Source: an uncultured Thermoplasmatales archaeon
GTDB taxonomy: Archaea; Thermoplasmatota; E2; UBA202; DSCA01
Length of the DNA: 64,000 nucleotides
Direction: 5' to 3'
NCBI GenBank assembly: GCA_964514975.1
Contig: CAZESS010000008.1
Coordinates: forward strand, 1-64,000
Numbering within the stretch: position 1 is the stretch's first letter; every line of letters starts with the position of its first letter. The translations under genes and the position numbers were made by a program. Positions 1 through 64,000 of this stretch are shown piece after piece. The notes below the pieces were generated by a model. It was given only the letters and a program-made list of their open reading frames with translations. It searched no databases and had not been told where the DNA came from.

Positions 1-2673
1 CGATGGCACATCGAGCACCATGATGGTGTCGGGTGAGAGATATTTCGCCCAGCAGGTGATGTGCTCCGTGGACTGGTCGTAGGCATCTGACATGACATGG
101 GGCGTGATGACGCCCAGGTAGTCGATGAGGGTCTGGTTGATATCCTCGTGGGTCATCCCGGGATTGTCGGTCCAGAGGAGCTCGGTGAAGGCGGCGCCCC
201 CGTACCCGTTGGTAATGAAGTTACCGCCGGTGTAGTCCAGGGGCATCGACACCATCGGGAGGCCTGCATCGGCTGCGTAGGCACCCGGTATGGCGTCGTC
301 GTTGTCATCCGATGGCTGGTTGTAGGTGAAGTTGACAGCCTGCATGGTATAATTTGTGCGGTCGGTGTTGTTGAACCGGAACAACGGCCCATAGTCGCGC
401 GTGTGGTAGCTGTCAGAGGGAGCGATGAGATAGCTGGTATGGGCGGTGTTCACGCCGTTGCTGGCATACATCGCCTCAACGGTTGACTGCTGGCTGCTGC
501 TGTCGACGATGGTGACGACTTCAACGTTTTCGGCGAGCTCGGCGACGACATCGTAGGTGAGCGGAAGGCTGTCGTCGGCGCCGTAGTTGATGAGAACTTT
601 TTCCATCGGGTCGAACGCAGCGGGGACACGCAGCGGCGGTGTAACCTCGAGCACGGCGATATAAGGGGTGTAGTTGTGCGCGACGACGATCAGGGTGAGA
701 TTGCCGATGGACTGCGGCGCAAGGGTGAAAGATGCCTCGCCGGCCGCATCGGTTTCAGTGCTCGCGTACACGTCTCCCTGTTTCAGCGCAGTGACCGTCG
801 CGTTTTCGACGGGGTCCCCGTTCTGGTCTTCGACGATGACGTCCAACGGAGCGTTACCAACCGAAATGCTCGGGGGATGGGACACCGAGAGCGGTGCTGG
901 AACCTCGGTCCAGATGGTGAGCTCGGGGTCGGTGAACGAGTTGAACATCTGGTATTCTTTCTGGGTGGTCGAATCGCTGCTGCCGTATTCGTTGTACATG
1001 TACAGCTTCCCCCGGTTCATGATGCCTACGAACTCGTAGATGCTGTCGTTGAACATTGCCTTAAAGAACCCCTGCGCGAGCTCGTCGTTGTACCCGGTAT
1101 AGGAGGGGCGGGAGGAGCCAAGAAAGGCGGCGGCCCCGCCATTCGCTTTTTTCATCCATACCTCCCCGAAGCAGTCCTGGCTGCTGTCGTCGAACCACCC
1201 CGTGTTGCAGGTGGTGCTGAACACCACGGGCAGCTTCTGCCCGTTGACGAGGTCGTAGACGTCGGAGTTGTAAAAGCCTCCGGAGCCGGCCATGTACCAG
1301 CCGTCAACGGAGCCGTGCTCACGGTAGTTCATGAAGGCGACGCCGGCGTTTATTTCGCTGACCATCCTGGCGGTGCCACCCTGGTTTTCGTTCCATTTGC
1401 TCACGTCGTAGCCATACGGGGTCGTGATGTTGTCGATGACGTTGGCGGTCCATTCCCACTGCCAGCGGTCGGTGCCCCAGAAAACCGTGATGTTTTTGTA
1501 CCAGCTCGTTTCGCCGAGATAGGGATTTTTCTCGTACTGTATCCACTTGTTGACCGCGATGGTTGCCTCGGAGCTGTTTTTGACCGAGAGGCGCCCGATC
1601 AGGAGGTCGGGAAGATAGTCACTTCCAGCCATGGTGCTGTATGGCAGATCGGTCGCGCAGCTGCCCTGTCCGCTGTGGGTGGGTAGATACTCAACGTCTC
1701 CAACGAGCAACACGTAGCTCGGGGATATCTGCCAGTTGTTGTATGCATGGGAAATGAAATTCGTAATCGCGGTTTCACCGGTACCGGAAAACTCGCTGTA
1801 CACCCGGCTGAGGTTGACGATACGTGCATCCAGGCCCTTCTGCCATTTCCATTCCAGCAGCGGCAGCATGCTCCCGTAAAAGGTATCATTTGTTATCACC
1901 AGATAGTCCACGGTGTTCGTGGAATCCATAAGGTCCGCGATGCCGTGGGACGGCAGCTCATCGCCACCGGATGAGCGAAGCGGGGACGTATACCAGGTCT
2001 CCAGCGCGTCCCTGTTGGAGACGGCGGCCCGCACCTGTCCGACGAGATGCCGCGATATCTGCCGGGTGGCATCCATGTCGCCGGCAAACTGTATCTCCAC
2101 GGTCATGTCGGTATATACCTCAAGGGTGTGCTGCCCGGGGTTCGTCCGGAACATGTACATGGATACCTGCAGCACCCGTGCTCCATAGAGGGTGACCGGG
2201 TCGTCCACCTCCACCGGCACGTCGGGATACCACCTGTCGCTGGCATACAGGCTCTCATTGAGCGAAAACGGGGGGTCATCGCTGGCGTCCTCCGTCGTCG
2301 GCTGCTGGAACGGATACACCCTGTAGCCGTCACGGGTATAGCTCGACGAGGAGAGAACCTGGACGGAGTCAACCGATGCGCCGGGCGGCATGGCGACCAG
2401 ACAGCGCTTGACAGGCAGCCGTGGTTTGCCGACCTCGCTGGTGACGCCGTAGTCCGGCACGTCAAGCTGCTGGTAGATGGTGTCGTTTACCGTGACGTTG
2501 TTGACGGCGTAATCGGTTAGATGCGCTTCGAGGACAACGGTGTCATCGCCCGTGGACGTGGCCAGCGGGGATGCCTCTGACTGTGCGCTTGCGGGGACAA
2601 CAACGACGGAGGTTCCCATCAGAAAAGCAATCACTGCAAATACAGCTATTTTTTTATATATGGTGGCATACAT
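1..2673 (-). CDS. Secreted C25 (gingipain-family) cysteine peptidase fused to an agmatine/peptidyl-arginine-deiminase-like domain; 3' end runs off the window
   Basis: Not in the ORF track. Manual translation from ATG 2673 (MYATIYKKIAVFAVIAFLMG, signal peptide) reads open to base 1. It has a propeptide (GKPRLP), a C25 core (YVLLVGD, PDLLIGRL, NYREHG, FSTTC, FTDP), an Ig-like linker, then deiminase-type motifs RVPAAFDP, HTRDYGP, GGN and HITCWAKYL. Confidence 0.88.
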   Translation of the reverse strand, partial: MYATIYKKIAVFAVIAFLMGTSVVVVPASAQSEASPLATSTGDDTVVLEAHLTDYAVNNVTVNDTIYQQLDVPDYGVTSEVGKPRLPVKRCLVAMPPGASVDSVQVLSSSSYTRDGYRVYPFQQPTTEDASDDPPFSLNESLYASDRWYPDVPVEVDDPVTLYGARVLQVSMYMFRTNPGQHTLEVYTDMTVEIQFAGDMDATRQISRHLVGQVRAAVSNRDALETWYTSPLRSSGGDELPSHGIADLMDSTNTVDYLVITNDTFYGSMLPLLEWKWQKGLDARIVNLSRVYSEFSGTGETAITNFISHAYNNWQISPSYVLLVGDVEYLPTHSGQGSCATDLPYSTMAGSDYLPDLLIGRLSVKNSSEATIAVNKWIQYEKNPYLGETSWYKNITVFWGTDRWQWEWTANVIDNITTPYGYDVSKWNENQGGTARMVSEINAGVAFMNYREHGSVDGWYMAGSGGFYNSDVYDLVNGQKLPVVFSTTCNTGWFDDSSQDCFGEVWMKKANGGAAAFLGSSRPSYTGYNDELAQGFFKAMFNDSIYEFVGIMNRGKLYMYNEYGSSDSTTQKEYQMFNSFTDPELTIWTEVPAPLSVSHPPSISVGNAPLDVIVEDQNGDPVENATVTALKQGDVYASTETDAAGEASFTLAPQSIGNLTLIVVAHNYTPYIAVLEVTPPLRVPAAFDPMEKVLINYGADDSLPLTYDVVAELAENVEVVTIVDSSSQQSTVEAMYASNGVNTAHTSYLIAPSDSYHTRDYGPLFRFNNTDRTNYTMQAVNFTYNQPSDDNDDAIPGAYAADAGLPMVSMPLDYTGGNFITNGYGGAAFTELLWTDNPGMTHEDINQTLIDYLGVITPHVMSDAYDQSTEHITCWAKYLSPDTIMVLDVPS

Positions 2674-2805
2674 GACAAACACCTTGCACGGGGGATAATC
2701 GATATCGACATATAAACATTGTGAGCCCCGTCCCCCGTGAATGGTACGGGCTCGGCATGTTTTCCTGACGGACAGCCGGCGTCTACGCTATGCTCATACA
2801 TACAA

Positions 2806-2840
2806 GGATAAAAAAAGAGGGGAAAAAGAGGGAAAGAGTG
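2806..2840 (-). terminator. Pyrimidine/T-rich archaeal terminator
   Basis: Minus strand reads CACTCTTTCCCTCTTTTTCCCCTCTTTTTTTATCC, just after the stop at 2846. Confidence 0.6.
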
Positions 2841-2845
2841 GGCCG

Positions 2846-4477
2846 TTACAGCCCGAGTACCAGTGGGCCGAGGACGAAGCCGCTTGCGGACTGGCTTGCG
2901 CCGCCGGCGGATACCTCTATCGTCGTCGGTCCGATGCCCAGTACGAAGCCGGTGCTGATGTCCGTTGACGCGCCTGGTTCGAGGCTGTCGATGGTGCCGG
3001 TTACCTCGGAGTTGAGGAACACCGCTCCGCTGAGCGAGATGGTCCAGTCTATGTTGCTTCCTGCTTCGAGCCCGACATTGGACACGGTTGCCGTGATACC
3101 CATGCCGCCGGATATGCCCTCGATGGACATCTGCGGTCCGGGGAACTGCGACCAGTATATGTCCTTGTTTCCGTTGCGGTTGTCCGTCCAGACGATGCCG
3201 CCGGGATGGATGTCGCAGGTGTTTTCTTCCTCGACAACGGTGCCGTCCTCGTCGTTTATCTGGGTTGGTTCGTCCCAGGTGGCGCCGCCGTCGCCGGATT
3301 CGATGTAGTAGAGGTTGCCGTCGCTGACGTAGGCGCAGCGGACGGTGGACCCGCTCATAAATGCCGCGGGGTACATCTCGTCGCCGTCGCCGTCGGTCAC
3401 CCGGGTGGTTTCCCAGGTATCGCCGGCATCCGAGGTGTAGGCGCATTTGATGTCCCAGTTGCCGTTCTCGTTGGTCTGGTAGACCACGGCCGCGTTGCTG
3501 CCGGATGACCCGATGTTCGGATGCGCCGCATCGTAGTCAGCGCTTTCATCGAGATACATCTGGTAGGGCGTGTACTCGATGTCGGGTTCCTCCTCGGGGA
3601 CGATCTTTTTGTAGACGATTTGGCTGTTGCCGGTGTCCTGATTGTCGTACTGCCAGGTGAGATGGACGTAGTCCTCCATGGTCTGCGCCGGGTCGCTGTC
3701 ATGATGGCAGGACATGTCGGGGTCCGCCGCGGGCGCCGTCACGAGCTCGGACTGCGCGTCGAAGTAGCCGACGCCGCCGGCCTCCATTGCTCCGCCGACA
3801 TACCAGTGGGTTGGGCAATAGGGAATGTCGTAGCCGCTGCCGGGGTTGTAGACATACTGGTTGGTGGGGCCGGTGATATCGTAATTGGCCTCGTTGTACC
3901 AGGTGTTATCCGCGATGGACGCATAGGTGACATCGGTGTACTCGGTCTGCCAGCTGTATATCTCGTAGGTGTCGGTGTTGGTGATGTCCGTCATGCGGTA
4001 GAAGCCGAGCATGCCCTGGCTGATGTCGATGTAGACGCCCCAGAGTCCGTCGAAGTCGCCGCCGCCCTCGAAGTTGGAGCCCTGCACCCAGGCAACGTCG
4101 TTGTATCGCTGGACGCCCTCCATCTGTACCATCTGCGCGGTCCAGCTTTCGCCGCCGTTCTGTGAATACGACCAGCCGATGTTGGATTCCATCGCCGCTG
4201 CCGCGTTGGTGAACGCCACGACAAGGTTGCCACTGAGGTCCTCAGTTATCGCCGGGAGCATGTCGTCGTTCGGGCTTTCCGGGGTGACCAGAACGTTGCC
4301 CTGCATGCCCGCAGCCATGGTGGTCTGTCCCATCGGGTTAACCGAGAACGACCGTCGTTCCGCGTTTTCATATGGAACCTCGTCCGTTGTTTCCTCTGAG
4401 CCGTGTATCATCGGTAGCGCCGCTGTTATCATCAGTGCAGCTATCGCCACACTTAAAACAATTTTTTTTGCTTGCAT
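2846..4477 (-). CDS. Secreted BNR/Asp-box (sialidase-like propeller) protein with a C-terminal beta-rich domain
   Basis: GGAGG RBS before MQAKKIVL signal peptide; Asp-boxes SQNGGESW, TSDAGDTW, SGDGGATW. Confidence 0.8.
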   Translation of the reverse strand: MQAKKIVLSVAIAALMITAALPMIHGSEETTDEVPYENAERRSFSVNPMGQTTMAAGMQGNVLVTPESPNDDMLPAITEDLSGNLVVAFTNAAAAMESNIGWSYSQNGGESWTAQMVQMEGVQRYNDVAWVQGSNFEGGGDFDGLWGVYIDISQGMLGFYRMTDITNTDTYEIYSWQTEYTDVTYASIADNTWYNEANYDITGPTNQYVYNPGSGYDIPYCPTHWYVGGAMEAGGVGYFDAQSELVTAPAADPDMSCHHDSDPAQTMEDYVHLTWQYDNQDTGNSQIVYKKIVPEEEPDIEYTPYQMYLDESADYDAAHPNIGSSGSNAAVVYQTNENGNWDIKCAYTSDAGDTWETTRVTDGDGDEMYPAAFMSGSTVRCAYVSDGNLYYIESGDGGATWDEPTQINDEDGTVVEEENTCDIHPGGIVWTDNRNGNKDIYWSQFPGPQMSIEGISGGMGITATVSNVGLEAGSNIDWTISLSGAVFLNSEVTGTIDSLEPGASTDISTGFVLGIGPTTIEVSAGGASQSASGFVLGPLVLGL

Positions 4478-4621
4478 GGTTTCTTGCCTCCACATATACA
4501 TGTCCGAACCTTTTAAATATTTATCGCTCCCAGGTCGGGCAAAAACACGGGGCGTGGACCGAAAAGATGGCCGCGATGCTAACGAAGCATCTGCATCGTT
4601 GAACGAAGTGCAGGATTGCTC

Positions 4622-6532
4622 TTACTCGTAGCCGCCAATTTTCAGGCTGGGGTCGCCCAGGAGCACCCATTCCTGGATGGTCTTCAGGTCTATCTGGCCG
4701 TCCATGGGCGGATAGACGCCGGCATAATCGGCGATGGCTTGGCCCCAGGTCTCGCCGAGGACGTCGACGCCCTCCAAGGCATAGAGCTCAAAGAAATGCG
4801 TCTCCAGCCATCCGAGGTACACCTGGAGGCAGTCGGGAACGCCGTCCTGGTTGCTGTCGCCGGTGGCACCGTAGCCGAGGCCGGTGCAGCCCATGGTAGC
4901 GATGGCGCCGCCACCCCGGAGCTTGACCGGCCACCAGCCGAAGCACTCGGGAACGGGCATCCAGTACCAGGTGGGGTTCCCCATGAGCGACTGGATGCAG
5001 CCCCTGGCGCTTCCGAGGAAGGTGGCGTTGAACATGCTGTTATGGCAGCCGCCGATGACCCAGATGCCATACTGGCCGTCGTTCTGGAGCAGCTGCATGT
5101 GGTAGACCTCGAGCCCGAGGATGTACTCGCCGTGGGGGTCGTCGGTGAAGTCCTTGCCCATCCACATGCCCGGGCTGCCGTGACCGGAGAAATGTACGAA
5201 GCCGGAGCCCTGGCTGATGGCGTCGACGACCTTTGACTGCTCTAGGTTGCCCTCCGACCACCAGAGCTTCGTCGCGTCGAATCCCTCGAGAATGCTCGCC
5301 GTCTTTGCGGTCGCGAGCTCTCCCTCGAGATAGTTGTGGCCCTGCCGGTCGTTGAAGGTATCCCCGCCGACGAGCGTCACGCTCCTGAACCATGGAGAGC
5401 CGGCCGCCGTTGTCTCATAGCTGATGATCTTGTCGACCACGGTTTCCATCTCCCGGGTGTTGCGACAGGCGAGCCGGCCGACATAGACATCGGGGTACCC
5501 GTCGATGGTGTCCTTGCCCGTCCAGCCCCATTCGCCGTAGACATGGTTGTCGTTGGTGTCCCATGAGGAAAAACCGCCCTCGGCGTCGTAGATGTCCGCG
5601 TAGTAAAGGTCGCTGATGTAGGTGGGCTCGGAGCCGTCGTTGTTGTGGATGTAGCGCACCGGCACGTGCCAGTCCTGTCCCGCTATCAGCGACTGGAGGC
5701 CGCCGGCCAGCAGCACGTATTTGACGCCCCAGTTTTCGATGGCGTCCCTGATGTAATATTTGACCTGTTCCGCGTGGTCATATCCCTGCGCCGAGGCGTA
5801 AATGTCCGTGGTGGTAACGAGCTTGGTCGCCAGGCCGTGGTCTTCCTTGTGCTGGACGAGCGGCTGCAGCGCCCCGGTGAACTCATCGGGAGCGATGATG
5901 AGCAGGTCATGTTCGTCGGCGGTAAACAGCGGCTCAGCCGGCGCTTTATAGGTCACCGTGACCTCGAAGGTGTCCGCCTGCTCCAGCGTGCCGGCGCCAG
6001 GTGTATACCGTGCCGGGAAGAGCTGCATCGACAGGATGGTGGCATGCGCTCCCTCGTGCAGGCCGGCGCCGGTGTGCCAGCGGACCCATTCCGCGGGATA
6101 TGTCTCCGGACTTTGACCGACGGTTTTTCTGGCTGCCTCGACGGGCCCATTGCTGTGCAGCGGCACGGCCGGGACAGCACGGGCAACGTCGTGCTCCAGC
6201 CGGCGCGTCTCGATATCGCCCACGGTGGCGGTCACGTCAAGGATGCGTGTGCCCGCCGGGAAGGTTATGGTCCTCGTTTCGTAGGGAAGGATGGGGCATC
6301 CCGCTTCATGGGTATACCGTGCGCCTTTGAGCGTGACCGTGGCGGCCCCATCAGCGGTGGCAACCCGCGGTATGGCAACCCGGTAGGTCTGCATCATGGC
6401 GGACGCCTCGGCGGCATCGGCGTCGGTGGCGGCGGTAAATGTTCCGATGTCTGCGACGGGGCCGGCAAGGGTGGCGAATGCACTTACGATGAACAGTGCT
6501 CCCACGAGCAAAACGGTTATTTGTTGTTTCAT
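4622..6532 (-). CDS. Secreted C25 gingipain-family cysteine peptidase
   Basis: Signal peptide, propeptide, SDLYYAD, PDVYVGRL, HFSGHG (His), IGGC (Cys), LLGDP. Confidence 0.9.
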   Translation of the reverse strand: MKQQITVLLVGALFIVSAFATLAGPVADIGTFTAATDADAAEASAMMQTYRVAIPRVATADGAATVTLKGARYTHEAGCPILPYETRTITFPAGTRILDVTATVGDIETRRLEHDVARAVPAVPLHSNGPVEAARKTVGQSPETYPAEWVRWHTGAGLHEGAHATILSMQLFPARYTPGAGTLEQADTFEVTVTYKAPAEPLFTADEHDLLIIAPDEFTGALQPLVQHKEDHGLATKLVTTTDIYASAQGYDHAEQVKYYIRDAIENWGVKYVLLAGGLQSLIAGQDWHVPVRYIHNNDGSEPTYISDLYYADIYDAEGGFSSWDTNDNHVYGEWGWTGKDTIDGYPDVYVGRLACRNTREMETVVDKIISYETTAAGSPWFRSVTLVGGDTFNDRQGHNYLEGELATAKTASILEGFDATKLWWSEGNLEQSKVVDAISQGSGFVHFSGHGSPGMWMGKDFTDDPHGEYILGLEVYHMQLLQNDGQYGIWVIGGCHNSMFNATFLGSARGCIQSLMGNPTWYWMPVPECFGWWPVKLRGGGAIATMGCTGLGYGATGDSNQDGVPDCLQVYLGWLETHFFELYALEGVDVLGETWGQAIADYAGVYPPMDGQIDLKTIQEWVLLGDPSLKIGGYE

Positions 6533-6590
6533 GTCAACCAACCGTTACATGGTGGTAATAATTTATAATCTTTATGCCGGTCCGTGGACA

Positions 6591-7361
6591 CTACACCGGT
6601 CCGTAGACGGCGACATGGTCACCCCGCTTGGCCTGCACCATGCGCTGCGCGTTGCCGTTTCGGCAGGCGACCTCGAGCAGCCCTGTGCTGGACACGGTAA
6701 GCAGGAGCCCCTGGTCGTCCGCATGCCCGTAGCTCGGGACATACGGCAGGGTGAAACGGCTGCCGGCCACCGTCACCTCGACGGTATCGCCGTATGATCC
6801 ATCGATGTCGTCCGGCTGCAGGCCCGTGATAAGGTTGCCGAACCGGTCGATGTAGATGAGTGTACCGCTGGCCGCGTCATCCGGAGAGATAAAATCGAGG
6901 GTCACATAGTCGTCATTTAGAACGCCGATGTCGTCCGGCTGGGCGCCACGGAGCAGGTGCGCCGCCACCGGCGCAAAGATGTCCCTGCCATGGAACGTCG
7001 GCGCTATGTCATCGGCCATGTACCGCTCGGCGGTTATCTCGTAGACCCGTTGGAGGCCGAGCTGCCGTGCCGCGGGGATGAGCACCCCGTTGTCCGGCCC
7101 GACGAGATATCCATGGCTGCAGACGGCGATGATGGCGCTGCGCGACGTCCCGACGCCGGGGTCTATGACGGCGATGTGCACCGCATCCAGGAAACGCGGG
7201 GCTGCGGCATACAGCACGTATGCCCCCTCCCGGATATCCTGCGGTGCAACATCGTGGGCGACGTCGACCTTGGATGCATCCGGGGCGATGGACAGGATGC
7301 GTCCCTTCATCTGGGCTGCATATCGCCAGCCGATGTCGGTGGTGAGCGTCACCGTGTTCAT
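6591..7361 (-). CDS. SAM hydroxide adenosyltransferase (DUF62, chlorinase/fluorinase family)
   Basis: LTTD, DPGVGT, GPDNG, TFHGRD, IDRFGN; ATGA overlap with the cutA stop. Confidence 0.9.
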   Translation of the reverse strand: MNTVTLTTDIGWRYAAQMKGRILSIAPDASKVDVAHDVAPQDIREGAYVLYAAAPRFLDAVHIAVIDPGVGTSRSAIIAVCSHGYLVGPDNGVLIPAARQLGLQRVYEITAERYMADDIAPTFHGRDIFAPVAAHLLRGAQPDDIGVLNDDYVTLDFISPDDAASGTLIYIDRFGNLITGLQPDDIDGSYGDTVEVTVAGSRFTLPYVPSYGHADDQGLLLTVSSTGLLEVACRNGNAQRMVQAKRGDHVAVYGPV

Positions 7362-7667
7362 GCTATCACGCTGTCGAGCCATGCGAGGTAGTCGGCTGCG
7401 CCATCGCTGACGGGCACCATCAGCACCTCGGGCACGTCGTAGCTGTGGAGCTCACGGATGCGCTCCCGGAGCGCCGGCCACTGCTTCCGCATGGTTTTCA
7501 TGACGAGCAGCGTCTCCTCCGCCTCCTCGATGCCGTCGTTCCATATGTACCGGGAGGTCACGCCGGACATGCTAGCGCAGGCGACATGGCGCTCCTCGAG
7601 CAGGGTGGCTGCGAGGTCGCGCGCCTCTGCCGGCGGGCAGGTGCACAAAACGATTTACGGGTTCCAT
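7358..7667 (-). CDS. cutA: Divalent-cation tolerance protein CutA, apparent +1 frameshift near the start
   Basis: LLEERHVAC, Y-W-G-E-E, HSYDVPE. ATG 7667 is out of frame by one extra A; removing it gives MEPVIVLCTCP. Confidence 0.8.
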
Positions 7668-7740
7668 ATTATGGTACATATATCCGGCGGGCTTTAAAAC
7701 GATGGCGCCATGTTTTTTAAGCCCTGGCAGGATACCCCGT

Positions 7741-8787
7741 ATGAACGGCCTGGCCATCTGTGCAGTGCTGTTCCTGCTGCTGTCCGCCATTGCTGCGCCA
7801 GATGCGCCGTGGGAGTCCGAGCCTGCACCGCTGTCCGATGACCCCTATTTTGTGCCGGTGGACATGTCGCTGGCGGACGACGGGTTCCACGATGGATGGC
7901 CGGTGCATGCCGAAACCTGGTATTTTGAGGCACTGTTCGAGGGCGGAAGCAACATGAGCATGGTGTTCCTGGTGTCGCTGCTGTCGCTGCCCGATGGCCG
8001 AACAGGGATGGCCATGGTCGGCCTGCACCTCTACCAGGATGGACGGCTGGTTGCGATGGAGCGGGTGATGACAACGTCGTATACGGCGGCGTCCGACCGT
8101 CCCCGGATAACGCTGCAGGACGAAACGGTCATCGAGGGAACGGTGAACGAGGCGGGCAACCTATGCTACCGAATCGACTTCCAGCGTAATGATAGCGGCG
8201 TCGCCCTGCAGTTCGTCAACCAGACGCGGGGATGGATGGGCGACCTGGGGCGGGGATGGTGGCTGGCGGTGCCGGAGCTTGGGGTGACGGGCACGGTGAC
8301 GGTGGACGGCGCCATGGCTGCGGTGACAGGTGCTGGCTACCATGACCACAACGTGTTTTCGCTGCTGAGCCCGCTGCTTGAGCAGGGTTATCTCGACGGC
8401 AAGATGACCGCCGAGCATTTTTCGCTGGTCTGGGGATACATCATGGAAAGCCGGACGCGAGCGCACGGCTTCGCCGTCGTGAGCAAACATGGCGACTATC
8501 TCGCCCTTGGCCCCGGCGAGGTGGACATCTCGTTTTCGTCATATGTCTGGGACAACGGAAGCCGGATCCCGACCGTCTGCACCATCGCCATCCATGACCC
8601 TGCCACTGGCCTCGCCGGACGGATATGGATGAACGCGACGGCGGTGCACCACATCCGGCTACCCCTGCTCCGGTACTGGCGCTACCACGTCGAGGTGGAC
8701 GGATGGCTCAGCAGCCCGTCACATCATGCGGCAATCGACGAGCGGGGCATCATGGAATACATGCGCTACCTGGAAAAAACAGCATAG
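7741..8787 (+). CDS. Secreted AttH/CrtC-like (lipocalin-like hydratase/cyclase fold) protein
   Basis: Signal peptide; ETWYFEA and GAGYHDHN motifs. Confidence 0.6.
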   Translation: MNGLAICAVLFLLLSAIAAPDAPWESEPAPLSDDPYFVPVDMSLADDGFHDGWPVHAETWYFEALFEGGSNMSMVFLVSLLSLPDGRTGMAMVGLHLYQDGRLVAMERVMTTSYTAASDRPRITLQDETVIEGTVNEAGNLCYRIDFQRNDSGVALQFVNQTRGWMGDLGRGWWLAVPELGVTGTVTVDGAMAAVTGAGYHDHNVFSLLSPLLEQGYLDGKMTAEHFSLVWGYIMESRTRAHGFAVVSKHGDYLALGPGEVDISFSSYVWDNGSRIPTVCTIAIHDPATGLAGRIWMNATAVHHIRLPLLRYWRYHVEVDGWLSSPSHHAAIDERGIMEYMRYLEKTA

Positions 8788-8818
8788 TCTTTATACCCGG
8801 GGCAACATTACCACGTGG

Positions 8819-9721
8819 ATGGGATTCGACACAAAAACCTGCGTTATACCGACGGGCACCCGGTTCGACGGCGGCGCCATCAGGCTTGACGGCGACGCGG
8901 TCATCGGCAACAACTGCGTGGTGGAACACGCGATTGAGGCAGAGCGCTGCTTCGTCGGCGAGCGCACCGCCACCGGGCCGCTCTGCGCCGCGGGTGACGT
9001 CCGCATCGACCATTTTTCCAGGGTCAACGGCGACGTGCTCTGCGGCGGCGACGCCTACATCGGTGAGGGCTGCACCATCGACGGGATGCTCCGGCTGCGG
9101 GGCGACCTCGACGTCGGCGACAACGTCAAGATACGGGATGGCTTCGAGGCGCAGGGCTGGATACACATCCGGAATCCGTTGCCCATGGTCATCTATGTCC
9201 TCCTCTACCTGTTCGAGCTCATGAAGCGCGGGCACAGCGAGGAGGTCGAGCGCATCCTCCAGGAATATGAAAAAGAGAGCGCTGTCATCTCGATAGCGGA
9301 GCAGTACCTGTTCCTGCCGCATGGCTCCAGCCTGGGGGGCAGCAGCCAGATCGCCGGCGGGCTGCATATCCATGAGGGGTGCCATGTCGTCGGCACAATG
9401 ACAGCAACCGGTGACATCGTCGTAGCCGAGGACAGCGTCATCGCCGGCTCGCTCCATGCCGACGGTGACATCCACGTCTGTGACGGCGTCCGGGTCGAGG
9501 GTGGCCTCACCGGCCGCACCGTCATGGTCGGTGAGGCCTCGATTGCAGGGAGCATCGACGCAGCAGCGGTGCACCTCTCGCCCGGGGCATCGGTCAATGG
9601 AAAAATAACGGCGCCCGACGGCGTCGTGTTCACCGACGGCACCCGGAAAAAAATGGATGAAACAGTCGAGCGGTTCAGGGAGCAGGTGGACGTCGTCGAC
9701 GGGGTCGCCGAGATGTTATAG
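8819..9721 (+). CDS. Polymer-forming/bactofilin-like beta-helix protein (COG4801-like)
   Basis: Repeated G-D-[VI] beta-helix turns in two halves separated by a hydrophobic helix; GWIHIRNP. Confidence 0.7.
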   Translation: MGFDTKTCVIPTGTRFDGGAIRLDGDAVIGNNCVVEHAIEAERCFVGERTATGPLCAAGDVRIDHFSRVNGDVLCGGDAYIGEGCTIDGMLRLRGDLDVGDNVKIRDGFEAQGWIHIRNPLPMVIYVLLYLFELMKRGHSEEVERILQEYEKESAVISIAEQYLFLPHGSSLGGSSQIAGGLHIHEGCHVVGTMTATGDIVVAEDSVIAGSLHADGDIHVCDGVRVEGGLTGRTVMVGEASIAGSIDAAAVHLSPGASVNGKITAPDGVVFTDGTRKKMDETVERFREQVDVVDGVAEML

Positions 9722-9724
9722 GGG

Positions 9725-10222
9725 TCAGTATTCAAGTCCCTTGGTTGCCCCGCCGTCCTCGTCATACCGGTGTTTTATCTTTTCCATGCGCGTCGCGACA
9801 TCGGCCATCTCGATGAATTCGCGGGGTGCATCGCGCCCCGTCAGCACCACATGGGTGCCCCCGCGTTTGTCGAGGATCCGGACGACCATGTCGGCGGTGA
9901 GCAGCCCCATGGACACGGCGACGTTGACCTCGTCGAGCACGAGCAAAAACGGCTGCCGTTTGAGCGCCTGCTCGGCGGCATCGAGTGCCTTCATGGCACG
10001 TGACCGGTCGAGACTGGTCGGTTCCCTGACAAAGTTTTCGCTGCCGTACTGCTCGACGTGCAGCCGGGAGAAATGGGTTTCGCCGTAGTCACCTTTTTTG
10101 AGAAACTGGATAACGCTGACGGGCTGGTCGTGACCTGCCGCACGTATGGCGAGACCGAGTGCTGCCGTGGTTTTCCCCTGGCCCTCACCGGTGTAGACGT
10201 AGACGAGACCGGCCATGCTCAT
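9725..10222 (-). CDS. cobO: Cob(I)yrinic acid a,c-diamide adenosyltransferase (CobO/BtuR)
   Basis: YTGEGQGKTTAA, QFLK, LDE, LTGR. Confidence 0.9.
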   Translation of the reverse strand: MSMAGLVYVYTGEGQGKTTAALGLAIRAAGHDQPVSVIQFLKKGDYGETHFSRLHVEQYGSENFVREPTSLDRSRAMKALDAAEQALKRQPFLLVLDEVNVAVSMGLLTADMVVRILDKRGGTHVVLTGRDAPREFIEMADVATRMEKIKHRYDEDGGATKGLEY

Positions 10223-10229
10223 TGCTGCA

Positions 10230-11462
10230 TTAGCTCAGGGTGTCCTCGGTCAGGATGGTCAGCGCCTTCGGCACCTTGGAGAGCTCTCCCTTCCGCCGGC
10301 CGACGAGGGTGTTGACCTTGTTGTCGGCGGCGATGTCGACCAAGCGCTGCGTGACGATGCCGTCGAAGATGACCGTATGTGCCTTCTTTTTCCCGAGCGT
10401 GTCAACCAGCTTGTCGACGCCGACGCTGTCGATTTCCTTGCCGTTGCTGTCCAGGAGCTTCGCCTCGTTGTTGTCCTTGACCTCGCCGAGGACTTCCTTG
10501 TAGCGCTGCTGTTCCTTGTTGAGCTTTTTCTCTTTTTTGCCGGAGCTTTTATTGTTGCCGCTGCCGCCCTTGCCCTTGCCCTTGTTTTTGTTGTTTTTGT
10601 TTTTGTCGTTGCCGCCGGTGTCTGATTTCGTCATGCCGTGGGTTTCCATGTACTGCTCGACGGGTATCTTGTTTTTCAGCGATTTCATGATGAGTTTGTA
10701 GGGCAGCTCTTCGACCTCCCGGGTCTTGGGTGCCTGCGCCACGAAGTCGATGTCGGCGACCTGCAGCAGCTCTTTCAGGATGAGCGTGCCGCCACGGTCG
10801 CCGTCGACGAACGCGGTGGCGATTTTTTCGTTGCACAGCTTGACGATGCTTTTCGGTATGCTGGTGCCCTCGACGGATATGGCGTTTTTGATGCCGTGTT
10901 TCAGCAGGTTGAGCACGTCGTTGCGTCCCTCGACGATGATGACCGCGTCGCTTTTGCCGACGTGCGGTCCGGCGGGCAGATGCTCCTTGCCGTAGTGCTC
11001 GATTTCTTCGACCTGGACCGACTGCCGGATGGTCTCGGCCATGTCCTCGATTTCCTCTTTGCTTTCGCTGATGATGCTCGTCACGATTTCCTTCGCTCGC
11101 TCGATGACCTGTTTGCGCTTTGAGACGCGGACGTCTTCGACCTGGTCGATTGATATCTCGGCGGTGCACGGGCCGATCCGGTCGACGGATTCGATAGCTG
11201 CGGCGATGATGGCCGTCTCGACCTTTTCAAGGGCGGATGTGAGCTCCAGCGTTCCCTCGCTTTTGCCCTTTTTCTGGTGGATGTCCACCTCGATGCGCCC
11301 GATCCGCGCTGACTTTTGCAGGTCGCGCAGGTCGAGGTCCTCGCCGATGAGCCCTTCCGTCTGTCCGAAGATGGCGCCGATAACGTCGGATTTTTCGACT
11401 GCTCCGTCTACCTTTATCTCTGCCTTAATCAGATATTTTGCTGATGATGGATCCATTGACAT
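10230..11462 (-). CDS. dnaG: Archaeal DnaG-type primase
   Basis: DVIGAIFGQTEG, VEGRNDV, TOPRIM DGDRGG, FDGIVTQRL. Confidence 0.95.
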   Translation of the reverse strand: MSMDPSSAKYLIKAEIKVDGAVEKSDVIGAIFGQTEGLIGEDLDLRDLQKSARIGRIEVDIHQKKGKSEGTLELTSALEKVETAIIAAAIESVDRIGPCTAEISIDQVEDVRVSKRKQVIERAKEIVTSIISESKEEIEDMAETIRQSVQVEEIEHYGKEHLPAGPHVGKSDAVIIVEGRNDVLNLLKHGIKNAISVEGTSIPKSIVKLCNEKIATAFVDGDRGGTLILKELLQVADIDFVAQAPKTREVEELPYKLIMKSLKNKIPVEQYMETHGMTKSDTGGNDKNKNNKNKGKGKGGSGNNKSSGKKEKKLNKEQQRYKEVLGEVKDNNEAKLLDSNGKEIDSVGVDKLVDTLGKKKAHTVIFDGIVTQRLVDIAADNKVNTLVGRRKGELSKVPKALTILTEDTLS

Positions 11463-11678
11463 ATGTATCACTTCCTTACAATTAGTACACCATGCAAGTG
11501 CTCCTACAGTACACGGGGGTAAAGGAGGAAAGATATGAACATGATGCACTAATTTCCGTGTTATTATGCAACCATCATATTAAAACCTTCCGGCGCCGTT
11601 CGCCCGGAAGCGGGCTGCGGCACCCGATATGAGTAAACGCTAAATAACGTTCTTCTTTTATCCGTCCGTTGAGCTACC

Positions 11679-13826
11679 ATGAGCGACAGGAAGACAGACG
11701 GCGAGCGCATATTCATCGGCGTGGCATGGCCCTATGCCAACGGGCCGCTCCACCTGGGCACCGTGGTCGGCTGCCTGCTGCCGGCTGACATTTTCGGCCG
11801 CTATCATCGGATGCAGGGCAACCAGGTGCTGATGGTGTCGGGCAGCGACGAGCATGGCACCCCGATAACGCTGAAGGCCGAGAAGGAGGGCGTCACCCCG
11901 AAGGACATCGCCGACCGCTACAACAGGCAGCACGTGGACAACATCGACGCGCTGGGCATCGAGCTGGAGAATTTTTCGCGGACGAGCAACAGCTTCCATC
12001 GGCAGGTGGTGCAGGACTTTTTCCTCCGGCTCCACGAAAACGGGTACATCTACCCCGAGACGATGGAGTCGCCGTTTTGCGAGAGCTGCGGGCGCTTTTT
12101 GCCCGACCGCTACGTCGAGGGAACCTGTCCCTACTGCGGAGGAACGGCCCGGGGCGACCAGTGCGAGGACTGCGGCAAGACGCTCGAGGCCGGCGAGGTC
12201 GATGACCCGCGCTGCAAGCTCTGCGGCGAAATGCCGGTGATGCGTGAAACCGAGCACCTGTTTTTCGAGCTGTCCGCCTTCGAGGATGAGCTGCTTGCAT
12301 GGCTTGAAGACAAGGATTTCTGGCGGGGCAACGTCATCACGTTCACCCGCAACTGGATCCAGGAGGGGCTGGAGGACCGGGCGGTGACCCGTGACCTGGA
12401 ATGGGGCGTCCCCGTACCCCTGGAGGGCTACGAGGACAAGCGGCTCTACGTGTGGTTCGAGGCCGTAATGGGCTACCTGTCGGCCAGCAGGGAATGGGCC
12501 GAACAGCAGGATACGCCCGGGGCATGGCGGGACTGGTGGCAGAGCGACGCCCGGCACTACTATTTCCTGGCGAAGGACAACATTCCCTTCCATACGATCA
12601 TCTGGCCGGCGATGCTGCTGGCCCATGGCGACCTCCGCCTGCCGTATGACGTGCCCGCCAACGAGTACCTGACGTTTTCCGGGGAACAGTTCTCCAAGTC
12701 CAAGGGCATCGGCGTCTGGATTCCCGACGTGCTGGAGCGCTTCGCGCCCGACGCCATCCGCTACTATCTGTCCATCAACATGCCGGAGAAGCATGACACC
12801 GACTGGAACTGGCGGGATTTCGAGGCGAAGACCAACAACGAACTGGTCGGCACCCTTGGCAACTTCGTCCACCGCGTGCTCACCTTCACCGCCAAGCATT
12901 ACGGCAAGATACCCGAGATGGGCGGTCTCACCGGTGACGATGAGGCGATGCTCGAGGCAATCGAAAAGCGGGGCGAGGCGATCAGCGAGGCCATCGAGAC
13001 GGTCAGGCTCAAGCAGGGGATGAAGGAGCTCATCGCGCTGGCGCAACAGGGAAACCGGTATCTCAACGAGCAGGAGCCATGGAACCTGGTCAAGCAGCGG
13101 CGGGAGCGGTGCGGCACGGTGCTTCACGTCGCCCTGCGGCTGGTCAGGGCTCTGGCCATCTATATGACGCCGTATCTGCCGCATGCAGGGCAGTGCATCT
13201 GGAGCATGCTCGGGCAGCCCGGACAGGTGAAGGAGCAGCGCTGGAAAGCAGCGCTCGACAGCCTTGCCGATGCAGCCCTGGAGACGCCGACCCCGCTGTT
13301 TGACACCATCGACATTGACGACCTCGTCGCTGATGGCGGCGGGGATGCAACGGAGGGCTGCGAACAGCTTGATTTGCGCATAGCGGAGATCACGCGGGTG
13401 CGGGAGCATCCCGACGCCGACCGGCTCTACGTGTTCGACCTGGACATCGGCGAGCTCGAGGGACGCCGTATCGTAGCGGGCATCAGGCCATGGTACGATG
13501 CCGGGGAGCTCGAGGGACGCCGTATCGTTGTCGTCGTCAACCTGAAGCCGGCGGTCATCCGTGGCGTCCGGTCGCAGGGCATGCTGCTCGCCGCCGACGA
13601 CGGGTCGCCGTCGCTGCTCGTCCCGCATGGCGCGCCAGGAAGCGTGGTAACGCCAGCGGGCGTGGAGGCGGCACCGGCCGACGAGGTCGACATCGATCTG
13701 CTGAAGGAGCTCTCGCTGGAGGTAAACGAGGATGGCAATGCGGTCTGCGGGGGATGTGAGCTGCGGGATGAAAACGGCGTGGTCAGGCCGGACCGGGACG
13801 TGGCCGCGGGGACACCCATTCATTGA
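11679..13826 (+). CDS. metG: Methionyl-tRNA synthetase with C-terminal tRNA-binding domain
   Basis: WPYANGPLHLG, SGSDEHG, four CxxC Zn knuckles, YVWFEA, FSKS, SQGMLL. Confidence 0.97.
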   Translation: MSDRKTDGERIFIGVAWPYANGPLHLGTVVGCLLPADIFGRYHRMQGNQVLMVSGSDEHGTPITLKAEKEGVTPKDIADRYNRQHVDNIDALGIELENFSRTSNSFHRQVVQDFFLRLHENGYIYPETMESPFCESCGRFLPDRYVEGTCPYCGGTARGDQCEDCGKTLEAGEVDDPRCKLCGEMPVMRETEHLFFELSAFEDELLAWLEDKDFWRGNVITFTRNWIQEGLEDRAVTRDLEWGVPVPLEGYEDKRLYVWFEAVMGYLSASREWAEQQDTPGAWRDWWQSDARHYYFLAKDNIPFHTIIWPAMLLAHGDLRLPYDVPANEYLTFSGEQFSKSKGIGVWIPDVLERFAPDAIRYYLSINMPEKHDTDWNWRDFEAKTNNELVGTLGNFVHRVLTFTAKHYGKIPEMGGLTGDDEAMLEAIEKRGEAISEAIETVRLKQGMKELIALAQQGNRYLNEQEPWNLVKQRRERCGTVLHVALRLVRALAIYMTPYLPHAGQCIWSMLGQPGQVKEQRWKAALDSLADAALETPTPLFDTIDIDDLVADGGGDATEGCEQLDLRIAEITRVREHPDADRLYVFDLDIGELEGRRIVAGIRPWYDAGELEGRRIVVVVNLKPAVIRGVRSQGMLLAADDGSPSLLVPHGAPGSVVTPAGVEAAPADEVDIDLLKELSLEVNEDGNAVCGGCELRDENGVVRPDRDVAAGTPIH

Positions 13827-13853
13827 AGAAAACGCCGGCGCCAGCATGATAAA

Positions 13854-13866
13854 TTTTATATATAAA
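13854..13866 (+). promoter_or_regulatory. TATA box of the RHH-PAS gene
   Basis: TTTTATATATAAA about 26 nt upstream of ATG 13892. Confidence 0.65.
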
Positions 13867-13891
13867 CCTCCATTATGTGTGCGTAAATAGC

Positions 13892-14833
13892 ATGTCGAAG
13901 TACAGCACCATTTCTGTTCCAAAAGAACTCCACGACGAGCTGCGGGAAAACGTGAAACACAACCCCCGTCTCGGCTACTCGAGCATCGCCGAGTTCTGCA
14001 AGGAAGCCATCCGGCTCCACGTCGCCAACATCAGGAACGAGCGACGCGAGGCGTTTCTGCAGCGCGTCGACATAGAGGGACTGCTCAGAAAGGTGGACAT
14101 CGTGTCAACCGTCGAAGGCGGCCAGTACCGACGCATATTTGAAACATGCACCGACCCCGCCTTCATCATCGCGGCTGACGGCAGCATCCTCAACTGCAAC
14201 CGGCAGCTCATCGACCAGCTCGGCTACAACGAAAAAGAGGACCTGCTCGGCAGAGACGTCTCCATGCTGTTCGCCGAGCAGGGGCAACTCAACGACGTGA
14301 TGACGGATGCACAAAACAACATGGTACGCGACCGGGACGTGAAACTGAAACGCCGCGACGGCAAAGCACTCGACTTTCTGCTCAGCGTCGGCACCATCAC
14401 CGACAACGAGGACACCACCCGCTACGTCGGCACCGGCAAGGACATCACCGTGCGGAAGATAGCGGAAGACCGGCTCAAAAAAGAACACACGCTCTTCTCC
14501 ACCATCCTCAACGAGGTATACGACTCCATCCTCATCTTCCAGAACGACCGGGTTCAGTATGCTGCAGGCAAATGCCACATCTCCGGCTACACCCCCGAGG
14601 AGCTCGAGGGCATGGACCTGATGGACATCGTAGCCCCCGAAAGCATCGAAAAAGTCAAAGAAAACAAGCAGAAACGGCTGGAAGGCGAGGACATATCCCC
14701 CATCCAGCGCTACACCGTGCTCACCAGAGACGGAGAAAAACGAAGAATAGAGGCGTCATCAGAGGCCATCACCTACGAGGGGCAGCCCGCCATCCTGACG
14801 GTCGTGCGCGCCGCCGACAACGACGGCAGTTAA
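13892..14833 (+). CDS. Ribbon-helix-helix transcription regulator with two PAS domains
   Basis: N-terminal TISVPKEL...GYSSIAEFCKEAIR (RHH); PAS signatures DGSILNCN...LGY...LLGR...DITVRK and SGYTPEELEG. Confidence 0.8.
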   Translation: MSKYSTISVPKELHDELRENVKHNPRLGYSSIAEFCKEAIRLHVANIRNERREAFLQRVDIEGLLRKVDIVSTVEGGQYRRIFETCTDPAFIIAADGSILNCNRQLIDQLGYNEKEDLLGRDVSMLFAEQGQLNDVMTDAQNNMVRDRDVKLKRRDGKALDFLLSVGTITDNEDTTRYVGTGKDITVRKIAEDRLKKEHTLFSTILNEVYDSILIFQNDRVQYAAGKCHISGYTPEELEGMDLMDIVAPESIEKVKENKQKRLEGEDISPIQRYTVLTRDGEKRRIEASSEAITYEGQPAILTVVRAADNDGS

Positions 14834-14858
14834 ATACCGCCGCCATATTCTGTTTCCA

Positions 14859-15500
14859 ATGCGGTATGACCTCCACGTCCACACGCAGTATTCAAGGGAC
14901 TGCACCGTCCCACCACTCGACCTGGCCCGCCATCTCAAAAAACAGGGATTCGACGGCATGGCCATCACCGACCATGACAGCGCCGCCGGCGCATTGAAAT
15001 CATATGACATCCCGGATTTTCTCGTCATCCCCGGCATCGAGATATCGACAACGAAGGGGCATCTCCTCGGGCTTGGCATCACCGCGGACATCACCAGCAG
15101 CGACCCCTCCACAGCGATAGACGAGATACACGCGCAGGGCGGCATCGCCATCGTGCCGCATCCATTCAGGCGCTCCTCTCCCTCCATCGCCAACATCGAC
15201 GACCTGGACGTGGACGCCGTCGAGACGTTCAACGGCCGGAATTTTCCCCGGCAAAACAGGCAGGCAGCAGCACTCGGCGCCCGCCATGGCCTCCCGGCGA
15301 CCGGTGGAAGCGATGCCCATCAGCTCCGGGAGGCAGGCAGCGGCTACACGATTGCCGATGCGGAGACGGTCGACGACCTGCTCGCCTGTATCACGACGGG
15401 GCAAACACGGGCGGATGGAACCACGTCGCTCAGGCGCCCGCTCCGCTCGATGGCAGGCACGTTCAGGCGCTTCCTTGACCGTGGCTTCCGGCGGGTTTAA
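14859..15500 (+). CDS. PHP-domain metal-dependent phosphoesterase
   Basis: DLHVHT, AITDHD, PHP, GGSDAH. Confidence 0.92.
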   Translation: MRYDLHVHTQYSRDCTVPPLDLARHLKKQGFDGMAITDHDSAAGALKSYDIPDFLVIPGIEISTTKGHLLGLGITADITSSDPSTAIDEIHAQGGIAIVPHPFRRSSPSIANIDDLDVDAVETFNGRNFPRQNRQAAALGARHGLPATGGSDAHQLREAGSGYTIADAETVDDLLACITTGQTRADGTTSLRRPLRSMAGTFRRFLDRGFRRV

Positions 15501-16396
15501 CCATACAGCTCGGCTTTTTTGCGGTAAAACGCCCAGCGCTTCCGCATGGCCTCCTTGATTTTGTCGACGTCGCTGTCGGTGAGATTACGGAAGCGTCCCT
15601 GCAGGCGGAGCCATTCCTCTATGGGCTTCGCATCGCGCTCGCCCTCGACGATCTGTTTCGACGGCGGGTTGAACGACAGGGAGCCATCCTCGTACTCGTA
15701 GAGCAGCCACATCCCGGTCTCGATGGCAAGCCTGGCCATGGTAACGGTCTTGCTCATGTCGAACCGCCAGCCGGGCGGACAGGGACACAGAATTTCCATG
15801 TACTTGGGCCCCCGGATATCCTTCGCCTTCAACGTCTTCCGGTACAGGTCCTCCGGGGATGCGATGGATGCCGTCGCGATATATGGAATCTCGTGCGCCA
15901 TCGCTATCTCGGCGAGGTTTTTCTGTTGCTCCTTTTTGCCCTTCCAGGTGGTCGTCGTCCAGGCCCCGTAGGGAGTGGCGCCGCTCCGCTGGATGCCCGT
16001 GTTGGAGTACATCTGGTTGTTGTAGCAGACGTAGAGGAAATCGGTGCCGCGCTCCAGCGCCCCGCTCAGGGCCTGGAGGCCGATGTCGTAGGAGCCGCCG
16101 TCGCCCGCCCATGCCAGGACGGTGACGTCGTCGCGCCCCTGGGCCTTCATCGATGCCTCGACGCCCGATGCCCCTGCAGCCGCGGCTTCGAACGCGATGT
16201 TCATGGTCGGCACGCCGAACGAGGTCTTCGGGTACAGTGACTCGATGACGGCGCTGCACGATGCCGGGACGGTTACGATGGTGTCCTTGCCCAGCGCCTT
16301 GAGCACGGTGCGCAGCGCGACCGTTATCGGGCAGCCCGGGCAGGATGCGTTGCCCTGCAGTACGTATTCCTCTTTCGGTAGGTCCTTCAATGCCAT
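15497..16396 (-). CDS. porB: Pyruvate/2-ketoisovalerate:ferredoxin oxidoreductase beta subunit
   Basis: CPGC, GDGG TPP motif, YSNTGIQRS, CPCPPGW. Confidence 0.88.
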   Translation of the reverse strand: MALKDLPKEEYVLQGNASCPGCPITVALRTVLKALGKDTIVTVPASCSAVIESLYPKTSFGVPTMNIAFEAAAAGASGVEASMKAQGRDDVTVLAWAGDGGSYDIGLQALSGALERGTDFLYVCYNNQMYSNTGIQRSGATPYGAWTTTTWKGKKEQQKNLAEIAMAHEIPYIATASIASPEDLYRKTLKAKDIRGPKYMEILCPCPPGWRFDMSKTVTMARLAIETGMWLLYEYEDGSLSFNPPSKQIVEGERDAKPIEEWLRLQGRFRNLTDSDVDKIKEAMRKRWAFYRKKAELYG

Positions 16397-17523
16397 TATT
16401 GCACCTCCACGGTGTACCAGCCTTCTTTGCCCTGCTCGGCCAGCTCGTAGATACGCATGATGTCCTCGTAGGTGACGTCTCTGCCGCCGAGCCCCGCTAT
16501 GAAGGGATGTATCTCTGCGTCGAGCGCGGCCTGCATCTCGGTGGCGAGCACGCCGGCCATGCCCAGCGAGATGTCACGGTCGATGACCACCATCTCGGCG
16601 TGGTCGGCGATGGCCTGCAACGCCTCCCGGGGAAACGGGCGGAACACGCGCACCCTGGCAAGGCCTGCAGCCGTGCCGTTGTCGCGGAGCTCGTCGACGG
16701 CCCGGTGGGCCTCAGCTCCCAGGGCGCCCATGGCCACGATGACCATGTCCGCGTCGTCGCAGCGATAGGTGTCAACGAGGCCGTAGCTGTCGCCGATGTC
16801 GCCCCAGGCCGAGCCGACCTCCGTGATGATGTCCTTGGCGCGCTGCTGCGCCTGATGCATGTCGTAGCGGACCTCCATGTAGTAGTCGGGCCCGATGATG
16901 TTGCCATGCGTCACCGGGTCGTCGACGTCGAGCTTCCAGCCCGGCTTGAACGCGGGCAAAAAGTCGTCGACGGTCTGCTGCTCGGGCACGTCGACGGCCA
17001 TCGAGGTGTGTGACAGGATGAAGCCGTCATAGTTGACCATGACCGGGAGCATCACGTCGCTGTGCTCGCCGATGCGGTAGGCCTGCACCAGGGTATCGTA
17101 GACCTCCTGGTTGCTCGAGCAGTAAAACTGGAGCCATCCGGTATCGCGCTGCGACATCGAGTCGTTGCAGTCGCTCCAGATGCTCCAGCCCGGGCCGATG
17201 GCACGGTTGACGTTCACCATCACCACCGGGATGCGGGCGAGCGCCGCCCAGTGCAGCATCTCGTGCATCAGGAGCAGGCCGTGTGATGCCGTCGCCGTAA
17301 ACGTCCGTGAGCCGGAGGCGCCCGCGCCAATGCAGGCAGCCATCGCCGAATGCTCCGACTCCACCCGTATGAACTGGGTGTCCAGCTCGGCGTTTTCCAC
17401 GTACTTGGCCAGCCGCTCGACGATGACCGTCTGCGGCGTAATCGGATACGCGGCGATGACATCCGGCCTGGCCATCTTGGCGGCAAGCGCGGCGATGTCG
17501 TTCGCCGTGTCGATGATCCTCAT
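16396..17523 (-). CDS. porA: Pyruvate/2-ketoisovalerate:ferredoxin oxidoreductase alpha subunit
   Basis: AYPITPQT, VESEHSA; start moved to MRIIDT. Confidence 0.88.
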   Translation of the reverse strand: MRIIDTANDIAALAAKMARPDVIAAYPITPQTVIVERLAKYVENAELDTQFIRVESEHSAMAACIGAGASGSRTFTATASHGLLLMHEMLHWAALARIPVVMVNVNRAIGPGWSIWSDCNDSMSQRDTGWLQFYCSSNQEVYDTLVQAYRIGEHSDVMLPVMVNYDGFILSHTSMAVDVPEQQTVDDFLPAFKPGWKLDVDDPVTHGNIIGPDYYMEVRYDMHQAQQRAKDIITEVGSAWGDIGDSYGLVDTYRCDDADMVIVAMGALGAEAHRAVDELRDNGTAAGLARVRVFRPFPREALQAIADHAEMVVIDRDISLGMAGVLATEMQAALDAEIHPFIAGLGGRDVTYEDIMRIYELAEQGKEGWYTVEVQ

Positions 17524-17765
17524 TTTTCCTCCCGTTTTATCGTGATGGCGTCGACGGGGCATTCCGTTGCGCAGACGCCGCAGCCCTTGCAGAAGTCGTA
17601 GTCGATGCACGGCAGGTCGTTCCGCTCGATGGCGCCCTCGGGACAGAAAATCCAGCAGCGCCAGCACTTGATACATTTTTCCTCGTCGAGCGTGGGTCGG
17701 AACACGCGCCAGCTACCCGTTTTTCCCATCGCGGCCTTTTCCGGCTTCGAGGTCGTGGTCTTCAT
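17520..17765 (-). CDS. porD: 2-oxoacid:ferredoxin oxidoreductase delta subunit (2x[4Fe-4S])
   Basis: KTGSWRVFRP, two CxxCxxCxxxCP motifs. Confidence 0.9.
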   Translation of the reverse strand: MKTTTSKPEKAAMGKTGSWRVFRPTLDEEKCIKCWRCWIFCPEGAIERNDLPCIDYDFCKGCGVCATECPVDAITIKREEK

Positions 17766-18325
17766 GACAGCTTCACCTCCCGGTAGGCCTGCTCGGCCGC
17801 CGCGGCATTGGCCTCGCCGGCGTCGCCCGACCAGCGCTGCGTGATGGCATGCTTGATGGCGTCGATGGACAGGCTGTCGATGAGATGCGGCAATGCTCCA
17901 AGGATGGCGGTGTTGACGATGGGGATGCCGCCGACGACGATGTCATGGTCGATGGCGATGGCCGTCGCATCGACCGGCAGCACCCGGAACGGCATGTCTA
18001 TCTCGTCGGGGCTGCGCGGCGTGTTCATGACGATGGCGCCCTGCTGTTTGAGGCCCTCGGTGACGTCCACGCTGTCCATGATACCGGTGTCCAGCACCAT
18101 GACGATGTCGGGCTCATGTATCTGGCTTCGCACATATATCTCGGTGTCGGATATCCGGGCAAATGCCCTGACCGGGGCTCCGCGCCGTTCGGCGCCAAAA
18201 AAAGGAAACGCCTGCACTCCCTGGTTCCCTGCTTCGAGCGCGGCGTAGGCCAGCACGTTGGCAGCGGTCACCGAACCCTGGCCGCCACGCCCGTGAAACA
18301 CAATTTCGGTTAAAGGCATAGACAT
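17762..18325 (-). CDS. porC: 2-oxoacid:ferredoxin oxidoreductase gamma subunit
   Basis: HGRGGQG, FGAERRGAPV. Confidence 0.9.
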   Translation of the reverse strand: MSMPLTEIVFHGRGGQGSVTAANVLAYAALEAGNQGVQAFPFFGAERRGAPVRAFARISDTEIYVRSQIHEPDIVMVLDTGIMDSVDVTEGLKQQGAIVMNTPRSPDEIDMPFRVLPVDATAIAIDHDIVVGGIPIVNTAILGALPHLIDSLSIDAIKHAITQRWSGDAGEANAAAAEQAYREVKLS

Positions 18326-18409
18326 GCAATGCGCTGTCCATTTAATAGTTTTCTTGGCATCCCGATGCCGCTCGACGGGACGATGGAACAGCGGCTACCT
18401 CGCCATGGT

Positions 18410-20458
18410 TCAGGATATCCCGGGATGACGCCGCGGCGGGTCGAGCACGTCGAGCACCGTCCCGAGGTCGGAGAGCGGCGCCCGGCAGGCATGCCCGGTG
18501 CACACATAAAACATGACCTCGTCGCCCGTGTGCATATCACTGGTGAACGGCGCAACGTCGGCGAGCCCTGAGGATTTGAACAGGATGACGGTATGGGGCA
18601 GATAATGCCGCTTGATATGCCGGATAGCGGACATGGCGTTGTGCCGCCGGGACGCGGTAACGACGACCTCGCGTGGCGTGTCAAAAGCAAACTCCAGCGC
18701 CGAGAGCCACATGGCATGCGCCGCGGGATACCTGGCGGCCGGCGCCGCGAGGAGGTGAAGCTGCTCCGCCCGTTCAGCCCATCGCTGGTCGCCGGTGAGA
18801 TGGCTTAGCCGGAGGAGGTTGTACATGGCAACGGCGTTGGCAGAGGGGGCGGCACCGTCCTCGATGGGCTTGTCCCGTACGAGGAGGTCTGCGCTGCCGT
18901 GCTCCGTGAGATAGAAGCCTCCATGCTCGGTGTCCCAGAACCGGCGATGCATGTCCTCCTGCACCCGGATGGCCCGCCTGAGATGCACCGGGGCAAAGGT
19001 GGCCATGGAGAGCTCGAGGAGCCCCCAGATGACAAAGGCGGCGTCGCTCGCATACCCCTGCTGCATGACGTGGCCGTCGCGGTAGCGGTGCAGGATGCCA
19101 TCGCCGTCGCGGAGATGCTGCCAGATGAAACCGGCGGCATGGTCCGCCGCCTCGATGTAGCGGTCGTCGTCGAGCACCTGACCGGCCCTGGCCAGCGCCG
19201 CTATCATGAGCCCGTTCCAGTCGGCCAGGATTTTGTCGTCCCGCAACGGCCGGTCGCGCTCCTGTCGCTCCCGGCGAAGCTGGTCAAGCATTGCGCTGAG
19301 ACGATGGCGGATGTCCCGGACGGGCATGTCACGCTGCGCTGCCAGCTCTTTTGCCGTGGCACGGCGATGAAGCGTTCCCTCGTCCGACAGGCCGTATGCC
19401 TCCAGGAACAGTGCCGCCTCGTTTCCAAGGACGTGTTCGATATCCTCCCGGCTCCAGCGATAGAAGGCGCCCTCTCCATCGGGCGTGTCGGCATCCTCCG
19501 CCGCGTAGAAGGCGCCCCCGGGATGCTGCATGTCCCGGAGCACGTATGTGAGGATGTCGACGGCAACATTGGCGTAGCGCTGCCGCCCGGTGGCCTGGTA
19601 TGCTTCGAGATGGGCGAGGGTGAGCAGCGCCTGGTCGTACAGCATTTTTTCGTAATGGGGAACGTGCCAGGCTGCATCTGTTGCATAGCGGTGGAAGCCG
19701 CCGCCGACGTGGTCGTACATGCCCCCGTTGTGCATGGCCTGCAGCGTGGCCTCGACCATGTCCAGCGCCTCAGATATGGAGGTGCGACGCCAGTATCGCA
19801 GCAGAAAGAGGATGCGATGGGGCGTGGGAAACTTCGGGGCAGTACCGAAGCCGCCGTGTGTGGCGTCGTATTGCTCGTGGAGCTGCCGGTATCCCTCGTC
19901 AAGCGAGGCGCGGTCGGGGCGTTCATCCGACGGGCGGGACAGGTTTTGCAGCGCGTCGGTGAGCCGGCCAGCCGTGGCAAGCAGTTCGTCGCGGTCGGTG
20001 TTCCAGAGCTCCCTGACACGGGGCACGATTTCCATGAGCCCGGGCTGGCCGTAGCGCGCCTGCTTCGGCAGGTAGGTGGCGGCATAGAACGGCCGCCGGT
20101 CCGGGGTCATCATGATGGTGAGCGGCCAGCCGCCGGTGCCGGTGATGAGCTGCGCCGCTGTCATATACATCCTGTCGACGTCGGGCCGTTCCTCCCGGTC
20201 GACCTTGATGCAAATAAAGGTGTCGTTGAGCAGCTCTGCCACGTCCTCGTCCTCAAAGGACTCCTCGGCCATGACATGGCACCAGTGGCAGGTTGAGTAG
20301 CCGATGGACAAAAAGATGGGTTTGTCTTCCTGCCGGGCACGCTCGAAGGCCTCCTCGCCCCATGGGTACCAGTCCACCGGATTGTAGGCATGCTGCTGCA
20401 GGTAGGGACTCTGCTCGTCGATGAGACCGTTGGCCGTGCTGTTATTCGGGGGGCTCAT
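18410..20458 (-). CDS. Thioredoxin-domain protein YyaL/SPATA20 (DUF255)
   Basis: [32 protein letters not shown]. Confidence 0.93.
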
Positions 20459-21002
20459 ACCGGTCGATGGATGCCACGGCGTCGAATGATTTTCGCTCCG
20501 GTCGCTTTTGCTCGACGGCGCGCTGCTTCTCGGAGAGCAGCGGGCTCAGGTCGTCTGCATGCCGCCCGACGATGACCAGGGTGATGACCTGGTATCCCTC
20601 GGGGATGCCCAGGATGTCGCTGACCTTGGAGGGGCTGTAGCCGGCGATGGGATGCGCGACCAGCCCGAGCTCCGTAGCGCGAAGGATGAGAAATCCTGTC
20701 GCGAGGCCGGTGTCGAAGCGATGGTAGATGCGGTCGTGGATGACGCAGTCGTCGTCCTTCCGGCAGTACACGGCTATTATCATCGACGCCCGCGTCGCCC
20801 ATTTGTTGCCGTCGGTGAGCGCCTCATACATTTTTTCCAGCATGTCGTCGTCGTGCACGAAAACGTAGCGCCAGGGCTGGTTGTTGAAGCAGGAGGGCGC
20901 CAGACGGGCGCATTCCGCCAGGTCCTCTATAAGCTCCCGGGTTATCTCAGCGGGGGCCAGCGAGCGGTAGGCACGCCGCTGTTCGATGACGTCGCGTACC
21001 AT
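20442..21002 (-). CDS. Nitroreductase family protein
   Basis: [15 protein letters not shown]. Confidence 0.9.
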
Positions 21003-21004
21003 CG

Positions 21005-21520
21005 CTATGCCTCGAAGGCGGTGAAACGTTCTCCCTTCACGCCGCATATCGGGCAGCAGTCGGGGACCTCGCCGACGACGGTGTGGCCACAGACGGGGCA
21101 GATGTAGACGGCGTCGAGGTTAAGGTCGTCGCCCGCGGATGCGGCTTCCCGCGCCTGCTTGTACAGCTCGGCGTGGATTTTTTCTGCCTCCAGTGCGTAA
21201 TGCGTCGCGCGCTCGGCCTGCTCCTCATCCTGCATCTCGGCGGTCTGCTTGTACACGGGGTACATTTCTGTTATCTCGAAGGTTTCGCCTTCGATGGCTG
21301 TGGCGAGGTTGTCCTTGGTGTCGCCGATGTTGCCGAGCGCCTTGAGATGGTTGCGGGCGTGGACGAGCTCCGCATACGCTATGGAGCGGAGCAGCCGGGC
21401 GATGTTGGGCATGCCCTGCTTTGCGGCGATGTCGGCGAAGAGCCGGTATTTCATGTGGGCCTGGCTTTCGCCGGCGAACGCGTCCTCCAGAAACCGGGTG
21501 GTCATGGTGTGTTCGGTCAT
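21005..21520 (-). CDS. rbr: Rubrerythrin
   Basis: AFAGESQA, ExxH pairs, CPVCG...CPICG rubredoxin tail. Confidence 0.93.
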   Translation of the reverse strand: MTEHTMTTRFLEDAFAGESQAHMKYRLFADIAAKQGMPNIARLLRSIAYAELVHARNHLKALGNIGDTKDNLATAIEGETFEITEMYPVYKQTAEMQDEEQAERATHYALEAEKIHAELYKQAREAASAGDDLNLDAVYICPVCGHTVVGEVPDCCPICGVKGERFTAFEA

Positions 21521-21554
21521 GGTATCGTGGTGAACGAGACCCCACATAAAAATG

Positions 21555-21568
21555 TTTTCAATTGTTAA
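21555..21568. promoter_or_regulatory. Candidate palindromic operator upstream of rbr
   Basis: TTTTCAATTGTTAA, 12/14 match to TTAACAATTGTTAA, next to a TATA-like element at 21545-21552. Confidence 0.55.
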
Positions 21569-22397
21569 CGTTCCGGGGGATTGACAGCCGGTCATCATCA
21601 AGCACGACCATGTGCTCCCGGCGGAGCCGGTCGATGATGTCGAGAACCCGGGATTTCTCCCCATCAATCGCGTCAACGAGCGTCCGTGGCTCCATGGGGC
21701 CATCAAGCAGCAGCCGAATGATAGCGCCGCGTATCTGCCGGTCTGAGTCCACAAACCTGCTCTGCCGGGTGTAGCTCGTGCTCTTCCGCCCCGGGTTGTC
21801 GTGCCGCTGCTTGAGCATGGCGCCGTAATCCATCAGCGCGCTGTACCACCGCCCCGGATTGTCCCTGTCCAGTGTCGTCTCGACCAGCGGCCGGATGTCT
21901 CCGTCGGCAACCGCATCCCGGCCGGGAAAGAAAAAATGGATATAGACGGTCCGGACGTTGGTGTCCATGACGATGGCCGGCAGGTTGAAGGCGAAGGCCC
22001 GCACCGCGGCAGCCGTATACGGGCCGATGCCGGGCAGGGAGCGCAGCGCCGCCTCGTCGCTGGGGACCACTCCACCATATCGTTCGACGATGTCCATGGC
22101 GGCCTGCCGGAGATGCATGGCCCGGCGGTTGTAGCCCAGCCCCTGCCATGCCTCGAGCACGTCCTGTAAAGAGGCGGAGGCGAGCGTCTGCACGTCGGGA
22201 AACCGTTCGATGAAACGGTGATATTTTGGGACGGCCCGGGATGTCTGCGTCTGCTGCAGCATGACCTCGGAAACCAGGATGCGGTAGGGATCGGTGGTAT
22301 CCCGCCAGGGAAAACTGCGGCCATGCCGCTCGTAATAACGGTAGATGACACCACGGAAGGCTTCGACGTCCCGCTCGGACAGCTCGACGGCGCTCAT
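21558..22397 (-). CDS. mutY: A/G-specific adenine glycosylase MutY (short, cysteine-free)
   Basis: PWR, SEVMLQQT, WQGLGY, HhH LPGIGPYTA, DTNV. Confidence 0.88.
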   Translation of the reverse strand: MSAVELSERDVEAFRGVIYRYYERHGRSFPWRDTTDPYRILVSEVMLQQTQTSRAVPKYHRFIERFPDVQTLASASLQDVLEAWQGLGYNRRAMHLRQAAMDIVERYGGVVPSDEAALRSLPGIGPYTAAAVRAFAFNLPAIVMDTNVRTVYIHFFFPGRDAVADGDIRPLVETTLDRDNPGRWYSALMDYGAMLKQRHDNPGRKSTSYTRQSRFVDSDRQIRGAIIRLLLDGPMEPRTLVDAIDGEKSRVLDIIDRLRREHMVVLDDDRLSIPRNVNN

Positions 22398-22399
22398 AC

Positions 22400-23320
22400 T
22401 CAGCTGAGCAGGCCCTCGATGATGCGCTCGGTGGCCTCGTCCTCGTTGAGCCCGCGTGCCATCAGGGTCTGCAGCTGCTTGGTGTCGACGCTGCCGATTG
22501 CCGCCTCATGGGTCACATGTGCCAGGGGATGGTTGACCTCGACGATAGGGATCGCGGTCGCGGTGCCGTTGTCCTTGATGATTTCCTTGCAGTCGACGTG
22601 GCCCCGTGCGTATGGAGCGGTGGCACGGAGCTTGTTGTAGACCTCCGCCGTGGCATTGTCGCGCACCGCAACCCTGGAGTTCAACACCCCGCGGGCGCCC
22701 TCGCCGACCAGGTCGCCGCGCTCGTTTATCTTGATTTCGTCGTCGTCACGCCCGCTGACCTTGCTCATCATCTCGAGGGTGCTGTGCTCGCGCCCAATGA
22801 TGCCATAATCGATGTCGAGGACGCCGACCCGGCCCTGTATGAGCTCGAAGACGGTGGCAAAGCGGGCATGAGGCTCGAGCTCGACCTCCGCCGACGGGTA
22901 CACGGCGATGCCGCCCTCCCGGCTGTGAATGTGCTTTTCGTCGTAGCGGTAGGAGGCATGCTCACCGATGTGGATGCGCGCATCCATGCGATGTTCGACG
23001 TCGACCGCACAGGGGAAGATGCAGTGGGAGAGCACGGACATGGCGGCGTTGGGCTCCAGCCTGATGTCCATGTCGATGTGCTGCACCGCCTGCTCTTTGG
23101 TGACGCCGAAGCACAGGTGGACCCGGCGGTCTATCTGCACGTCCTCTTCGACCACGATGTCCACTGCCACGCCGTCATCGAGCTCCTCCGTTTCAACCTG
23201 CAGCCCCGGGACGAGCCGTTTGCTGGCCACGTCGTTGAGGTCGATGGCGAGATGTGCCGTCTGCTCGTCCTGCAGCGCCTGGTCGACGCGAGCCATCTGT
23301 AAAAGGTCATTCATCTCCAT
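22400..23320 (-). CDS. SufBD-family Fe-S scaffold (SmsB-like)
   Basis: ARGHVDCKEI, VTHEAAIG, LMARGL. Confidence 0.9.
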   Translation of the reverse strand: MEMNDLLQMARVDQALQDEQTAHLAIDLNDVASKRLVPGLQVETEELDDGVAVDIVVEEDVQIDRRVHLCFGVTKEQAVQHIDMDIRLEPNAAMSVLSHCIFPCAVDVEHRMDARIHIGEHASYRYDEKHIHSREGGIAVYPSAEVELEPHARFATVFELIQGRVGVLDIDYGIIGREHSTLEMMSKVSGRDDDEIKINERGDLVGEGARGVLNSRVAVRDNATAEVYNKLRATAPYARGHVDCKEIIKDNGTATAIPIVEVNHPLAHVTHEAAIGSVDTKQLQTLMARGLNEDEATERIIEGLLS

Positions 23321-24050
23321 CGTCGCCTCCTCCGTCGGGAACGTTTTTGTGGCCGCAGGGGATGCACTCCTGCTCGAAATAGGGCAGGATTTTTTTCATG
23401 GGTCCCTTGTCGACGAGCGCGCCGCCGCAGAGCAAAAAGGCATGCTCGGCCTGCTGCATCACCGTCATACTGTGGGTTATGAGAACAACCGTCGCACCGT
23501 AGCCACGGAGCAGGTCGATGCCCTCGAATATTTTTTCGAGCGAGGCGACATCGATGCCGCTGTCAGGCTCGTCGAGCATGACAAACCGGGGGCGCATCGC
23601 CAGGATGGAGGCCAGCTCAAGTTTTTTGCGCTCCCCGCCGCTCAGGGTGTCGTCAACCGCCCGCTGCATGTAGTCCTCCGGCGGCAGACCGACCTGTTCG
23701 AGCGCGCTGGCGATGGCCTCGCTGTCAGCCTCGGTGGCGCCGGCGCGGATGAACGACTGGACGCTGAGCCCCTCGTAGCGGGCGGGTTCCTGCCATGCCA
23801 GCGTGATGCCCCGCCGGGCGCGCTCGTCCACGTCGAGCGAGGTAATGGACTCGTCCCGGTAGCGGATGTCGCCGTCGATGTCCCGATAGCCCTCCAATCC
23901 CATGATGGTGAACGCCAGCGTTGACTTGCCGGCGCCGTTGGGTCCGACGATGGCGTGGACGTGTCCCTCCCAGAAGTCTATGGAGAGGCTGTCGAGAATT
24001 TTTTTGTCCTCTATGGCGAGGGTTACATTGTCTATTTCAAGGATGCCCAT
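23307..24050 (-). CDS. sufC: SufC-like ABC ATPase (SmsC-like)
   Basis: GPNGAGKS, LSGGE, LDEPDSGID, C-terminal CIPC. Confidence 0.88.
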   Translation of the reverse strand: MGILEIDNVTLAIEDKKILDSLSIDFWEGHVHAIVGPNGAGKSTLAFTIMGLEGYRDIDGDIRYRDESITSLDVDERARRGITLAWQEPARYEGLSVQSFIRAGATEADSEAIASALEQVGLPPEDYMQRAVDDTLSGGERKKLELASILAMRPRFVMLDEPDSGIDVASLEKIFEGIDLLRGYGATVVLITHSMTVMQQAEHAFLLCGGALVDKGPMKKILPYFEQECIPCGHKNVPDGGGDDGDE

Positions 24051-26012
24051 CTGGTTCCTCCTCCGGCATGCTCAGCAACCGGGCGTTTATCGCCACGATG
24101 ATGGTGCTCAGCGACATCAGGATGGCGCCGGCCGCGGGCGAGATGACGATGCCCTGATTGTACAGCACGCCGGCCGCAAGGGGTATGGCTACCACGTTAT
24201 ACCCGGTTGCCCATAAAAGATTTTGGACCATTTTTCCATAGGTGGCCTCGCCGAACAAAATGAGCGAGGCGACGTCCATCGGGTCGCTGTTCACCAAGAT
24301 GATGTCCGCTGTCTCAGCCGCGACATCGGTCCCGGAGCCAATGGCGATGCCCACGTCGGCCTGCGCCAGCGCCGGCGCGTCGTTGATGCCGTCGCCGGTC
24401 ATGGCCACCACCTCGCCGTTTTCCTGCAACTCCCTGATTTTTTCCTGTTTTTCATCGGGGAGCACCTCGGCGAAGTAGCCGTCAAGGTCAAGCTCGTCGG
24501 CTACGGCGGCGGCCGTGCTCTCGGTGTCGCCGGTGAGCATCCAGCATTCGATGCCCGCTTCCTTGAGGCGCTGGATCGCCTCCTGTGCCTGTGGGCGCAG
24601 GGCGTCCGACAGCTCGATGATGCCTGCCAGGGTCTCGTCGACCATGAGGTATACCACCGTTGCGGCGCCGCTTTCTGCATCGCCCCGCCGTTCGATGCCC
24701 TGCTTGTCGAGGAAGCCGGGGCTGACGATTTTGACCGCATGACCGTCGACCTCGCCCTCGATGCCCTGCCCCTTTATAGCCTGGAAATCGGTGGCTTCGG
24801 AGAGCTCCAGGCTACGTTGCTCCGCCGCGTTGATGACGGCGTTGGCGATGGGATGCTCACTCCGGCGTTCCAGCGATGCAGCGATACGGAGCAGCTCTGC
24901 CTCATCGAAATCGTCGGCGAGCGGCTGCACCGCGGTGACGGCGAAGCTGCCCTCGATGAGCGTCCCGGTTTTGTCGAACACCACCAATGTTATCTTCCGC
25001 GCGTTCTCAAACGCCGTCCGGTTCCTGATAAGCAGGCCGTTCCGCGCCGACAGCGTCGTTGAAACAGCGACGACCAGCGGGATGGCGAGGCCGAGCGCGT
25101 GTGGGCAGGTGATAACCATGACGGTGGCCATCCGCTCGATGGAAAACACAAATGATTTCCCGAAAAGCAGCCACGCTGCCAGGGTGACAAAGCCGGCGGT
25201 GAGCGCGATGATGGTAAGCCAGAACACCGCACGGTCGGCAAGCCGCTGCGTCGATGACTGCGAGGCCTGCGCCTGCTCAACGAGGTCGATGACCTTGGAA
25301 AGATATGCATCATCGCCGGTGTGCTCCACCTCGATTTCAAGTGAGCCGTCGCCGTTGACGGCACCGCCGATGACCTTGCTACCCTGTTGCTTGTGCACGG
25401 TGTTGACTCCCCGGTGAGCATGGCCTCGTTGACATAGCTGTCGCCCTCGACAACGATGCCATCGGCAGGTATTTTTTCGCCGGGTTTGACCAGCAGATGG
25501 TCGCCCTCCTCAAGTTCCTGCACCGGTACCTCCTCCAGGCTGCCATCCACGTAGCGATGGGCCGTGTCGGGCATGAGCTGCGCCAGCTTTTCAAGGGCAC
25601 GGGAGGCGCTCATCACCGAGCGCATCTCGACCCAGTGGCCGAGGAGCATGACGTCGATGAGCGTCGCGAGCTCCCAGAAAAAATATTTCCCGGGCAATCC
25701 AAAGACGACGGCGGTGCTGTAAAAATAGGCGACCGAGATGGCCACGGCGATGAGCGTCATCATGCCCGGCTGGCGCCGGGAGAGCTCCCTGTAGAGGCCT
25801 TTGAGGAAGGGCCAGCCGCCGTAAACATAGATGAACGACGAGACGGCGAACAGCGCAATGGTGCTTCCCGGGAACGTTATGGAGAAGCCCAGCCAGCCCT
25901 GGATGGTCGGCGAGAGCAGCAGCACGGGCACCGTCGCCGCCAGTGATATCAGGAAGCGCCGCCGGAAGTCCTGCAGCATGTAGCGATGATGGTCGCGTCC
26001 GTTCGGCGGCAT
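24037..26012 (-). pseudogene. copB: CopB-type (P1B, CPH) copper-translocating P-type ATPase split by a 1-nt frameshift near 25400 (pseudogene or sequencing error)
   Basis: N-terminal half (YGGWPF, PGMMTL, TGES) and C-terminal half (CPHALG, DKTG, GDGINDAP) lie in different frames; the junction TCA ACA CC GTG CAC lacks one base. Confidence 0.85.
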
Positions 26013-26014
26013 CG

Positions 26015-26209
26015 TTATACTGCTGTGCCTCCCCATGAGATGGCGTCCACTGGACAGGTCTCTATGGCCCGCTGGCAGTCGCAGGACGCGCAGGCCCGGG
26101 CATTTTTCACCCGTGAGATCTCGTCGACGAGCTCGAATACGCCGGGGCAAAGGTGCGCGCAGACGCCGCATCCGATGCAGGCATCGCTGTCAACGACGGG
26201 ATGTTTCAC
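26015..26209 (-). CDS. Ferredoxin
   Basis: [12 protein letters not shown]...CPVDAI. Confidence 0.9.
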
Positions 26210-27846
26210 GTGTCTTCACCCGGGGATAGCAGCTGTGGCATGTCGTCTTCCACCGTGCTGTTGGGCTGGAGGCCGAACTGTTCGACCAGCACGTCGAGCA
26301 CGCCGGGAGACACGAAGGCGGGCAGCCGCGGGCCCAGCATGATGTCTTGTATGCCGAGGGAGAGCAGCGCCAGTAATACGGCGACGGCTTTCTGCTCATA
26401 CCAGGCAATGTTAAAGGCGATGGGCAGCTCGTTGACGTCGTCCAGGTCGAAGGCCTCCGCGAGCTTCCGGGCGACGACCGCGAGGGAGTAGGAGTCATTG
26501 CACTGGCCGGCGTCCAGCACGCGGGGGATGCCGTCGATGTCGCCCAGGTCGAGCTTGTTGTACCGGTATTTCGCGCAGCCCGCGGTCAGTATCACCGCGT
26601 CGTCGGGCAATGCCTCGGCAAACCTGGTATAGTAGTCCCGGTCGGCATGCCGTCCGTCGCATCCGGCCATGACCACGAAGGAGCCGATTTTTCCGGCTTT
26701 GACGGCCTCAACAATCCGGTCGGCCATGCCGGTGACGGCGTCGTGCGCGAAGCCAACGGTGATGCCCCCGTCTTCCAGCTGCTCGGGAGGCGGGCAGCGC
26801 CGTGCGTGCTCGATGATAGCGGAGAAGTCCTTGCTGCCGTCATCCCGGTCGGGGATGTGCTCCATGCCCGGGTAGCCGACGACGCCGGTGGTGTACACCC
26901 TGTCCCTGTAGGAGTCACTGGGCGGCACCAGGCAGTTGGTCGTCATCAGTACCGGCCCGTTGAACGATTCAAATTCTTCTTTTTGCTTCCACCATGAGTT
27001 GCCGTAGTTGCCCGCAAAATGCTCGTACTGTTTGAACGCCGGGTAAGCATTGGCGGGCAGCATCTCACCGTGGGTGTACACGTCGACGGCCGTGCCCTCT
27101 GTCTGTTGCAGCAGGTCTTCCATGTCCCGGAGGTCGTGGCCGCTGACCAGGATGCCTGGGTTGTCCCGTGTGCCAAGGGCAACGACGGTGGGCTCGGGGC
27201 TTCCGTAGGCCTCGGTGTTCGCCCGGTCGAGCAGCGCCATCGTCCGGACGGCCATGTCGCCGGTCTGCAGCGTCAGGTCGACGAGCTCGTCAACCGACCT
27301 GTCCCGGAGGGTGGTGGCCAGCGCCCGCTGCATGAAGGCGGGGATGCCTGCATCCTCGTATCCGAGGACCGAGGCGTGGTGGTAGTAGGCGGCGATACCT
27401 TTTACGCCGTAGGTGATGAGCTCCCGGAGCGACCTGACGTCCTCGTTGCTGGTGGTGAGCACGCCGACCTGCCGGGCTTTCCGCTGTATGTCGTCGTCGC
27501 TGTCCGGCGTCCAGGTGACGGCGTCATGCTCTCTCTGGATGTCATGTTTTTCTTTCAGCTCGTCCCGGATTTCGAGTGCCTCCCGTATCTTTTCCAGGAA
27601 GTAGTCGCGGTCGAAGTTGGCGTTGGTGATGGTGGAGAAAAGTCCTGCGGCGATGAACGCGTCGATCCCGTCGTTTCGATGTGCTCCGCCGTCGGTTGCC
27701 AGCGATATCCCCTTCATGAGGTAGATGAGCAGGTCCTGCAGGTTTGCCACCTCGGCCGGTTTGCCGCACATGCCCTTGATGGTGCATCCTTCGCCGCGGG
27801 CGGTTTCCTCGCACTGGAAGCAGAACATGTCGGGTGTTTCTGTCAT
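26206..27846 (-). CDS. hcp: Hybrid cluster protein (hydroxylamine reductase)
   Basis: [10 protein letters not shown]2CX8CX5C, SGHDL, THGEMLP, GCDG, GQCNDSY, WYEQKA. Confidence 0.96.
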
Positions 27847-27884
27847 TGTTTCACGTTTTCATATGCCGCCGGGCTATAAAAAAA

Positions 27885-27898
27885 TTATCAATTGTTAA
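27885..27898. promoter_or_regulatory. Candidate palindromic operator upstream of hcp
   Basis: TTATCAATTGTTAA, 13/14 match to the consensus, next to a TATA-like element at 27875-27882. Confidence 0.6.
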
Positions 27899-27909
27899 TT
27901 CTTGCCTGT

Positions 27910-28743
27910 TCATGGCTGCAGCTTCCTGACACGCCCGAGACGCTCCTCCCGCAACGGGGCATCCACCACGGGATTGAAATCATCGAGCAATCGCTCGTGA
28001 TACGGCGTAGCCGTCCTATGATAGATAACACCGATGGCCAATCTTTCCGGCTGCATGGCAATCTCCCGGGCCCCTTCCATGTCCGGCGTGGCATCGAGCA
28101 TCTCGACCCGTTCGTTGTACTCCTCGTAGGTGTCATGAAACGTCACGCAGGGCTGCAGCACGTCGACAAAGGAAAAACCCTCGTGCTGGACCGCCCGGGC
28201 AACGAGGTCGGCCAGATGGTCGAGCCTGCCGGGATATCCCCGGGCCACAAAGGTAGCGCCGGCGTCCAGCATCAGCAGCAGCGGATTGAACGGCTCCTCC
28301 ACGTTGCCATGCGGCGATGAACGCGTCTTCATACCCCGCTCGGTCGTCGGGGTAAACTGGCCCGTCGTCAGGCCGTAGACACCGTTGTCATGCACCAGCA
28401 CCGTAACGTCCATGTTGCGCTTCGCCGCAAACAGCAGATGTGTCAACCCCTCGCCGTAGGCGTCGCCATCTCCGACAAAGGCCAGGGGATGCAGCCGGGG
28501 GTTCGCCATCTTCATACCCGACACGGTGGCGATGGCCCGGCCGTGCAATGAATACACACCCGACAGATCGAGATAGTCAAAAATCTTGCCATGGCAGCCG
28601 ATACCCGACGACATCACCAGGGTATCGAGATCAAACCCCGACTCGTCGAGCAATCCAGCGGCTTTTTTCACCGCCCGCAGGATGCCGAAGTTGCCGCATC
28701 CGGGGCACCAGGTGTTCTCAGCATCGGTGCCAAGCTCCCTCAT
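27910..28743 (-). CDS. korB: 2-oxoacid:ferredoxin oxidoreductase beta subunit (KorB-type)
   Basis: WCPGCG, GIGC, HGR, GDGD, YGLTTGQ, QPCVTF. Confidence 0.88.
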   Translation of the reverse strand: MRELGTDAENTWCPGCGNFGILRAVKKAAGLLDESGFDLDTLVMSSGIGCHGKIFDYLDLSGVYSLHGRAIATVSGMKMANPRLHPLAFVGDGDAYGEGLTHLLFAAKRNMDVTVLVHDNGVYGLTTGQFTPTTERGMKTRSSPHGNVEEPFNPLLLMLDAGATFVARGYPGRLDHLADLVARAVQHEGFSFVDVLQPCVTFHDTYEEYNERVEMLDATPDMEGAREIAMQPERLAIGVIYHRTATPYHERLLDDFNPVVDAPLREERLGRVRKLQP

Positions 28744-30386
28744 ACAAGCACCTCCTCGAGCTCGGCGACGAGCTCCGTCGGCGCTAACGGCCGAGCGTCA
28801 TATTTCCGGACATGCCCCACGATGGAAACACCGGTTTTCTCCCGCAGCAACTGCTCAAAAGAGCCAGCGGCGCTCTGCTCGACCACCACGACATCCCGGT
28901 AGCCGTCAAGCTCCCATACGGGAAACGGCTCCAGATAGACGGGCTGCACCACCCGGGCATCCAGGTCGCCATGGCGGAGCGCCTCAAGCACGCTGAGCGT
29001 CGTCGAACCATATGTAACAATCACGGGACCTGCATCGCCGTACACGTTGACCGTGTCCATGTCCCGCAGATGCTCCCGCAGCGCCTGCTGCTTCCGCTGC
29101 CGCTTGTCATGCATCGCCGCGATGGTGTCGGCGTCCTCCGTCGTGATGCCGTTTTCGTCGCATTCGTAGCTGTTCCATTTGATGGTCTCCCTGGAGGGAG
29201 GAAACAGGAGCGGCGAAATACCGCTCTCGGTCAGCCGGTATCGTCCATAGTCCTCATTCCGGTGCAGCTCGGCCTCGGCCCATGGCACCGCTTCAGGCTC
29301 CAGGACCACGTTCATGGCACTCTCAGAGCAGTGCTTCTCCGTCAGCAAGATACCCGGCGTCTGAAACCGCCAGACCAGCCCGAGCAGCTCCCCGGCCAGG
29401 CTGAACGCCTCCTCGATGCCGCCGGGCGAGGCCACAAAGCGGGGAAACTCCCCGTGGCCCTGATGCAACGCCATCCCGAGGTCGCCCTGCCCGGTATAGG
29501 TGGGCACGCCGGTCGACGGGCCGGGGCGCATCGACAGCACAAACAGGACCGGCGCCTCAGCCATCCCGGCCATCGAAAACGCCTCCTCCATCAATGCATA
29601 GCCGCCGCCGCTGGACGCCACCATGACCCGGGAGCCCGCAAATACGGCGCCGATGGCCATGTTCGCCACCGCGATCTCGTTCTCCGGCTGCATCACCGCA
29701 ATGCCCAAATCGCGGTCATGCCCCGCCAGAAAATGCAGGATAGAGGTGGCAGGGGTCATCGGATACGCAAAATAATTGTTCAGGCCTGCAGATGCGGCAC
29801 CAAGCGCGATGGCTTGGTTGCCCGTGAGCAGCACCGCCTCACGACGGTCGCCCTCCGACAGGGTAAAACGGCCGCCAATTTCGTCGTCGGCTGCCTCATA
29901 GAGAGCCGTCGCGTAGGCCAGGTTGTCCTCAACGTGAGAGGAATACGCCCGCCTGACAACGTCCTCCATTCGCCCGGGCGACATACCTATGGCAGCGCAG
30001 AGCACCGCGATAGATGAAACACCGGAGATAAGGTCGGGGCGCTCATATTGCTCTGCTTTTTCCATGATGGGCAGCGGGATGCCGTCACCGTCGACGTCTG
30101 CATCGTGCACCATGACGCCGTCATCGGCAAGATGGTCGATGTGTCGGTCATGGCTATGCCGGTCAAGCGCAACAATGAGCTGCGCCTCCATGTAATGGCT
30201 GGATATCTCGCCCCGGGCGGTTGACACCACCGAGAAGTTGTGGCCGCCGCGGATGAGGCTGGGGTAGTCATCCATCTGAAACACGCCCCGTCCCATCTCG
30301 TTGAAAATCGATGCGGCCGTTGAACCGGCGCTTCGGACGCCCTGCCCCGCCTTGCCGCCCACGAGAAACGTGAACACCTCGCTCAT
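28740..30386 (-). CDS. korA: 2-oxoacid:ferredoxin oxidoreductase alpha subunit (KorA-type, gamma-fused)
   Basis: GGKAGQG, YPSLIRGGH, AYPMTPA, RPGPSTG. Confidence 0.88.
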   Translation of the reverse strand: MSEVFTFLVGGKAGQGVRSAGSTAASIFNEMGRGVFQMDDYPSLIRGGHNFSVVSTARGEISSHYMEAQLIVALDRHSHDRHIDHLADDGVMVHDADVDGDGIPLPIMEKAEQYERPDLISGVSSIAVLCAAIGMSPGRMEDVVRRAYSSHVEDNLAYATALYEAADDEIGGRFTLSEGDRREAVLLTGNQAIALGAASAGLNNYFAYPMTPATSILHFLAGHDRDLGIAVMQPENEIAVANMAIGAVFAGSRVMVASSGGGYALMEEAFSMAGMAEAPVLFVLSMRPGPSTGVPTYTGQGDLGMALHQGHGEFPRFVASPGGIEEAFSLAGELLGLVWRFQTPGILLTEKHCSESAMNVVLEPEAVPWAEAELHRNEDYGRYRLTESGISPLLFPPSRETIKWNSYECDENGITTEDADTIAAMHDKRQRKQQALREHLRDMDTVNVYGDAGPVIVTYGSTTLSVLEALRHGDLDARVVQPVYLEPFPVWELDGYRDVVVVEQSAAGSFEQLLREKTGVSIVGHVRKYDARPLAPTELVAELEEVLV

Positions 30387-30868
30387 CGGATGCCTCGCAG
30401 CACCCGGATGACCTCGTCGATGTCGGGCACCTCGGGGATGTCATAGATTTTTGTCCATGCGACATGCTGCTCCGGGTCGACGATGACGTTGGCCCGGCCG
30501 GAGAACCCTCTGTCAGCAAGGAACAGGCCATACTGTTGTGCGACAGCGCCATGCGGCCAGAAGTCGGAGAGCAGGCGTGTCTCCATGATGTCGAGTGATT
30601 TCGCCCATGCCTTTTTTGATGGCACCGCATCGATGCTGATACCCACGGCGATGGCGTCGAGCTCCTCGAAATCTTTGACATGCGCCTCAAGGGATTGCAT
30701 CTGCTTGGCGCAGACCGGCGTCCACGCCAGCGGGTGGAACGACAGCAGCACGTAGCGACCGGTCTGCCCTGATAGCGAAAACACGTCACCCCTGTGACCC
30801 TCCAGCTCAAAATCCGGCGCCCTCGCCCCGTTATCCATCACGTCCATATCCATTTTTTCCTGGTTCAT
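30383..30868 (-). CDS. Peroxiredoxin (AhpE/AhpC-TSA family)
   Basis: PxxxTxxC motif HPLAWTPVC; LLSDFWPHG. Confidence 0.92.
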   Translation of the reverse strand: MNQEKMDMDVMDNGARAPDFELEGHRGDVFSLSGQTGRYVLLSFHPLAWTPVCAKQMQSLEAHVKDFEELDAIAVGISIDAVPSKKAWAKSLDIMETRLLSDFWPHGAVAQQYGLFLADRGFSGRANVIVDPEQHVAWTKIYDIPEVPDIDEVIRVLRGIR

Positions 30869-30889
30869 GTTTCATACCTCCGTGCAAAG

Positions 30890-30903
30890 TTAACTAGTGT
30901 TAA
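30890..30903. promoter_or_regulatory. Candidate palindromic operator upstream of the peroxiredoxin gene
   Basis: TTAACTAGTGTTAA, 12/14 match, between a TATA-like element (30920-30927) and the RBS. Confidence 0.45.
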
Positions 30904-31150
30904 TATTATGGCGGAGGGGCTTTTAAGTCTTTGCCATAGCAATCGGTTAGAAATGCTCCACCTCGTGGCGAAGGCACTCGGCTGGAACCTGTGCCGACCG
31001 GCTGCGGCAAACGCCAGCGCCGCGAGGGTGACACAATCCCAGGCCGTACATTGATTCAACTAGCGGCCATTAATATGCACTGAGGTCCACGGTTCATCGT
31101 ATTATTTGCCGGGAAGGTTTTCTTGCTCACGGGTACATCCCGCGAGAATG

Positions 31151-31843
31151 TTATAGCTCTTTTCTCTTTACCAGGATTATACTGACTACGACCATCGCTA
31201 AGAACACAAATGGTAATTCGAATCCAGGTGTTCCATCTCCTCCATCGCTGGTACCATCTGTGTCATCGTCTCCCCCGTCCGTGGCGTCATCCCCTGTATC
31301 TCCTTCATCTGTATCATCACCAGAATCCCACGGAGCATACTCCGATGGTGCATAATCGCCCCACTGTTCTTCAGAGCTAGCAGACTCTACGGTATAACCG
31401 TATACGCTATAGGACTCATCAGGATTATCTACTTCAAACGTAGCGGTAAACGTATCACCTGATACTGGATCGTCTAGCATACGATAAAAACCCGATGCCG
31501 CACCTTCACCACCAACCCATCCTTCGGTATTGGAATACTGGGCAACATAATTACTAGCATCACCTTCTAGATGGATCCAATAGGTTATGTCTTCAGCGTT
31601 TTCAATTTCTCCACTGACCTTCATAGTCAAGGTTACAGCATTGCCATCAAAAGAGAAGGAAACCTCAGTTATGTCAAGGTTAGGCTTCTCCCCTGAATAT
31701 TTATCCCAGGACCAGCCTCCATCCGTTTCCTGATAATGCCATACGTCTCCGGTATCATCACCTAACGCTGCCACTGACCCACTAATCGCCAATATACAAA
31801 CGACTACGCCTACCACCAACATATTTCTTCGTAGCATACTCAT
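31151..31843 (-). CDS. Surface protein with PGF-CTERM archaeosortase signal
   Basis: Signal peptide; Asp/Gly/Thr linker; TPGF + TM helix + KRK tail; visibly lower GC. Confidence 0.85.
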   Translation of the reverse strand: MSMLRRNMLVVGVVVCILAISGSVAALGDDTGDVWHYQETDGGWSWDKYSGEKPNLDITEVSFSFDGNAVTLTMKVSGEIENAEDITYWIHLEGDASNYVAQYSNTEGWVGGEGAASGFYRMLDDPVSGDTFTATFEVDNPDESYSVYGYTVESASSEEQWGDYAPSEYAPWDSGDDTDEGDTGDDATDGGDDDTDGTSDGGDGTPGFELPFVFLAMVVVSIILVKRKEL

Positions 31844-32104
31844 ACTCTCCACATCGGCAACAAAGAACTCGTGTATAAGTCTTGGGGGTTTTTGGGCTCC
31901 ATCTCGAAAGCAAGTACAAAGCACACCTGCCAATGGCCGCTATCATCCTATCGACCTATTTTGGATACTAAAGAAAACATCGGCTTATAAAACAATAACT
32001 TCGGCATAGTTTAAGGATGATGCCGTCGCTAATGGCCACCGGCGGACTCCAGCCCCCCGGATTCAATGAGGGATGCCAGACGCGGACTCCCTGGCGACCG
32101 CTAG

Positions 32105-33673
32105 CTACCCTTGTCTTTTTCTCTTCAGCCACACACCGAGACCCAGTGCCGCCACCAGCAGCCCTGCCTGCAATCCGGGAATGCCTCCCCCTCCATCGTC
32201 GTCTTCTCCTGCAAGTGTATGCTCGCTGGCCACGTTTGACAGGGGAGAAACGTTTGGAATTTCATCTGCTGTTTTCAGCGCGAAATAGTAGGTGGTATCG
32301 GGGCTCAGGCCGGAGACGGAATAGGTTTCCTCATCCCCTGACTGATGTGGAACCGGCTGTGCTGTCACTTGCGTAGCATCTGCCCATGTCTCAGTGGTTA
32401 TCGACGCAGTGGCATACCGGAGGTCGTAGCTGCTGGCGGTTCCCATCTCCACGTTATCTCCAGGTGCCGTCCAGGTAAGTGTGACCGAGGTATTGGTAAC
32501 CTGGGTTGCTTGAAGATCGGTTACCCTGCCGGGCCACGTGGCATCAGCGGCTTTATCCAGGAAAATGTTTCCGTCATCTCTATCATCCTCCCATACGATA
32601 TAGGTCTGGGTATCAGAGCCGACCCCTATGGCTGGATGCCCAGCTGCTTCGGGCCCATCGTTTACATTGAAATTCTCACCAAATGATACTCCCCCATTAG
32701 TGGAATTAGCAAAATAAACCCCCTCTTCGCCGCGGGAGTCATCCTGCCATGTCACAAAAATCTTTCCACACGGATGAATCGCTATATCGTTATCGCAACC
32801 GCCTGATAGCGTTGCTGCCGGGGTGTGACTCACATTAACAGACGGCTGGAAAGAATCTGCGCCGTCAGTTGAACGCGCACATCGTGCCTTTTTCAGGTCT
32901 TCTTTATCATCCCAGTATGACACGTACACCTTATCTGTATCTAACACTGCGATGGATGGATCCGACATGCTGTCGCCGTCTTCAACCACAACGCTGGATC
33001 CAAACGTTGATGCCTGATCAGTGGATTTAACAACCCGTATGTCGGAATCGCCAAACCCTAAGCCGTTCCCATAAGCGACGTATATGGTCTCATCGGAGCC
33101 AATGGCGATCGCGGGGGTAGCGGGTCTGTCCTCGGGGCTGTTTACTCTGATGTCTGTCCCGAATCCGTTCCCATTTATGGATTTATCCAGAGATAGGTTT
33201 TCGAGGTATGAGGCTGTCCATACGATGTATACATTCTCTTCATAGGTGGCAATATCGGGGCTGTCACCACCATGACTATCGCTTATTATTGTTGGATCTG
33301 TGAAGGTGCTGCCTCCATCTGTGGATGCCGCATAATAGATATCCCCCCTATATCCCCATGCAACATGGATGTTGTCGCTGTCATCGACCGCAACCGACGG
33401 CTCATATCCATTGCCGACATCTATGGGGTCGCCGAACGTCTCTCCGCCATCGGCGGATTTAGCAAAGTTTACTCCATTCCAGACTACATATACGTTGTCG
33501 GAGCCATCCACTGCAATATCTGGTTTTCTTCCATAACCTGGGCTGACAGGTATATCTGTTCCAAATTCTTCTGCCCTCGCATCGTGAACACAACCGAAGA
33601 AGGCGTACACTGCGCCGAGCAGCAACACAAAAACAATCACGGTGGCTACTTGTCTCTGGATAACACGTTTAAT
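32105..33673 (-). CDS. Surface BNR/sialidase-like propeller + fibronectin type III protein with PGF-like (PGL) C-terminal anchor
   Basis: Repeated S-x-D/N-G-G-x-x-F boxes; FN3 (LTWTAPG...LSPDTTYYF); IPGL-TM-KRKR. Start is ATT 33673 or GTG 33640. Confidence 0.82.
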   Translation of the reverse strand: MKRVIQRQVATVIVFVLLLGAVYAFFGCVHDARAEEFGTDIPVSPGYGRKPDIAVDGSDNVYVVWNGVNFAKSADGGETFGDPIDVGNGYEPSVAVDDSDNIHVAWGYRGDIYYAASTDGGSTFTDPTIISDSHGGDSPDIATYEENVYIVWTASYLENLSLDKSINGNGFGTDIRVNSPEDRPATPAIAIGSDETIYVAYGNGLGFGDSDIRVVKSTDQASTFGSSVVVEDGDSMSDPSIAVLDTDKVYVSYWDDKEDLKKARCARSTDGADSFQPSVNVSHTPAATLSGGCDNDIAIHPCGKIFVTWQDDSRGEEGVYFANSTNGGVSFGENFNVNDGPEAAGHPAIGVGSDTQTYIVWEDDRDDGNIFLDKAADATWPGRVTDLQATQVTNTSVTLTWTAPGDNVEMGTASSYDLRYATASITTETWADATQVTAQPVPHQSGDEETYSVSGLSPDTTYYFALKTADEIPNVSPLSNVASEHTLAGEDDDGGGGIPGLQAGLLVAALGLGVWLKRKRQG

Positions 33674-33954
33674 TTTTTCACCTATTGCATAGAATCAATA
33701 TGCCAAGAATTTAAATATGTTATGAACCAGTTGGCGCTATACCGAACATTTCGAAATGTCTGGATTGATGACTTTGCTCATCGGAAACACTGATTATCTA
33801 GCTGAAACAGATGAAGGATGAGAATTGTCTCCCATATTAAGCGAAGTCTGTACCATTTCCGAAGAAAAAAGGAGGACTACATGCATCGAAATATTTTATA
33901 GTAACCGTTGGCCAATGCCTTACTTTCCGGAAAGAAAGGTAGAAAAGATGCTGC

Positions 33955-34356
33955 CTATTCAACTATCAGCGTCTCTGGGTCGAGGCGGTCGGTGTTGGCG
34001 AGGAGGAACTCCTGGCTGCTGTGGAGACAGTTGACCGGGCAGACCTCGACGCACTGGGCGCAGAAGATGCACCGGGCGACGTACATCTTTATCTTTTTCT
34101 CGTCTTCCTTGAACTCGATGACCTTGGCCGGGCAGACCCGGATGCACTGCTTGCATCCGATGCATTTGTCCTTCTCGTAGACTATTTTGCCGCGGAAATC
34201 GTCGGGCAGCTCCACCGGGGGGTTGGGCTTCGCCTTGCCGTCAGCGATTTTTTGCAGCAGCGCCGTCACGTTTTTCGGGGCATACTTGACCGGGAACAGA
34301 TTGGTGAAGGGCTTCTGGAAGAGCTGTTTCAATACCTGTCTAATTGCCGGAAACAT
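33955..34356 (-). CDS. mbhN: Mbh hydrogenase 2x[4Fe-4S] subunit (NuoI-like)
   Basis: FRG, two CxxCxxCxxxCP motifs. Confidence 0.88.
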   Translation of the reverse strand: MFPAIRQVLKQLFQKPFTNLFPVKYAPKNVTALLQKIADGKAKPNPPVELPDDFRGKIVYEKDKCIGCKQCIRVCPAKVIEFKEDEKKIKMYVARCIFCAQCVEVCPVNCLHSSQEFLLANTDRLDPETLIVE

Positions 34357-34357
34357 G

Positions 34358-35374
34358 TTACCACACCTGTATCGATAAAACCTGGGAGTCCCACATGAGA
34401 AGCACCAGTCCAAGCAGCGCCATCAACGTGATGGACACCCAGTACGTTGACACCACCTGGCTGATACGCAGCCGTGCCACCCCAACGCGTATGAGCGAAA
34501 CGCCGAAAAAGATCACCAGGGATACCTTCACGAGATAGAATATGATGTTCGCCGCATCTGCCATCAGGCCGGACAGCGACAATGTCTCCGCGATACCCCA
34601 CGGGAAAAACAGGGCCACCATGAGCGACGCCAACGCCACGGTTTTCACCCCGTCGGCGAGATAAAACATGGCCAGGTTACGGCCCGAGTACTCGACGAGC
34701 ACTCCCTCCGCTATCTCGGTCTCCGCCTCGCCCACGTCGAAGGGCACCTTGGCCAGCTCCGCGGGCATCACGATGACCAGCGCCAGCAGTATCAATATCA
34801 GGCCGATAATGCCGAGCAGGCCGACCTCACCCCACAATGGATTCGAGGCAATAAAAGACAGGGTGAACACGTCGCCGCCACCCGTTATCTCCTGGAGCTT
34901 CCAGACGATGGCAATGATGGCGACGGCGAGCGGAAACTCGTAGGACATCATGGTCACCATTTCACGCTGCGCTCCAACCGTCGCGAACGGGGAGCCGGAT
35001 GCGAAGCCGCCGGCGACCATGGACAGCGCGGGAATGGTCAGCAGGTACAAAATCAGGATGATGTCGCCGTGGCCCTGCAGTATCGGGGTGTAACCGGCGA
35101 TGGGGATGTAGAGCAGCAGGGTGATCGATGCCGCCAGCGATATAACCGGGGCTGCGTGGTACATCCAGCCGACGGCATTGTCGGGCATCACGCTTTCCTT
35201 CATCAGCAGCTTGCTGACATCCCAGAAAGGCTGCCGCAGTGGCGGGCCGACGCGGTTCTGCATGTGGGCGGCTATTTTCCGGTCGATACCCTTGTAGGAC
35301 AGGCCGAGAAACAGCGCTAACACCGAGATACCCAGCGTCCCGACGACCGCCTCGAACAGGAGCTCCGCGTTCAT
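34358..35374 (-). CDS. mbhM: Mbh membrane subunit (NuoH-like)
   Basis: QNRVGPP, PFDVGEAETEI, EYSG. Confidence 0.9.
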   Translation of the reverse strand: MNAELLFEAVVGTLGISVLALFLGLSYKGIDRKIAAHMQNRVGPPLRQPFWDVSKLLMKESVMPDNAVGWMYHAAPVISLAASITLLLYIPIAGYTPILQGHGDIILILYLLTIPALSMVAGGFASGSPFATVGAQREMVTMMSYEFPLAVAIIAIVWKLQEITGGGDVFTLSFIASNPLWGEVGLLGIIGLILILLALVIVMPAELAKVPFDVGEAETEIAEGVLVEYSGRNLAMFYLADGVKTVALASLMVALFFPWGIAETLSLSGLMADAANIIFYLVKVSLVIFFGVSLIRVGVARLRISQVVSTYWVSITLMALLGLVLLMWDSQVLSIQVW

Positions 35375-36576
35375 TTGATCAGCCTCCGTGTTTTCTGGAC
35401 AGAGAGGTCATGCAGTTTTTCTTTGTCATATGTGGAGCCGTTGGCCGTGACGGCGCGGTTGGTGCAGGACATGCAGGGGTCGATGGACGCGGCGACGATG
35501 GGGATGTCGGCGATCTGCTCGTGCATCAGCATCGGACGCCATGCCATCAGGTTGCTATATGTTGGCGCGCGGACCTTCCATGTGTGCAGGGTGTCCATGC
35601 CGGGTTCGAGCTTGACGTAGTGAATGTCCTCGCCGCGGGGCGCTTCATGCCGTCCGATGGCCTCGCCCTCCGCTTTTTTTATCTGGGCGAGCAGCTTCGG
35701 TATTTTTTCCTCGGTCATGATGTCGCCCTCGGGCATGTCGTCCAGGGCCTGCTCGATGATGTCGAGGGACTGTTTGACCTCGAGCAATCGGACGACGATG
35801 CGGTCGTAGGTGTCACCGACGACCTCGCCCGTCAAAATGTCGGGCGTGATGGCCTCGACGTTGAAATCGGGGTAGGCAAAGTAGGGAACGTCCTGCCTGA
35901 CGTCTTTTTTGACGCCGCTGGCACGCGTCGTCGGTCCCGCGGCGCCGAGCCGCAGCGCGTCTTTCTCGGTGAGGATGCCGATGTGCCGCGTCCGCATCTT
36001 GATGGTCTTGTCGTCGAGGAACAGATTGGCGATTTTGCCGAACAATCGGCGGTATTCCTCGAGCATCTCCCGTATCTTGGGCACCTTTTTCTCGGGGATG
36101 TCACGGCGGACGCCGCCGTACATCATGATGGCCTTGGTGACCCGGTTGCCGTTGACCAGCTCCAGGATGTCCATGACGTGCTCGCGGACCTTCCACGAGT
36201 AATGCAGCAATGTGTCGAAGCCGAGCTCGTGGGCGGCGACGCCCGCCCAGAGCAGATGGGAATGGATACGCTCCAGCTCGCCCTCGATGACCCGTATGTA
36301 TTCGGCGCGGTCGGGTACCTCTATCCCGGCGGTTTCCTCGACCGCCATGATAAGGCAGGCGGGATGGCACAGGTTGCAGATGCCGCAGATGCGCTCCGCG
36401 ACGTAGATGGACTGCACCGGGTTGTTGCGGTGCATGCCGATCCATTCGATGCCCCGGTGGTTTTCGCTCGCTGTGACGTCCACATCGACGATTTCTTCGC
36501 CGTCGAGCTCGCAGGTAATCGTGATTGGTTCTTTCAAAGCGGGATGCACCGGGCCGATGGGTATCTTGTATTTCAT
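35371..36576 (-). CDS. mbhL: Mbh [NiFe]-hydrogenase large subunit
   Basis: GPVHP, ERICGIC and DPCMSC Ni-ligand pairs. Confidence 0.93.
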   Translation of the reverse strand: MKYKIPIGPVHPALKEPITITCELDGEEIVDVDVTASENHRGIEWIGMHRNNPVQSIYVAERICGICNLCHPACLIMAVEETAGIEVPDRAEYIRVIEGELERIHSHLLWAGVAAHELGFDTLLHYSWKVREHVMDILELVNGNRVTKAIMMYGGVRRDIPEKKVPKIREMLEEYRRLFGKIANLFLDDKTIKMRTRHIGILTEKDALRLGAAGPTTRASGVKKDVRQDVPYFAYPDFNVEAITPDILTGEVVGDTYDRIVVRLLEVKQSLDIIEQALDDMPEGDIMTEEKIPKLLAQIKKAEGEAIGRHEAPRGEDIHYVKLEPGMDTLHTWKVRAPTYSNLMAWRPMLMHEQIADIPIVAASIDPCMSCTNRAVTANGSTYDKEKLHDLSVQKTRRLIK

Positions 36577-37088
36577 TCCTTCCACCCCTCGTAGAGCTTG
36601 TTGGTTTCCTTCGCTCCTGTCTCGTCGCGCCGCCATGGGTAGACGCCCTCGGGGAAGTCGGGCGTGAGGAACAGGTGCCGCTTGTCGTGCAGCCCCTGGA
36701 CGTCGGCGCCGGTCATCTCGATGACCTCCCGCTCGGAGAACTCCGTCCCGGGGATGAGATCGGTGAGCGTTGGCACCCAGAGATCGTTTTTGGGCGCCGG
36801 CACCCGGAGCGTGATGGCAACCTCCCCGCAAAACGTGCCATAGTTGAGCGTGAAATGGTAGTTGTATACCATGTCGTCGCCCGCGTCGGACGGCGATATC
36901 ACCGAGAAATGCGGGAACTCCTCCGCCTCCTCTATGAGCGATGCTACGAGGTCGTGCAGCTCCTCGCGGGGGATGTCGACCCAGACGGTGTGCCGTTCCA
37001 TCGGGGTGCGGACGCCCGCCGTCGCGGTTTGTACCTCGTATTCGAGGTCGTGTGATTCGAGCATGTCTTTGATTTCATCGATGTTCAT
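36573..37088 (-). CDS. mbhK: Mbh NuoC-like subunit
   Basis: EREVIEMTG, LFLT...YPWR. Confidence 0.85.
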   Translation of the reverse strand: MNIDEIKDMLESHDLEYEVQTATAGVRTPMERHTVWVDIPREELHDLVASLIEEAEEFPHFSVISPSDAGDDMVYNYHFTLNYGTFCGEVAITLRVPAPKNDLWVPTLTDLIPGTEFSEREVIEMTGADVQGLHDKRHLFLTPDFPEGVYPWRRDETGAKETNKLYEGWKE

Positions 37089-37513
37089 TCTGACACCTCC
37101 TCCAGGTGTTTCCAGGCCTTTACCACGCCGTCGATGATGGCCTCGGGGCGGGGCGGGCAGCCCGGGACGTAGACGCAGGTTGCCTCTGGGACAACGCGGT
37201 TGAGCGGCCCGGCCAGATGATATGACTCATGGAACACGCCGCCGGTGATACCGCAGCTGCCCACAACCAACACGACCTTGGGGTCGGGGGTCTGCTCGTA
37301 GATACGGCGAACCTTGTCCTCCATGTCGTTGGTGATGGGGCCGGTGAACAGGATGACGTCGGCATGCCTGGGCGAGCCAACCAGTTTGATGCCAAAGCGC
37401 TCCACGTCATAGCGTGGGGTCAGCGCCGCCACGATTTCGATGTCGCAGCCGTTGCAGGAGCCGCTGTTGACATGGAACACCCAGAGCGACCGCTTGAACG
37501 AGTTCAGACTCAT
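37085..37513 (-). CDS. mbhJ: Mbh small subunit (NuoB-like)
   Basis: SCNGCDIE, SPRHAD, GSC, PGCPPRP. Confidence 0.93.
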   Translation of the reverse strand: MSLNSFKRSLWVFHVNSGSCNGCDIEIVAALTPRYDVERFGIKLVGSPRHADVILFTGPITNDMEDKVRRIYEQTPDPKVVLVVGSCGITGGVFHESYHLAGPLNRVVPEATCVYVPGCPPRPEAIIDGVVKAWKHLEEVSE

Positions 37514-37860
37514 GCTATCACCTCCAGTCCGATGATGAGAACGAAAAACAGCGCGGCCATGCCAATAAACCAGAGCACGTAGTCGTTCACGATGCCGGTA
37601 TGGATCTTTTTCATCCATCTGTAGTAGCCGCCCAGCGCCTCGGTGAACCCCCAGTAGATGTTGCCCGCCCTGACATGTGCCTCCTCCTTCGAGGGGGCGG
37701 GATGCCCGGACAGGAACGGGGTGCCCTGCTCGCCTCCTTTGTGCTGCCGGTTGCCCATGCCCCAGAGGATGTAGGCAACCAGGGCTGCCACGACAAAGGC
37801 GATGATCCAGACCACGGGCGACCAGTAGCCACCGGTGGTTTCAAGAGCCTCGAATACCAT
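37510..37860 (-). CDS. mbhI: Mbh membrane subunit I
   Basis: GYWSP, PFLSG, HTGIVNDY; position in operon. Confidence 0.82.
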   Translation of the reverse strand: MVFEALETTGGYWSPVVWIIAFVVAALVAYILWGMGNRQHKGGEQGTPFLSGHPAPSKEEAHVRAGNIYWGFTEALGGYYRWMKKIHTGIVNDYVLWFIGMAALFFVLIIGLEVIA

Positions 37861-37862
37861 AG

Positions 37863-39422
37863 CTATACACCTCCCACCGAGCCGATGTAGCCCGCCTGGT
37901 CGGCCAGCGCCTGCGCCGCAGGATGCACCAGATGGCTGACCACCCAGTCGGGGAACAGGCCGAACAGGATGATACCGACGGCCAGGATGGCCATACCCGC
38001 GAGCATGGACTTGGGCACCTCGCGGTTGTCAGATATGTCGAGCCTGGGCCCCATGAACGCGGAATGGAACACCTTGACGAAGGACGCCAAGGTCAGGATG
38101 GAAACTAGCATGGCGACGATTGACAGGATGGGACTGACCTGGTAGGCCGACTCGTAGATGAGCAGCTTCGACGCGAAGCCGTTCAACGGCGGGATGCCGG
38201 CGATGGCGAGCGCGCCGATGATGAAAAAGATAGCCGTATATTTCATCGAATGCGCCAGCCCGCCCATCTTTTCGAGGTTGCGCGTGCCGACCTTGTAAAA
38301 GATGGCGCCCGCCGTCAGGAACAGCAGACCCTTGTACAATGCATGGTTGATGATATGGAAGATGCCGCCCTCCATCGCTCGCAGGCCGTAGGTGTCAAAC
38401 TCCGCCTTGGAAAGCAGGTACAGGCCGACGCCGACGCCGAGCAACATGTACCCAGTCTGGCTGATGGCATGATACGACATCAGGCGCTTGATGTCCTTCT
38501 GCGGAATCGCCATGGTGACCCCGACGAACATCGACAGCAGCCCAAGCGCGATGATGATAATGCCGACCGTCGTCAGATTGAGCGTCACACCATACAGGGT
38601 GAAACAGACGCGGAACAGCGCATACAAGGACGCCTGGCTCGCCGCCACCAGCATCGCCGTAATCGAGGCCGGCGCAACCGTATAGGCATCGGGCGTCCAC
38701 ATGTGCATGGGCACCGCGCCGCATTTCATCGCAAAGGCGGCGATGAGCAATCCAAGCGCGAGCTTGTCCAGGAACGTGTACTCAAGCACGTTGGCGAGCG
38801 CCGCGATGTTCAAAAGGTTGTACTGCCCGTACAGCAGGCCCACCGAGAACAGGACCATCAGGGCGCCCAGCGTCGAAATCACGATGTACTTGAACGCGCC
38901 CTCTATGGCGTCGCCCTTGTATACCCGGAAGGCGATCAGACCCGCCGAGGCAATCGAGAGCACCTCGAGGAAGACGAACAGGTTGAACATGTCACCGGTG
39001 AACTCCATGCCGAGCATGCCGACCGTCATGAGCAACAGCAGCGTGAAAAAGCGCCCCTTGCCGCCCTCCCGGTCCATGAACGCCAGCGAATAGATGGCAG
39101 CGGCGAGCGACACCGTGCAGCTTATCAGGCCCATGAAGGCGCTCATCCCGTCAACCTGGAGCACGATGCGGACGGGCACGGCCGCCTGCGCCGGAATCGT
39201 CGACGTCGGATCGGCGGCACCCATGGTGTAGAGATGGGCGCCCTGGGTGAACACGTCCCAGGCCAGCACTATCATGACGAGCTGCGTGACAATGAGTATG
39301 AGGATAACCCACGCCGACCGAGCCTTCTTGTTCACCCGGTCGATGAGCGGCGTTAAAAAGGCCCCCAGCAATGGAATGGCGAGGAGCAATGCCGGCGCAT
39401 GTGTAAGCAAATCTTCCATCAT
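37863..39422 (-). CDS. mbhH: Mbh antiporter-like subunit (MrpD-like)
   Basis: DMFNLFVFLE, PMHMWTPDAY, HALYKGLLFL, GIPPLNGF. Confidence 0.92.
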   Translation of the reverse strand: MMEDLLTHAPALLLAIPLLGAFLTPLIDRVNKKARSAWVILILIVTQLVMIVLAWDVFTQGAHLYTMGAADPTSTIPAQAAVPVRIVLQVDGMSAFMGLISCTVSLAAAIYSLAFMDREGGKGRFFTLLLLMTVGMLGMEFTGDMFNLFVFLEVLSIASAGLIAFRVYKGDAIEGAFKYIVISTLGALMVLFSVGLLYGQYNLLNIAALANVLEYTFLDKLALGLLIAAFAMKCGAVPMHMWTPDAYTVAPASITAMLVAASQASLYALFRVCFTLYGVTLNLTTVGIIIIALGLLSMFVGVTMAIPQKDIKRLMSYHAISQTGYMLLGVGVGLYLLSKAEFDTYGLRAMEGGIFHIINHALYKGLLFLTAGAIFYKVGTRNLEKMGGLAHSMKYTAIFFIIGALAIAGIPPLNGFASKLLIYESAYQVSPILSIVAMLVSILTLASFVKVFHSAFMGPRLDISDNREVPKSMLAGMAILAVGIILFGLFPDWVVSHLVHPAAQALADQAGYIGSVGGV

Positions 39423-39778
39423 TCTTTCAACCTCCGTATCCTGGCAGCGTCAAGCGTGCCGTAATGCCGGTATATCTTGATGACCAGCGAGAGAATCAGG
39501 GCCAGGATGGCGACGCCGATGACGATGCTGGTCAGGGTCAGCGCCTGCGGGACGGGCAGCACCATGCCGCCCGGAATGACAATGCCCTCGGGCAGATTCG
39601 TGTAAATGGGCGCGACGCCGTCCTGCCGGTAGCCCAGCGTGATGAGGAACAGGTTTACGCCGGCCTCCACGATGGTCAGGCCGATGGCTATCTTGATGAG
39701 GTTGCGCTTGAATAGGATGGCGAAGAGGCCGATGGCGATGAGCGCGACGACGGCGATATAGGGAATGTTGTATATCAT
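39419..39778 (-). CDS. mbhG: Mbh MrpC-like subunit
   Basis: NLIK, PVPQALTLTSIVI. Confidence 0.9.
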   Translation of the reverse strand: MIYNIPYIAVVALIAIGLFAILFKRNLIKIAIGLTIVEAGVNLFLITLGYRQDGVAPIYTNLPEGIVIPGGMVLPVPQALTLTSIVIGVAILALILSLVIKIYRHYGTLDAARIRRLKE

Positions 39779-40266
39779 TGGTCTCCCTCCTTTGAGTCCT
39801 TGGACGCCATGGCCATGGCGAGCACCACGGCCGCCAGGCCGCCGATGACCTTCATGCCGACGGCCAGGTTGAGGATGGGCAGCGTGCCGCCCGAGTTCAG
39901 GAGGCCCGGATTGCCGCCAAACGACGGTACCTCGCCGAAAATATACGACGTGTCTGCGAGGAAGTTCGCCAGCAGCGTATCTGTGACCAGGATGAGGCCG
40001 AGCAGGCCGACAATGACGAAGGTCAGGCCGCCCAGGCTCTCGAACAGGGACAATACGGACTCGCTGACCTGTTTTTCCGTCCGGGATGCCCCGTAGGCGA
40101 CGATGAGCATCACGATGGCCGAGGCACCGATGGCGCCGCCCTGGAAGCCGCCGCCCGGCGTCAGATGGCCATACATGATGACATAGAACGAAAAAATCAG
40201 GATGAACGGGAATATCAATGCCGCAACGGTCCGCACGATGGGCGACATGCCCGGCTGCTCAGTCAT
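39775..40266 (-). CDS. mbhF: Mbh MrpB-like subunit
   Basis: [12 protein letters not shown]. Confidence 0.9.
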
Positions 40267-40525
40267 AGCTATCCCTCCGTCTGAACAGGGCCATGACGCC
40301 GGCAACCGCGGTGAACAGCACCGTTGCCTCCCCCAGGGTATCAAACCCTCGGTAGTCAAAGACGACCGAGGTGACTGCGTTGTTGGCACCGGTCTCGTTC
40401 TGCGCGTTCTCGATGATGTAGTCATCCATGTCCGAGGGCGGCTCACCGAAATCACGCATCTCGTTCACGGTAACGAACATAAAGGCGACGAAGACCACGA
40501 ACACCAGGGCTGCAAGCTTTCTCAT
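40259..40525 (-). CDS. mbhE: Mbh subunit E
   Basis: [18 protein letters not shown]. Confidence 0.9.
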
Positions 40526-40824
40526 AGCTCCTCACCCCCTACATCCCCGGGTTCCTTGGCCGGCTCCACCGGCTCCTCCTGTCCCTCCATCCGCTTCGTC
40601 TGCCGGATGGCCAGCACGATGATGGCCGTGGTGATACAGGCGCCGATACCCGCCTCAGCGATGGCAACATCGGGCGCATGCAAAATGTAGAATTCGAGCG
40701 ACAGCAGCAGGCTCATCGCCGCCAGCGCGACGGCTGCACCGAGCAGGTCACGCAGCAGAATGGCAACGACGGCGGCGAGAACCATGAGCACTGGCACCGC
40801 GACATGGACAAGGTCACTCCACAT
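40522..40824 (-). CDS. mbhD: Mbh subunit D (DUF4040)
   Basis: APDVAIAEA. Confidence 0.88.
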
Positions 40825-41209
40825 CGTCCACCTCCACATCTGCCATGTCGGCCTCGGCGGCTTCCTGCCCCGGCGCCAGGTCGTCGACCAGCGCCCGCGA
40901 TGGCATCACTCCGCTGCGATGCGCGGCACGGGCGATGGCATGCGCACCCGTCGGATTCGTGACCAGGATGGCGACCAGGGCAACGGCGGCATGGATGGCC
41001 ATGTTTATCATGGCAGTGTCGCCGTCATACCAGCGCCATGCACCATAGATGATGACCGCGCCAGCAAGGAAAATAGCACCGAACGTGGTGCACTTGGTGC
41101 CCGCATGCAGCCTCGTGTAGACGTCGGGGAAGCGCAGCAGCCCCAGCGACGCCAGCAGGTTGAAGAACAGCCCGACGCCCAGAAAGATGTAGATAATCCA
41201 TTCAATCAT
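40814..41209 (-). CDS. mbhC: Mbh MrpG-like subunit
   Basis: RFPDVYTRLHA, PTGAHAIARA. Confidence 0.9.
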   Translation of the reverse strand: MIEWIIYIFLGVGLFFNLLASLGLLRFPDVYTRLHAGTKCTTFGAIFLAGAVIIYGAWRWYDGDTAMINMAIHAAVALVAILVTNPTGAHAIARAAHRSGVMPSRALVDDLAPGQEAAEADMADVEVDDVE

Positions 41210-41475
41210 ATTTCCCCTCCTTCGAGATATTTGGCCACATACAGCGTGGTGATATAGGAGAGCACCGCGTAGACGATAGCGACGTCGATGTAGATGATCT
41301 CCATCGTCGCGGCCCCGAAGGCAAGCATGGATACGACGACGATGGTGTTGACCGTGTCAAGCCCGACGATGCGATCGGGCGCCGTCGGACCCAGGATGAC
41401 CCGCACCAGGGCGATGAGCACCGATATCGACAGCACGATGAGCGATATCATGAACGGGTCGTACAGGTCGATCAT
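41206..41475 (-). CDS. mbhB: Mbh MrpF-like subunit
   Basis: GPTAPDRIVGLD. Confidence 0.9.
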   Translation of the reverse strand: MIDLYDPFMISLIVLSISVLIALVRVILGPTAPDRIVGLDTVNTIVVVSMLAFGAATMEIIYIDVAIVYAVLSYITTLYVAKYLEGGEI

Positions 41476-41969
41476 TCTGCCACCCTCCGTGCCCACTTGG
41501 GAAATGAAGCACATATCGGCGTGCATGGCCGCGGCATCTCCTGCAGCGCCGCATCGTCGATGTTGATCCAGTGGATGTACAGGTCGCCATTGTCGATGTC
41601 AACCGAGAGCGTCCCCGGCGTCAGCGTGATGGAGTTGGCGAGCATGGTCATCGCCTCGTCGCTCTCCAGGCCCGGCGATATTTTGACGATACCCGGCCTG
41701 ATCCTGCCCGTGAGAACGCGGTAGGCGACGTCCAGGTTGGCCTTCGCCATCTCCCAGAAAAACGGGAACAGGTACGCGATGAAAAGCAGCCACCGTTTCG
41801 GGTTCGCCAGCTTGAAATTCTTCACGAAAACGCTGCGTCCCGCCGCGCCGGCAACCATCGACAGCACAATCCCGGCGATGATCTCGTCAGCACCCCACAC
41901 CTGGCCGTTGAACGTGAGGGCGAGCCACACGACGAAGCAGAAAACAGCGGTCCCTACGAAAGCAAACAT
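41472..41969 (-). CDS. mbhA: Mbh MrpE-like subunit
   Basis: PGIV, LANSITLTPGT, LYIHW. Confidence 0.9.
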   Translation of the reverse strand: MFAFVGTAVFCFVVWLALTFNGQVWGADEIIAGIVLSMVAGAAGRSVFVKNFKLANPKRWLLFIAYLFPFFWEMAKANLDVAYRVLTGRIRPGIVKISPGLESDEAMTMLANSITLTPGTLSVDIDNGDLYIHWINIDDAALQEMPRPCTPICASFPKWARRVAE

Positions 41970-42066
41970 CGGAGGGTAATCTCGTCTCCTCTTTAAAAGC
42001 TTGCGGTTTTCGGCGCCTCGCAACCGGGAAATCAATTTAAATATCCATTTTGGTTACATAGGGTAT

Positions 42067-42543
42067 ATGAAACCCCTTGTCGTCTACTACTCGCGGAGTG
42101 GAAACACCGAGATGGTCGCCGAGGCGCTTGCCGACATGCTGTCCTGCCCCCTTGAGAAAATCCGGGACATGGAGAAGCGCTCCGGTCTGCTGGGCTGGCT
42201 CCGCTCGGGGAAACAGGCCGCGAAGGGCGAGACCACGGAGCTGGAGCCGCTGGAGCATGACCCCGCCGATTTCGACCTCGTTGCCATCGGAACGCCGGTG
42301 TGGGCGGGCACCATGTCGACGCCGGTGCGGAGCTTTCTGGAAATGCATCGGGGCGGCCTGCCCAAGGTGGCGTTTTTCTGTACCGCCGGCGGCGACAACA
42401 CCGCCGGGACGTTCGCCGACATGGAGGAATGCTGCGGCCGGCAGCCCGTGGCGACGCTCGACGTCAGCCGGAAGATGATAAAAAAGCAGGAATGGCGGCC
42501 CGCAGTGGAGCGCTTCGCCGGTGAGGTAGCCGATGGAGCATGA
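42067..42543 (+). CDS. Flavodoxin
   Basis: YYSRSGNT FMN loop, GTPVW; TTTAAATA at 42036-42043. Confidence 0.88.
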   Translation: MKPLVVYYSRSGNTEMVAEALADMLSCPLEKIRDMEKRSGLLGWLRSGKQAAKGETTELEPLEHDPADFDLVAIGTPVWAGTMSTPVRSFLEMHRGGLPKVAFFCTAGGDNTAGTFADMEECCGRQPVATLDVSRKMIKKQEWRPAVERFAGEVADGA

Positions 42544-43021
42544 TCCTGCGGCGGGCAGGGATGACCGCTGGGAGGATGAATGGCCGGGGCGACATGTGAA
42601 AGAAGGTATGGGCTGGCAGGTGTCATTGTCGATTCTCGGCGGCGTGGGCTGGCTGGTGTTTCTTCTGGTGTGGCTTATTTTTTATGCATCCGAGTACTCT
42701 GGCTACCAGAACGTGGCTATCGTGCTGCTGTCGTTGCTGGCGGTGGCCGGATTGCTCGGGATCTTGTGGACGATATGGGGCTGGCGACGGAAACCTGAGG
42801 GGATACGGATGATGAAAACGCCGGGGTTCCGGTGGCGCGTTGTTTTTTCAGCGGTGAGCGTACCCGCAGCGGTGCTTGCGCTGGTCGGCTGGCTCTACTG
42901 GTATGCCGATGGCTACAGCATCTATCAGAACATAGCGGTGTGCATCATCATCCTGCTGATCATGGGCGGACTGCAGGGAGCGGTATGGGCGCCCTGGGGT
43001 ATGCGTCACGGCCGTTGCTAG
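42533..43021 (+). CDS. Uncharacterised 4-TM membrane protein made of an internal duplication
   Basis: Two repeats of W..(TM)..YA..YS.YQN.A..(TM)..W..WG.R. Confidence 0.75.
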   Translation: MEHDPAAGRDDRWEDEWPGRHVKEGMGWQVSLSILGGVGWLVFLLVWLIFYASEYSGYQNVAIVLLSLLAVAGLLGILWTIWGWRRKPEGIRMMKTPGFRWRVVFSAVSVPAAVLALVGWLYWYADGYSIYQNIAVCIIILLIMGGLQGAVWAPWGMRHGRC

Positions 43022-43039
43022 GATGTGCTGCCCTGCCGT

Positions 43040-43627
43040 TTACAGGAACTTGTTGTAGCCGACGGTGAGCAGGTTGCCGCCGACGAAGATATGGGTGTCG
43101 GGGCGGAGGCGCCAGGGGATCTTAACATGGGTGCCGTAGAAGCCCATCATCATGCCGGTCTGATCGCCGAGCATGAACCCGAAGTCACGGACCGTCTGTC
43201 CCTTCCAGAAATAGTTGGCGCCGAACTTGACCATGGTCATGCCGCCTGAATGGTAGTTGAAAAATATCGGCCGGAGAACGAACCGGAAGATGAAGCTGTT
43301 TTCCGGGCTGAGCAGCGCGCAGTCCCGGGCCATTGGCACGTAGACGTCTCCCTTGCCGTAGCTGAATATGAGATTGGAGAAGCCGATGTCGAAGCTGATG
43401 CCCAGCCGGGCCATCGCGCGGCCCATGTTGTCGTTGGCGATGTCGCGCTCGACCGCTGCAGCGGTATCCGCATCGAGCATCAGGGTGTGAGACCTGATGC
43501 CGGTGGGGCTGATGGTTTCTATTTCAGCAGCGATCTGCGAGGAGTCGTCGGCGGCTGCCGGGGCGGTGGTGAGCAGCGCCGGCGCCACAAAGATACCGAT
43601 GGCGAATAAAACCAGTAGCTTTTTCAT
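43040..43627 (-). CDS. Uncharacterised secreted protein (paralog A)
   Basis: MKKLLVLF signal peptide; motifs shared with 43732..44418. Confidence 0.75.
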   Translation of the reverse strand: MKKLLVLFAIGIFVAPALLTTAPAAADDSSQIAAEIETISPTGIRSHTLMLDADTAAAVERDIANDNMGRAMARLGISFDIGFSNLIFSYGKGDVYVPMARDCALLSPENSFIFRFVLRPIFFNYHSGGMTMVKFGANYFWKGQTVRDFGFMLGDQTGMMMGFYGTHVKIPWRLRPDTHIFVGGNLLTVGYNKFL

Positions 43628-43731
43628 GGATGTATATTGTGTGGCCATTTATAAATATATTGCGTGTGTGACGTGCTGGCATGACACCAATGTTTTTAAA
43701 CCTGGTATACATATAGGTATGGAGGTAAAAC

Positions 43732-44418
43732 ATGAAGGCAATAAAACTACGGGCATTCGCGGTAGCCATACTGCTATCCAGCCTTGTGCTGCTGCCGCTG
43801 GTAACCACCACCGGAAACGCCGGGGAAACAGGACGGAAAACGGTCACCTGCGCGGTCTTCCACGACGGACAGCGCGAGGTCACCGAGCAAAAACTCTCCC
43901 TGCTTGGAGCAGGGAATCTGCTGTCGACGGCGCGGACCGCCGTGAACGCATGGAAAAACGTGCAGGACGGAGACGTCAGCGACGCGGACAGAGCCGAAAT
44001 CGAGGCGGCGCTGACAGACCTGCTGTCAGCCCTCAAGGAAAAAGGATTGGTCCCCGCGGGGATAACACCCCGGGCGCTCGGGCTGCTCCCCGACGGCGGC
44101 ATCGCCTGGATGCATCCCATCGCCAGTTGCGGGAGCGGCTTCGGCTGCATACCGCTCTATCCGGGAGAGGCGTTCCTGGGCGTGATGCTCCGCCCGATCC
44201 TGCTGCAGTACTTCCTGCTGGGCTACACGGGCTGCCTCAACGCACGGGTCATCCCGCCGCGGGTAGAGTACTGGGATTTCACCGGGACGCAGACCGTGAT
44301 GGTGTTCGGATTCGCCGGCATCTATCTCGACTTCGCCAGCCTCGGCATCGGCATCCCGCCCGTCCAGGTGCTCATGGGTGAGAGCCTGTTCACCGCCGGC
44401 ATCGACTGGCCGATGTAG
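43732..44418 (+). CDS. Uncharacterised secreted protein (paralog B)
   Basis: GGAGGT RBS, signal peptide; motifs shared with 43040..43627. Confidence 0.78.
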   Translation: MKAIKLRAFAVAILLSSLVLLPLVTTTGNAGETGRKTVTCAVFHDGQREVTEQKLSLLGAGNLLSTARTAVNAWKNVQDGDVSDADRAEIEAALTDLLSALKEKGLVPAGITPRALGLLPDGGIAWMHPIASCGSGFGCIPLYPGEAFLGVMLRPILLQYFLLGYTGCLNARVIPPRVEYWDFTGTQTVMVFGFAGIYLDFASLGIGIPPVQVLMGESLFTAGIDWPM

Positions 44419-44422
44419 CCAT

Positions 44423-44448
44423 CTCTTTTTCCCTCTTTTTTTATTTTC
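44423..44448 (+). terminator. Pyrimidine/T-rich terminator
   Basis: CTCTTTTTCCCTCTTTTTTTATTTT just after the stop at 44418. Confidence 0.55.
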
Positions 44449-45016
44449 CATGGAGCTGCCTGAGCAGCCATGCCATGTTTTCGCCGAGGATGCGCATCGT
44501 CTCCATGCCCTCCCCGTCGTCGGCGACGTCACCGGGATCCCGGCCGACGCCGAGGTTCCAGTAGGAAGAGCCCGGCACCACCATCTGGCCGATCAGGAAA
44601 AAACGGTTGATGGCGTCGAAGACGGGCAGCGCTCCCGCGCGTCGCACGGCCACCACGGCGGCGCCGACCTTCCTCCGGAGCAGATCATCGTTGGCCCGGG
44701 CGACCATCCCGGCGCGGTCAATGAGCGCCTTGAGTGCCGGTGACACGTTGGCGAAATAGGTGGGAGACGCAAAAATGATGCCCTCCGCCGCCTGCATTTT
44801 CCTGATGCAGTCGTTCACCATGTCGTCGATGACACATCGCCCGTCCCTGTTCTCATAGCAGCGGTAGCAGGCGGTGCATCCCCTAACATCACGGCCGGCG
44901 AGCGACACCACCTCGGTTTCGATGGCCTGTTTTTCAAGCTCATCGAGCACCGTCTCGAGCAGCAGCGCGGTATTGCCCTCCCGTCGGGCGCTGCCGTTAA
45001 ACGCAACGACTCTCAT
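44441..45016 (-). CDS. Iron-sulfur flavoprotein / NADPH-dependent FMN reductase (multimeric flavodoxin family)
   Basis: [12 protein letters not shown]2CX2CX7C, ASPTY. Confidence 0.9.
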
Positions 45017-45056
45017 GCCGCCATAACAACGGCTGCTTTAAAACCATGACCCCAGT

Positions 45057-45962
45057 TTACAGCGCGATGCCCAGGTAGAACGCGGCGAGCGCGAGCGCCA
45101 TCGCACCCCGGAACAGGTCGGTTGCCCGGCCGGCGCTGTCCACGTCCTCGAGCGCGAGCACGATGGCGTAGGCGACAAGCGCGTCGACCGGGATGTAGAG
45201 CACCAGGTACCACCTGCTGAGCACGTCCCATATCACGGGGAGCGGGGTCAGCGCGATGGAGACAGCCGCGATGGTGCCGCCCACCCTGACGGCGGCGCGC
45301 CGGCCGATGCGCATGGGGAGCGTAATCCGGCGGACGAGGTCGGCCTGCATGTCCCGGGTGTCCATCAGTATCTCCCGCCCCAGGATGATGAAGAAGGCCA
45401 TCATGGAGAGCAGCACGGCATCCCAGGGACGCCCGACGGCTGCGCCCCCGAACACGAAGGCGAGGCTGGAGAGCACCGCGACGACGAGGTTGCCCAGGAA
45501 CCCTCGCTGCTTGAACCGTGTCTCGTAGAGCATCAGGGATGCGATGGCGGCCAGAGCCAGGGCAAGACACCATGGGTTGATGAACAGGGAGATAGCTACC
45601 GCAGCGGCGAACAGCAGGATGGAGAACCACAGCGCCTCCCGTGTGGAGATGACGCCGGCGGGCACCGGCCTGCGTGGATGCGCGATGCTGTCTATCTCAC
45701 GGTCGAAGGAGTCGTTGAAGGTCATGCTGCCGGCTGTTATCAGGAACACGGCGGGCATCGCCAGCAGCAGGTCCCCCGTGGTGGTGGCGCCGGCGCCGAT
45801 GTAGACGCTGATGATGGCCATCAGGCCGAGCTCGGGCCGGGTCATCCTGATGTATGCCAGTGTTTTTCTGGCCGGCGATGGATGTGCATGACGCATGGCG
45901 TTGTTCGGGTCGGCGGCCTGGTCCTCCGGCCCTTCGGTCACCTCCACATCTATGGATGACAA
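45057..45962 (-). CDS. UbiA-family prenyltransferase, likely DGGGP synthase (start uncertain)
   Basis: NDSFDREID, HPRRPVPAG, GNLVVA, REILMDTRDMQAD. Confidence 0.82.
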   Translation of the reverse strand: MSSIDVEVTEGPEDQAADPNNAMRHAHPSPARKTLAYIRMTRPELGLMAIISVYIGAGATTTGDLLLAMPAVFLITAGSMTFNDSFDREIDSIAHPRRPVPAGVISTREALWFSILLFAAAVAISLFINPWCLALALAAIASLMLYETRFKQRGFLGNLVVAVLSSLAFVFGGAAVGRPWDAVLLSMMAFFIILGREILMDTRDMQADLVRRITLPMRIGRRAAVRVGGTIAAVSIALTPLPVIWDVLSRWYLVLYIPVDALVAYAIVLALEDVDSAGRATDLFRGAMALALAAFYLGIAL

Positions 45963-46007
45963 CAGGATATATGAGGCTTGTCATATCGCCGGGAGCGGAC
46001 GCGAACA

Positions 46008-46039
46008 TTTATAAATAGTATTTATATACTATTTAAATA
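46008..46039. promoter_or_regulatory. Divergent promoter region with three TATA-like octamers and a 10-bp-arm inverted repeat
   Basis: TTTATAAA, TTTATATA, TTTAAATA; TAAATAGTAT-ttat-ATACTATTTA at 46012-46035. Confidence 0.7.
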
Positions 46040-46057
46040 CGGTCGAGGTGTGTAGAC

Positions 46058-46603
46058 ATGGCAGACATACGGATAGAGAACATGGTCGCCTCCGCCACCA
46101 TCGCCGAGGAGCTCGACCTGGCAGCGCTCTCCCGGGTGCTGCCGGAAAGCAAGTACAATCCGGAGGAGTTCCCCGGGCTGGTGCTCCATCTCGCCGAGCC
46201 GAAGACCGCGGCGCTGCTGTTCAGAAGCGGAAAGATGGTCTGCACGGGCGGCAAAACATATGAGGACATACGGCGCGCCATCGACATGGTGGCGGCAATG
46301 GCCTCCCGGGCGGGAGCCGTCGTCCATGAGAGCCCGGAGATCGAGGTGCAGAACATCGTCGCCTCGTCGAACCTGGGATCATATCTCGATCTGAAAGCCA
46401 TCGCGCTGGCCTTCGGCCTCGAAACCGTGGAATATGAACCAGAGCAGTTCCCCGGCCTCGTGTACCGGCTGCAAGAACCACGCGTCGTCATGCTGCTGTT
46501 CAGCTCGGGCAAGCTCGTCTGCACCGGCGGCCGTAAACGGGAGCAGGTGGCGGCAGCCGTCGACGGCGTAGCCGCCGAGCTCGAGATGAAAGGGCTGCTC
46601 TAG
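46058..46603 (+). CDS. tbp: TATA-box-binding protein
   Basis: Two repeats N[MI]VAS...Y.PE.FPGLV...LF.SGK.VCTG. Confidence 0.97.
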   Translation: MADIRIENMVASATIAEELDLAALSRVLPESKYNPEEFPGLVLHLAEPKTAALLFRSGKMVCTGGKTYEDIRRAIDMVAAMASRAGAVVHESPEIEVQNIVASSNLGSYLDLKAIALAFGLETVEYEPEQFPGLVYRLQEPRVVMLLFSSGKLVCTGGRKREQVAAAVDGVAAELEMKGLL

Positions 46604-46797
46604 TCGCCGTCGCCTTTTACCCTGTCGAGCGTCCAGTCGCCATGCCGTTCGACCTCGGGTTTTTTCGCCGCGAGCATGTAGACCGCAATGACCAGGGCGG
46701 CAATGACGAACAGCACCACGGCCACGATAACCATGGCATACACCACGAGGAGGACAGCACCCAGCGCGGCGAGCACGCCTGCACCGATTCGCAGCAT
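46600..46797 (-). CDS. Small membrane protein
   Basis: Long hydrophobic stretch; directly follows the TIGR00266 gene. Confidence 0.6.
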   Translation of the reverse strand: MLRIGAGVLAALGAVLLVVYAMVIVAVVLFVIAALVIAVYMLAAKKPEVERHGDWTLDRVKGDGD

Positions 46798-46802
46798 GGA
46801 TA

Positions 46803-47537
46803 TCAGCTCAGGGATTCATCTATCAGCGTGCCGACCAGGCCGGATTTGCCCGAGGTCTGGCTCTGCTGTGGCATGAACGGCGCCAGGGCCATCGCCAGGT
46901 TTTTCAGCGTCATCGACTGCAGCAGCACTTTTCCGGGCCCCTCGAGCCGGGTGATGAAGAGCCCCTCGCCGCCGAACAGCATGGTCTTGATGCCCTTGAC
47001 CCGCTCGATGTCGTAGTCGACGGTGGCCTCCCAGCCAACGACGCTGCCCGTGTCGACCTTGAGGCGCTCGCCCTGACCGAGCTCCATCTCGATGAAGTCG
47101 CCGCAGGCGTGCACGAAGGCGGTACCGTCGCCGGACAGCCGCTGGAGGATGAAGCCCTCGCCGCCGAAAAACGTTGCCCCCAGGCGCTTCTGGAAAGCGA
47201 TTTTCATGTCGACGCCGTCGTCGGCGCAGAGAAACGCATCCTTCTGCGCCATGAAATCGGTGCCCGTTGAGAGATCCCATGCCTGTATCTTGCCGGGAGC
47301 GTTGCCGGCAAAGGCCACGATGGCGGTGCCGCCAGCCGACGAAAACTCGGTCATGAAAAACGTTTCGCCTGCCAGCTTCCTGCCCAGCCCCTTGAGTATG
47401 CCGCCGCGGCTCTTGGCCTCCATCTCCATGTTCGGGGACATGTAGACCATGGAGCCGGCCTCGCCGTAGACCTTTTCGCCTTCGCTGATCTCGAGGGTGA
47501 CAATCTGCAGGTTGTCACCGACAATTTTATGGTTCAT
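46803..47537 (-). CDS. TIGR00266/AIM24 family protein
   Basis: EAGSM, FFGGEGF, GPGKVLLQS. Confidence 0.92.
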   Translation of the reverse strand: MNHKIVGDNLQIVTLEISEGEKVYGEAGSMVYMSPNMEMEAKSRGGILKGLGRKLAGETFFMTEFSSAGGTAIVAFAGNAPGKIQAWDLSTGTDFMAQKDAFLCADDGVDMKIAFQKRLGATFFGGEGFILQRLSGDGTAFVHACGDFIEMELGQGERLKVDTGSVVGWEATVDYDIERVKGIKTMLFGGEGLFITRLEGPGKVLLQSMTLKNLAMALAPFMPQQSQTSGKSGLVGTLIDESLS

Positions 47538-47722
47538 GCGTCACAATATAGCAGCGGGCTTAAATCTTTCCGTTTTTCTCAACAATGCCTGAACAATGGT
47601 CAACCACGCTTGAACGAAGGCTTATATGCCCGTGTCAGATAATATCACAGCGGCAGGGAGACCACATGCATTTTCCAATCACCATGCTCCCTGCCATGCC
47701 TCCATTCATCGGGCAAAAAAAA

Positions 47723-47796
47723 TGCCCGGAGCGGGATTTGAACCCGAGTCCAAGCCTCCGCAGGGCTTTAGGATATCCAAGCTACCCCATCCGGGC
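47723..47796 (-). tRNA. tRNA-Arg(GCG), CCA not encoded
   Basis: Acceptor stem GCCCGGA/TCCGGGC; anticodon arm AAGCC-CTGCGGA-GGCTT; TTCAAAT T-loop; followed by a T8 run. Confidence 0.93.
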
Positions 47797-47802
47797 ATGT
47801 GG

Positions 47803-48321
47803 CTACGTGTGCAGGTCCACCATCGCCACCTGCTCCAATATGAGATCCTCATACATAGAGGTATCGATTGCCTCGCGCATCGCCATCGAAATACCGAAGC
47901 GCTCGAAAACGCTGTCAGTGCCCGCCAGGACGTCGTCGTCGGAGACAAGCGAGCGCTCCTCCATGAACCCCTCGATGGCCGCCGCCCGGCCGTCGGCACC
48001 CTCGATGCCGGTGTCGCCGACCGCAACCAGCACCATGGGGCCGTCGCGGATGCCAGCCCGCTCGATGGCATTGCGTATCTGCCGGCAGCCGGAGGCATAC
48101 AGCAGGATTTCCATCGACAGGTCGTTGCAGGTCGCCGTGTTGCGGCGAACCGAGCGCACTGCGTGCTCCACCGCCGACCTGACATGTACCTCGCCGTATA
48201 TCGCATCAGCGTCGAACGCCTGGCAGACGATTTCATGGGCTGCTGCATACTCCTGCAACGCGGCGATGAACGCCTCGCCGTCCCGGATGCTGCCCCGGCA
48301 GCCATGTATCCTGATGTCCAT
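47803..48321 (-). CDS. cgi121: KEOPS complex subunit Cgi121
   Basis: QAFDA, H..SA..HA, EILLYASG.RQI..AI. Confidence 0.9.
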   Translation of the reverse strand: MDIRIHGCRGSIRDGEAFIAALQEYAAAHEIVCQAFDADAIYGEVHVRSAVEHAVRSVRRNTATCNDLSMEILLYASGCRQIRNAIERAGIRDGPMVLVAVGDTGIEGADGRAAAIEGFMEERSLVSDDDVLAGTDSVFERFGISMAMREAIDTSMYEDLILEQVAMVDLHT

Positions 48322-50421
48322 CTATACCACCTGTTCCCGTATCGCCCTGGCGGTCTCCGAACCGATGTGCGGTATCTCCTGCAGCCGTGCTATGCTCGCT
48401 TTCCTTAAATCGTTTACGCTCCGGAACCCTGCCTTGTAGAGCGCCCTGGCCCGGACGCGCCCGACGTTACGGAGCTCAACCAGGTTGAGGAGCTGCTCCC
48501 GGCAGCCGTAGCGCATCCGCATGATGAGCTTCGTCAGATCCGGCACGGCTTCGAAGTCAAATATGCGGGCCATCTCCCGCATCGCATGGAGCAGCCACTC
48601 GGCGACCTCGACCTTGCCGTGGATGTCCCCCGGCCCGACACCGTATTTTTGCACGAGATGCTGCTCCCGCCGCTCCAGTATCCAGTCCTCCAGCAGCGCC
48701 GCGGTTTTCACCTCGGCGAGGAACCATTCAAAATCCGGTGAGATGGGCAGCGGCACCTCCAACGCGAAGACGTTCTCGTCCACCGTGTCCTCGAGCCACC
48801 TGTCGCCCTTCGAGACATAGAGACAGCGCATGTCCGGCGCCGAACATATGGCGTGCAGATACGAAAACGTGGACGCTCGCGGTGCCTCCAGCGCCGTCCG
48901 CATCTTAATGGCCGAGAGCGGGTCGACATAGAGGCTGGAGGTCTTCCGGCCAAATGGCGTGGCGGTCCACACGCCCTTTTCGACGATGAAACCCTCCCGC
49001 TCCAAAAATGATACGATGTCCTCCAGCTGCCCGGACGACAGCACGCCGTGCTGATGGACGTAAAACGTCCGGTTGAAAAAATCGACGATCTCGTTCATGG
49101 TGACCGCGAAATCGGTGGCGATGAGCGACAAAACATGGATGCGCAATGCCGGCTCGCTGCCCAGCTTCGAATGGATGGGCTCCAGGTCGGCGTCGATGTA
49201 GCGCTCCATGAGCTCATGGAGCTGCCGTTTTTTCCGTGCTACGAGTATCGCCTCGCCATGGTCGTCATAGCCGGGGCGGCCGGCCCTGCCCATGGCCTGC
49301 GCAATCTCCATGAGCGGGATGGGCACCATGCACCCGGCCTCGCCCGAGTAGCGGTAGGTGTGCTTGACGATGACCCGCCGTGCAGGGGTGTTCACGCCGG
49401 CTGCCAGGGTGGGAGTCGCCGTGATACATTTGATGTCGCCTGCCTTAAAGGAGTCCTCGATGGCCCTGCGCTGGCCGCTCCGGAGGCCGGCATGGTGGAA
49501 CGCGACGCCGTGCCGGATGTGTTCAGCCAGTTTTTTTGCGATGGAGGTGCTTTCCTCGCCGGCGAGGACGTCACGGGCGGCCTGCTCGAGCGGCTGCATG
49601 TCGTCGATGTAAGGGGCGACGTGCTCCTGCAGTTTTCCGGCGAAGCGCTGCGCCGCCCGGCGGCTGTTGACGAACACCAGGCACTGGCCGTGGCTGGCGA
49701 TGGTGTCGGTGACGAGCGAGATGGTGTCACCATTGCCCTCGATTTTCCGGGTGGCCAGGTCGCCATAATGGATGACGCCGTTGTAGAACACGCCCTCCCG
49801 GAGGGGGACGGGCCGCCAGGTGTCCTTGACCAGCCTTGCATCAAGCCAGGCGGCGATTTCCTCGGCGTTCTGGATGGTGGCGGAGAGCGCGATGACCTGC
49901 AGCCCGGGGTGCATCATCCGCAGGCGGGATAGCACCATCTCCATCGTCGGACCCCGCGAGGCATCGTCCATGAGATGTATCTCGTCCGCAACCACCGTAT
50001 CGACATCGTCTATCCAGCGGGCGCCGTGCCGCAGCAGCGAATCCGCTTTTTCCGAGGTGCAGATGATGATATCGTTGCCCCGCAGCCGGCTGCCGCTCTC
50101 GTCGTAGTCGCCCGTGGAGACGCCGATGGAAATGCCGAGCTCCTCGAACATGTGGAGGTCCTCCCATTTTTCCCGGGCGAGCGCCCGCAGGGGAACGATG
50201 TACAGGCTTTTCCGGCCCTCCAGGGCGGCCTGGGCGATGGTGAGATAGGCGACCAGGCTTTTGCCGCTGGCGGTGGGCACCGACAGGACGACGCTTTCTC
50301 CCTGCAACGCGGGCGGCAGCCCCTCCTGCTGCGGCGGCCACAATCCGGTGTACCCCTGCGCTTTGATGAGCCGGCGGATGTCCTCGTCCACGGGAACGTC
50401 GTCGATGGAGTCCCAGGCCAT
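48322..50421 (-). CDS. hel308: Ski2-like ATP-dependent DNA helicase Hel308
   Basis: PTASGKS, DEIH, LSAT, FHHAGL, GRAGRP, VGRVRAR. Confidence 0.95.
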   Translation of the reverse strand: MAWDSIDDVPVDEDIRRLIKAQGYTGLWPPQQEGLPPALQGESVVLSVPTASGKSLVAYLTIAQAALEGRKSLYIVPLRALAREKWEDLHMFEELGISIGVSTGDYDESGSRLRGNDIIICTSEKADSLLRHGARWIDDVDTVVADEIHLMDDASRGPTMEMVLSRLRMMHPGLQVIALSATIQNAEEIAAWLDARLVKDTWRPVPLREGVFYNGVIHYGDLATRKIEGNGDTISLVTDTIASHGQCLVFVNSRRAAQRFAGKLQEHVAPYIDDMQPLEQAARDVLAGEESTSIAKKLAEHIRHGVAFHHAGLRSGQRRAIEDSFKAGDIKCITATPTLAAGVNTPARRVIVKHTYRYSGEAGCMVPIPLMEIAQAMGRAGRPGYDDHGEAILVARKKRQLHELMERYIDADLEPIHSKLGSEPALRIHVLSLIATDFAVTMNEIVDFFNRTFYVHQHGVLSSGQLEDIVSFLEREGFIVEKGVWTATPFGRKTSSLYVDPLSAIKMRTALEAPRASTFSYLHAICSAPDMRCLYVSKGDRWLEDTVDENVFALEVPLPISPDFEWFLAEVKTAALLEDWILERREQHLVQKYGVGPGDIHGKVEVAEWLLHAMREMARIFDFEAVPDLTKLIMRMRYGCREQLLNLVELRNVGRVRARALYKAGFRSVNDLRKASIARLQEIPHIGSETARAIREQVV

Positions 50422-50505
50422 GCCGGGCTAACATGCGGAGGCATAAAACGTTTTAGCATCCATTCCAATACCTCTTTATATATCGAGGGGTTTACATCTG
50501 CACGC

Positions 50506-51273
50506 ATGGAATCAATAGCCGATTTGAAGCAGCTGTGCACCGATGTCGCCGACGTGATATCGGAGACGGTGCGGGATGAGCGCGAGCGGTGTTTCGAGCG
50601 CCTTGGCAGGGAGGTATGCATGGGCGCCGATGGCACGCCGACGCAGCATGTCGACAAGATAGCGGAGGAGGTCGCCCTGGAGGTCGTCGACGGCCGGGTC
50701 AACGTGCTGTCCGAGGAGGCTGGCTATGTTGACAACGGCCGCGAGTATACCATGGTGCTCGACCCCATCGACGGCACCCGCAACGCGGTGAACGGCGTTC
50801 CCTTTTATTGCACGTCGATTGCCATCGGCCGGCAGCGGCTCAGCGACGTCATCTACGGACTGGTGCGCAACCTGCCCACCGGGGATACTTACACCGCCGA
50901 AAAGGGCGAGGGCGCCGCCTGCAACGGCCGGCCGATATCGGTGCAAACCCGGGATGAACCATTGCTGTCGCTGGTGCTGGGCACCTCGGGCACCGAGGAG
51001 ACCTGGCAGCGCGTCCGCCATCACCACATCCGGTCGCTGGGAGCAGCCGCCCTCGAGATGTCGCTGGTGGCCGCCGGGGCGCTGGACGCCTACTACCAGG
51101 CCAACGAATATCTGCGGGTAACGGACTTCGCGGCCGGGGCGCTGCTTGTCCGGGAGGCAGGGGGCGCCGTATACGATAGCCGCGGCGACGTGCTCGACGT
51201 ATCCCTTGACCTGGACGTGCGGAGCAGCGTGCTCGCCGTCTCGGGACCTGCCATGCGGGAGGTGATCCTGTGA
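50506..51273 (+). CDS. Inositol monophosphatase/FBPase family protein (possible NADP phosphatase)
   Basis: GADGTPT, LSEE, LDPIDGT, RSLGAAALE, D.AAG. Confidence 0.88.
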   Translation: MESIADLKQLCTDVADVISETVRDERERCFERLGREVCMGADGTPTQHVDKIAEEVALEVVDGRVNVLSEEAGYVDNGREYTMVLDPIDGTRNAVNGVPFYCTSIAIGRQRLSDVIYGLVRNLPTGDTYTAEKGEGAACNGRPISVQTRDEPLLSLVLGTSGTEETWQRVRHHHIRSLGAAALEMSLVAAGALDAYYQANEYLRVTDFAAGALLVREAGGAVYDSRGDVLDVSLDLDVRSSVLAVSGPAMREVIL

Positions 51274-52088
51274 AATGGGGCATGATATGTAAGCCGTCGA
51301 AGCCCTCGTTCGCCGTCGCCGATCAGATATATCAGCTGATGGACGACATATTGCTGGAGAACAAGGTGGCGGCGCAGCTCGGCGAGGACGGCTACACCAT
51401 CGGGGAGCTCGGGGACATGGCCGACCGGCTGGTGGTCATCGGCGGAGATGGCACCATCCTGATGGTCATGCGGCGGATATCGAAGCCCATGTTCACCATC
51501 AACACCGGCCAGGTCGGGTTCATGACCGAGGCCAGCGTCGAGGACGCCGTGGAGAGCATGCGGAAGGTGCTCCGGGGCGAATGCTACGTCGAGGAGCGCA
51601 TGCGCATTCAGACATCGCTGAACGGCTCCCGGCTGCATGACGCCACCAACGAGGTCACGGTTCACACCTCCGCCGTCGGCAAGATCCTGTCGCTGCGCCT
51701 CCTCGTCGACGGCGTGGTCACCGAGGAGCTCGACGGCGACGGCATGATCATCGCGACGCCGACCGGCTCGACCAGCTACGCGCTGTCAGTCGGCGGCCCC
51801 ATCGTCGATCCTTCTATCGATGCGTTTGTCGTGGCGCCGATGGCTCCCTTCCGCCATACAGCATCTCCGCTCATCATCCCGGCCGACAAGACGCTGCAGG
51901 TCCACATCATGGGAAAACGGGATGCCACCGTGGTCACCGACGGCATCCAGGAGGGAACCCTGTCGCGGCGGGGGACGCTCGAGCTGTCCTTGTCGGAGAG
52001 CACGGCGAAGTTCATCCGCCTGGAGCAGAATTTTTATCGGAAGGTCTACGAGACCCTGTCCTTCCACACCAAGAGGCACGACGTATGA
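51270..52088 (+). CDS. nadK: NAD kinase
   Basis: GGDGT, NE, ATPTGSTSYALSVGG. Confidence 0.93.
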   Translation: MKWGMICKPSKPSFAVADQIYQLMDDILLENKVAAQLGEDGYTIGELGDMADRLVVIGGDGTILMVMRRISKPMFTINTGQVGFMTEASVEDAVESMRKVLRGECYVEERMRIQTSLNGSRLHDATNEVTVHTSAVGKILSLRLLVDGVVTEELDGDGMIIATPTGSTSYALSVGGPIVDPSIDAFVVAPMAPFRHTASPLIIPADKTLQVHIMGKRDATVVTDGIQEGTLSRRGTLELSLSESTAKFIRLEQNFYRKVYETLSFHTKRHDV

Positions 52089-52468
52089 TGGCCATCAGGG
52101 GCATCGAGCGGGGCACGCTCGACCTCATCAAGGAGAGCGCCCGCGAGGTGTATCCCAACGAGTTCGGGGGCTTCCTGTCGGTTGGCGACGACACGTCGGT
52201 GATATCCGAGATTGTTTTGCTGCCCGGCACCATCTCGGGGAGCACCCATGCCATCTTCCGGCTTGACATGTCCCCCCCGGACAGCAGCATCGTGGGCACC
52301 GTCCATTCGCATCCATCAGGGCCGCCCCGTCCCTCGGAGGCGGACATGCACCTGTTCCAGAAATACGGCCGCGTCCACGTTATCATCGCGGAGCCCTACG
52401 ACGACACGTCATGGCGGGCCTACGACTACCGCGGTGAACCCCTGATGCTGGAGGTGGTCGAGCTATGA
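52085..52468 (+). CDS. JAMM/MPN+ (Mov34) metalloprotease
   Basis: E...HSHPSGPPRPSEAD (HxHx7Sx2D). Confidence 0.9.
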   Translation: MMAIRGIERGTLDLIKESAREVYPNEFGGFLSVGDDTSVISEIVLLPGTISGSTHAIFRLDMSPPDSSIVGTVHSHPSGPPRPSEADMHLFQKYGRVHVIIAEPYDDTSWRAYDYRGEPLMLEVVEL

Positions 52469-53583
52469 AAAAGGACATCCGAGAGGCGCTCCAGCGGGCG
52501 CATGAGCACGACCGGTCGTTCGCGTCCGGGCGCATCCTGGGCTCGATGTGCACGATGCCGCATCCCGCTGCGCTGGACGCCTACCGCGAGTTTCTGGAGA
52601 CCAACCTGGGCGACGCGAGATTGTTCCCGGGCACCAAGCAGCTTGAGCGGGCGGTGGTCGCCCGAATCGGCGAGCTATTGCATGCCCCTGCCGCGGCCGA
52701 CGGACGGATGACCTCCGGGGGAACCGAGTCCAATCTCACGGCGCTGTGGATTCATACGCGGCTGCGCGACAGCGGCCGGGTCATCGTGCCCGAACATGCC
52801 CATTTTTCCTTTGAAAAGGCGGCCATGCTGATGGACCTGGAGCTGGAAACGCTGCCCTGCCGCAATCATGTTGCCGACGCCGAGGCATTGCCCGGGATGC
52901 TGGACGACGACGTTGCCTGCGTGGTCGCCGTGGCCGGCACCACCAGCCTGGGGCTCGTCGACCCCATCGAGGAGATGGCCGGATGCTGCCATGAGGCAGG
53001 GGTGCCATTGCATGTCGACGCGGCCTTTGGAGGATTCATCCTGCCGTTTCTGCACCAACTGGACATGCCCGACCGATTGTTTGACTTCGCCCTCGACGGG
53101 GTGAGCAGCATATCGCTCGACCCCCACAAGATGGGCATGTCGGTCATCCCGTCGGGGGTGTTCATGCTCCGTCAGGGCGACTGGTTTGAGCGCATCGCCG
53201 TCCGGGCGACCTGCACCCATACCCGCCGGCAGTTCGCGCTGCTGGGCACCCGACCCGGGGCGGCAGCAGCCGCCACCTATGCGGTGCTCAACGAGCTGGG
53301 ATGGACCGGCTACCGCTCCGTTGTATCAAGATGCATGGACACAGCCCGGTATGCCGCGCTGCGGCTTCGCGCTGCGGGCTTCACGCTGGTAACCGAGCCC
53401 GAGCTCAACGTGCTCGCTGTCAGGATGGCGGAGCCACAGCATGTGGCAGAAACGCTGGCCGAACAGGGCTGGATGGTCGGCGTTAACGAGCGCGATGGCG
53501 CGATTCGCCTGGTGATGATGCCCCATGTGAAAAAGACATTAATAGACGACTTTGTTTCAGACCTGACAACGGTGGTATCATGA
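52465..53583 (+). CDS. mfnA: Group II PLP decarboxylase, L-tyrosine/L-aspartate decarboxylase
   Basis: ILGSMCT, NLGD, SGGTE, HVDAAFGG, DPHKMG. Confidence 0.88.
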   Translation: MKKDIREALQRAHEHDRSFASGRILGSMCTMPHPAALDAYREFLETNLGDARLFPGTKQLERAVVARIGELLHAPAAADGRMTSGGTESNLTALWIHTRLRDSGRVIVPEHAHFSFEKAAMLMDLELETLPCRNHVADAEALPGMLDDDVACVVAVAGTTSLGLVDPIEEMAGCCHEAGVPLHVDAAFGGFILPFLHQLDMPDRLFDFALDGVSSISLDPHKMGMSVIPSGVFMLRQGDWFERIAVRATCTHTRRQFALLGTRPGAAAAATYAVLNELGWTGYRSVVSRCMDTARYAALRLRAAGFTLVTEPELNVLAVRMAEPQHVAETLAEQGWMVGVNERDGAIRLVMMPHVKKTLIDDFVSDLTTVVS

Positions 53584-54125
53584 ACAGGCTCGAGACATCG
53601 CTGCGGCAGGCGCCCATCGTCGACAGAAACGGCTACCGCTACGTGGTGCATCCCGTCACCGACGGCATCCCCGCCATCGAGCCCGAGCTGCTCATGGAGA
53701 TAGCGGAGCGGATGGCCGAGCAGATGCCCGACTGCGACCGCATCGTCACCACGGAGGCCATGGGCATCCCCATCGCCACGGCGCTGTCGCTCCAGACCGG
53801 CATCCCGTTCACCATCATCAGAAAGCGATGCTATGGATTGCCCGGCGAGGTCTCGGTGGAACAGGTCACCGGCTACTCCTCGTCGCAGCTCTTCATCAAC
53901 GGCCTGCGGGAGGGCGACGAGGTGGTCGTCGTCGACGACGTGGTTAGCACCGGCGGCACGCTCATCGCCGTCACCCGGGCGCTCCGCGACATGAGCGTCG
54001 CGGTCAAAAAAATCCTGATAGCGGTCAACAAGGGCGACCGCACCGACATAGAACGACGGATTGAAATGCCGATACATACCCTGGTTGACATAGCTGTGAA
54101 CGATGACATCGAAATCATTGATTGA
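53580..54125 (+). CDS. hpt: Archaeal hypoxanthine/guanine (purine) phosphoribosyltransferase
   Basis: HPVTDG, EAMGIP, VDDVVSTGGT. Confidence 0.85.
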   Translation: MNRLETSLRQAPIVDRNGYRYVVHPVTDGIPAIEPELLMEIAERMAEQMPDCDRIVTTEAMGIPIATALSLQTGIPFTIIRKRCYGLPGEVSVEQVTGYSSSQLFINGLREGDEVVVVDDVVSTGGTLIAVTRALRDMSVAVKKILIAVNKGDRTDIERRIEMPIHTLVDIAVNDDIEIID

Positions 54126-55095
54126 CCGTGACCGGCTGGTAGCGCTCGCCGGCGGCTGCCAGCGTGTCCAGGTCATGCTGCCCGACGGCCTGCTCCGTCA
54201 TGCCCCTGCCATCGTGGATGCGCTCCATGCCGCCGATGTCGAGGTCGTTTTGTCGGCGGATAGCTGCTATGGCGCCTGTGACTGGTGCGGCGACACCACC
54301 GCCGACCGGATTGTGTATATAGGGGAGCTGCCGATGCCCTCGCTCGAAGGATGCTACCCTGTCCCGGCTGTTTTTTTGCCCGTGCCGGCATCCCATGACA
54401 TCACGCCGGCCGTCGAACGGGCGATGGAACTGCTGCAGGGCGACAGGGTCGGCGTGGTCACCATCGCGCCCTATGTCGACCAGCTGGACAGGGCAATCGA
54501 GATGCTCGAACACGCCGGCTTTACCGCCCTGACCGGAAAGAAAAGCAGGCGGACCGCCCGGGACGGCCAGATACTCGGCTGCGACCTCACCGCGGGCACC
54601 ACGATAGCCGGCAGCGTCGACTCATTTCTCTACATCGGCGACGGCATGTTCCATCCCCTGGGGCTCGCCCTGGCCACCGACCATCCCGTCGTGGTGGCAA
54701 ACCCGGCGCAGCGCAGCGCGACACGTGACGAGCTGGCGGCGATGCGGGACAGGCTCCTCAGACGGCGCTACGCCCAGATAGCCAGGGCAGGCGACGGCCA
54801 CCGCGTGGGCGTCATCATCGGCACAAAACTGGGGCAGCGTCGCCCCGAGCTGGCGGAACGGATGCGGGAGCTGGCGGTGCAGCATGGCTACAGCGCGGCG
54901 CTGCTCTCCGCCAACCTGCTGCAGCCGGAGCGCCTCGACCATCTCGGGATGGATATGTATGTGTCGACGGCCTGCCCCCGGGTTGCCATCGACGACGCCG
55001 GGCGCTTTGAGCAGCCGGTGCTCACGCCGATAGAATTCGAGATACTGGTCGGTGAGCGCGACTGGAATGAATACGAGTTCGACCAGATCGTTTAA
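54103..55095 (+). CDS. dph2: Diphthamide biosynthesis enzyme Dph2
   Basis: CYGACD, GQILGC, G.FH, K.GQ, TACPR. Confidence 0.92.
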   Translation: MTSKSLIDRDRLVALAGGCQRVQVMLPDGLLRHAPAIVDALHAADVEVVLSADSCYGACDWCGDTTADRIVYIGELPMPSLEGCYPVPAVFLPVPASHDITPAVERAMELLQGDRVGVVTIAPYVDQLDRAIEMLEHAGFTALTGKKSRRTARDGQILGCDLTAGTTIAGSVDSFLYIGDGMFHPLGLALATDHPVVVANPAQRSATRDELAAMRDRLLRRRYAQIARAGDGHRVGVIIGTKLGQRRPELAERMRELAVQHGYSAALLSANLLQPERLDHLGMDMYVSTACPRVAIDDAGRFEQPVLTPIEFEILVGERDWNEYEFDQIV

Positions 55096-56999
55096 ACGTT
55101 GATGTACAGGATGTTCGTCATGCGCGCCTCGTCGGTGTTCCCCGCCGCGTCGTAGGCAACGACCCTGACGCGGTACTGGCCGAAGGAGCGCTCGTTCCAT
55201 GTCCAGGCATACGGGGTCGTGATGTCGATGTATCGCATGTCCCAGTCGTCTTCGTTGTTCGACCCGCTGCCCATGTCGTCCGAGTAGAACTCGACTCTGT
55301 CGATGTCTGAGAAGGCGTCGGTGGCATCCACCTCGACGGTCATTCTGCCGATGACGATGGTGGTGATGTCGGTGAACGGCTGGGGGACGAACGCGATGGG
55401 GATGGGCGGGGTGATCTCCCGGTCGAGGAGGTTGATGTAGAGGTAGTCGGCCTTGGGCCTGACGAGGGAGACGTCAGGGTCGGTGGTGTCGATGGTGAAG
55501 TTGCTGGATATCGCCCAGCCGGTGTTGCCCGCGTCGTCCGTGGCGTTGACCCGGAGCTGGTACTTGCCGTTGTTCCATGTGGAGATGTCGATGGATGTCT
55601 GCCCGGTGTTGCCGAGCGGAAACGACATGTTGACGTTGCGCCAGGTTTCGCCGTCGGCCTCGCGGTATGAAATCCATATGGTGTCGAGGGTGTTGTCGAT
55701 GTTGTCGGTGGCGTTCCAGACGACGTCGAGACGGCCCTTGCCGCCCAGGACCTGTCCCTGGCTCGGCTGGTCGATGACGATGGCGGGCGGCAGGTTGTCG
55801 AGGGTGAACCAGCCGGAGACGTTGGCGCCGGTGTTGCCCGCGTCGTCCGTCGCGTTGACCCGGAGCCGGTAGACGCCGGCGGTGACCGGGCGGGTGTTCC
55901 AGGTATAGGTGCCGGTGTCGCTGAGGTTGGTTTCCAGGGTGAGCGAGGTGTTGTCCTCTCTGACAAGGTGGATGCTGATATCCCGGCTCAGGTTGCCGTC
56001 GACCTGGTCGGATGCATTCCATGAGACGGTCACGGTTCCCTTCACGTATTCCGTGGCGGGTGCCAAAACCTCGACAGCCGGCGGCGTATGGTCTATCCGT
56101 ATCTGCCGGGAGCCGGTCGTGACGTGTCCGGCCGCGTCGGTGGCGCGAAACATGAAGGTATGGTTGCCCTGCGCGCTTATCGGGAAGAGGCCGGCGTAGT
56201 CCGTCCATATGTTGCCCGTTACGTCGCGATATTCCGTCCGGTTTATCCCGGACTGGTTGTCGACGGCGTCGAGCGTTATCTCGACGGGGCCAACATACCA
56301 GCCGTTGTCGCCGCCCGGCGTCGCCGGGATGAGATGGCAGGTGATGGATGGCGGGGTTGTATCGATTTTGACCGGGCAGGTATGTGGCTCTCCCTGAACA
56401 CCGTCGGCGGTCACCGCGTAATATGTGACGATGTGGACGCCGTCGGCGGTCAGGTTGAACGATTCGTTGTACGTGTGCCATGGCCCGCCGTCGATGCTGT
56501 ACATGGTATGATTGTAGCTCGAGGTGTTGGCGACCGGTGTGATGGTGACGGACACGTTGCTAACGTACCAGTGCTGCTCGCCGAGTGTGCCGTTGCACGT
56601 GACCGCGAGCTCCACGTTGACGTTGTCAACCGTGACATCGCGCGAAACAATTGGTGAGTAGCTGGTGCCGTCGTAGCTCCGCGCCGCGATGCTGTGCTCG
56701 CCGTCCTGGACGGTCGTGGTATCCCAGGTGTACGTCCAGCTCGTGTTTCCATCCGCGTATCGCCAGGTACCGTTGTCAATCCGTATCTCGACACGGTGGA
56801 GCGTCTCGTTGCCGTCCGGGTCGCTGGCGTTTCCCTGCACCATGACGGTTCCGCTGACCGTGGCTCCCTCCTGCGGGGATAGAATCGTGACCGCTGGCGG
56901 CTGGGCTCTCAGGCCGTTCGCCATGACGAGGGTGACGGAAAGAGCGATGGCGGTAACGATGATGAATGATATAATGCCGAGTAACCTTTCCTTTCTCAT
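55092..56999 (-). CDS. Secreted multi-Ig-like-domain surface protein
   Basis: Signal peptide; repeated D.T.P...W.A.D...A.D.AGN modules. Confidence 0.85.
   Translation of the reverse strand: MRKERLLGIISFIIVTAIALSVTLVMANGLRAQPPAVTILSPQEGATVSGTVMVQGNASDPDGNETLHRVEIRIDNGTWRYADGNTSWTYTWDTTTVQDGEHSIAARSYDGTSYSPIVSRDVTVDNVNVELAVTCNGTLGEQHWYVSNVSVTITPVANTSSYNHTMYSIDGGPWHTYNESFNLTADGVHIVTYYAVTADGVQGEPHTCPVKIDTTPPSITCHLIPATPGGDNGWYVGPVEITLDAVDNQSGINRTEYRDVTGNIWTDYAGLFPISAQGNHTFMFRATDAAGHVTTGSRQIRIDHTPPAVEVLAPATEYVKGTVTVSWNASDQVDGNLSRDISIHLVREDNTSLTLETNLSDTGTYTWNTRPVTAGVYRLRVNATDDAGNTGANVSGWFTLDNLPPAIVIDQPSQGQVLGGKGRLDVVWNATDNIDNTLDTIWISYREADGETWRNVNMSFPLGNTGQTSIDISTWNNGKYQLRVNATDDAGNTGWAISSNFTIDTTDPDVSLVRPKADYLYINLLDREITPPIPIAFVPQPFTDITTIVIGRMTVEVDATDAFSDIDRVEFYSDDMGSGSNNEDDWDMRYIDITTPYAWTWNERSFGQYRVRVVAYDAAGNTDEARMTNILYINV
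55518..55871. repeat. 45-bp intragenic direct repeat (55518-55562 and 55827-55871, 2 mismatches)
   Basis: Encodes Y[QR]LRVNATDDAGNTG twice. Confidence 0.85.
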
Positions 57000-57112
57000 G
57001 ATTCCACCGGACTCGTGAATTGGTAAAACAGATGTGCTTTTAAAACGTTTGCTCTCCCGCCCCCTGCCGGGATACAAAAAGCGTTATATAACCCCTTGAT
57101 TTTGCCCAGACG

Positions 57113-58432
57113 ATGGACATCCTTCTTATTTATCCTCACCTGGAGCACGGCGTTACCACTCGGGAGGACAGCCACACCCCGTTTTCGAAGCTGTTCGGCA
57201 ATCCCTCTCTCACGCTGCCGCAGATAGCCGCCGTGACCCCCGACCGGCACAACGTCCGCATCCTCGACGAAAACTTCGAGCCCGTACGGTACGACGGCGA
57301 CTGGGACCTCGTCGGCATCAGCTGCCTGACCATGACCGCTCCCTACGCCTACCGGATGGCCGACCGGTTCAGGGAGCACGGCATCCCCGTGGCGCTCGGC
57401 GGATACCATCCCACGGCCTGCCCCGACGAGGCGAGCGAGCACGCCGACGCCATCGTCATCGGCGAGGGGGAGGCTGGGTGGCCGGAGCTCATCCACGACC
57501 TCGAGAACAGCGGCGGGCTCAAGCAGTTCTATGGCCGGGAGAGCTGCGTCCAGCCCGGGCAGATACCGGAGCCACGGATGGACCTCGTCAGATACAAGCC
57601 GCTCGCCGGGTGCATCCAGACCCAGCGGGGCTGCCCGCATGGCTGCGAGTTCTGCTCCACCTCCGCCTTCCTCGGACGGCGGGTGCGCAGCCGGCCGATA
57701 CCCGACGTCATCCGGGAGATGAAAAAAATCCCCAACAAGCTCATCATCTTCCGGGATGCATCGCTCACCATCAAGCCCACCTACAGCCGCAAGCTGTTCA
57801 ACGAGATGATCCGGCAGGACGTCAACAAAAAATGGATCGCCAACGGCAACATCAACATGCTCGGCCGCGACGAGGCGTTCCTCGAGCTGGCGAAGGAGGC
57901 GGGCTGCATCGCCTGGTTCGTCGGCATCGAATCCATCTCGCCCGAAAGCCTCAGAGAGGCGCACAAGAGCTCGAACACCGCCAGCCAGTACGAGGAGGCC
58001 ATCGCAACGATCCGGGACCACGGCATGGCGGTCATCGCCGGCATCATCTTCGGGTTCGACCATGACACCCCCGAGATATTCGGCACCACGCTCGAAAAAA
58101 TGCTGGAATGGGAAATCGATGCAGGCGAGTTCAACATCCTTACCCCCTACCCCGGCACGGCGCTCTTCGACCGCCTGGACAGCGAGGGGCGTATCTTCAC
58201 TAAGGACTGGTCCAGGTACACGCAGTCCAACGTGGTCTACGAGCCCAAAAACATGACACCGAAGGAGCTTCTCGAGGGCACCAGGCGGGTCATCAGGGGC
58301 TACTACAACGGCCCGCAGACCATGCAGCGTATCCTGAGCACCCTGAAAATCAGCGGGCTGGCCCCGACCTCGCTGGTCGTGCCCTCGGTCAACTTCGCCA
58401 TGCGCCGCTACTACTACCGGGAGTTCTGGTGA
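57113..58432 (+). CDS. B12-binding-domain radical SAM protein
   Basis: LGGYHPT, GEGE, RGCPHGCEFC, GIES, TPYPGT. Confidence 0.92.
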   Translation: MDILLIYPHLEHGVTTREDSHTPFSKLFGNPSLTLPQIAAVTPDRHNVRILDENFEPVRYDGDWDLVGISCLTMTAPYAYRMADRFREHGIPVALGGYHPTACPDEASEHADAIVIGEGEAGWPELIHDLENSGGLKQFYGRESCVQPGQIPEPRMDLVRYKPLAGCIQTQRGCPHGCEFCSTSAFLGRRVRSRPIPDVIREMKKIPNKLIIFRDASLTIKPTYSRKLFNEMIRQDVNKKWIANGNINMLGRDEAFLELAKEAGCIAWFVGIESISPESLREAHKSSNTASQYEEAIATIRDHGMAVIAGIIFGFDHDTPEIFGTTLEKMLEWEIDAGEFNILTPYPGTALFDRLDSEGRIFTKDWSRYTQSNVVYEPKNMTPKELLEGTRRVIRGYYNGPQTMQRILSTLKISGLAPTSLVVPSVNFAMRRYYYREFW

Positions 58433-58437
58433 ACGAC

Positions 58438-59064
58438 ATGAAAAAAGATGCAACCGTCAGGGTGCGAGATGCAAAGATACGGATGCTCGGGGTCGTCCAC
58501 GGGCTCGAGCGGGAAGGCACACGCGTGCAACAGGCCTTCCTGGCGTTTGAGCCGGACTGCTGCGCCGTCGGCATCCCCGAGGAGGACATAGAGACGCTGC
58601 GTTCCTGTCGTGAGGAAGAGAAGCCGGATTTTGAGACGACGCCGGAGCGTGACCTGTTTTTCGAGGAGCTCGCCCGGTATGGCACGGTGACGGTGCCCCC
58701 GGTAGACCTCGTCGCCGCGGCGACGCTGGCAGACGAGGAAGACATAGCGCTGGAGTCCATCGACCTGAACGACGAGGAATACGCGTCGCTGTTCACCGAC
58801 GAGATGTCGCTGCTCGGGCTCATGTACAACCGGTGGCGGAACCGCCGGGCTGAAAAAAAGAACATGGAGGCGGCAAGCGCCGAGGAGTTCGTGCTGGCAT
58901 GGGACGACATGTTCAACGCCACCCGGTCGTTCAGGGCGATAAAGCGGGCGCAGGAGCAGCACATGATAGACCGGCTGTGGTCGCTCGCCGGCCGCCATCG
59001 CCGCATCCTCGCCGTCATCCCGCTTGAGCGCTACAATGGCGTCGCGAGCGGGCTCGGCCATTGA
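58438..59064 (+). CDS. Hypothetical protein, possibly TraB/PrgY-like fold
   Basis: LGVVHG, EPD..AV pattern; closely follows the radical SAM gene. Confidence 0.55.
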   Translation: MKKDATVRVRDAKIRMLGVVHGLEREGTRVQQAFLAFEPDCCAVGIPEEDIETLRSCREEEKPDFETTPERDLFFEELARYGTVTVPPVDLVAAATLADEEDIALESIDLNDEEYASLFTDEMSLLGLMYNRWRNRRAEKKNMEAASAEEFVLAWDDMFNATRSFRAIKRAQEQHMIDRLWSLAGRHRRILAVIPLERYNGVASGLGH

Positions 59065-59107
59065 AAAAACATAAAAAGAGAGGCGGTATTACCATCGAGG
59101 TATCATC

Positions 59108-60424
59108 ATGGCAAGGCAAAAAGTCGTTATTCTGGGCGCTGCGGGACGGGATTTTCACAACTTCAACGCATACTACCGGGACAACGAGGACTACGAGGTC
59201 GTGGCGTTCACCGCCACACAGATACCGGACATCGCCGGCCGGAAATATCCGTCGGAACTCACCGGCGGGCTGTACCCGGACGGCATCCCGATTTTGCCTG
59301 AAACAAATCTCCCCGAGATAATCGACGAGCACGGGGTAGACGAGGTTGTTTTCGCCTACAGCGACGTTCCCTATGACTACCTGATGCACCGCTCGGCGAT
59401 CGCCAACGCCGCCGGTGCGGACTTCCGGCTGCTCGGCCCCGACCATGTCATGCTTCCCTCAAAAAAGCCGCTTATTGCCGTCGTGGCGGCGCGGACCGGC
59501 TGCGGCAAGTCACAGATATCCCGGAAGCTGTTCGAATTGCTCTCCGAGCGGCATGACGTAGCGGCGATACGGCACCCGATGCCATATGGCGACCTGGCGA
59601 AGCAGGCGGTACAGCGCTTCGCGGGCTACGACGACCTCGACCGGCATCGGACGACCATCGAGGAGCGCGAGGAATATGAGCCCTACATCGACATGGGGGG
59701 CGTGGTCTACGCCGGCGTTGACTATGGCGCCATCCTCGAGCGGGCGGAGGAGGACGGCGACGTGATCATCTGGGACGGCGGCAACAATGATTTCCCGTTT
59801 TACCGGCCCGATTTGCATATCACTATCGTTGACCCGCATCGCGCGGGCCATGAGCTTGCCTACTATCCGGGAGAGGTCAACGTCCGGATGGCGGACATCG
59901 TCATCGTGAACAAGGTGGACACCGCCGACGAAGGCGATATCAAACAGGTTGAGGAGAACGTCCGGAGCGTCAACCCCGACGCGCAGATCATCCGGATGAC
60001 CTCGGAGGTAACAATGGAGGACGGCGACCTGGCGGGCAAACGGGTGCTGGTCATCGAGGACGGGCCGACGCTGACCCATGGCGAGATGGAGTTCGGCGCG
60101 GGTATCGTCGCCGCCCGCAAGGCTGGTGCCATCCCGGTTGACCCCCGCGATGCAGCCGTGGGCTCCATCAGGGACACCTTTGAGAAATACAGCCATCTTG
60201 AAAACGTGCTACCCGCGCTCGGCTACGGCGAGGAGCAGGTCGCGGAGCTGGAGGAGACCATCGGCCGCGTGGACTGCGATGTCGTGGTATCGGCGACGCC
60301 GATCGATATCACCCGCCTGGTCGACGTGGACAAGCCCATCGTCAGGGTCAGATACGGCGTCGGCGAGGAGGGCGAACAGACGCTCCGCAGGGTGCTTGAT
60401 TCATTCGCCGCCGAGCATCTCTAG
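59108..60424 (+). CDS. arcE: Probable arginine synthetase (COG2403 'GTPase'/cDPGS-like family)
   Basis: ILGAAGRDFHNFN, VAFTATQIP, RTGCGKSQ, RHPMPYGDL, TIEEREEYEP, WDGGNNDFPF. Confidence 0.75.
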   Translation: MARQKVVILGAAGRDFHNFNAYYRDNEDYEVVAFTATQIPDIAGRKYPSELTGGLYPDGIPILPETNLPEIIDEHGVDEVVFAYSDVPYDYLMHRSAIANAAGADFRLLGPDHVMLPSKKPLIAVVAARTGCGKSQISRKLFELLSERHDVAAIRHPMPYGDLAKQAVQRFAGYDDLDRHRTTIEEREEYEPYIDMGGVVYAGVDYGAILERAEEDGDVIIWDGGNNDFPFYRPDLHITIVDPHRAGHELAYYPGEVNVRMADIVIVNKVDTADEGDIKQVEENVRSVNPDAQIIRMTSEVTMEDGDLAGKRVLVIEDGPTLTHGEMEFGAGIVAARKAGAIPVDPRDAAVGSIRDTFEKYSHLENVLPALGYGEEQVAELEETIGRVDCDVVVSATPIDITRLVDVDKPIVRVRYGVGEEGEQTLRRVLDSFAAEHL

Positions 60425-60450
60425 CCCCGTCTTTTTTTTTCTTTTTTTGT
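60425..60450 (+). terminator. T-rich terminator
   Basis: TTTTTTTTCTTTTTTTG after the stop at 60424. Confidence 0.6.
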
Positions 60451-60500
60451 ATCATTTCGCGGTGCGGGATGGGATAATGGTTTTATAGAATCCTGGCCAT

Positions 60501-62054
60501 ATGGCGTCTATGAAAACCGTGTATGTGTGCATCTTGCTGGCCGCCGTCATCGGACTGGCGCCGCTGGGCGGCATGCCGCCGGAGGTACATGACCATGTTC
60601 CGCTGACTAAAAACGCTGCCGGTGCCAACGACGATTTTGACCCGACGTGCGACATCGAGGTGACCGTGGACATCCAGCGGATACGGTCGCTGGTGGCGGA
60701 CGACGTGCGCCCCGTGACCATCGACCGGATTGATGCAATGAGCGATCCTGACTTTTACGTGAAGGTGTACATCAATGGGGAGGCATTTGTCAGCCCGGTC
60801 TGGCAGAACCAGCGATATGTCTCCGATGGCTGGATGGCGACGGCGGACGTGCCCGACGACGAGGAGTATGTCGACGTGGTCATCGAGCTCTGGGACAAAA
60901 ACTCCGGGCTGGACCGGTTATGCGACCTGAGCTCCAACGACGACCCGTATCCTTTCAGCTTCACCGTCAACCTGACCTACAGCATCAAGACAGGCCACTG
61001 GTATGGAGACGACTACATCTATTCCGGCGAATACTGGGATGACCCTGACCCGAGCGGCTACGGCCGGCTGAACGGCTGCGACGACGGCAGCATCTACCAG
61101 CACAACCGGGACTGCGAGCTCTGGTTCGACATCCATCAGAGCGACCCCGACGGCGATGGCATCCCCTACTGGACCGAGGTCAACAGGTATGGCACCGACC
61201 CCCAGGCTGACAACACCGGCGAGGATGCCGACGGCGACGGCGTGCCCATCGAATGGGAACACCGGTGGGGCCATGCCTTCGAATGGAACTGGTGGGACGA
61301 CGAGGTAGAGGACATCTGGACATATGACCCCTTTGTGCCGGAAAACCACAGCGAGCTGGACCCAGACAACGATGGCCTCACAAATCTCGAGGAATACCGG
61401 ACGTCGCAGTGGGGCTCCGATCCGTTCCGAGCCGACCTGTTCATCGAGCTCGACCAGATGAAAGCGGGCAGCGACGGGCAGCAGGCCAGCACGCTCACGC
61501 AGGGCGCAAAAGAGCGGCTGCGGACCGCCTACGACAAGCACAACATCGTCTACCATCTCGACGACGGCTCAATGGGCGGCGGGGAGATGATACCCTTCGA
61601 GGAGGAAACCGACGGACGGGAGCTGCGGAACGACTACTACCAGGACTACTTCCTGCACAACGGCGAGAACGAATGGCGGCAGGGCGTCTTCCATTACGGC
61701 GTGGTGATATGGGACGGTGGCTTCAACGGATACGCGGTCCGGCGGGACATGTGGCAGATATCCGCCCGATATGTCGAGGAGAAATGCCGGCAGCTGTTTT
61801 TCGTGGACGAGGACATCGTCTACGCCAGCGTGTTCATGCACGAGACGGGCCATTCCCTCGCCATCTGGAACCCGGGCGTGGACAATGACAACGCGATGTA
61901 TCCCTGGCAGCCCGAATACTGGAAATACCGGCCCTACCGGAGCTGCATGAACTACGGGTACACCTACACCTTCGTCGACTACTCCGATGGCTCCCGCGGG
62001 ATGAACGACTTCGACGACTGGAGCGACCTCGACCTCACCTATTTCGACGACTGA
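60501..62054 (+). CDS. Secreted putative zinc metallopeptidase with Ca-binding DxDGDG repeats
   Basis: Signal peptide; DPDGDG, DADGDG, DPDNDG; MHETGH (HEXXH); SCMNY. Confidence 0.75.
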   Translation: MASMKTVYVCILLAAVIGLAPLGGMPPEVHDHVPLTKNAAGANDDFDPTCDIEVTVDIQRIRSLVADDVRPVTIDRIDAMSDPDFYVKVYINGEAFVSPVWQNQRYVSDGWMATADVPDDEEYVDVVIELWDKNSGLDRLCDLSSNDDPYPFSFTVNLTYSIKTGHWYGDDYIYSGEYWDDPDPSGYGRLNGCDDGSIYQHNRDCELWFDIHQSDPDGDGIPYWTEVNRYGTDPQADNTGEDADGDGVPIEWEHRWGHAFEWNWWDDEVEDIWTYDPFVPENHSELDPDNDGLTNLEEYRTSQWGSDPFRADLFIELDQMKAGSDGQQASTLTQGAKERLRTAYDKHNIVYHLDDGSMGGGEMIPFEEETDGRELRNDYYQDYFLHNGENEWRQGVFHYGVVIWDGGFNGYAVRRDMWQISARYVEEKCRQLFFVDEDIVYASVFMHETGHSLAIWNPGVDNDNAMYPWQPEYWKYRPYRSCMNYGYTYTFVDYSDGSRGMNDFDDWSDLDLTYFDD

Positions 62055-62067
62055 CCACAGCCATCCC

Positions 62068-64000
62068 TCACCGCTCCCGTTCTGCCATGGCGACCTGCTG
62101 CGTGACAGGGATAACGCTGTCCGGGTTGACCGAAATGGAGTCGATGCCGGCGCCGGCGAGAAACGCCGCAAAGCCGGGATGGTCGCTGGGCGCCTGCCCA
62201 CAGAACCCCACCGTGCATCCCTGCCCATGGGCACGCTCGATGAGCGACACGATCATGCGTTTGACCGCCTCGTCCCGCTCGTCGAACAATCCGGAGAGCA
62301 GCTCGGAGTCACGGTCGACGCCCAGCGTCAGCTGCGTGAGATCGTTGGAGCCGATTGAGAAGCCGTCAAATCGCCGGGCAAACTCGTCAGCCAGGATGAT
62401 ATTGGATGGTATCTCCGCCATCATGTAGACTTTCAGGCCGTTTTCGCCCCGCCGGAGCCCGTTGCCGGCAAGCTCCTCCAGGACGAGGTCGGCCTCCCGG
62501 ACGGTGCGGCAGAAGGGAATCATGACGATGACGTTATCCAGGCCCATGTGCTCCCTGGCCCGGCAAATGGCCCGGCATTCCAGCGCGAAGCCCTCCCGGT
62601 ATTGCTGGCTGTAGTAGCGGCTCGCGCCGCGGAAGCCGAGCATCGGGTTGCTTTCGACGGGCTCAAAGGAGGCACCACCGACCAGGTTGGCGTACTCGTT
62701 GCTTTTGAAGTCGCTCATCCGGACGATGACCGGGTGCGGGTACTGCGACGCCGCTATGCGGCCGATACCCCGGGCCAGCCGGTGGACGAAGTAGTCCGTC
62801 CTGTCGCTGTAATGCCGGGTCAGCCGGGCTATCGTCTCCCTTGTCTCGGATTCCTCGATCTCGTCGAAGTGCACGAGCGCGAGGGGGTGGACCTTGATGA
62901 TGTTGTTGATGATGAACTCCATCCGGGCGAGGCCGATACCCCGGGCGGGCAGCCGCCACCATCGGAAGGCGGCGCCGGGCGTGGCGACGTTCATCATGAT
63001 GGAGGTATGGGTGCGTGGTATCTCCTCGATGTCCACGGTTTCAACCTCGTAGCCAAGGATACCTTCGTAGATGACGCCCTGTTCGCCCTCGGCGCAGGAC
63101 AGGGTTATCTCCTGGCCGTCCTCGATGGCCTCTGTCGCATTGTCGGTCCCGACGACGGCGGGGATGCCGAGCTCCCGGCTGACGATGGCGGCATGGCTCG
63201 TGCGGCCGCCATGGTCGGTTATGATGCCCGCAGCTTTTTTCATGACGGGCACCCAGTCCGGATGGGTCATCCCGGTCACCAGGATGGAGCCCTCCTCGAA
63301 GCGGTGCATGTCCCCGGTGCCCTTGATGACCTGCGCCCTGCCCGTGGTGATGGCCTGCCCGATGGCGAGCCCGGTGACGACCGTGCGGCCCTGCTCCCGG
63401 AGGCGGTAGGTATGCAGCGTGGTCCCGGTCTGCCGGGACTGGACCGTCTCAGGTCGAGCCTGCAAAATGTACAGCCCACCGGTTTCGCCGTCCTTCGCCC
63501 ATTCGACATCCATCGGCCGGCCGTAATGCCGCTCTATCCGGGCGGCCCACCGGGCGAGCTGCAATATCTCGTCGTCCGACAGCACAAAAGAGGCACGCTC
63601 CTCCATGGACGTGCCGATGGTCTTGGTGCTCTGGACCTCTCCGCTGGTGTACACCATCTTGGTGGTCTTCGGGCCGCAGGTTTTCCCGATGATCGGGTGC
63701 AGCCCGCCGCGGTCGAGCAGTGGCTTGAACACGACGTATTCGTCGGGGGTGACGCTGCCCTGGACCACGTTTTCGCCGAGGCCCCATGATGCATTGATGA
63801 CCACGGCATTGGGAAACCCCGTCTCGGTGTCGATGGTGAAGATGACGCCGGCGCCCGCCATGTCGGAGCGAACCATTTTCTGGATGCCGATCGAGAGCGC
63901 CACCTCTAGGTGGTCAAAGCCATGCTCCTCCCGGTAGATGATGGCGCGGTCGGTGAACAGGGAGGCAAAACACTTCCGACATGCCTCGATAACGGCGTTG
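62068..64000 (-). CDS. ppsA: Phosphoenolpyruvate synthase (5' end outside the window)
   Basis: WGLGE, GGRTSHAAI phospho-His motif, NPMLGFRG, SIGSNDL; frame open to the window edge. Confidence 0.95.
   Translation of the reverse strand, partial: NAVIEACRKCFASLFTDRAIIYREEHGFDHLEVALSIGIQKMVRSDMAGAGVIFTIDTETGFPNAVVINASWGLGENVVQGSVTPDEYVVFKPLLDRGGLHPIIGKTCGPKTTKMVYTSGEVQSTKTIGTSMEERASFVLSDDEILQLARWAARIERHYGRPMDVEWAKDGETGGLYILQARPETVQSRQTGTTLHTYRLREQGRTVVTGLAIGQAITTGRAQVIKGTGDMHRFEEGSILVTGMTHPDWVPVMKKAAGIITDHGGRTSHAAIVSRELGIPAVVGTDNATEAIEDGQEITLSCAEGEQGVIYEGILGYEVETVDIEEIPRTHTSIMMNVATPGAAFRWWRLPARGIGLARMEFIINNIIKVHPLALVHFDEIEESETRETIARLTRHYSDRTDYFVHRLARGIGRIAASQYPHPVIVRMSDFKSNEYANLVGGASFEPVESNPMLGFRGASRYYSQQYREGFALECRAICRAREHMGLDNVIVMIPFCRTVREADLVLEELAGNGLRRGENGLKVYMMAEIPSNIILADEFARRFDGFSIGSNDLTQLTLGVDRDSELLSGLFDERDEAVKRMIVSLIERAHGQGCTVGFCGQAPSDHPGFAAFLAGAGIDSISVNPDSVIPVTQQVAMAERER

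What the first reader, a model, noticed from the sequence alone, without database searches (positions are those of the whole stretch)
1..2673. Gingipain (C25) protease fused to a peptidyl-arginine/agmatine-deiminase-like domain in one secreted archaeal protein
Seen: a minus-strand reading frame from ATG 2673 that runs off the window, so the ORF track missed it. It encodes a signal peptide, propeptide, C25 catalytic domain with His (1315-1317) and Cys (1207-1209), and an Ig-like linker. From about 630 downward it carries the motifs RVPAAFDP, HTRDYGP, TGGNF and HITCWAKYL. Established: these correspond to RxPAEWE, WxRDxGP, GGN and HID of the agmatine deiminase/PPAD family. In Porphyromonas gingivalis, Arg-gingipains produce the C-terminal arginines that the separate enzyme PPAD citrullinates. 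Inference: this could be a single-chain 'cut-then-deiminate' extracellular enzyme (citrullination, ammonia release) in a peptide-fermenting archaeon.
Basis: partly seen in the sequence, partly recalled or inferred. Interest (0 to 1): 0.85.

Follow-up and report, generated by a model that had tools for sequence, protein, structure and literature searches.

The report
Gingipain-type protease with dead deiminase module
An archaeal secreted gingipain-family protease really is fused to a domain closely related to the Porphyromonas citrullinating enzyme PPAD, but in this copy the deiminase active site has been dismantled, while a sister gene in the same genome looks like the true cut-then-citrullinate enzyme.

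Summary
A minus-strand ORF runs from 2673 off base 1, which is also the contig end. It encodes a signal peptide, C25 propeptide, C25 catalytic domain (His453, Cys489), an Ig-like linker and a deiminase domain.

That domain is PPAD-type, not agmatine deiminase: E 7e-40 to solved P. gingivalis PPAD against 1.6e-6 for the next deiminase-family chain (1xkn).

The ORF continues on a 1070-bp repeat contig (C64), which carries the rest of the PPAD catalytic domain and its Ig-like fold.

Six of eight active-site residues encoded in the window are replaced: W127H, R152Q, R154S/D, Y233S, I234T and D238T. The continuing contig path reads Asn-Arg where the family has His-Cys351. These residues are 97-100% conserved in about 180 homologues.

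The module is a recent copy from a paralogue on contig C15, grafted onto a different C25 protease, with a 4.4-fold longer branch.

C15 has an RgpB-like protease (E 5.6e-73) and keeps all eight residues encoded on its own contig; it and its orthologues fit the cut-then-deiminate model.

C25-PPAD fusions recur in 14 of 181 collected homologues and in several archaeal MAGs. My literature searches found no description of them.

The parts
1..2673 (-). ORF of 891 codons, open at its 3' end. It is cut by the end of contig C8 and continues on contig C64 of the same genome.
2581..2673 (-). Putative signal peptide, residues 1-31: a KK motif, a hydrophobic core, then ASA|Q.
   Evidence: Read from the translation. 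No predictor was run.
2032..2517 (-). C25 propeptide, residues 53-214.
   Evidence: PF08126, 66.3 bits, cut-off 22
916..1905 (-). Peptidase C25 catalytic domain, residues 257-586. It is a divergent type, about 30-33% identical to the C15-type fused proteins.
   Evidence: PF01364, 253.8 bits; RgpB 1cvr, E 3.3e-24
1315..1317 (-). Catalytic His453 of the C25 dyad, aligned to RgpB His211.
1207..1209 (-). Catalytic Cys489 of the C25 dyad, aligned to RgpB Cys244.
640..900 (-). Ig-like linker domain, residues 592-678. Similarity to the paralogue C15 begins near nt 695-700, at the end of this domain, which marks the likely recombination boundary.
   Evidence: PF13620, 36.4 bits; PF03785, 16.7 bits, below cut-off
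1..639 (-). N-terminal 213 residues (679-891) of a PPAD-type deiminase domain with a degenerate active site.
403..405 (-). His757 at the position of PPAD Trp127 (pocket wall). Trp occurs in 179 of 183 aligned rows.
394..396 (-). Asp760, equivalent to PPAD Asp130, retained.
307..318 (-). Gln786 at PPAD Arg152, and Ser788/Asp789 at PPAD Arg154. The clamp for the C-terminal carboxylate is lost.
   Evidence: residue roles from PMC4893104
55..72 (-). Ser868 (PPAD Tyr233), Thr869 (Ile234), His871 (His236, kept) and Thr873 (Asp238, lost).
1..55 (.). A 55-base word identical to the start of contig C15 and the end of contig C64. This is the assembly-graph node where the contig was broken.
2846..4501 (-). 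Upstream neighbour on the same strand: a 551-aa secreted-looking protein with a weak BNR-repeat match.
   Evidence: PF13088, 29.5 bits, below the cut-off of 31.4
4622..6541 (-). A second C25 peptidase gene (639 aa) in tandem on the same strand.
   Evidence: PF01364, 188.1 bits

Best explanation
The window gene encodes a large secreted, multi-domain C25 (gingipain-family) cysteine protease. Its catalytic His-Cys dyad is intact.

Its C-terminal extension begins with a PPAD-type module. That module was copied recently, within this genus, from a paralogous RgpB-like/PPAD fusion gene on contig C15. It was grafted onto a different C25 protease at the end of the Ig-like linker.

Since then the module has evolved about four times faster than its source and has lost the deiminase active site. 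Inside the window the changes are W127H, R152Q, R154S/D, Y233S, I234T and D238T. On the continuing contig path they are H350N and C351R.

Inference: the window protein is therefore a protease carrying a pseudo-deiminase. The PPAD fold is most likely kept as a structural or ligand-binding module, and it is not a citrullinating enzyme.

The real single-chain 'cut after Arg, then deiminate the new C-terminal Arg' enzyme is most likely the C15 paralogue and its orthologues.

Shown: the architecture, the homologies, the residue replacements, the origin of the module and its faster evolution. Inferred: loss of activity, and any binding role.
For: PPAD-type identity:
- Window residues 659-891 match PDB 4ytg at E 7.2e-40, against 1.6e-6 for the next deiminase-family chain, 1xkn.
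- C64 matches 4ytg chain positions 196-421 at E 3.4e-48. That span covers the Ig-like fold.

Residue roles (passages of PMC4893104):
- Asp130, His236, Asp238, Asn297 and Cys351 are catalytic.
- C351A is inactive.
- Arg152 and Arg154 bind the C-terminal carboxylate, and R152A reduces activity.
- Trp127 and Ile234 line the pocket.

Conservation over 184 aligned rows:

| Residue | Conserved |
|---|---|
| D130 | 183/183 |
| H236 | 182/182 |
| D238 | 179/182 |
| N297 | 175/175 |
| C351 | 174/176 |
| R152 | 177/181 |
| R154 | 177/182 |
| W127 | 179/183 |

- The window row reads H D Q D S T H T. It is the only row with His at position 127 and the only one with Thr at position 238.
- C64 is the only row with N350 and the only one with R351.
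- Six of the eight sites differ from C15, against 63 of 213 positions overall (hypergeometric P = 0.009).

Origin of the module:
- C8 and C15 are 33.5% identical in the N-part and 70.4% in the PPAD part.
- The tree of 40 PPAD N-halves gives (G004 orthologue,(C15 0.096, window 0.42)), with supports 100/99 and 99/86.
- The closest relatives of the window's N-part carry no PPAD. These are P0183 (44% identity) and a same-order genome's 859-aa gene (50% identity).

Constraint:
- Pairwise dN/dS between C8 and C15 is 0.33.
- Branch dN is 0.16 for C8 against 0.03 for C15.
- The frame is open over 891 + 356 codons.

Precedent:
- A second C25-fused PPAD has lost its nucleophile (C351Y, R152Q, R154M).
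- It is seen in two records that are 94.5% alike, P0039 (1739 aa) and L008.
- L008 lies in the same named MAG as an intact fusion, L007.

The paralogue C15:
- Its C25 domain scores E 5.6e-73 to RgpB.
- Asp163, Gln282, Trp284, His211 and Cys244 are aligned and kept (roles from passages of PMC4357240).
- All eight N-half PPAD sites are kept.
- Its same-genus orthologue keeps TDALHC.
Against: - Which of the two gene copies owns the Asn-Arg variant is unresolved.
  - In the best-holding run, C64 is a collapsed two-copy stretch with depth about 24-30.
  - It carries two bubbles, each with two alternatives of about 11-14. The N-R codons (C64 nt 734-739) lie inside the second bubble.
  - The window gene could therefore continue into the other variant. 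Its letters could not be obtained, and it may keep His-Cys.
- That run is served as contigs, not reads, and may be the sample the genome was assembled from.
- Asp130, His236 and Asn297 are retained, and dN/dS is below 1. An altered rather than abolished chemistry is therefore not excluded.
- dS to the outgroup is saturated, so branch-specific omega values (about 0.5 against about 0.1) are rough.
- No close orthologue of the window-type junction was found in any other assembly. The junction rests on this one assembly.
- No expression data and no structure model were obtained.
- The C-terminal end of the protein is missing from the bin.
Confidence: 0.7

Rival explanations
1. It would be an active bifunctional enzyme that cleaves proteins and then deiminates the new C-terminal arginines, perhaps with altered substrate preference.
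For: - The architecture is that of the fused family.
- Asp130, His236 and, on C64, Asn297 are kept.
- A second sequence variant exists around the Cys351 site and could belong to this gene.
- dN/dS is below 1.
Against: - D238T, R152Q, loss of R154, W127H, Y233S and I234T are all encoded inside the window contig itself. All are unique or nearly so among about 180 homologues.
- Asp238 is one of the five catalytic residues, and R152A lowers PPAD activity (PMC4893104 passages).
- The C25 domain lacks RgpB's Arg-binding Gln282 and Trp284, and the Asp163 alignment is doubtful.
Confidence: 0.1
2. The PPAD-like module of the window gene is simply decaying. It would be a functionless remnant after duplication, on its way to deletion, with no binding or structural role.
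For: - The branch is 4.4 times longer than the paralogue's.
- Branch dN is about five times higher.
- The formerly most conserved residues are lost.
Against: - There is no stop or frameshift in 891 + 356 codons.
- Pairwise dN/dS of 0.33 is well below 1.
- Active-site positions changed more often than the rest of the module (6 of 8 against 63 of 213, P = 0.009). This looks like remodelling rather than uniform drift.
- An independent Cys-less fused copy is kept full-length in two records that are 94.5% alike.
Confidence: 0.15
3. The junction between the C25 part and the PPAD-like part (nt about 640-900) is an assembly chimera between two paralogous genes.
For: - The genome holds 28 Peptidase_C25 matches.
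- The assembly is broken at shared words in exactly these genes.
- No other assembly reproduces this particular junction.
Against: - No contig of the bin shares a word of 21 or more bases with C8:500-1200. The only shared words with C15 lie at nt 1-55 and 257-499.
- Depths on C64 indicate two PPAD-bearing copies, matching the two contigs C8 and C15.
- The same domain order and junction motif (..PYI..L.V.PP.R.PA.F.P..) is seen in independent fused proteins.
Confidence: 0.03

Closest known systems
Porphyromonas gingivalis peptidylarginine deiminase PPAD (PDB 4ytg, 4yt9, 5ak7; Pfam PF04371)
   Same: - It is the best solved relative of the deiminase part. E-values are 7e-40 for the window, 2.7e-51 for the C15 paralogue and 3.4e-48 for C64.
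- The match covers both the catalytic domain and the Ig-like fold that follows it.
- Asp130, His236 and Asn297 are kept.
   Different: - The window copy has W127H, R152Q, R154S/D, Y233S, I234T and D238T. Its continuing contig path has H350N and C351R.
- It is a domain inside a C25 protease of an archaeon, not a separate T9SS-secreted bacterial protein.
- No T9SS C-terminal domain is seen, though the C-terminus is missing from the assembly.
Arg-gingipain RgpB (PDB 1cvr; MEROPS family C25)
   Same: - The window protein has the propeptide, the caspase-like catalytic domain with the His-Cys dyad, and an Ig-like domain in the same order.
- The paralogue C15 is a close relative (E 5.6e-73) and keeps Asp163, Gln282 and Trp284.
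   Different: - The window's C25 domain is distant: E 3.3e-24 to RgpB and about 1e-21 to Kgp.
- It reads Ser and Thr at Gln282 and Trp284, and a doubtful Glu at Asp163. Arg specificity therefore cannot be inferred for it.
The RgpB + PPAD two-enzyme cooperation of P. gingivalis (abstract and passages of PMC4893104; search listing of PMC9559808)
   Same: The same two enzyme families are involved, in the order expected for 'cut, then deiminate the new C-terminal Arg'.
   Different: - Here the two are one polypeptide.
- The fusion occurs in archaeal MAGs and some bacteria.
- In the window copy the second activity is predicted to be lost.
Uncharacterised C25-PPAD fusion proteins of metagenomes and MAGs (P0007, P0015, P0021, P0036, P0038, P0045, L006, L007, G004 L096, among others)
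   Same: - They share the same domain order and junction.
- The window's PPAD module is nested among them, sister to the C15 paralogue.
   Different: - Their C25 part is of the C15/RgpB-like type, 49-68% identical to C15 but only 27-31% to the window.
- All of those listed here keep the full catalytic set.
P0039 / L008, a C25-fused PPAD with C351Y
   Same: - It is another fused copy that has lost the nucleophile and Arg152/Arg154.
- It coexists with an intact fusion in one MAG.
   Different: - It is a separate lineage: its PPAD part is 50% identical to the window's and its C25 part 29%.
- It keeps Trp127, Tyr233 and Asp238.
Agmatine deiminase AguA (TIGR03380, PRK13551)
   Same: It belongs to the same Pfam family and the same pentein fold.
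   Different: Scores are 14.2 and 14.5 bits against cut-offs of 381.8 and 483. PDB agmatine deiminases match at E 0.13 or worse.

Membership tests
Peptidase family C25 (gingipain family) | Match to Pfam PF01364 above the gathering score | tested here: met
   253.8 bits against a cut-off of 23, residues 257-586
Peptidase family C25 (gingipain family) | Catalytic His-Cys dyad (RgpB His211 and Cys244) | tested here: met
   His453 and Cys489 align to His211 and Cys244 of 1cvr
Peptidase family C25 (gingipain family) | N-terminal inhibitory propeptide (PF08126) | tested here: met
   66.3 bits against a cut-off of 22, residues 53-214
Arg-specific gingipain (RgpB-like) | S1 pocket residues Asp163, Gln282 and Trp284 that bind the P1 arginine (PMC4357240 passages) | tested here: not met
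   The window aligns Glu (in an uncertain region), Ser and Thr at these positions. The paralogue C15 keeps all three.
PPAD-type peptidylarginine deiminase (PF04371, guanidino-group modifying enzymes) | Match to PF04371 above the gathering score, with PPAD as the closest solved relative | tested here: met
   - 49.7 bits against a cut-off of 25.
- The C64 part scores 36.3 bits.
- 4ytg matches at E 7e-40 and 3.4e-48.
PPAD-type peptidylarginine deiminase (PF04371, guanidino-group modifying enzymes) | Five catalytic residues Asp130, His236, Asp238, Asn297 and Cys351 | tested here: not met
   - Asp130, His236 and Asn297 are kept.
- Asp238 is replaced by Thr873 inside the window.
- Cys351 is replaced by Arg on the C64 path, but that site lies in a two-variant bubble, so its link to this gene is unproven.
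PPAD-type peptidylarginine deiminase (PF04371, guanidino-group modifying enzymes) | Arg152 and Arg154 clamp for the substrate's free C-terminal carboxylate | tested here: not met
   Gln786 and Ser788/Asp789 occupy these positions
PPAD-type peptidylarginine deiminase (PF04371, guanidino-group modifying enzymes) | Ig-like fold domain packed after the catalytic domain | tested here: met
   C64 residues 1-228 align to 4ytg chain positions 196-421
PPAD-type peptidylarginine deiminase (PF04371, guanidino-group modifying enzymes) | Citrulline and ammonia production from C-terminal arginine | not testable with these tools
   Needs an enzyme assay
Agmatine deiminase (AguA) | Match to the equivalog model TIGR03380 or PRK13551 above the cut-off | tested here: not met
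   14.2 bits against 381.8, and 14.5 bits against 483
T9SS sortase PorU | Match to NF033707 above the cut-off | tested here: not met
   119.9 bits against a cut-off of 420. PDB 6za2 matches only at E 2.4e-7.

The most novel reading that the evidence does not exclude
RgpB-like/PPAD fusions may be an old environmental 'cut-then-citrullinate' machine of protein-degrading archaea and bacteria. The two-gene virulence pair of P. gingivalis would then be one split form of it.

Genomes such as this one would keep a live fusion beside a dead one. In the dead copy the remodelled PPAD pocket would no longer turn substrate over. It would instead bind peptide C-termini (Arg or citrulline ends) and so bring a second protease of different specificity onto the fragments made by the first.

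In this genome, which has ornithine carbamoyltransferase and carbamate kinase but no arginine deiminase, argG, argH or carB, the live enzyme could be the entry point of a peptide-level arginine-deiminase pathway.
Probability: 0.15. Interest if true: 0.8.

Novelty: new variant of a known kind. Interest (0 to 1): 0.62.

Why it matters
**PPAD is not unique to P. gingivalis.** The abstracts listed describe PPAD as a unique citrullinating enzyme of P. gingivalis. Here, PPAD-type domains about 50% identical to it turn out to be widespread:
- 269 clusters at 50% identity score E ≤ 1e-30.
- At least 590 stretches occur in species-representative genomes.
- Where the sources give a name, these proteins are mostly called 'agmatine deiminase family protein'.

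**The fusion supports a general functional pairing.** In archaeal MAGs and some bacteria the PPAD domain is fused in one chain to an RgpB-like protease. This is a Rosetta-stone fusion. It supports the coupling of Arg-specific cleavage and C-terminal deimination as a general trait rather than a pathogen-specific one. On the tree the fusion needs at least two origins or transfers.

**The window gene shows the next evolutionary step.** The module was shuffled onto another protease and the deiminase converted into a pseudoenzyme. A parallel case occurs in another MAG.

**Possible ecological relevance.** This bears on how sediment and mat archaea degrade protein and release ammonia. It also offers natural inactive and active PPAD variants for enzymology.

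Tried and rejected
- **Agmatine deiminase reading: rejected.** Scores are 14 bits against cut-offs of 382 and 483.
- **PorU sortase reading: rejected**.
- **Recovering the other sequence variant around Cys351: failed.** The one read-laying run returned Logan contigs only, and the alternative 148 bases did not align at 80%. A protein search with the C64 translation found 477 hits at E ≤ 1e-40, but none above 59% identity.
- **Close orthologues of the window-type junction: none found.**
  - The region 685-891 search (490-1560 aa) gave at best 56% identity.
  - The N-part search among longer proteins gave at best 44%, without a PAD domain.
  - In 14 relatives the best N-part match was 50%, also without PPAD.
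- **Citrulline-catabolism idea: no comparative support.**
  - The genome has arcC and OTC above cut-off. It has no ADI, argG or carB match, and argH is only sub-threshold.
  - Carbamate kinase is found in 263 of 401 phylum genomes, including 51 of 54 in family f4. It does not track PPAD, which occurs in 24 of 401.
- **16S rRNA:** not found in the genome.
- **Runs with small shares (X3, X4):** they hold contigs 96-97% alike across the Asn-Arg path. The table does not show whether nt 734-739 are unchanged, because 66 rows were not printed. I do not count this as evidence.
- **Not done:** no structure was predicted, because the window holds only two thirds of the catalytic domain and the sequence match to solved PPAD is already decisive. 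Complex prediction and the protein atlas were not used.
- **Tool and script problems:**
  - One search failed on a frame slip and was corrected.
  - Script one search stopped on an error after printing the rows used.
- **Supplementary files** of the papers were not consulted.
Full report
**1. The observation**

The minus-strand frame from ATG 2673 (an upstream GTG at 2682 is also possible) is open down to window base 1. It is 891 codons long. Window base 1 is base 1 of contig C8 of a 1.96-Mb genome of 66 contigs, 98.9% complete. The gene is therefore cut by a contig end, not by a stop.

Pfam places four domains:

| Domain | Residues | Score |
|---|---|---|
| Propeptide_C25 | 53-214 | 66.3 bits |
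| Peptidase_C25 | 257-586 | 253.8 bits |
| Ig-like (CarboxypepD_reg) | 613-678 | 36.4 bits |
| PAD_porph | 706-886 | 49.7 bits (cut-off 25; profile positions 35-207 of 321) |

They align to His211 and Cys244 of RgpB.
- The four quoted deiminase motifs are all present.
- The signal peptide is plausible by eye. No predictor was available.

**2. What lies beyond base 1**

The first 55 bases of C8 are identical to the first 55 of contig C15 and to the last 55 of the 1070-bp contig C64. These are overlaps of the kind an assembler leaves at a repeat.

- On its minus strand, C64 continues the frame for 356 codons, open at both ends.
- That stretch carries the rest of the PPAD catalytic domain, PPAD's Ig-like fold, and a BACON/Ig-like domain.
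- C64's other end shares its last 55 bases with contig C47. C47 holds a third C25 gene without PPAD, and the two share only the start of a common C-terminal module.
- No contig in the bin continues further, so the true C-terminus is missing.
- Full-length relatives are 1260-2195 aa. After PPAD they add BACON-like, InhA-like MAM and sometimes dockerin domains.

**3. What kind of deiminase domain**

It is PPAD-type, not agmatine deiminase.

| Query | E-value to solved P. gingivalis PPAD |
|---|---|
| Window part | 7.2e-40 |
| C15 paralogue | 2.7e-51 |
| C64 | 3.4e-48 |

- The next deiminase-family chain, 1xkn, scores 1.6e-6 to the window part and 4.1e-8 to the C15 part. Agmatine deiminases score 0.0021-0.4 for C15 and 0.13-0.48 for the window part.
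- NCBIfam agmatine deiminase models score 14 bits against cut-offs of 382 and 483.

**4. The active site of the window copy**

Passages of PMC4893104 give the residue roles:
- Asp130, His236, Asp238, Asn297 and Cys351 are catalytic.
- C351A is inactive.
- Arg152 and Arg154 hold the substrate's free C-terminal carboxylate.
- Trp127 and Ile234 form the pocket wall, and Tyr233 sits at the entrance.

I mapped positions through the HMMER alignments (chain index + 43 = PPAD numbering). I also used a MAFFT alignment of 181 homologues plus the three fragments of this genome. The window copy reads as follows:

| PPAD residue | Window copy |
|---|---|
| Trp127 | His757 |
| Asp130 | Asp760 (kept) |
| Arg152 | Gln786 |
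| Arg154 | Ser788/Asp789 |
| Tyr233 | Ser868 |
| Ile234 | Thr869 |
| His236 | His871 (kept) |
| Asp238 | Thr873 |

These columns are 97-100% conserved in the family: D238 179/182, R152 177/181, W127 179/183 and C351 174/176.

On C64, Asn297 is kept. His350-Cys351 reads Asn-Arg (AAC CGC), one base each from the CAT TGC of the same-genus orthologue.

Six of eight sites differ between the window copy and its paralogue, against 63 of 213 positions overall (P = 0.009).

**5. An important caveat on Cys351**

I laid Logan contigs of four runs on C64 at 80% likeness. In the best-holding run, from a microbial mat metagenome that may be the source sample, C64 is not one piece.

- Flanks and middle have depth 22-30.
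- Nt 348-485 and nt 602-876 each have two alternative pieces, of depth 11.4 and 13.8, and 12.3 and 13.6.
- In the second bubble the alternative's middle 148 bases are too different to align. The Asn-Arg codons (nt 734-739) lie within them.

C64 is therefore a collapsed two-copy stretch, and one copy has a different sequence around the nucleophile. Which copy continues the window gene could not be settled. The alternative's letters were not obtainable.

Parsimony assigns the Cys-less variant to the window gene, whose N-terminal half is already dismantled. The six replacements inside the window do not depend on this question.

**6. Where the module came from**

- The window protein and the C15 paralogue are 33.5% identical before the junction and 70.4% after it.
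- DNA similarity starts near nt 695-700, at the end of the Ig-like linker.
- C15 is the orthologue type of the other fused proteins. Its N-part is 49-53% identical to P0007, P0015, P0021, L006 and L007, and 67.6% to the same-genus gene on L096. The window's N-part is only 27-31% identical to these.
- The nearest relatives of the window's N-part carry no PPAD: P0183 at 44% identity, and a same-order genome's 859-aa gene at 50%.
- A maximum-likelihood tree of 40 PPAD N-halves gives (same-genus orthologue,(C15, window)) with supports 100/99 and 99/86. Branch lengths are 0.096 for C15 and 0.42 for the window.

The module was therefore copied from the C15-type gene after the split from the congener and joined to another C25 protease. 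It then changed 4.4 times faster.

Pairwise dN/dS between the window and C15 modules is 0.33. Three-point branch dN is 0.16 against 0.03. dS to the outgroup is saturated, so branch omegas are rough.

**7. Is the junction an artefact?**

- No contig of the bin shares a word of 21 or more bases with C8:500-1200.
- The two copies seen in depth match the two contigs.
- The same junction motif occurs in independent fused proteins.

I rate a chimera at about 3%.

**8. The family and its spread**

- **Cluster representatives.**
  - A full phmmer scan of 1.84 billion cluster representatives with the C15 PPAD half found 2093 hits at E ≤ 1e-3 and 269 at E ≤ 1e-30.
  - Of the 181 collected homologues, 14 also carry a C25 domain.
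  - In the first search, 3 of 34 hits carried both domains.
- **Species-representative genomes.**
  - The closest named records are Thermoplasmatales, Thermoplasmatota and Euryarchaeota MAGs, followed by Bacteroidales, Cloacimonadota and others.
  - Of the 80 best loci, 4 are fused: L006, L007 and L008 from archaeal MAGs, and L077 from an uncultured bacterium.
- **The window's phylum.**
  - 24 of 401 sampled genomes, including its own, have a PPAD-type match at E ≤ 1e-30.
  - All lie in three families, and three besides the window's genome have long fused frames.
- **Number of origins.** On the tree, fused proteins fall in at least two places that well-supported branches separate. The fusion therefore arose or moved more than once.

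**9. A parallel dead copy**

- P0039 and L008 are 94.5% alike. They are C25-PPAD fusions with C351Y, R152Q and R154M.
- L008 and the intact fusion L007 come from the same named MAG.
- Besides C64, these are the only rows without Cys351, both among the 184 aligned rows and among the 76 of the 80 genome loci that I could score. All of them are C25-fused.

**10. The paralogue as the likely real bifunctional enzyme**

- C15's protease domain matches RgpB at E 5.6e-73 (Kgp 8.8e-19).
- It keeps Asp163, Gln282 and Trp284, which bind the P1 arginine, and the dyad (roles from passages of PMC4357240). That review prints the His as 221, while naming Gly210 and Gly212 as its loop neighbours.
- Its PPAD half keeps all eight sites. 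Its congener orthologue keeps His-Cys.

This matches the cooperation shown for separate RgpB and PPAD (abstract of PMC4893104).

**11. Organism and physiology**

- The genome is archaeal: Archaea_SRP 188.7 bits and aEF-2 1098.6 bits. No 16S gene was found.
- It holds 28 Peptidase_C25 matches. Its only three PF04371 matches are these genes.
- It has carbamate kinase and ornithine carbamoyltransferase above cut-off. No arginine deiminase or argG match was found, carB matched only at 18 bits, and argH only below its cut-off.
- A peptide-level route to citrulline is therefore conceivable. However, carbamate kinase is near-universal in the phylum and does not track PPAD, so I keep this as speculation.

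**12. Literature**

- Archaeal C25 genes in Thermoprofundales are in print. 'Deiminase' occurs 0 times in the main text of that paper (passages of PMC6461988).
- No paper in the library holds 'peptidylarginine deiminase', 'gingipain' and 'Thermoplasmat' together.
- The one paper holding both Pfam numbers is a Porphyromonas phylogenomics study, which I saw only as a search listing.
- The search with 'PPAD', 'gingipain', 'archaea' and 'homolog' listed 13 papers. By their titles and abstracts, none concerns archaeal homologues.
- Supplements were not available.

I therefore regard the fusion family as undescribed in the searched library, not as proven unpublished.

**13. Verdict**

It is probably wrong about the activity of this particular copy. 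The more interesting object is the gene pair and the wider fusion family.

Noticed in passing
Whole genome G000 (for example C7:64311-65516, C7:52083-53261, C8:4640-5902): There are 28 matches to Peptidase_C25 in a 1.96-Mb archaeal genome. This is a very large paralogue family, and several of the genes sit at contig ends.
   Followed up: partly
G000 contig C15:1-2706 (L002): This paralogous gene combines an RgpB-like C25 domain (E 5.6e-73 to 1cvr) with a PPAD half that keeps all eight scored active-site residues. It is the likely true bifunctional enzyme and is also cut by a contig end.
   Followed up: yes
G000 contig C47 (L105) and C64:1-55: A third C25 gene (867-aa open frame; C25, CARDB-like and BACON-like parts) shares only the start of a common C-terminal module with the PPAD-bearing genes. 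Shared 3' modules break the assembly.
   Followed up: partly
L007 and L008 (two contigs of one named Thermoplasmatales MAG): One MAG holds an intact C25-PPAD fusion and a second fusion with C351Y, R152Q and R154M. This is the same live-plus-dead pairing as in the window's genome.
   Followed up: partly
L077, P0079, P0080, P0090, P0128: In these bacterial or unassigned proteins the C25 domain is N-terminal and the PPAD domain lies far downstream, at about residue 800-1550. Their PPAD parts group with Bacteroidales stand-alone PPAD homologues. The fusion therefore seems to have arisen or moved more than once.
   Followed up: partly
G000: C24:964-1881, C5:75273-76154: Carbamate kinase and ornithine carbamoyltransferase are present above their cut-offs. 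No arginine deiminase, argG or carB match was found, and argH matched only below its cut-off.
   Followed up: partly
window 2846-4501 (-): A 551-aa protein with a signal-peptide-like N-terminus and SxDxGxTW-like repeats gives only a sub-threshold BNR_2 match. It lies between two C25 genes on the same strand.
   Followed up: no
window 7702-8784 (+) and 11661-13922 (-): Two long ORFs (361 and 754 aa) have no Pfam match at E ≤ 0.001. The second overlaps a 715-aa ORF on the other strand, so which of the two is real is open.
   Followed up: no
window 8726-9718 (+): A protein with bactofilin and hexapeptide-repeat matches.
   Followed up: no
window 47723-47796 (-): This tRNA is the only Rfam match in the window at gathering threshold.
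   Followed up: no
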